This document shows, piece after piece, positions 1 to 32,000 of a stretch of 32,000 nt of DNA (positions within the stretch are counted from its first letter, which is position 1; the number at the start of each line of letters is the position of its first letter). A model generated the notes under the pieces. That model was not told where the DNA came from and made no database searches. It saw only the letters and a list, made by a program, of their open reading frames with translations. Source of the DNA: Lacticaseibacillus parakribbianus (lineage in GTDB: Bacteria > Bacillota > Bacilli > Lactobacillales > Lactobacillaceae). Where the stretch lies: positions 147,536 to 179,535 of the forward strand of contig NZ_JANQBA010000004.1 in the NCBI RefSeq assembly GCF_025490915.1. Reading direction: 5' to 3'. The position numbers were made by a program, and so were the translations under genes.

Positions 1-4194
<4,194 letters not shown>

Positions 4195-4280
4195 CACGGT
4201 TGCATATCGCAAAACAGACACTCAAACATGGGAAAATGTCGCCTCGGGCGACCGGTCGCTGATCGGAGTCGAGAAGCCAG

Positions 4281-4303
4281 CAAAAAACCAGGCCGCAGCC
4301 TGG
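4281..4303 (-). terminator. intrinsic terminator after the AraC-family gene
   Basis: Minus strand: CCAGGC-TGCG-GCCTGG followed by TTTTTTG, 13 nt after the stop at 4316. Confidence 0.75.
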
Positions 4304-4315
4304 CTAGATGTGCGA

Positions 4316-5152
4316 TTAACCCACTCCCCCGCCTTCGCGGTGGCCGCGGCGGTAAGCTCGCGGCGACCGCCGGTAGACGCGCTTGAACTGGGTGGAAAAA
4401 TACAGCGGATCCGGGTAGCCACACGCCGCGGCCACCGCCTGAACCGGCATCGTGGTCGTCTCCAGCAGCTGGGTGGCCCGAGCCAGCCGCAGCCGCTGCA
4501 GGTACTGCTGCGGCGATACGTGCAAGGCGGCCTTGAACTGCTTGGTCAAGTAGCCGCGGCTGACGTTGACCCGCTCGGCCAGCCCCGCCACAGTGAGGGG
4601 CTCTTGGTAGTGCGTGTGCAAAAAGGCCAAGGTGTCGTCGATACGCTGCTGCTGAAGTGCCGGCACCGGCGGCTGGGGCGGTAGCGCCACCGCCGCACTC
4701 AGCACGTCCAAAAACGTTGTCAGCGCCGCCAGCCGCGCCAGCTCCCGGCCGTTGTCCGGGCGACACGCCGCCGCAACCGCCGTCAAGGCCCGGCCGCACT
4801 GCTCGGCCTTTGCCTCGGGCAAGGCGGCAAGCGCCGCCTGCGTCAGCGTTGCAAAATGCTCATCCACCAGACTCCCGGCGGCCGCCACCCACGCGTAGGT
4901 CCAAGGCGTCGCCGCGTCCGGTCCGTAGTCGACCAGCTGCCCCCGCTTGAAGAAGAACCACTCCCCGGCGTGGTAAGCTCGCCGCTTCCCATCGATGGTG
5001 ACGGCACCGCTGCCGCTCAGCACGTGATGAAACACGTAGGCCTGCCCCGCCTGGTAGCGGTAGTGATCAAGAACCGTGCAGGGCTGATACCCGCACTCCG
5101 TCAAGTTGAGCTCGGCGCGAGTCGCCTGAGCCCGGTACCAGAAGTATTCCAT
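4316..5152 (-). CDS. AraC/XylS-family transcriptional regulator
   Basis: 278 aa with an N-terminal cupin-like sugar-binding region and a C-terminal double HTH (LTVAGLAERVNVSRGYLTKQFK...ACGYPDPLYFSTQFKRVYRRSPRAYRR). RBS GGGGGAGG lies upstream of the ATG. Confidence 0.9.
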   Translation of the reverse strand: MEYFWYRAQATRAELNLTECGYQPCTVLDHYRYQAGQAYVFHHVLSGSGAVTIDGKRRAYHAGEWFFFKRGQLVDYGPDAATPWTYAWVAAAGSLVDEHFATLTQAALAALPEAKAEQCGRALTAVAAACRPDNGRELARLAALTTFLDVLSAAVALPPQPPVPALQQQRIDDTLAFLHTHYQEPLTVAGLAERVNVSRGYLTKQFKAALHVSPQQYLQRLRLARATQLLETTTMPVQAVAAACGYPDPLYFSTQFKRVYRRSPRAYRRGHREGGGVG

Positions 5153-5256
5153 GCCGCCACCTCCCCCTTAATTAAACCGCTTTCGCCGCGGAATTGCCAC
5201 GGGTCACCGACCGCGGTCAACCGGCCCCGCCGCGACCACCCGTTGGGCCACGCCGC

Positions 5257-5300
5257 CGCTTTGCCGCCGCAGGGCTGACGCTTTGCCGCCGTGGGGTTGA
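5257..5300. repeat. perfectly tandem 22-bp direct repeat x2
   Basis: cgctttgccgccgcagggctga (5257..5278) is followed immediately by cgctttgccgccgtggggttga (5279..5300), matching at 19/22. It lies 105-150 bp upstream of the AraC-family start codon. Confidence 0.6.
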
Positions 5301-5343
5301 CGCCGGGCCACCGCCAAGGCCTTGCGCCGGCGCCGCGCCACAC

Positions 5344-5370
5344 AAAAAGGCCACCGATCACTCGGTGGTC
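5344..5370 (-). terminator. intrinsic terminator of the permease operon
   Basis: Minus strand: GACCACCGA-GTGA-TCGGTGGCC followed by TTTTTGTGTG, about 155 nt downstream of the stop at 5527. Confidence 0.8.
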
Positions 5371-5526
5371 CTGATGTCTTGGCACAAGCTGCAGGCCGCT
5401 CGCGAGGGGGGCGAGCCAAGCCTTGGCAGCCGTGCGGATTGACTGATTGCGCCGGTCAGGCGGTGAGGGCCGCCTGTGCGACAACCGTGCGGGTAAGCAA
5501 GCCGCATGGCGCATGGTCTTTCGGGC

Positions 5527-6450
5527 CTAGCCCTTGACCCCGCCGACGGTCATGCCTTTGACGAAGTACTTCTGGAAGAATGGGTACGTCAAGGCGATTG
5601 GCAAGGTGGCGACGACAACGACGGCGAAGCGCATGCCTTCGGACGGAATTTCCGAGCCGGCGGCCAGGGTGGAACCCCCTTGCGCGGCCTGCTGGGTCAG
5701 CATCTGAATGTTGTTTTGAATCTTAACCAGCAGGTACTGCAGCGGCGTCACGTTCGGGCTGTCGGTGTACAGCATCGCGTTGAACCAGTCGTTCCAGTAG
5801 CCCAGGGCGGAGAACAGGGAGATGGTCGCAATCCCGGGTACCGCCAGCGGCACCACGATGCTGCGGAAGATCTTCAGCTCGGACGCCCCGTCGATCCGGG
5901 CGGATTCGATGATCGATTCCGGAATGTTGGTCAGGAAGAAGGTCCGCATGATCAACACGTTGAACACCCCGAAGGATGCCGGCAGGATCAGGGCCCAGAT
6001 GCTGTCCTTTAAGTGCAGCATTTGGGTGACAACCAAGTAGTTCGGCACCATCCCTGGTGTGAACAGCATGGAAATCAAGGCGAAGATGGTGAAGAACTTC
6101 TTGTAGTCGAAGTCACGCCGCGAAATCGCGTAGGCGTATGTCGACGTGAACGTCGAGCTCATGATGGTCCCGACCACCGTCACGATGACGGTGATGATGA
6201 AGGACTTGCCGACCTGGCCGCCCATGCCGGTCAGGTACTGGTAAGACGCCAGTGTCCAGTGCTTTGGCCAGAACTGGTACCCGTAAAGGGTGATGTCCGA
6301 TTCCTTGGTCAAAGACAGGATGATGATGAAGAAGAACGGCAGCACACAGCTGAGGGCGAAGATGCCCAAGAAGATGTTGAAGAACAGGTTCGTGCCGGCA
6401 CTGAACTTGCGGATGTCCACCGCGCTAATCGTTTTTTTCTTTTTAGCCAC
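5527..6450 (-). CDS. carbohydrate ABC transporter permease (LplC/YtcP-like)
   Basis: 307 aa, multi-TM, with the EAA-type loop ESARIDGASELKIFRSIVVPLAVPG typical of CUT1 sugar permeases. Confidence 0.9.
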   Translation of the reverse strand: MAKKKKTISAVDIRKFSAGTNLFFNIFLGIFALSCVLPFFFIIILSLTKESDITLYGYQFWPKHWTLASYQYLTGMGGQVGKSFIITVIVTVVGTIMSSTFTSTYAYAISRRDFDYKKFFTIFALISMLFTPGMVPNYLVVTQMLHLKDSIWALILPASFGVFNVLIMRTFFLTNIPESIIESARIDGASELKIFRSIVVPLAVPGIATISLFSALGYWNDWFNAMLYTDSPNVTPLQYLLVKIQNNIQMLTQQAAQGGSTLAAGSEIPSEGMRFAVVVVATLPIALTYPFFQKYFVKGMTVGGVKG

Positions 6451-6462
6451 GAGTTATCCCTC

Positions 6463-7428
6463 CTAAAACAGTGCTGAATCCGGCTGAACCTTGCGAACAA
6501 TCGCGTTGGAGCCCAAGATCATGATCGAGCCGACCACCGACTGGATCAAGCCAGTCGCGGTACTCATGCCGATGTCGTTGGTCGTGGTCAAGGCGCGGTA
6601 GACGTAGGTATCGAACGTCTGCGTCACGTTGATCAACGTACCCGAGGCGCGAGGCAGCAGGTAGAACAGCCCGAAGTCTGACCGGAAAATACCGCCGATG
6701 TTGATGATCAGCATCAACGTGGCAATCGGCAGAATGTGCGGCAGCGTGACGTTTTTGATCTGCTGCCACTTGTTGGCCCCATCCATCATGGCCGCATCGT
6801 AGTAGGAAGGATCAATCCCACTGGCGGTGGCGAAGTAAAGGATACTGTTGTAGCCGATCCCTTTCCACACACCCATGAAGACGATGATGAACGGCCAGAC
6901 GTACGGCGTGTTGTAAAAGTCGATGGCGGTGCCACCGGAGCTTGTGATGATGTGGTTGATAATCCCCTTATCCGCGCTCAGGAAGGCGTAAAGGAAGTAC
7001 GCCAGAATCGCCCAGGACAGGAAGTACGGGAACAGCATGGAGGTCTGGTAGACCCGCAGCAGCTTCATGTTGCGCATCTGACTCATCACAATCCCGAAGA
7101 AAATGGCAAAGAAGAAGTTGAGCAACAGGAAGGTCAAGTTGTAACCCACGGTGTTGCGCAGGACAAGCCCGAAGTCCGCGGACTTGAAGAAGAAAATAAA
7201 GTTCTGTAAACCGACCCACGGGCTGTGGAACAAGCTGTATAAGAAGCCCCCGTCCGAGTACTGGAAATTCTGAAACGCGACGACGTTGGCCAAAACGGGA
7301 ATGTAGAAGAAAATGATCAGGAAGAGTGTCCCTGGTGCGACCAGCAGGAAAAACGTGCTGTTCTTTTTCATCTTAGCGACGAAACCTTTACTGCTACCCC
7401 CGACGACGGCTGACTGCTTAGTCTGCAT
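6463..7428 (-). CDS. carbohydrate ABC transporter permease (LplB-like)
   Basis: The ORF runs 6463..7434. The ATG at 7428 is 7 nt from GGAGG (7440..7436), whereas the ATG at 7434 is only 1 nt away, so 7428 is preferred. Multi-TM with the motif YYDAAMMDGANKWQQIKNVTLP. Confidence 0.88.
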   Translation of the reverse strand: MQTKQSAVVGGSSKGFVAKMKKNSTFFLLVAPGTLFLIIFFYIPVLANVVAFQNFQYSDGGFLYSLFHSPWVGLQNFIFFFKSADFGLVLRNTVGYNLTFLLLNFFFAIFFGIVMSQMRNMKLLRVYQTSMLFPYFLSWAILAYFLYAFLSADKGIINHIITSSGGTAIDFYNTPYVWPFIIVFMGVWKGIGYNSILYFATASGIDPSYYDAAMMDGANKWQQIKNVTLPHILPIATLMLIINIGGIFRSDFGLFYLLPRASGTLINVTQTFDTYVYRALTTTNDIGMSTATGLIQSVVGSIMILGSNAIVRKVQPDSALF

Positions 7429-7458
7429 CGTCATCCCTCCTTATCAATGTATGAACTC

Positions 7459-7519
7459 ATTGTAAGCCCTTCACATTTGTGACACAGTCGTCAAATTTAG
7501 GGAGTTAGTTGTCAAATTA
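7459..7519 (-). promoter_or_regulatory. putative activator-dependent promoter of the permease operon with two direct repeats
   Basis: Minus strand: TAATTTGACAAC (7519..7508) and AAATTTGACGAC (7498..7487), with start-to-start spacing of 21 bp. The proximal copy abuts the position of a poor -35. The -10 is TACAAT (7464..7459). TGTAAGCCCTTCACA (7461..7475) is weakly cre-like. Confidence 0.4.
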
Positions 7520-7670
7520 TTGTTGCAATTATAAGATTTTTCGCTATCCGGCCGGCCGGTGACGCCGCCGCTGGCCGGCACAAACCCAGTGGTGGCCCGG
7601 GTTTCCAGCCATAAGCCGGCACCAGTCAAATTGGTTCCCCCGGCGACCAGTCGTTCCCCTGCCACGCCAA

Positions 7671-7703
7671 AGACGCCCACCCCGCGGTTGCGGGTTGGGC
7701 GTC
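7671..7703 (-). terminator. hairpin terminator after the holin-family gene
   Basis: A 14-bp GC-rich stem (AGACGCCCA(A)CCCGC / GCGGGTGGGCGTCT) is followed on the minus strand by TTTGG. The U tract is short. Confidence 0.6.
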
Positions 7704-7714
7704 TTCGTTAATGG

Positions 7715-8056
7715 TCAGTTGCGGTCGGCGTCGCCGAGCGTCGCGTTGACCAGGCTCAGCACCACGGCCAAAATCACCTGGGCCCCAAAGCCCGAGAAGG
7801 TGATGCCGGAGACGAACCAGGTCATCAAGCTGAGCATGAAGCCGTTGAGAATCAGCAGGAACAGGCCGAGCGTCAGGATGGTCAACGGGAAGGACAGCAC
7901 CTTCAACACCGGCTTGACCAGCCCGTTGAGAATGCCCAGGACCACGGCGCCGGTCAAGGCGGCGGTCCAGCTGGCGATGAACAGCTGCGACGGGAACAGA
8001 TGGGCGTAAACCAGAAACACGATGGTGGTCAAAATGACCTTGCGCAGAAAATGCAT
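7715..8056 (-). CDS. phage-holin superfamily IV membrane protein (YvlD/LiaZ-like)
   Basis: 113 aa with 4 predicted TM segments. The sequence LNGLVKPVLKVLSFPLTILTLGLFLLILNG is typical of PF04020. The start overlaps the upstream stop (TAATG). Confidence 0.75.
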   Translation of the reverse strand: MHFLRKVILTTIVFLVYAHLFPSQLFIASWTAALTGAVVLGILNGLVKPVLKVLSFPLTILTLGLFLLILNGFMLSLMTWFVSGITFSGFGAQVILAVVLSLVNATLGDADRN

Positions 8057-8379
8057 TAGAAGTCACTCCAGTCGTCGTCGTGATCTTCGTGGTCGCGGTG
8101 GCTCGGCTGGGTGGGACGGGACTGGTGCAGCGTCTCTTCCTTCACGTTGTGGGCGGTTTTACGCGCATGGTCCAGGTGGTCCTGCCAGTCGGCGTGGTTG
8201 CTGCGGTACGGGTGCCCCGCCTGCTTGGGGCCGCCGGCGTTGCGAACCAGCCACCAGATGAACAGGCCGATCACCACCGGCCAAAACAGCACGTGAATCA
8301 AGGCGAAGCCCAGGGCGAACACCATCATGATCGCCATCCCGGCGATGAACAGGATGATTGGAATCATCAGAAAAGGCAT
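8056..8379 (-). CDS. small membrane protein with a His/Asp-rich C-terminal tail
   Basis: 107 aa with two N-terminal hydrophobic segments, then HPYRSNHADWQDHLDH...HRDHEDHDDDWSDF. RBS AAGGAGAG is present. It occupies the slot of yvlC/liaY, but I see no PspC motif. Confidence 0.6.
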   Translation of the reverse strand: MPFLMIPIILFIAGMAIMMVFALGFALIHVLFWPVVIGLFIWWLVRNAGGPKQAGHPYRSNHADWQDHLDHARKTAHNVKEETLHQSRPTQPSHRDHEDHDDDWSDF

Positions 8380-8451
8380 GTCGATCTCTCCTTTGCTACT
8401 TTGTCGGACAAGAATAGCCGCGCCAGCACGACGCGGCCACCCCGCGAATGC

Positions 8452-9960
8452 CTAATCGTTGTCCGTGTCCTTGAGCTGCACGTTGCCGCTGGTCGTGGTG
8501 ACCTTCAGCTTCCCGACCCCGGTGCCGGGGCGGTCCAGCGACACCGACTTAGCCTTGCCGGACACGCTGATGCCGCTCATGCGGCTCTTGACGCCGCCGA
8601 AGCGGGTGCGGGCCTCGCCGGCCACGGCGACGCTGGCCGGTAGCGCAATCTTGACGTTGCCGTTGACGGAGCTTGCGGTCAGCTGGGTGAAGTCGGAGGT
8701 CAAGGTCGTGCGAATCGTGCCGTTGACCGTCTGCAGGGCCAGCGTCTTGGCCGCGCTTGAGACCTTGATATCGCCGTTGACGGTTTCGAGCATCAGGTCA
8801 TGCACGGTGCCGTCGGTAACCTTGATCGAGCCGTTGACGCCTTCGATCTCGAGCATCACCGCGGTGAGCTGGTTGAACGTCAGCTCGCCGTTCGTGCTTT
8901 TGACGTAAAAGTCCTTGCCGTTCAACCCGTTGAGAATCAGGCCGCCGTTCAATAGCCGCACGGCCACGTGGTCGTAGTCGCGCTTCGGCAGGTGAATGGT
9001 CAGGTCGGCCTGAACGCGGCGGTTCGGCACCTGGAACACCAGGTGATCGTCGTTGGCTTCGATGTGGCTGCGGTCCAGAAAGGCCTGCAGCGGCGTGTCG
9101 GCCTGCATCTTGCCGAACAGCTTGATCTCGGCGTTGACCTGAATGCCGGCCTGGTCCCAGGCGTCGATGGTGATGTCACCGTTGGCCACCTTGAGGTCCA
9201 AAATCGTGGCCTGGCTGTCGGCAAAATCGAAGGTGTGGCTGAACCGCTCGGTGGCGATGCCTGGCACCCGCACCGTGACGTCCTTCCAGTCCACGTTGTC
9301 CAGCACGTTGTTCATGGTCTTTTTGACCAGCGAGCCGATCTGCGACGTCGCGTCGTTGACCGTCTTGCCGATGTCGGTCAAGGCGTCCTTGGCCTGGTCC
9401 TGCCAGTCATCCGGCAGCACCTTTTCGGCGAAGGTCTTCTTGGTCAGCTGGTGCTTTTGGCGGTTGAGCTCGGCAATCTGGGCCTTGAGGTCGGCCACCT
9501 GGGTCGCAAGCTCGCCTTGCTTGGTCGTCAAGGTCAGGTTCTCCTGCTTCAGCCGGCCGCGCTCCTTGTACTTCTCCTCAGACAAGGTGTCGAGATCCTC
9601 CATCGTGTCCAGCACGATGATCTGCTCGGCGTTGGCCGCGAGCTTGGCGTTCACGCTTTTGACCTGGGCTTGGGCGGCGTCGAGGTTGCCGGCCAGCTCG
9701 GCCAGCTGCGTGTTGAGCAGGGCCAGCGCCTCTTCCGCCGGGGTTTCCTGGTGCGTGTCTTCTGCGGTGTCGTTCTCGTTCGTGTCTGCGGGGTCTTCTG
9801 TCGGGTGGGTCGCGTTCGTCTGGTCGGTTGCAGGGTCTACGGGTGCGGCAGTTGGGGTCTTGGCCTTCGCCTTCGCAAGGTTTTCAAGGAGCACCAAGGC
9901 TTCTTCGCTGGTGATCACACCCTGCTTCACTAAATCTAAAATCCGTTCACGTTCATTCAT
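8452..9960 (-). CDS. DUF4097 beta-repeat protein with N-terminal helical and coiled-coil regions (YvlB/LiaX-like)
   Basis: 502 aa. The N-terminus MNERERILDLVKQGVITSEEALVLLENL is followed by an acidic linker, a long coiled-coil, then repeated NG(D/N/S/T)I(K/T)V beta-strand units. Confidence 0.8.
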   Translation of the reverse strand: MNERERILDLVKQGVITSEEALVLLENLAKAKAKTPTAAPVDPATDQTNATHPTEDPADTNENDTAEDTHQETPAEEALALLNTQLAELAGNLDAAQAQVKSVNAKLAANAEQIIVLDTMEDLDTLSEEKYKERGRLKQENLTLTTKQGELATQVADLKAQIAELNRQKHQLTKKTFAEKVLPDDWQDQAKDALTDIGKTVNDATSQIGSLVKKTMNNVLDNVDWKDVTVRVPGIATERFSHTFDFADSQATILDLKVANGDITIDAWDQAGIQVNAEIKLFGKMQADTPLQAFLDRSHIEANDDHLVFQVPNRRVQADLTIHLPKRDYDHVAVRLLNGGLILNGLNGKDFYVKSTNGELTFNQLTAVMLEIEGVNGSIKVTDGTVHDLMLETVNGDIKVSSAAKTLALQTVNGTIRTTLTSDFTQLTASSVNGNVKIALPASVAVAGEARTRFGGVKSRMSGISVSGKAKSVSLDRPGTGVGKLKVTTTSGNVQLKDTDND

Positions 9961-10069
9961 GGTATTACCTCCACGTTTTGACTGCCTCTGTAGTTATAGT
10001 ATGCCAGCCTGCGCGGCGGGGTGCATAGGTCCTAAGGTTGATTTTTGCCTCAGCCTCACCGCAGGACGC

Positions 10070-10095
10070 AAAAAGGCCCCGCGGTGGCGGGGCCT
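10070..10095 (-). terminator. intrinsic terminator after phoU
   Basis: Minus strand: AGGCCCCGC-CACC-GCGGGGCCT followed by TTTTTGCG, directly after the stop at 10100. Confidence 0.85.
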
Positions 10096-10099
10096 TGCA

Positions 10100-10777
10100 T
10101 CACAGCACGTCTTCTTTGGCGTTGGAGTTGAGCTCGAGGAGCTTGCCGGTTTTGAGGTACAAGATCCACTCGCAGATGTTGGTGACGTAATCCCCGATTC
10201 GCTCCAGGTACGAGGACACCAGCATGTAATCCATCGAGCTGACGATGGTGTCGGCGTCCTTGGTCATCTCGTCGATGCACAGGTGGTAGACCTGCGTGGA
10301 GTAGCCGTTGATGCCGTGGTCCTCCTCCGCAATTTCCCGGGCGCGATCGGCATCTTCTCTGACGTAGGCATCGAGCACCTCGTCGACCATCTGCTTGACG
10401 GCGCCGGCCATGTCGGCGATCACCTTCTCGATTTCGGGGGTGCGAACCTCACCCTTGACGCGAATCGTCGACTTGGCGATGGACACCGCGTGGTCGCCCA
10501 TGCGCTCCAGGTCGGAGCTGGCCTTCATGATGGTCACGATCATGCGCAGGTCCGAGGTCACCGGCTGCTGCAAGGCGATCATCTCGAAGCTGCGCTTTTC
10601 AAGGTCGACCTCGCGCTTGTTGATGTGCTGGTCGTCTTCGATCACGGTGTGGGCCAGCGCCTTGTCGTGATTCACGAACGCCTTGACGGATTTGAAAATG
10701 GCCTCGTTGACCATCATTCCCATCTCTGAGAAGCGCACGTGGAGTTCGTTGAGTTCGTCTTCAAAAAGCCGTCGCAT
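10100..10777 (-). CDS. phoU: phosphate signalling complex protein PhoU
   Basis: 225 aa with two PhoU repeats containing the E/DxxxD motifs (SSDLERMGDHAVSI, SSYLERIGDYVTNI). RBS AGGAGG. Confidence 0.95.
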   Translation of the reverse strand: MRRLFEDELNELHVRFSEMGMMVNEAIFKSVKAFVNHDKALAHTVIEDDQHINKREVDLEKRSFEMIALQQPVTSDLRMIVTIMKASSDLERMGDHAVSIAKSTIRVKGEVRTPEIEKVIADMAGAVKQMVDEVLDAYVREDADRAREIAEEDHGINGYSTQVYHLCIDEMTKDADTIVSSMDYMLVSSYLERIGDYVTNICEWILYLKTGKLLELNSNAKEDVL

Positions 10778-10802
10778 GTCTAGTCCTCCTAGGGCTGTGC
10801 CG

Positions 10803-11561
10803 CTACCCGAAGCGGCCTGAAATGTAGTCTTCCGTCTCTTTTTGCGTCGGGTTGAGGAAGACCTTCTTAGTGGCGTTGACCTCGACCAGCCGCCCCTGCA
10901 GGAAAAAGGCGGTGCGGTCGGAAATGCGGGACGCTTGGTGCATGTTGTGCGTCACCAAAATAATCGTGTACTGCTGGCGCAGCTCCAAGAGCATGTTTTC
11001 GATCTGAGTGCTTGAGATCGGATCCAAGGCGCTGGTCGGCTCGTCCATCAGAATCACGGACGGCCGCACCGCCAGCACCCGCGCGATGCAGACGCGCTGC
11101 TGCTGGCCGCCGGACAAAGACAGCGCCGACTTGTGCAGCTTGTCTTTGACCTCGTCCCACACGGCGGCGGCCTTCAGGCTGGTTTCGACCGCCGAATCCA
11201 GCGTCGCGCGGTCCTTGACCCCGGCCAGGCGCAGCCCGTAGCAGACGTTGTCGTAGATCGAAAACGGGAACGGGTTGGGCTGCTGGAACACCATCCCCAC
11301 CCGCTTGCGCAGCTGCACCACGTCTTGGGTCGGCGCGTAGATGTCTTGGCCGTCCAGGCGGATGTCGCCGGTGATGGTGACGCCCGGAATCAGGTCGTTC
11401 ATGCGGTTGAGGGTTCGCAGGTACGTCGACTTGCCGCAGCCGCTGGGGCCGATCAGGGCCGTGATTTCGTTGGCGTTGAAGTCAAGGTCAATGCCGAGCA
11501 ACGCCTCGAACTTGCCGTAAAAAAGGTGGACGTCGCGGCTGGTTATCACCTGGTTCGTCAT
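10803..11561 (-). CDS. pstB: phosphate ABC transporter ATP-binding protein PstB (second copy)
   Basis: The ORF extends to 11654, but ATG 11561 ([21 protein letters not shown]) is preceded by AAGGAGG. Walker [10 protein letters not shown], signature LSGGQQQR, Walker [12 protein letters not shown]. Confidence 0.95.
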
Positions 11562-11571
11562 CGTGGCCTCC

Positions 11572-12381
11572 TTAGCCGAAGTGCCCGGACACGTAATCGT
11601 CCGTGGCCTTGATCTTCGGGCGGGTGAAGATCTTTCGGGTCTCATCGAATTCAATCGCCTGCCCGGCGTAGAAAAACGCGGTGTAATCGCTGATCCGGGC
11701 GGCCTGCTGCATGTTGTGGGTGACGATCACGATGGTGTACTGATCCTTCAGCGCCATCAGCGTGTCCTCCACGGTCGAGGTGGAAATCGGGTCAAGCGCC
11801 GAGGCCGGCTCGTCCATCAAGAGCACGTCGGGCTTCATCGCAATCGCCCGGGCGATGCACAACCGCTGCTGCTGGCCGCCGGACAGCGCCAGGCCGCTTT
11901 GGTTCAGGTTGTCTTTGACTTGATCCCACAGCGCCGCCTGGCGGAGGCTGGTTTCCACCAGCTCGTCCAAGACGGCCTTGCGCTTTTCACCGAAGCGGCG
12001 CGGGGCGAAGGTGATGTTGTCGTAAATCGACTTGGCGAACGGGTTAGGCCGCTGAAACACCATGCCGATGTGCTTGCGCATCTCGTAGACGTCGACTTGT
12101 GCCGAGTTCACGTCGAGGCCGCGGTACATGATTTCACCGGTCACCCGGGTGCCGTCGATGGTGTCGTTCATGCGGTTCAAGGAGCGCAGGAACGTCGACT
12201 TGCCGGAGCCGGAAGCGCCGATCAGCGCCGTGATATTGAAGCGCTCGAAGGGCAACGACACCCCGTGAATCGCCTCGTGGTCGCCGTAGTAGACCTTGAG
12301 ATCCTTGGTTTCGATCGCAATTTCGTGCTGGTCACGCGGTAGGTCCTTGATGTAGCGGTCGTCCAAAGCGTAATTTTGCAT
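11572..12381 (-). CDS. pstB: phosphate ABC transporter ATP-binding protein PstB (first copy)
   Basis: 269 aa. Walker [37 protein letters not shown]. Confidence 0.95.
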
Positions 12382-12401
12382 CTTATCTCCTCACTTCGGC
12401 G

Positions 12402-13286
12402 TCACGCCGCGGTCATCTTCTTGTAGAGCCGGTTGCCCAGGGTCCGGGCCAACACGTTGAACAACAAGACGGCGATGATCAACACGGCCGAAGCCCCGGC
12501 CGACACCGCGGCGGCGTCGGGCTGAATGCCCTCCGAGTTGATCTTCCAGATGTGAACCGCCAGCGTTTCGGCCGGCCGCAACGGGTTCAGGGGGCTGGCG
12601 ATGTTCAGCGGGTTCCAGTTGCTAAAGTCCAGCGCCGGGGCACTTTGGCCGGCGGTGTAGATCAACGCCGCCGCCTCGCCGAATACGCGCCCGGCCCCGA
12701 GGATCATCCCGGTCAAAATGCCGGGCAACGCCTCGGGAATGATCACGTGAATCACCGTTTCCCAGCGCGACAGGCCCAGGGCCAGCCCGGCCTCGCGCTG
12801 CGTAAAGCTGACCTGGCGCAACGAGTCCTCGACGTTGCGGGTCAACAGCGGCAGGTTGAACATGGTCAGGGCCAGCGCCCCGGAGATGATCGAGAAGCCG
12901 AAGTGAAACTGCAAGACGAAGACCAGGAAGCCGAAGAGCCCGACGACCACCGACGGCAGGGAGCTCAGAATCTCGATGGCGGTGCGAATCACGTCGGTCA
13001 GCCAGCTTTTCTTGGCGTACTCGGCGAGGTAAATCCCGGCGCCAAGCGCCAGCGGCACGGCGATCACCATCGACAAAAGCAGCAGGTAAAAGGAGTTGAA
13101 CAGCTGAATGCCAATCCCGCCGCCGGCCTCGAAGGCCTTGGCCGGGCTGGTCAAAAAGTGCCAGGAGACGTGCGGCAGCCCCTGCCACAGGATGTACCCC
13201 AGCAGGCTGGCCAGAATCACCACGATCACGCCGGCAATGGTGTAAAGCGTGGCGGTGGCGAACTTGTCGACTTTCTTGGGATCCAT
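12402..13286 (-). CDS. pstA: phosphate ABC transporter permease PstA
   Basis: Start chosen at ATG 13286 (MDPKKVDKFAT), which overlaps the pstC stop (TGATG). The ORF-track extension to 13373 overlaps pstC. Multi-TM permease. Confidence 0.9.
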   Translation of the reverse strand: MDPKKVDKFATATLYTIAGVIVVILASLLGYILWQGLPHVSWHFLTSPAKAFEAGGGIGIQLFNSFYLLLLSMVIAVPLALGAGIYLAEYAKKSWLTDVIRTAIEILSSLPSVVVGLFGFLVFVLQFHFGFSIISGALALTMFNLPLLTRNVEDSLRQVSFTQREAGLALGLSRWETVIHVIIPEALPGILTGMILGAGRVFGEAAALIYTAGQSAPALDFSNWNPLNIASPLNPLRPAETLAVHIWKINSEGIQPDAAAVSAGASAVLIIAVLLFNVLARTLGNRLYKKMTAA

Positions 13287-14206
13287 CACTTCATCTCCCC
13301 CTTCTTGCCGATCCAGCGAATCAGCAGGTTGAACGCCAAGGACATCAGGAGCAAGAGCAGCGCCAGGGACCACAGCGCGTTGTTCTCAAGCGAGCCCATC
13401 ACGGTGTTGCCGATGCCCGAGGTCAACACCGAGGTCAACGTCGCCGCCGGGCTGATCAGGTTGGTCGGCAAAAGCGCGGCGTTGCCGATCACCATCTGCA
13501 CGGCCAGCGCCTCGCCGAACGCCCGGGCCATCCCGAACACGATGCCGGTCAAGATGCCTGGCATCCCGGCGCGGATCACCACGCGCGAAATCGTCTGCCA
13601 GCGGGTGCCCCCAAGCGCCAGGCTGGCCTCGCGGTAGTGGCGCGGCACGGCCTTCAAGGCGTCGACGGTCATCGAGGTGACCGTCGGCAGAATCATGACG
13701 AACAACACGAAGGTCCCGGCCAGGATGCCAAAGCCCGTGCCGCCTAAGACGTGGCGAATGAACGGCACGACCACGGACAGGCCGATGAACCCGTAGACCA
13801 CGCTGGGAATGCCGACCAACAGTTCGATGACCGGCTGCAGCACCTTTTTACCCAGGGTCGGCGAGATCTCGGTCATGAAAATCGCGGCGCCAACCGCAAA
13901 GGGCGTGGCCACCACGGCCGAAAGCAGCGTCACCCCGAACGACCCGACGATCATCGGCAGGGCCCCGACCTGGGCGGCGCCATGCGCGTCCTTGACCGCC
14001 GGCGACCAGGTGGTTTTGCTGATGAAGTCCCAGAGGTTGACCCCGTTGGTGAAGAACGTCGCCAGGCCGCGCGAGGCGACGAAGGTGAAGATGGCGACCA
14101 CCACCACCACGATCAGGGTGATGCAAAACAGGCTGATCAGCTTGCCGCGCCGCTCGATTCGCGCCGAGCGTGAGCGGTGAAGCATCGCTTCTTTGATTGG
14201 ATCCAT
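13286..14206 (-). CDS. pstC: phosphate ABC transporter permease PstC
   Basis: 306 aa, multi-TM, with the EAA-type loop YREASLALGGTRWQTISRVV. RBS AGGAGG. Confidence 0.9.
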   Translation of the reverse strand: MDPIKEAMLHRSRSARIERRGKLISLFCITLIVVVVVAIFTFVASRGLATFFTNGVNLWDFISKTTWSPAVKDAHGAAQVGALPMIVGSFGVTLLSAVVATPFAVGAAIFMTEISPTLGKKVLQPVIELLVGIPSVVYGFIGLSVVVPFIRHVLGGTGFGILAGTFVLFVMILPTVTSMTVDALKAVPRHYREASLALGGTRWQTISRVVIRAGMPGILTGIVFGMARAFGEALAVQMVIGNAALLPTNLISPAATLTSVLTSGIGNTVMGSLENNALWSLALLLLLMSLAFNLLIRWIGKKGEMK

Positions 14207-14216
14207 GGGCTTCCTC

Positions 14217-15068
14217 CTAACGCTTGGTGACGTTGCCGTCGGCGTCGCGTTCCACTTGCATCTTCGTCATCGGGATGTAGCCCATTTTGGCCACCAGCCG
14301 CTCCTGGGTCGCAGGCGATTGCACGTAGGCCAAGAAGCGCTTGGTCAGCCCCGTCGGCTGGCCGCGCGTGTACATGTGCTCGTAAGACCAGATCGGCCAG
14401 GCGTTGGTGGTGACGTTCGCATCGGTCGGCTTGACGCCGCTCAAGGCCAGCGGCTGCACGGTCTTGTCGACGTAGGAAAAGGCGACGTAAGACACCGCCC
14501 CCGGGGTGCTGGCGACAATCGACCGCACCATCCCCGTGGAGTCTTGCTCCTGGGCCGCCTTGGGCTGGCGGTCCTGCAACACCCACTTCTCGAACGTCGC
14601 CCGGGTGCCGGAGCCCTGGGCGCGGTTGACCACCACCACCGGCAGGTCGCGACCGCCGACCTGCTTCCAGTTGGTGATCTCGCCGGTGAACAGGCGCCGC
14701 AGCTGGACCACGTTCAGGCTGGTCACCCCCACCTGCTTGTTGACGATTGGCGCGATACCGACGACCGCCACGCGGTGGTCGACCAGCTTAGCCGCGTCGA
14801 TGCCGTCCTTCTCCTGGGCGAACAGGTCGGAGTTCCCGATTTCTACTGCGCCCTGCTGAATCTGCGACAGACCAGTGCCGGAGCCGCCGCCCTGGACGTT
14901 GATGAACACGCCGAGGTTGTCGGTTTGGAACTGCGAGGCCGCGGCCTCGACCAGCGGCTGCAGGGCGCTTGACCCCACCGCGGTGATCGATTCCCCGGCG
15001 CTTTGGGCGCCGCACGCGGTCAAAATTGTGAGGCAAAAGGCTGCCAGAATTGCGAGAATTTTCTTCAC
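14217..15068 (-). CDS. pstS: phosphate-binding lipoprotein PstS
   Basis: 283 aa with GTG start and GGAGG RBS. Lipoprotein signal MKKILAILAAFCLTILTAC. PBP-like motifs (GSSALQPL, GGGSGTG). Confidence 0.9.
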   Translation of the reverse strand: MKKILAILAAFCLTILTACGAQSAGESITAVGSSALQPLVEAAASQFQTDNLGVFINVQGGGSGTGLSQIQQGAVEIGNSDLFAQEKDGIDAAKLVDHRVAVVGIAPIVNKQVGVTSLNVVQLRRLFTGEITNWKQVGGRDLPVVVVNRAQGSGTRATFEKWVLQDRQPKAAQEQDSTGMVRSIVASTPGAVSYVAFSYVDKTVQPLALSGVKPTDANVTTNAWPIWSYEHMYTRGQPTGLTKRFLAYVQSPATQERLVAKMGYIPMTKMQVERDADGNVTKR

Positions 15069-15113
15069 GTTGGACCCTCCGAATTCGTAACTCTAACCAG
15101 TTTAGCAACCCAA

Positions 15114-15152
15114 TGTAAAAATCCCACCCGGCAATTGTAAAAATCATGTAAA
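15114..15152 (-). promoter_or_regulatory. Pho-box-like TTTACA direct repeats upstream of pstS
   Basis: Minus-strand TTTACA at 15152..15147, 15141..15136 and 15119..15114, with periods of 11 and 22 bp. The last copy sits 17 nt upstream of a possible -10 (TTAGAGT). This matches the B. subtilis PhoP half-site TT(A/T/C)ACA and its helical phasing. Confidence 0.55.
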
Positions 15153-15340
15153 ATCATTCGGCTTCAGTATACGCCGCCGGTGCCGGTGGCGATACCACGA
15201 GTTGCGCCGGCGGCCGCCGTCACCCGAGGACCACCGAGCCACACCTGGCAGCGCCGGCGAGGACCAACCGTGGCCCGCATTGCCAACCCGCGGCTGTACC
15301 CGATGCGGTGGCGCGGATCGCCGCGGTCGGCGGTGCTAGC

Positions 15341-16982
15341 CTACGCCCCGGCGTTGGGCAGCGTGACGGTGAAGCGCGAGCCGACGCCGACTTGGCTCTT
15401 CAGGTGCAGCTCGCCTTGTAGCTGCTGCACCATTTCATGCACAATGGCCAGCCCCAGGCCCGTGCCGCCGTTGTGGCGGCTGCGGGCCTTGTCGACGCGG
15501 TAGAACCGCTCGAACACCCGGGCTTGGTCTTCCTCACGGATGCCGATGCCGGTGTCGGCCACGGCCAGCTGCCAACCGGTCGCGGCGGCGGCGGCGGTGA
15601 TGGTGATGCTGCCGCCTTCGCGATTGTAAAACACCGCGTTGTTCAGCAGGTTACGCACCACCTGCGACAGCTTGGCCGGGACGGTGGTCACCGTCAGGTC
15701 CGTCGGCACCTCAATGTCGATGCGGAGGTGCTTGGCCGCTACCGGCGCCTGCAGCGGCTGCAAGGCCCGTTGCACCAGGTCCCGCACGTTGACCACCGCG
15801 TTGGCCTGGGCGGCTTCCGGCCGCGACAGCGTCAGGATGTCTTGAATCAGCTGGGTCAGGCGCAGGCTTTCGTCGTGGATAATGGTGAGAAACTGGTCGA
15901 GGGTGGCCGGATCGTTCTTGGCGCCGTCCAGCAGGGTCTCGGTGAACCCGCTGATCGCCGTGACCGGCGTCTTGAGCTCGTGGGAGACGTTGCCGACAAA
16001 ATCCAGCTGCATCTGCTCGACCTGGCGCAGGTAGGAGACGTCGTAGAGAATCACCAGCACCTGCAGCCGATCGGTGCCGGTCAGCGCGATCACGTTGGCA
16101 TCCACCGCCTTTTGGGTGGTCATCAGGGTGACCTCCTGGTGGTGCGACTTGCGGCTGCGGTAGGTGTGTTCGATCAGGCGAGCCAGCGCGTAGGTCTTCA
16201 CGTCGTCCAGGTAGTTGTGCTGGCGCGGCGAGATCTCGTGGCCGACGAACTGCTGCATCGCCGGGTTGGCGAGCAAAACGGCGCGGTCGGTGTCGATCAG
16301 CATCACGCCCTGCGGCAGGTGGTCGATCAGCCGGTCGAAGCTGGCCTGGCGCAGCGCGACCTTCTGGCGCAGATGCGCGGCGGTTTGGTCCAGCCGCTCG
16401 ATTTCGCGGGTCAGCTCGGCAAAGGGCGACCCAGGCGACGCGATGATCGGCTCGACTGGGTGTTCCCTGCGGATGGCGGCGACGTTGTGGGCCATCTGCG
16501 CGACGTGGCCGTGCCAGTAGCGGTTGCGGCGCAGAATCCAGGTCGCCAAGGCGGCGCAGCCGGCGGCGTAAAGCACCACGAAGGCGAGGCCCAGCTGCGG
16601 CGCGACGCCGAACAGCGTGGCCTTTTTCTGCCAGACGCCGACGAAAATGTTATCGCGCCCCCCGACGTAAATCTGCTCCGGTCGGCCGCTCACCAGAAGC
16701 ACCGTGCTTTCGTCGATGATCGTGCGTTTGCGATCCACCAGGTCCTGCAGCAGGTCCTCGCGCTGCGTCTGGGGCTTGCCGGTCAGCCGGGTGATGGTGA
16801 CGTGGTTGTCTTTGGCCAGCCGCACCGCAACGCTTGAGGTGCCGCCGAGATCCGCGTAGGTGCGATACACCGCCTGCAGGTGCGTGCTTTGCTGGGTGTA
16901 AAGCAGGTGATCGACCCCGACGAGCAGTAAGAAAAAGCCTGAGACTGCCGCGATGCATGCCCAGGCGTAGTGCCGAACGAAC

Positions 16983-16990
<8 letters not shown>
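15341..16990 (-). CDS. phoR: phosphate-sensing histidine kinase PhoR
   Basis: Start taken at ATG 16990 (MIKFVRHYAW), overlapping the phoP stop by 8 nt. H-box VSHELKTPVT. HATPase motifs NLLNNAVFY, DTGIGI, GGTGLGLAIV. Confidence 0.9.
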
Positions 16991-17678
<688 letters not shown>

Positions 17679-17687
17679 TGCGTCCTC

Positions 17688-18827
17688 CTAGTCTGCGTCA
17701 GGCGTGGGGTTGGGGTCGAAGGTGACCATGCCCAGCTCGTGCGGGGCGCCGGCAAAAATCGCGGTCTCCGCCAGCTTGATGCGGCCGTCCAGCCGTTGCA
17801 CCTTCAGCCGGCAATACGTCGGATGCGCCTGCAAGGCGGCGTAAAGCTCGGCCGCCGTGGTGACCGGCACCTGATTGGCCAGCAGCACGATGTCGCCGGC
17901 CTCAAGCCCCATTTTGGCCGCCGGCGTGTCGGGCAAAACGGCGACCAGCCGCACCCCGCTGGCCGTGGCCGAGATGTAGGCTGCCCCGCGTCGTGCCGCC
18001 ACGCGCGTTGCCACGGCCAGGCCAAGCGCCAGCACCGCCAAGGCAATCTGCACCCCCAGGCCCAGGTCCTGGTGCCACCAGCCGATGCCGGCCGCAAGCG
18101 CCGCCGCCACCCCACCGATCAGGTAGACCCGGCTGATCGAATCAAGCGCGGTACCGGGCAGCTGCTTGCGAGTGGTCAAGGCCGCCCCAATCACCAGCGG
18201 CAGCCCGATCAAGGCGAAGCGCTGATCCAAAACGGTCAGCTGCGGCCAGTACGGCAGCCGGTTGAACCAGTCGCCGCTCACCGGCAGCACCAACGGCACC
18301 CAGTAGAACTGGCGCCTGGCGTAAGTCGCGACCTGCACCCCACGCCGCGAGCCGCGAACGCTGGGGACGTCGATTGGCGGGTTCAAGAAACGCAAAAGCA
18401 GCCCGTTGCCCAGCCACAGCAGTGCGATAAGCGCCGCCAGCCGCCAGCTCCAGCCGGTACCGCCAGCGTGGAGGGCCGCCACGTTCAGGTAACGCGTCGA
18501 GGCGACCACCACCAGGCCGGCCAGCCCCAGCGACCAGGTGCCAAAGCCCAGCCCGGACAGCAAAAGTCCGGCCACGCACAGCCCAGAAAGCGCCAGTCCC
18601 ACCGCCGGCGGCAGCAAGAGCCCCAGCAAGACGCTGGCGCCGCTGACCACCAGGGCCAGCGCCACGCCGCCGATCAGCCCGGCCCACCAGTTGGTCCAGT
18701 GCCGATCGATGGCCGTCAGGAACACGGCCCGTTCGTGACGCACCCGCCACAACCGCCAAAATAGTGCCACGGCCAGGCCGACCAGCGTGACCGGCCCCAC
18801 CATCGTTATCAGAATCTGCATCGGCAT
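17688..18827 (-). CDS. polytopic membrane protein with C-terminal PDZ domain (MinJ-like position and architecture)
   Basis: 379 aa with multiple TM segments, then the PDZ-like region VLPDTPAAKMGLEAGDIVLLANQVPV. It sits next to ftsEX, as minJ does in Bacillus. It is followed 9 nt later by phoP, so it is probably co-transcribed. Confidence 0.75.
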   Translation of the reverse strand: MPMQILITMVGPVTLVGLAVALFWRLWRVRHERAVFLTAIDRHWTNWWAGLIGGVALALVVSGASVLLGLLLPPAVGLALSGLCVAGLLLSGLGFGTWSLGLAGLVVVASTRYLNVAALHAGGTGWSWRLAALIALLWLGNGLLLRFLNPPIDVPSVRGSRRGVQVATYARRQFYWVPLVLPVSGDWFNRLPYWPQLTVLDQRFALIGLPLVIGAALTTRKQLPGTALDSISRVYLIGGVAAALAAGIGWWHQDLGLGVQIALAVLALGLAVATRVAARRGAAYISATASGVRLVAVLPDTPAAKMGLEAGDIVLLANQVPVTTAAELYAALQAHPTYCRLKVQRLDGRIKLAETAIFAGAPHELGMVTFDPNPTPDAD

Positions 18828-18848
18828 GTACCCTTCCCTTCACAGTGT

Positions 18849-18857
18849 AGTATAGCA
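18849..18857 (-). promoter_or_regulatory. extended -10 promoter (TGCTATACT) for the PDZ-protein/phoPR operon
   Basis: Minus strand TGC-TATACT lies 21 nt upstream of ATG 18827, with AAGGGAAGGG as the RBS in between. Confidence 0.45.
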
Positions 18858-18915
18858 TGGAATACTTTACTGAAAAAATCTGGTAAATTTCTTGTAAAGG
18901 CGGGTTTACATTGAC

Positions 18916-18994
18916 CCAGGGCGAAGTCAGGCGGGGTTAGCGGGACGGCCAGCGTAGGGCTGGTGCTTGGGGCCCGGGCTTGGCCCCGAGTGCC
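18916..18994 (+). repeat. structured direct repeat, copy 1 (~79 nt)
   Basis: ccagggcgaag...ggccagcgtagggctggtgcttggggcccgggcttggccccgagtgcc. It contains the hairpins CCAGC-GTAGG-GCTGG and GGGGCC-CGGGCTT-GGCCCC. Strand assignment is arbitrary. Confidence 0.7.
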
Positions 18995-19039
18995 GGTCCT
19001 AGCAGGCCGCTCCCGCGTTGCCTGGCGTAACCCGACGAT

Positions 19040-19116
19040 CCAGGGCGAAGCGGGGCGTTTAGGCGACCGGCCAGCGTAAGGCTGGTGCTTGGGGCCCGGG
19101 CTTGGCCCCGAGTGCC
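19040..19116 (+). repeat. structured direct repeat, copy 2 (~77 nt)
   Basis: The 48-nt core 19069..19116 matches 18947..18994 with one mismatch, which falls in a hairpin loop. The 5' ccagggcgaag block is also shared. Confidence 0.7.
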
Positions 19117-19180
19117 ACGGGATTGGCGAGCCGAGCCGCGCGGCCAATTTCACGCGGCCGCCACCGCGCGAGCTTAATTG

Positions 19181-19209
19181 TTGACGGCCAAAATGGCAGG
19201 GCTTACACT
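19181..19209 (+). promoter_or_regulatory. near-consensus sigma-A promoter with no protein gene downstream
   Basis: TTGACG (19181..19186), exactly 17 nt of spacer, then TACACT (19204..19209). The predicted TSS is near 19216. Confidence 0.6.
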
Positions 19210-19215
19210 GAATTT

Positions 19216-19629
19216 GGATGATTATTCTACGACAGGGAGGCGGCCAAAGGCCTTGGTCGTTGCGCGTCCACTGCCCCAGGGGGAAAGGCCGGGAGATAAG
19301 CATTCCCAGTACCCCCGCCCATACCAAGCCGAACCTGGCTTTCAACACACGTGTTTTCGCGTTACGGCGCCCCTCGATGGGCCCGAATACCAGGGCGAGC
19401 GCCACCACCCACGCGCAGTCACACTGTCTCTCCTACTCGCTTGCGAGGTAGCTGCGGAGGGGCTCGGCACGTGGCTTGCTCCAAGCGGCCTTGAACGCAG
19501 TACCACTGCGAGGTCAACACCGCAAGATTGCAACGAATCAGCAAAAAATACCGAGGCTGCCGGGGTTCTAGGACTCCCGGTGGCTTCGGCGCGTCCGGCA
19601 CAGGTCAGAACTGGTGCCGGACGTTTTTT
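19216..19629 (+). ncRNA. candidate orphan structured ncRNA (~410 nt), family not recognised
   Basis: Bounded by the promoter above and a plus-strand intrinsic terminator. Dense local helices occur at 19279..19316 (nested), 19326..19341, 19366..19403, 19433..19451, 19474..19486, 19496..19510 and 19551..19589. ORFs in this stretch lack an SD and use rare codons. Confidence 0.5.
19593..19629 (+). terminator. intrinsic terminator, plus strand
   Basis: GTCCGGCAC - 12-nt loop - GTGCCGGAC, then G and TTTTTT (19624..19629). The U tract exists only on the plus strand. Confidence 0.8.
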
Positions 19630-19645
19630 GTCTGCCGTTGGCCGC

Positions 19646-19671
19646 AAAAAAAGACCGCCACGCAGGCGGTC
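19646..19671 (-). terminator. intrinsic terminator after ftsX
   Basis: Minus strand: GACCGCC-TGCGT-GGCGGTC followed by TTTTTTT, 15 nt after the ftsX stop. It is convergent with the plus-strand terminator at 19593..19629. Confidence 0.85.
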
Positions 19672-19686
19672 CAAAGAGCTCAACAA

Positions 19687-20574
19687 TCAGATGCGCAGGA
19701 AGCGGCGCATGGAGACAACCGCACCCAACGCCCCGATCACGATGCCGATCAAGGCGATGCCCAGATCCAGCCAGAATAAGAACGGCAGGGTCGGGAACAG
19801 CGAGAAGCCGTTGGCGGCTACCGAGAAGTTGGCGTTTTTGTACACCAGCCCGTAGCCAAAATCGACCACGAGCATCGGCAAAAGCGATCCGAACAGCCCG
19901 GTCCAGGCCCCTTCCAAGAGGAACGGCCAGCGAATGTAGCTGTTGGTCGCCCCGACCAGGCGCATCACGCGAATCTCGTCTTCACGCGAGAGAATCGTGA
20001 TGCGAATGGTGTTACTGATCAGGAAGACCGCGACGAACAGCAGCAGGATGGTGAAGCCGATGCCCCAGCGCTGAATCGTGTCGACGGTCGAAAACAGCTT
20101 CTTGGCGGTGTTGCCGCCGTATGACGCCTCGGAAACGTGCTTGAGCTTTTCGGCCTTCTTGGCAACGGTGATGGTCTGCGTCGGCTTCTTGGTGTCGACC
20201 AGGAAAATGTTGGTCAGCGGGTTCTGGTCGCCGGAGAACATCTTCCACTGCGAGCCGTACGTGCCGACGATCGAGTTGAGCTCCTGCTTGGAGGAGCGGA
20301 AGGTGATCTTTTCGACCTGCGGCATCGCCTTCAGCTGCTTCTTCAGCGCCGCTTGGTCGGCCTTTTTGGTGCCTTTTTGGATGTAAACCCGCACCCGCAC
20401 GTCGTTTTCGACCTGGCTGGACACGCGGTTGACGTTGGCAATCAGGGCCAGGAAAATCCCGACCAAAAGCAGCGTGACGGTCACCGCGGAAACCGCGGCC
20501 ACCGACATCCAGCCGTTGCGACGCAGGCTTTTGAGGGAGTCTTTGACGTGACGCTTCAATACATTAGGCTTCAT
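19687..20574 (-). CDS. ftsX: cell-division ABC transporter permease-like protein FtsX
   Basis: 295 aa with 4 TM and a large extracellular loop. N-terminus RHVKDSLKSLRRNGWMS, typical of FtsX. It overlaps the ftsE end by 11 nt. Confidence 0.9.
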   Translation of the reverse strand: MKPNVLKRHVKDSLKSLRRNGWMSVAAVSAVTVTLLLVGIFLALIANVNRVSSQVENDVRVRVYIQKGTKKADQAALKKQLKAMPQVEKITFRSSKQELNSIVGTYGSQWKMFSGDQNPLTNIFLVDTKKPTQTITVAKKAEKLKHVSEASYGGNTAKKLFSTVDTIQRWGIGFTILLLFVAVFLISNTIRITILSREDEIRVMRLVGATNSYIRWPFLLEGAWTGLFGSLLPMLVVDFGYGLVYKNANFSVAANGFSLFPTLPFLFWLDLGIALIGIVIGALGAVVSMRRFLRI

Positions 20575-21250
20575 TACCGTAGCTCCCTCCCTGTTCGTCG
20601 CGAATCAGCCGGCCGCCGGCGATTTCCAGCAGACGGTGCGGGTGACCGTTGACGATTTCCCGGTTGTGGGTCGCCATAATCACCGTGGTGCCGTCGCCGT
20701 TGATCCGCTCGAGAATCTCCATGATGCCCTCGGAGGTTTCCGGATCGAGGTTCCCGGTCGGCTCGTCGGCGATCACCACCTGCGGGTCGTTGACGATCGC
20801 CCGGGCGATTGCCACGCGCTGCTGCTCCCCACCGGAGAGCTCGCTTGGGAAGCGCCGGAGCTTTTGCTCAAGCCCGACCAGCTTCAAGACGTGCAGCACC
20901 CGCGGCTTGATCTCGTCGTCGGGGGTCTCGATGACCTCCATCGCGTAAGCGACGTTCTCGTACACCGTCAACCGCGGCAGCAGCTTGAAGTCTTGGAACA
21001 CAACGCCCAGCTCGCGTCGAAACATCGGCACGTCCTTGGGGCCCATCTTGGCGAAATCATGCTTGCCCACCGTGATGGTGCCTTCGCTTGGCGTCAGCTC
21101 GTGGTACAGCATCTTGATGAACGTCGACTTGCCGGCGCCACTTGAGCCGATCAGGTACACGAACTCGCCGGCGTCCACCGTCAGGCTCAGGTCCTTGATC
21201 GCGATGACGCCGTTGTCGTACTGCTTCATCACATTTTTCAATTGAATCAT
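20564..21250 (-). CDS. ftsE: cell-division ATP-binding protein FtsE
   Basis: 228 aa. Walker [10 protein letters not shown], signature [14 protein letters not shown], Walker [12 protein letters not shown]. Confidence 0.95.
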
Positions 21251-21281
21251 GGATTTCGCTCCTTTTTAAAACTATGGCAAA

Positions 21282-21290
21282 AGTATAGCA
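21282..21290 (-). promoter_or_regulatory. extended -10 promoter (TGCTATACT) for ftsEX
   Basis: Minus strand TGC-TATACT lies in the 80-bp prfB-ftsE spacer, about 30 nt upstream of the AAAAGGAG RBS. Confidence 0.4.
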
Positions 21291-21330
21291 TGTGAATACG
21301 TCAAACCGATAACAGCCTTGTTACAGTTGC

Positions 21331-22447
21331 TCACTTCGGGTTGGCGCCTGCGAGCTCCCACTGCAGGTAGGCGTAGATGAAGGGGTTGAGATCCCCGTCC
21401 ATCACGGCCTGCCCGTTGCCGGTTTCGTAGTTGGAGCGGTGGTCCTTGACCATCGTGTAGGGATGGAACACGTAGGAGCGAATCTGCGAGCCAAAGGCGA
21501 CCTCCATCTGGGTGCCCTTGATGGCCGCGGCCTCCTTGGCCTTGATCTCCTGTTCGCGCTGGTACAGCTTGGCCTTGAGCATCCCCATGGCCGTGTCCTT
21601 GTTTTGGAACTGGCTGCGCTGGGCCTGGCTGGAGACCACGATGCCGGTCGGAATGTGGATCAGCCGCACGGCACTGGAGGTCTTGTTGATGTGCTGGCCG
21701 CCGGCGCCGCTTGAGCGAAAGACCTCCATTTTGATGTCTTCGGGGCGAATCTCGATGTCGATGCTGTTATCAAGCTCCGGCATCACGTCGACGGAGGCGA
21801 AGCTGGTGTGACGCCGCCCGGCCGAGTCGAACGGCGAGATGCGGACCAGGCGGTGAACGCCTTTTTCGGAGCGCAGCATGCCATAGGCGTTGTCGCCCGA
21901 GATCAGAAGCGTCACCGACTTGATGCCGGCCTCGTCGCCGGCCAGGTAGTCGGCGACTTCCACCTGGTAGCCGTTTTGCTGGGCCCAGCGCTGGTACATG
22001 CGCAGAAGCATCGAGCCCCAGTCCTGCGACTCGGTGCCGCCAGCGCCGGGGTGAATTTCAAGAATTGCGTTGTTGGCGTCGTACGGGCCGCTGAGCAACA
22101 GCGTCAGCTCGTAGCGCGTCATCTTCTCCTGCAAGGCGGTGAGGTCGGATTCGACTTCGGCCTGCAAATCGGCGTCTTGCTCCTCTTGCAACAGCTCGAA
22201 GGCGACGTCCAGCTCGTCCAGCTGGTCTTGCAGCGCGATAAAGTTGTCGTGCTTGGTTTTGAGCACGTTGTTAGCGTCGATCACTTCTTGGGCGCGTTGG
22301 CGGTTGTCCCAAAAGCCGGGTTCGGCCATGCGGCCCTCGTTTTCGGCGATGCGTTCGTTCAGCGCATCGAGGTCAAAGCGACCCCCTAAACTGATTTATT
22401 TTGGTCCGTAACTGGGCCAGGGTGTTTCTCATTTCTGCGATTTCCAT
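21331..22447 (-). CDS. prfB: peptide chain release factor 2, requires programmed +1 frameshift
   Basis: Frame 0 is ATG 22447 [24 protein letters not shown], ending at TGA (22375..22373). The +1 frame continues [24 protein letters not shown]... through the 332-aa track ORF, with GGQ ([11 protein letters not shown]) and SPF motifs. Confidence 0.92.
22372..22387 (-). other. prfB +1 frameshift cassette
   Basis: The minus strand reads AGGGGG TCG CTT TGA C: an SD-like AGGGGG, a 3-nt spacer, then the CTT TGA C slippery/stop context. Apart from the spacer this is identical to the canonical E. coli cassette. Confidence 0.9.
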
Positions 22448-22504
22448 CGTGGTCATCCTTTCTTAGCTGAGACAAGAACAGCCAGGTCACCCTGGCTGCT
22501 TGGT

Positions 22505-24868
22505 TTAACGCCGAATGTTCTGGCGGATTTGGGCCTTCATGAACAGGCGGGTGACCCCGTCGTCCATGTTGGCGATCATTTCCTCAAACATGCGGTAGGC
22601 TTCTTCTTGGTACTCGACCAGTGGGTTCATCTGGCCATAGCCACGCAGGCCGACGCTTTGACGCAGCTGATCCAGCACGTCGATGTGGTCGGTCCACAGG
22701 GAGTCAACCACGCGCAAAATAACAACCTTCTCGAATTCAAGCATCTGGTCCTTGTCGCCCAGCTGCTTGAGCTTCTCGTCGTAGTTGGCTTCGGCCAGCC
22801 CCATCAGCAAGTCAATCAAGGCCTGCTGGGACTTGCCGTCGAGGTCCTTGCGGTCAAGGTCCTCTTCGCTCACCATGTTGGACGTGACGTAATCGTAAAT
22901 CGCGTCAAGCTCCCAAGACTTCTGCTCGCCTTGGGTGTGGGCCTGCACGATGCGCGACACGCAGCGGCTGATCATCGCCATCAAAACCGGGCGCAGGGTC
23001 TCGGTTTCGTTGATCACCTGCTGGCGCTGCTTGTAGATGACCTCGCGCTGTTCGCGCATGACGTCGTCGTACTGCAGCGTGTTCTTACGGGTGTCGTAGT
23101 TGTTCCCTTCGACGCGCTTTTGGGCGGATTCAACGGAGCGACTGATCATGCGGCTGCGGATCACCTGCTCGTCGTCTTCGACCTTGAAGCGATCGAGCAT
23201 CGCCTTGATGCGGTCGGAGCCGAAGCGCTTCATCAGGTCGTCTTCAAGCGACAGGTAGAACTGCGTCGAGCCCGGATCGCCTTGGCGCCCGGACCGGCCG
23301 CGCAGCTGGTTGTCGATACGGCGGCTTTCGTGCCGCTCGGTGCCGATCACGGCCAGGCCACCCACGGCGGTGACGCCGGGGCCGAGCTTGATGTCGGTGC
23401 CTCGCCCGGCCATGTTGGTCGCGATGGTGACGGCGCCGCGCTGGCCGGCGTTCATGACGATTTCGGCTTCACGGGCGTGGTTCTTCGCGTTCAAAACGCT
23501 GTGCGGAATGTTCGCCTCATCCAGCATCGCCGACAGCCGCTCGGAGGACTCGATGGCCACCGTGCCGACCAGAATCGGCTGGCCCTTGGCGTGGCGCTCC
23601 TTGATGTCTTCGGTCACGGCGTGGAACTTCGCGTCAAGGGTCGGGTACAAAATGTCCGGCGCGTCGACGCGGATCACCGGCTTGTTGGTCGGAATCGAAA
23701 TCACGTTCATGTTGTAGATTTCGCGGAACTCCTCTTCCTCCGTCTTGGCCGTCCCGGTCATCCCGGACAGCTTGTTGTACATGCGGAAGAAGTTCTGGTA
23801 GGTGATGGTCGCCATGGTGGCGTTCTCGTCTTGGATCTCGACGCCTTCCTTGGCCTCGATCGCCTGGTGCAGGCCATCGGAGAAGCGGCGGCCTTCCATC
23901 GCGCGGCCGGTGAACTGGTCGACAATCAGCACCTCGCCGTCGGACACCATGTAATCGATGTCCTTGAGCATGATGTAATTGGCCCGCAGCGCCTGATCCA
24001 TGTGGTGGGTCAAGGCCGTGTTCTCCGTGTCGTACAGGTTTTTCAGGCCGAAAATCTTTTCGGCCTTGCGGATGCCGTTTTCGGTCAGCGAAATGGTCTT
24101 GGTCGGCCAGTCGATCGTGTAGTCGTCCTCTTCCTTGAGGGTCTTCACGAAGCGGTCGGCGCGGATGTACAGGCCGTTGCTCTTCTCGGCACCGCCGGAG
24201 ATGATCAACGGCGTCCGGGCCTCATCGACCAGGATCGAATCCACTTCGTCGACGATGGCGAAGTTCAGCGGCCGCTGAACCATCTGCTGCTTGTAAACCA
24301 CCATGTTGTCGCGCAGGTAATCGAACCCAAGCTCGCTGTTGGTCGAGTAAGTGATGTCCGAGTCGTAGGCCGCCCGCTTCTCGTCGGAGCTCAGGTCGTG
24401 GGTGTTCAGCCCCACGGACAGACCCAGCCAGTTGTACAGCTCGCCCATTTCGGTCGCGTCACGGCCGCTCAGGTACTCGTTGACCGTGACCACGTGGACG
24501 CCTTGGCCGCCCAGCGCGTTGAGGTACACCGGCATCGTGGCGGTCAGGGTCTTCCCTTCACCGGTCTTCATCTCGGCGATGTTGCCTTCGTGCAGCGTGA
24601 TGCCGCCGATGATCTGCACCCGGAACGGGAACAGCCCCAAGACGCGCTTGGCGCCTTCACGCGCCACCGCGAACGCCTCGGGCAAAATATCGTCAAGCGT
24701 CTCCCCGTTGGCCAGTCGTTCCTTGAAGGCAGGCGTTTTCGCCTGGAGCTGCTCGTCGCTCAGCGCGGCGTACTCGTCTTCGTATTTTTGAACCTTATCC
24801 GCGATTTTACCAAGCCGCTTAACTTCGCGCTTGTCGCTTTCTACCCATGTCTTTAGTACGTTCGCCAT
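22505..24868 (-). CDS. secA: preprotein translocase ATPase SecA
   Basis: Start at ATG 24868 ([19 protein letters not shown]) with [19 protein letters not shown] Walker [18 protein letters not shown]. Confidence 0.95.
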
Positions 24869-24925
24869 GTAAAATATCCTCTCTGTCATGTTGATATGCG
24901 CATAATACCTGACAGTATCCTAGTT

Positions 24926-24934
24926 ATTTTAGCA
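24926..24934 (-). promoter_or_regulatory. extended -10 promoter (TGCTAAAAT) upstream of secA
   Basis: Minus strand TGC-TAAAAT lies about 58 nt upstream of the secA ATG. Confidence 0.4.
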
Positions 24935-25004
24935 TTGTTCATAATTCAATGAAAGGCCCGAACCCCAAAACTGCGCCAGGTCAAGGCCAAGTCACTGGTG
25001 AATT

Positions 25005-25029
25005 AAAAAAGCAGGCCGCGTTGGCCTGC
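25005..25029 (-). terminator. intrinsic terminator after hpf
   Basis: Minus strand: GCAGGCC-AACGC-GGCCTGC followed by TTTTTT. Confidence 0.85.
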
Positions 25030-25039
25030 CGTCGTGCTG

Positions 25040-25585
25040 TTATTCGTCGGTTTCGATCAGACCGTAGCGGCCATCGCGGCGCTTGTACACGATGCTGGTG
25101 CCGTTGGTGTCTGCGTCCTCGAAGATGAAGAAGTTATGCCCGAGCATGTCCATCTGCAAAATGGCCTCTTGCGAGTCCATCGGCTTCAAGGACACGCGCT
25201 TGGTCCGAACCACCTGCAAGCTGTCGTCGTCGGTCGGAGCGGCGTCTGGGGTGTCAACCTGGATCGGGGCGAAGCCCTTTTCGCGGGACTTGCGGTTAAT
25301 CTTGGTCTTGTACTTGCGAACCTGCCGCTCCAGCTTGTCGGTCACCAAGTCGACGCTTGCGTAAAGGTCCGGGCTGGTTTCCTCAGCCCGCAGCGTCAGG
25401 TAGGCCAAAGGGATCGTGACCTCGACCTTCGCCGTCTTGTCCGGGTACACTTTCAAGTTAACGTGCGCAATCGCCTCGACTGAGCTTTCGAAGAACTTGT
25501 TCAGCTTGCTGATGCGCTTTTCAACGTAATTCCGAATGGCATCGGTGACCTCGATGTTTTCGCCACGAACGTTGTATGTTAGCAT
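25040..25585 (-). CDS. hpf: ribosome hibernation promoting factor, long form (YvyD/HPF)
   Basis: 181 aa. N-terminal MLTYNVRGENIEVTDAIRNYVEKRISKL and C-terminal dimerisation domain VVRTKRVSLKPMDSQEAILQMDMLGHNFFIF. Confidence 0.92.
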   Translation of the reverse strand: MLTYNVRGENIEVTDAIRNYVEKRISKLNKFFESSVEAIAHVNLKVYPDKTAKVEVTIPLAYLTLRAEETSPDLYASVDLVTDKLERQVRKYKTKINRKSREKGFAPIQVDTPDAAPTDDDSLQVVRTKRVSLKPMDSQEAILQMDMLGHNFFIFEDADTNGTSIVYKRRDGRYGLIETDE

Positions 25586-25666
25586 AAAACTTCTCCCCTT
25601 TCATCCGCCTGAGGTAGAATCAGGCGCGGGTGGCCGGGCGTTAAAGCCCTTTCACCCTTCTTCTCT

Positions 25667-25695
25667 ATTATAGCGAACTCGCGCTTCAGAAACAA
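25667..25695 (-). promoter_or_regulatory. sigma-A-type promoter for hpf
   Basis: Minus strand: TTGTTT (25695..25690), 17 nt of spacer, TATAAT (25672..25667). This leaves an approximately 80-nt leader. Confidence 0.55.
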
Positions 25696-25706
25696 ACCAT
25701 ATTCTG

Positions 25707-26369
25707 TTAACGAATCAGGGAGAAACTGTGAATCTCCCCGCGGTACCCCGCCGCAAGCAGCGCCTGCTGGGCGTGGTACAGGGTGCGGCCGGTGGTGTAC
25801 AAGTCGTCTAGCAACAACACCCGCGGCGCCGGGTGAGCCGGCAGCGTCGCCGTGAAGGACTGCGGCGTCGCCAGGCGTTCTCGGCGCGTTTTCTCCGCCT
25901 GGGGTCGGGCCGTGTCGGCCTTGGTCAGCCACTCGCTCAGGGGCAGGTGGCCGAACAGCCCGACGACCGGATCAAAGCCGCGCTTGGCCAGGTGCTTGGG
26001 CTCACTGACCAACGGCACCAAGGCGACGCCGCGGCGCGCGAGGTCAAGGCAGTCTTCAAAGGCGTCGTGCAGCTGGTAGTGGCCCTGCCCCTTGTACTGC
26101 TGAATGAACAGCCGCATGTCCTCACCGTAAGTAAACAAGGCGCGGTGGTGCAAGGAAGGGTAGCCGGCCGCCGCCCAGCGCTGACAATCCGCACACAGCG
26201 TCGGCGAGTTCGCCCGGCCGCAGCCCGGACACGCGGTCGCCGACTTGATGCGCGTGAACCGCGCCTGGCAGCGGGGACACAGCCGCGCCAGGCGCAGCGG
26301 CCTGAGGCTGACCAGCGCCGCCAGCGGGAAGTCTTGGGTCAGCGGTCGGTGGCACCACCGGCAGGTCAT
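25707..26369 (-). CDS. comFC: competence protein ComFC (phosphoribosyltransferase-like)
   Basis: Start at ATG 26369 (MTCRWCHRPL), overlapping the comFA stop (ATGA). Cys4 zinc-ribbon-like N-terminus and the PRTase motif VLLLDDLYTTGRTL. Confidence 0.8.
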   Translation of the reverse strand: MTCRWCHRPLTQDFPLAALVSLRPLRLARLCPRCQARFTRIKSATACPGCGRANSPTLCADCQRWAAAGYPSLHHRALFTYGEDMRLFIQQYKGQGHYQLHDAFEDCLDLARRGVALVPLVSEPKHLAKRGFDPVVGLFGHLPLSEWLTKADTARPQAEKTRRERLATPQSFTATLPAHPAPRVLLLDDLYTTGRTLYHAQQALLAAGYRGEIHSFSLIR

Positions 26370-27627
26370 CGCTGGCCCCGCCGGTTCATGGTCCGAATCT
26401 CGTGCAGCGCCTTGGCGATTGCCCAGGTGAAATGCCCGGCGAGGTACCACACCGGGTCGTCCGGGCTGGCCTTGGCCCGACCGGCGCGACCCGCCATCTG
26501 CACCAAGGCGCTGGCGGGAAACTGGGCGCGTTCCGCCGCCAGCACAATCACGCCGCAGCGCGGTATCGTGACGCCGCGCTCCAGGATGCTGGTGGTGACG
26601 AGCACCGCCACGCGTCCGGCGCGAAAGGCCGCCACGGTGGCCAAGCGGTCGGTAGCGCTGGCGTGGACCCCGGCCGCCTGGATGCCCTGGCCCACCAGTG
26701 CCTCGGTCAGCGGCGCGACCCAGCGCGTGTCGGGCACGAACACCAGCGCCTGGCGCTTGGCCTCAAGGCACCGGTGCAAGCAACGCCACAGCGCCTGGGG
26801 AATCACCGCCGGCAGCCCCGCCGTCTTCACCAACAGCACCGCAGGCTCGGGCAAAGGCGCCTGGTGGAAGCGGCGCGGCAGGTAGCTCAGGCCGTGACCC
26901 CGCGGCGAGCCAGCCGCCGCGTCGCAACCGGCGGTGTCGCGCTCAACAGCACGGTCGGCCCGACCACCGCCTGGGCACAGGCGTAGGCCAGCATCGGCGT
27001 CTGCGCAAACGGGAAGGCGTCGATTTCGTCGATGATCATCAGCCCGAAGTGGTGGTAAAACCGCAGCATCTGGTGCGACGTCGCCACCACCAAGGCGGCA
27101 TCCGGCTGCGGCCAAGCCACGCCGCCGTGCCACACCGCGATGGGCGTCGTGGCAAAGGCCGCGGCCAGCCGCGGGGCCAGCTCCAACACGACATCGACGC
27201 GTGGTGACACCACCGCCACCCGCTGGCCGGCCGCAAGCGCCGCTGCGATGACGGGGAACAGCATCTCGGTCTTCCCCGCCCCGGTCACCGCCCACAGCAA
27301 GTGGTCGCGCCCGGCCGCCACCGAGGCCACCACCGCCTGGGCCGCCGTCTTTTGCGCCGCGGTCAGCTCGCCGCGCCAGGTCAGTGGCCCCGCCGCCGGC
27401 ACCGGGCCAAGCCGTGCTCGCACCAGCCTGCTCGCGGTGGTCACCCGCCCCATGCCGACGCAGGCCAGGCAGTACCGCTGGCCGCCGGGCAGGGCCGCAA
27501 AATCGCTTTGGCCGCACCGAACGCAGACCGGATGGCCGCGCCGGTTTTCCACCGCGGCAAGCACGGTGGTCTGTGCTACACTGAGACTAGCCAGGCGGCC
27601 TACTTCCGCCTCCAACACTTGCAGCAT
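26366..27627 (-). pseudogene. comFA: comFA (DEAD-box-like competence helicase) interrupted by a frameshift
   Basis: The N-terminal part in ORF 26887..27627 has the CxxC zinc finger, GAGKTE, IIDEID and SAT, and ends ...ATRRLARRGVTA*. The C-terminal helicase domain continues in another frame of ORF 26366..27517, from ...GHGLSYLPRRFHQAPLPEP. The frames can be joined by adding one G at the G4 run 26898..26901. Confidence 0.8.
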
Positions 27628-27655
27628 TTTGCATCACCTCACAAGGAGATTACGC

Positions 27656-28294
27656 ATGTCAGCCGATTACCGCACCATCGCCGGACCGGGCGAGAACACT
27701 TTAATTATCAAAAAATCGCGCTTCATCACCCGCCTGGGCCGCGTCACCACCGAGGCCCAGGCCCAGGCCTTCATCGCCGCGGTGCAAAAGCGCGAGTACA
27801 AGGCCAACCACAACGTGCCGGTCTACCTGCTGGGCGACCAAGACCAGATTCAACGGGCCCAAGACGCCGGCGAACCCGCCGGCACGGCCGGGGTGCCGGG
27901 GCTTGAGGTGCTCAAGGCGATGGGGCTGCACGACGTGGTGGCGGTGACCACCCGCTACTTCGGCGGCATCAAGCTCGGTGCCGGCGGCCTGATTCGCGCC
28001 TACGCCAACAGCGTCCAAGACGCGGTCCACGCCGTCGGCATCGTGCGACGCGTCGCCATGCGCGAGCTCACCTTACCCCTGCCCTACCACCTGCTGGGGC
28101 CGGTGCAACGCTGGGCCGAAGCCACCGGTGTGACCATCACGGACACCGACTACCAGGCGCAGGTCACCCTGACGCTGGTGGTGGAAGAGGCCGCGGTGCC
28201 GGCGACCATCGCCGCCTTGCGCGACCTAACGCTGGGCCAGGCGTTGCCGGTGATCGGCGAGCCGGTCGCCCGGGAGGTGCCGGTGGCAGATTGA
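27656..28294 (+). CDS. YigZ/IMPACT-family protein (UPF0029)
   Basis: Start at ATG 27656 with AAGGAG RBS. MSADYRTIAGPGENTLIIKKSRFITRL...HNVPVYLLG...DDGEP-like DAGEPAGTAG...TRYFGGIKLGAGGLIRAY. The upstream part of the 384-aa track ORF is an artefact. Confidence 0.85.
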   Translation: MSADYRTIAGPGENTLIIKKSRFITRLGRVTTEAQAQAFIAAVQKREYKANHNVPVYLLGDQDQIQRAQDAGEPAGTAGVPGLEVLKAMGLHDVVAVTTRYFGGIKLGAGGLIRAYANSVQDAVHAVGIVRRVAMRELTLPLPYHLLGPVQRWAEATGVTITDTDYQAQVTLTLVVEEAAVPATIAALRDLTLGQALPVIGEPVAREVPVAD

Positions 28295-28330
28295 CCCACA
28301 ACCCACTCGGCCACACTCACCAGACGCAAG

Positions 28331-28366
28331 GAGACCCACCCGCAGGCTTGCGGGTGGGTCTCTTTG
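28331..28366. terminator. bidirectional hairpin terminator between convergent yigZ-family gene and recA
   Basis: A perfect 13-bp stem GAGACCCACCCGC / GCGGGTGGGTCTC with a 6-nt loop. The tail is TTTGG on the plus strand and CTTGCG on the minus strand. Confidence 0.75.
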
Positions 28367-28372
28367 GTCTGG

Positions 28373-29509
28373 CTACTTGATGCCCTTGTTGGTCTTTGAA
28401 TCCTTGTCGGCTGGCGCGTCGTCCTTGGCCGTGGCCTGGAAAATGTCGGGCTCCTCGGGCTTCTTGCCGGCCTTCTTGGCGACCTCCTCGAGGCCCTCTT
28501 CGGCCTCTTCGTTGGCCTCGTCCATGTCGTAGGCCAGACGCACCTTCTGGCGAATCTCCGCCTTCATGTCCGGGTGCTCGTCTAGGTAGGTTTTGGCGTT
28601 CTCGCGGCCCTGGCCGATGCGCTCGTCGCCGTAGCCGTACCAAGAGCCGGACTTGTCGACGATGTCTTTTTCGACCGCCATGTCGATGATCTCACCGGTC
28701 TGGGAAATCCCGTGACCGTACATGATGTCGACTTCGGCCACCTTGAACGGCGGGGCCACCTTGTTCTTGACGACCTTGATCTTAGTGCGGTTGCCGATGA
28801 CGTTGGTGCCGTCCTTGATCTGCTCGGCACGCCGCACCTCCAGGCGAACCGTCGCGTAGAACTTCAGGGCGCGACCGCCCGGGGTGGTTTCGGGGTTACC
28901 GAACATGATGCCGACCTTCTCGCGAATCTGGTTGATGAACAAGGCGATGGTCTTGGTCTTGTTGATCGAGCCGGAGAGCTTGCGCAGCGCCTGACTCATC
29001 AGCCGCGCCTGCAGGCCGACGTGAGCATCGCCCATTTCGCCTTCGATTTCGGCGCGTGGCACCAGGGCCGCCACGGAGTCGACGACGACGATGTCGACGG
29101 CCCCGGAGGTCACCAGGGCGTCGGCGATTTCAAGCCCCTGCTCGCCGGTGTCCGGCTGCGACAGCAGCAGCTCGTCGATGTTGACGCCAAGGGCCGAGGC
29201 GTACTTGGGGTCCATCGCGTTTTCGGCATCGATGTAGGCCGCGGTGCCGCCGGCCTTTTGGACCTCGGCCACGGCGTGCAGCGCAATCGTCGTCTTCCCT
29301 GAGCTTTCGGGACCGTAAATCTCGACGATGCGGCCCCGCGGGAAGCCGCCGACGCCCAGCGCGTTGTCCAGCGCCAAAGAACCGCTTGAGATCGTGGAGA
29401 TGCGGGTGTCGACCTTGTCGCCCATCCGCATGATGGAGCCCTTACCGAAGTTCTTTTCGATCTTCTTCAACGCAGCGTCAAGCGCTGCCTGTCGTTCATC
29501 TTTAGCCAA
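28373..29509 (-). CDS. recA: recombinase RecA
   Basis: 378 aa with TTG start and [17 protein letters not shown] Walker [39 protein letters not shown]. It carries a long charged C-terminal tail. Confidence 0.97.
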
Positions 29510-29542
29510 AGAGAACCCTCCAATCAGGTTTTGTCTTCCCTT

Positions 29543-29571
29543 ATTCTACAAGAGCGTTCGGGGAAGTGCAA
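29543..29571 (-). promoter_or_regulatory. recA-proximal sigma-A promoter
   Basis: Minus strand: TTGCAC (29571..29566), 17 nt of spacer, TAGAAT (29548..29543), within the 86-bp cinA-recA spacer. Confidence 0.55.
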
Positions 29572-29579
29572 GGAAAAAT

Positions 29580-29593
29580 CGAACGGGTGTTCT
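29580..29593 (-). promoter_or_regulatory. LexA/DinR SOS box (Cheo box)
   Basis: The minus strand reads AGAACACCCGTTCG, satisfying GAAC-N4-GTTC of the Gram-positive consensus CGAACnnnnGTTCG. It lies 8 nt upstream of the -35. Confidence 0.6.
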
Positions 29594-29595
29594 GA

Positions 29596-30843
29596 TTATT
29601 TTGCGGCCGCTCGCAGCGCCTGCAGCGCGGTGAACAAGCCGGTTTTGACCGCCCGGGCACGAACCAGCTGGCGGTTACCCGGGAAGTGGTACAGCGTCGC
29701 CGTCACGCCGTCAGCCGTCGCCAGCCCGATCCACACGGTGCCAGCGGCCACCCCCTCGTTGGGCCCGGGGCCGGCCACGCCGGTGAAGCTCAGGGCCAAG
29801 TCGGCCGCCGCCTTCTCCCGCGCCGCCTGGGCCATCGCCTTGGCCGTCGCCTCACTGACCGCGCCATCCGCGTCAATCGTCGCCTCGTCGAGCCCGAGCA
29901 GCGTCGCCTTGGTGTGGTTCGAGTAGGTGACAAAGCCGCCCTTGAACCACGCAGACACCCCGGCGACCCCGGCCAGCGTGGCCTGAAAGGCGCCGGCGGT
30001 CAAAGACTCCGCGGCGGTGATGGTGCAATGCGACGCGGCCAGCGCCTTGACCAGCTCGGCCTCCAGGCTGTTGGCGTCGCCGTAGCCGTAAAAGTACTGG
30101 CCGACCCGCCCCAGCACCGTCCGTTCCATCGGGTCAATCAGCGCTTGCGCGGCCGCCGGCGTCTGCGCCTTGGCGGTGATGCGCAGCGTGACCTCGGTGT
30201 CTTTGATGTAGGTGGCCAAAGTCGGGTTGGTCTGCGCGTCGATCAGGTCGGCCAACTCGGTGGCCAAAAGCGACTCGCCGATGCCAAAGAAGCGCAGCAC
30301 CCGGCTTTCAAGCACCGCATCCCCGTGGACCAGCCGGCTCAGGTAAGGCACCAGCTGGCCTGACACCATCGGCGCAAACTCCTTGGGCGGCCCGGGCAAC
30401 AGCACGTAGCGGCGGTTGCCGACCGTGCTGACGGCGCCGACCGCCAAGCCGACCGCGTTGGGCAAAGGCGTGGCCCCGGCCGGCAGCATCGCCTGCACCC
30501 GGTTGTTCGGGGTCATCACCTTGTGCCACTGCTGGGCGTAGGCGTCGAGCACCGCCAGGCTCGGCTGGTCCACCACCAGGTCAACCCCCAAGTGAGCGGC
30601 CAGCGTCTGCTTGGACAGGTCGTCTTTGGTCGGGCCGAGGCCGCCGATCAAGATGATCAGATCCGCGCGGCTTTCGGCCAGCGTGATCGCGGCGTCCAGC
30701 CGCGGTCCGTTGTCGCCGACCACCTGCTGGTTCAGGCTGTCGATGCCCAGCGCCGCGAGCTCTGCCGCCACCACCGACGCGTTGCTGTTGACGATCTGCC
30801 CCAGCAGGATTTCGGTTCCCACTGCAATGATTTCTGCTTGCAT
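29596..30843 (-). CDS. cinA: competence/damage-inducible protein CinA (MoCF-binding plus PncC-type NMN deamidase domains)
   Basis: 415 aa. MQAEIIAVGTEILLGQIVNSNA N-terminus and C-terminal TAAESLTAGAFQATL...GFVTYSN motif. RBS GAGGTGG. Confidence 0.9.
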   Translation of the reverse strand: MQAEIIAVGTEILLGQIVNSNASVVAAELAALGIDSLNQQVVGDNGPRLDAAITLAESRADLIILIGGLGPTKDDLSKQTLAAHLGVDLVVDQPSLAVLDAYAQQWHKVMTPNNRVQAMLPAGATPLPNAVGLAVGAVSTVGNRRYVLLPGPPKEFAPMVSGQLVPYLSRLVHGDAVLESRVLRFFGIGESLLATELADLIDAQTNPTLATYIKDTEVTLRITAKAQTPAAAQALIDPMERTVLGRVGQYFYGYGDANSLEAELVKALAASHCTITAAESLTAGAFQATLAGVAGVSAWFKGGFVTYSNHTKATLLGLDEATIDADGAVSEATAKAMAQAAREKAAADLALSFTGVAGPGPNEGVAAGTVWIGLATADGVTATLYHFPGNRQLVRARAVKTGLFTALQALRAAAK

Positions 30844-31016
30844 TTTGCCACCTCTATTAGATTATGCGTTCCGCCTCAGTTTACCACGCCGGCCGGCAAA
30901 AAGATTGGGTAGGCGCCGCCCCGCCCGACCCTGGCCTCCCGCGACCGAAACGCATATCCCAAAAGATAACAGCCCCCCGCCAAAATACTGGCGGCCAAAA
31001 CCAGGAGGTACACACA

Positions 31017-31451
31017 ATGCTGCAACTCGCAGGCCCCAAAGACCTGGACCAACTTGCAGAACTCGCCGCGCTAATGTGGCCACACCACGAAGTCTGCGCC
31101 CTTCGAGCGGAGATTGCCTCGCTCATCGCCCAAGGCCAGTCGCAGTTCTTCTTGATCGGTGCAATGGGGTCGCCGGTCGGCTTTGCGCAGTGTTCGCTGC
31201 GCCACGATTACGTGGAAGGCACCAGCACTAGCCCGGTCGGCTACCTGGAGGGAATTTTCGTCAAGCCGACCGCCCGCCACCGCGGCTACGCCAAGGCGCT
31301 GGTCGCAAGCTGTGAGGCCTGGGCCAAGGCGCAGGGATGTGCCGAGTTTGCCAGCGATTGCCCACTTGATCACCTCACCAGCCTGCGGTTCCACCAGGCG
31401 TTGCACTTCACGGAGGCTAACCGCATCATCTGCTTCACCAAGGCACTTTAG
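31017..31451 (+). CDS. GNAT acetyltransferase resembling AAC(6')-I aminoglycoside N6'-acetyltransferases
   Basis: Start at ATG 31017 with AGGAGG RBS at 8-nt spacing. 144 aa. SLRHDYVEGTSTSPVGYLEGIFVKPTARHRGYAKALV...GCAEFASDCPLDHLTSLRFHQALHFTE parallels, from memory, the AAC(6')-Iy-type pattern IRHDYVNG..SSPV.FLEGIFV.P..R..GVA..L...GC.E.ASD......S...H.ALGF.E. Confidence 0.75.
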   Translation: MLQLAGPKDLDQLAELAALMWPHHEVCALRAEIASLIAQGQSQFFLIGAMGSPVGFAQCSLRHDYVEGTSTSPVGYLEGIFVKPTARHRGYAKALVASCEAWAKAQGCAEFASDCPLDHLTSLRFHQALHFTEANRIICFTKAL

Positions 31452-31581
31452 CGGCTAGCGCAACGCCGACCGCTCGCAACCAGCCGTTCTGTCGGCGGCC
31501 ACGCGCCAGCCGAGCCCAAGCCTGCCGACCACCGGCACAGTCAATCGGCCGGCTCACCCCCGAGCTCAGCCCCACGCGAAC

Positions 31582-31636
31582 AAGACGGCCACCACGCAGG
31601 TCCCAAGTCTGGGGCAATGCGCGGTGGCCGTCTTGT
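31582..31636. terminator. long hairpin between the convergent GNAT gene and pgsA (no clear U tract)
   Basis: A perfect 12-bp stem AAGACGGCCACC / GGTGGCCGTCTT is extended by 4 more pairs. There is no T run on either strand, so termination is uncertain. Confidence 0.45.
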
Positions 31637-31644
31637 GTATCTGT

Positions 31645-32000
31645 CTAGAACGAATCCGCGAACACGCCGCGGTTCTTGTAGAAGTAGTCGATGCCGGAGT
31701 ACAGGGTGAAGAACACGGCGGCGTAAAACAGCACCAGCCCGATGGGGAAGCCCGCACCGAAGTCCTTCATCAGCAAGAAGATGATGGCAAACATCTGCGT
31801 GGCCGTCTTGATCTTGCCCGGCCAGGCCGCCGCCAGCACCTCGCCCTCCTTGGAGAGCAGCAGGCGCAGGCCGGTGACCGCCAGCTCCCGCCACAGGATG
31901 ATGGCGGTGCCCCAGGCGGGAATCGTGCCGTTGGCGGTGAGGAAAATGAACGCGGTCATCACCAACAGCTTGTCGGCCAGCGGATCGGCGAACTTGCCGA
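31645..32000 (-). CDS. pgsA: CDP-diacylglycerol--glycerol-3-phosphate 3-phosphatidyltransferase (3' part; N-terminus beyond window end)
   Basis: The frame stays open to the window edge. My translation of 32000..31966 gives GKFADPLADKLLV, the tail of the CDP-alcohol phosphatidyltransferase motif. It continues into the track ORF MTAFIFLTANGTIPAWGTAIILWRELAVTGLRLL. Confidence 0.85.
   Translation of the reverse strand, partial: GKFADPLADKLLVMTAFIFLTANGTIPAWGTAIILWRELAVTGLRLLLSKEGEVLAAAWPGKIKTATQMFAIIFLLMKDFGAGFPIGLVLFYAAVFFTLYSGIDYFYKNRGVFADSF

Follow-up and report, generated by a model that had tools for sequence, protein, structure and literature searches.

The locus between ftsX and a PDZ-domain protein gene raises the question of whether a long stretch without genes can carry a transcription unit of its own and, if so, what kind of RNA it would make. 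The window, by which we mean the whole stretch of 32,000 nucleotides that was analysed, is Lacticaseibacillus DNA with a GC content of ~60%, and the PDZ-domain protein encoded in it has the same sequence as WP_262315515.1 of L. parakribbianus (100% identity). The gene order on the minus strand is secA, prfB, ftsE, ftsX (19687-20574), the gap, the PDZ-domain gene (17688-18827), a response regulator and a histidine kinase. The original prediction placed an orphan structured transcription unit of ~410 nt on the plus strand of a gene-free gap of ~860 bp, as a candidate for an unclassified large non-coding RNA. The gap measures 859 bp (18828-19686) and no gene is called in it, judged by the annotation of the sister assembly, the sole annotation used.

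We propose that the part of this gap from ~19117/19160 to 19645 may well be a young, lineage-restricted non-coding segment that acts as a self-contained transcription unit on the plus strand, a judgement from sequence that we hold to be evenly balanced. On one side of it lies the ftsX terminator and on the other the promoter of the PDZ-domain gene, and the region between these two signals is an insertion hot spot rich in repeats. The layout of the gap is as follows.

18849-18876, minus strand: promoter of the PDZ-domain gene, TTTTCA-16-TG-TATACT, bounding the variable part of the gap on the left.
18913-19036, plus strand: full copy, u1, of a repeat unit of ~122 nt, which adjoins the orphan segment and is not part of it.
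19037-19150, plus strand: second and direct copy of the repeat, u2, truncated at its 3' end, with the unique segment starting at ~19117-19160.
~19117/19160 to 19645: unique segment of ~480-530 nt.
19178-19855, plus strand: open reading frame (ORF) of 225 aa.
19181-19209, plus strand: sigma-70-like promoter candidate, TTGACG-17 nt-TACACT, matching 9/12 in the consensus scan.
19216-19629, plus strand: candidate non-coding transcript of ~414 nt, which would run between the promoter-like site and the terminator that bound it.
19218-19451, plus strand: ORF of 77 codons.
19269-19400, plus strand: the most highly conserved stretch of the segment, which contains the palindrome AACACACGTGTTTT and is predicted to form a multiloop with four hairpins (19272-19396).
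19365-19385, plus strand: local hairpin in which the pair G19369-C19382 is replaced by U-A in the sister genome, a compensatory change.
19551-19589, plus strand: hairpin A, a plus-strand-specific composite stem of 17 pairs.
19591-19629, plus strand: hairpin B with U6, an intrinsic terminator (stem-loop 19591-19624, T6 19624-19629).
19646-19672, minus strand: intrinsic terminator of ftsX, -17.6 kcal/mol, which closes the gap.

The segment is carried by two genomes only, that of the window (L. parakribbianus) and the distinct genome GCA_054785075.1, named 'L. suihuaensis', which we call the sister genome and whose DNA is ~94-96% identical to the window. Over the segment the identity falls to 86.5% (417/482). 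For comparison, identity is 92.2% at the third codon positions of six flanking genes, 97-99% in short spacers within operons and 84.9% in the long intergenic region 15069-15340. On average, the segment thus appears to diverge at the level of unconstrained intergenic DNA for this pair of genomes. The divergence is uneven along its length. The 5' part, 19210-19268, is the most divergent at 73% identity (about 50 nt of the candidate RNA), 19269-19400 stands at 95.5%, and 19471-19550 at 83.5%. At the edges of the gap, the promoter region of the PDZ-domain gene (18828-18912) is identical at 85/85 positions in the sister genome, and so is the ftsX terminator at 27/27.

The interval does not code for protein by any of the tests applied, as the original prediction had argued. 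Both of the ORFs that it had listed exist, no ORF of at least 10 aa has a convincing Shine-Dalgarno sequence, and the excess of GC at the second over the first codon position in the 77-codon ORF was reproduced. In all six frames GC3 lies between 0.56 and 0.68, compared with 0.80-0.91 in the real genes of the window. The codon log-likelihood, trained on the 21 genes of the window, is negative in six out of six frames and in each 150-nt window, with a best value of -0.17 against a mean of +0.59 for genes read in frame. There were no Pfam matches among seven ORFs, the 77-aa ORF included. The plus-strand ORF of 225 aa had no match among 1.84 billion protein representatives and the minus-strand ORF of 199 aa none in a collection of 5.8 billion sequences, and tblastx against 57 related loci gave no protein relative of the long ORFs. 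All long frames are open in both the window and the sister genome, which is expected at 60% GC. A conserved ORF with a synonymous pattern of substitution would look like ftsX, which is 98.6%, 100% and 92% identical to its sister copy at codon positions 1, 2 and 3. The sister genome holds no such pattern in the interval, where dN/dS is 1.00 for the 77-aa ORF and 0.8-2.8 across the other ORF frames. The 77-aa ORF has kept its length and stays open in both genomes, with 15 of its 77 residues changed and the substitutions spread evenly over the codon positions. There is a weak 3-base periodicity of GC in 19250-19490 (0.50/0.65/0.78 by coordinate phase).

A promoter-like site lies where it had been placed, with TTGACG-17-TACACT at 19181-19209 on the plus strand, and it predicts a transcription start near 19216-19217. 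As a bare consensus match it is weak: the whole window has nine matches of the 9/12 type against ~4.5 expected from shuffled sequence, and one of these nine matches falls inside ftsX. The comparison with the sister genome is more telling. Both hexamers are unchanged there (6/6 at -35 and 6/6 at -10) amid a local divergence of 27%, and the spacer has kept its length of 17 nt with 12/17 bases identical. The 3 bases directly upstream of the site differ between the genomes.

At the other end, two hairpins form a tandem 3' module. Hairpin A, predicted as a composite hairpin by eye, is real: it folds at -28.4 kcal/mol (39 nt alone) or -29.5 kcal/mol with short flanks, with z scores of -4.4 to -5.1. 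In the sister genome, two of its G-C pairs have become G-U, changes that keep the pairing in plus-strand RNA only, and its loop has a different sequence. On the plus strand hairpin A reaches -28.4 kcal/mol in the window and -26.3 in the sister genome, compared with -18.1 and -13.9 on the minus strand, so that in either genome the plus-strand form gains 10-12 kcal/mol over the minus-strand form. This points to the plus-strand RNA as the form under selection, and the preservation of hairpin A is the strongest argument that transcription of the plus strand may really reach this point. An A6 tract, which had been overlooked, precedes hairpin A, which therefore also reads as a weaker second terminator on the minus strand, behind that of ftsX.

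Hairpin B followed by T6 (19591-19629; -24 kcal/mol, z -4.8) agrees with the terminator that had been described as working on the plus strand only, since its U tract is found on that strand alone. Its stems are identical in the sister genome, its loop is changed, and a T7 follows (-23.6 kcal/mol, z -6.7). Over hairpins A and B together, the real substitutions break 1 pair compared with 5.7 in random mutants of the same spectrum (P<0.005), and the sister sequence of the 3' hairpins folds as well as that of the window. The separate ftsX terminator on the minus strand was found at 19646-19672, back-to-back with hairpin B as described; hairpin B (U6, plus strand) and the ftsX hairpin (U7, minus strand) stand tail-to-tail, 16 nt apart.

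The body of the candidate transcript behaves differently from its 3' end. The full 414 nt fold with z scores of -2.0 (plus strand) and -2.1 (minus strand), and the plus-strand value is due to the two 3' hairpins. Without them, the 330-nt body (19216-19545) folds no better than shuffled sequences (z +0.24 for the plus and -0.77 for the minus strand), which does not bear out the description of an interval packed with local helices. In the minimum free energy fold of the body, 17 pairs are broken by the real substitutions and 16.4 in random mutants. With RNAalifold, the body yields 3 compensatory pairs; random mutants yield 1.8 +/- 1.2, and 22% of them reach 3, with the sister genome as the single homologue on which this covariation rests. 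Pair preservation is no better than random in 19216-19268, and in 19401-19545 it is worse, with 12 pairs broken compared with 8.4. Of the individual helices that had been proposed, two, 19474-19486 and 19496-19510, do not survive intact in the sister genome, and the long pairing 19366-19403 is contradicted because the change G19369>U would be unpaired in it. The helices 19279-19316, 19326-19341 and 19433-19451 are invariant between the two genomes and hence uninformative.

Within the body, the core at 19269-19400 is identical to the sister genome at 126/132 positions, including a run of 82 nt free of changes. With adjacent changes counted as single events, such a run has P=0.033 and the scarcity of changes in a 132-nt window P=0.21, so that the support for a conserved core is marginal. 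Its 6 substitutions break none of the 35 predicted pairs against 2.4 expected (P ~0.02, for a region chosen post hoc). The predicted fold of the core gains no stability over shuffled sequences (z -0.97).

Searches for known families and for homologues were negative for the segment. There was no match to any family of Rfam 15 in the whole window at gathering thresholds, and with permissive filters at E<=10 the interval 19181-19629 gave only noise (E 6-8, 14-15 bits, compared with thresholds of 34-80). The corresponding loci of the sister genome and of L. kribbianus were negative in Rfam too. None of the large-RNA families OLE, GOLLD, ROOL and raiA, nor HEARO, was matched. The lack of Rfam matches, together with the negative ARAGORN search for tmRNA, bears out the view that this is not tmRNA, RNase P RNA, SRP RNA or 6S RNA. 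The view that it is not a leader or riboswitch also stands, as what follows on the plus strand is the 3' end of ftsX, a minus-strand gene, and no cis-regulatory family of Rfam was matched.

A synteny scan with FtsX gave 57 related loci, with L. kribbianus as the closest other species (FtsX 93% identical). When the gap was compared with these loci by blastn, tblastx and nhmmer, the only matches were to the PDZ promoter and to the repeat units; neither L. kribbianus nor any of the other 56 loci has the segment. The flanks align with L. kribbianus at 84-91% identity overall, with 91.5% from 19689 rightwards and 83.7% up to 18912 (83% over 18828-18912), and nothing is colinear between these points. 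Distant blastn searches of plasmids and phages gave no match to the segment, and scans of metagenome and viral contigs with back-translated peptides gave no confirmed relative. A second copy of the segment is found neither in the 32-kb window nor in ~0.5 Mb of related loci. No relative locus examined has a plus-strand gene at the position of the gap. The literature searched on the species and on hairpin repeats of Lactobacillaceae held nothing relevant, the species papers being unrelated to this question.

Across the genus the gap between ftsX and the PDZ gene ranges from 118 to 778 nt, which marks it as an insertion hot spot, and in the relatives repeats have been gained in it repeatedly. In the window, the left third of the gap (18913-19150) is filled by the two copies of the 122-nt repeat, which the original prediction had not noticed. 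A covariance model of the repeat, R1, scores u1 with 106.8 bits on the plus strand compared with 16.8 on the minus strand, so that the hairpin is strand-specific, as RNA or as single-stranded DNA; u2 scores 55.8 bits. Nine copies of the repeat align as one long hairpin of 36 pairs with 90% of the cells paired and 25 pairs changed on both sides, compared with a maximum of 12 in slid controls. None of 500 shuffles reaches its percentage of paired cells, its compensatory pairs or its covariation score, and three G-U pairs are conserved. The sister copy of u1, which was excluded from the building of R1, is 75% identical to that of the window and scores 101 bits, with 34 of 36 pairs kept, 6 of them through changes on both sides. 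The apex of u2 is deleted in the sister genome.

Further copies are found in related loci. The gap of L. kribbianus, 421 nt long, holds 2 copies of the repeat, which share the strand of ftsX, lie in the opposite orientation to those of the window and extend as far as the ftsX terminator. There are 3 tandem copies in L. mingshuiensis and a partial copy in L. jixiensis, and L. yichunensis carries the repeat too. In a Lacticaseibacillus MAG, one copy lies in the 3' UTR of secA, between the stop codon and the terminator. The repeat matches no Rfam family and is not described in the literature searched. It resembles the REPIN, ERIC and BOX-type elements, imperfect palindromes of ~120 nt that lie in intergenic regions or 3' UTRs in either orientation and often in tandem, and like them it turns over between close relatives. 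It differs from them in being strand-specific through its conserved G-U pairs and in that no associated transposase was identified, and no such family of the Lactobacillaceae is found in Rfam or in the literature searched. The element with real covariation in this gap is the 122-nt repeat, not the orphan segment.

Two other origins of the segment were considered. It has no terminal inverted repeats and, over the 32-kb window and ~0.5 Mb of related loci, no second copy, which makes a MITE less likely. Degenerate copies of the 122-nt repeat were rejected by local alignment against shuffles, TRF and the R1 model with filters off.

If the segment acts as a transcription unit, RNA polymerase would initiate at TTGACG-17-TACACT, near 19216, and make a non-coding RNA of ~414 nt from the plus strand, with transcription stopping at the tandem 3' module of hairpin A followed by hairpin B and U6. 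Because this module and the ftsX terminator face each other tail-to-tail, overlap between the two convergent transcripts would be avoided. Should the RNA be functional, its best candidate part would be 19269-19400, which might act in trans through base pairing or protein binding. We favour such a unit because the hexamers and their spacing are kept while the spacer and flanks diverge, because the U tract of hairpin B is found on the plus strand only and the 3' hairpins are preserved, and because hairpin A keeps its pairing by G-U and is more stable on the plus strand. The lack of a coding signal, an SD-led ORF, a Pfam match or a protein relative, the clean 82-nt run of the core with none of its 35 pairs broken, and the loss of alignment to L. 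kribbianus over the segment despite aligning flanks add to this preference. It is weakened by a promoter that matches at 9/12, about half of such matches being expected by chance, by a body that is neither stabler than shuffles nor structurally preserved and has compensatory pairs close to the random number, and by an overall identity no higher than that of intergenic DNA and below that of third codon positions. The conservation of the core is marginally significant with two genomes only, and the 5' 50 nt, a frequent site of sRNA seeds, diverge most. The idea of an orphan transcription unit survives from the original prediction through the promoter-like and terminator signals kept in the sister genome, and its large structured RNA does not.

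The main competing explanation, quite plausible and ranking nearly equal to a transcription unit, is that the segment is intergenic DNA without function that an insertion or recombination event left behind in the repeat-rich hot spot, where selection would act only on the hairpins beside ftsX. These would then form a bidirectional insulator, in which the ftsX terminator and, weakly, hairpin A serve ftsEX, and hairpin B keeps stray antisense transcripts out of ftsX. Chance or low divergence would then account for the promoter-like match and the conserved patch, and any RNA would be transcriptional noise. An average divergence equal to that of another long intergenic region fits this explanation well, and so do the body without excess stability or structural conservation, the weak promoter match, the marginal core, a gap that varies from 118 to 778 nt among relatives with repeated gain of repeats, and the fact that L. 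kribbianus does without the segment. It accounts less easily for hexamers kept at 12/12 with exact spacing amid 27% local divergence and for a core in which no pair is broken. It also has to explain the plus-strand-specific preservation of hairpin A, from which it follows that plus-strand RNA probably passes through it and that something upstream is transcribing.

A protein-coding past or present is much less probable. The segment might be the remnant of a decayed gene of either strand, convergent with ftsX in the plus-strand case, whose promoter and terminator outlived the coding sequence. This would suit a plus-strand promoter and terminator that enclose ~400 nt and the weak 3-base periodicity of GC in 19250-19490, yet we regard it as improbable, with no protein relative in either of the two large sequence collections, Pfam or the tblastx search of the 57 loci, a negative codon log-likelihood in every frame and window, dN/dS of ~1 and no relative with a plus-strand gene at this position. 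More improbable still is a small protein, such as one made from a leaderless mRNA for the 77-aa ORF, whose ATG (19218) lies at the predicted start, 8 nt past the -10 element. That the ORF is open and of the same length in both genomes speaks for it, but chance alone leaves frames open at 60% GC, and the neutral dN/dS of the ORF, its 15 changed residues with changes even over codon positions, its GC2 above GC1, its poor codon usage and its negative Pfam search all go against a protein. The large, intricately folded RNA of a new or known class, in the manner of OLE, GOLLD, ROOL or raiA, as originally read, is what we consider least probable. Its length of ~414 nt, its non-coding nature, its many GC helices by eye and the lack of an Rfam match had suggested it; however, without the terminator hairpins the RNA folds no better than shuffles, its body structure is unconserved with three of the proposed helices broken in the sister genome, and it is found in two genomes of ~95% identity only, with no trace of it in the next species or in the metagenome and viral collections searched. 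With so little conservation and covariation in relatives, the claim to a novel large RNA largely fails.

Intergenic regions of Staphylococcus and Listeria contain many orphan sRNAs of the Rsa and Rli type, which are intrinsically terminated and specific to species or lineages. The candidate transcription unit resembles such orphan sRNAs of Firmicutes in being a stand-alone intergenic unit with its own candidate sigma-70-like promoter and a 3' stem-loop with U tract, non-coding, of narrow phylogenetic range and with no neighbouring gene to lead. It differs from most of them in that the candidate RNA is longer (~414 nt) and its 5' end is the least conserved part. With OLE, GOLLD, ROOL, raiA and HEARO it shares a length of several hundred nt, the absence of coding, a richness in GC helices by eye and a Gram-positive host, but not the hallmarks of those families, which are excess folding energy, covariation in the body and a broad distribution, with covariation judged here from the one sister genome. 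The tail-to-tail hairpins recall the back-to-back intrinsic terminators of convergent units, although here there is no annotated convergent gene and the partner on the plus strand would be at most a non-coding RNA.

A more specific version of the proposal, which we consider doubtful, is that the segment encodes a recently born or acquired regulatory RNA of ~414 nt, with the four-hairpin core at 19272-19396 as its functional domain, and that it arose in the hot spot of the REPIN-like 122-nt repeat. If this is true, the origin of a new non-coding RNA gene would have been caught in the act between species whose flanks are 84-91% identical. The locus also shows that helices found by hand are no evidence of structure at 60% GC, and that a single sister genome of ~95% identity was sufficient to separate the conserved promoter hexamers and terminator hairpins from an unconstrained body. 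The 122-nt repeat, with its strong and strand-specific covariation and no match in Rfam, is a more promising lead than the orphan segment. If the RNA is real, it would still not be a new RNA class; it would be one more lineage-specific bacterial sRNA and a mildly useful example of the birth of non-coding genes in repeat-rich hot spots.

Immediately beside the orphan segment, a candidate non-coding plus-strand unit in the gap between ftsX and the PDZ gene, lie two copies of a hairpin repeat of about 122 nt, which is not part of the segment itself. Copies are also found in the window's relatives, including L058, a locus of the sister genome GCA_054785075.1, which is labelled 'L. suihuaensis'.

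Hairpin repeats of about 122 nt in the window and in related loci
Window 18913-19036 and 19037-19150, plus strand, two copies
L001 4932-5054 and 5057-5180, plus strand, two copies
L014 4990-5358, minus strand, hairpin repeat
L015 4992-5116, minus strand, hairpin repeat
L054 1855-1976, plus strand, hairpin repeat
L058 (sister genome) 4489-4611, minus strand, hairpin repeat

The family was seen in high-GC Lacticaseibacillus, frequently in tandem and in either orientation relative to ftsX, with one case in the 3' UTR of secA. Compensatory changes occur in 25 of the 36 pairs, a number reached by none of 500 shuffles, and the repeat is strand-specific, since its G-U pairs are conserved. It is similar in appearance to REPIN/ERIC elements, and no match for the family was found in Rfam.

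Within the orphan segment, hairpin A (19551-19589, plus strand) is followed by T6 when the minus strand is read (19541-19589), and because of this T6 it could be a second, weaker terminator behind that of ftsX. Its stability is far lower on the minus strand, with -18.1 kcal/mol in the window and -13.9 kcal/mol in the sister genome. A near-perfect palindrome, AACACACGTGTTTT (19344-19357), falls within the 82 nt of the segment that do not vary, and as DNA it might be bound by a protein.

Differences between the window and L058 are clustered as runs of four to five neighbouring replaced bases.

Window 19187-19268, 19245-19248, 19264-19267 and 19568-19571, positions with replaced-base runs relative to L058

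Examples, from window to L058, are CAAAA to TGCGG, CAAA to TCCC and GCGT to AATG, and the loop of hairpin A (CTAG to ACGT) is another. These runs lower the local identity to about 73%, although the two genomes are about 95% identical overall. Judged by this pattern, change in the region seems to be driven by multi-nucleotide replacement events rather than by point mutation. As a neutral benchmark for divergence, its sole use here, we took the intergenic region 15069-15340 upstream of the histidine-kinase gene, which has 84.9% identity to the sister locus L059 with 17 gap positions, on par with the orphan segment.

In the sister genome the prfB product is called with 371 aa. The mechanical ORF 21331..22329 in the window misses the N-terminus of this product because of a programmed frameshift.

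Window 22368-22390, minus strand, classical prfB programmed +1 frameshift site, AGGGGG TCG CTT TGA C

The FtsX protein is identical between GCA_054785075.1 (L058/L059) and the window; DNA identity to the window genome, which is L. parakribbianus-like, is only about 94-96%. As this lies near the species boundary, the names 'L. suihuaensis' and L. parakribbianus may denote either a single species or two sister species that are very closely related.
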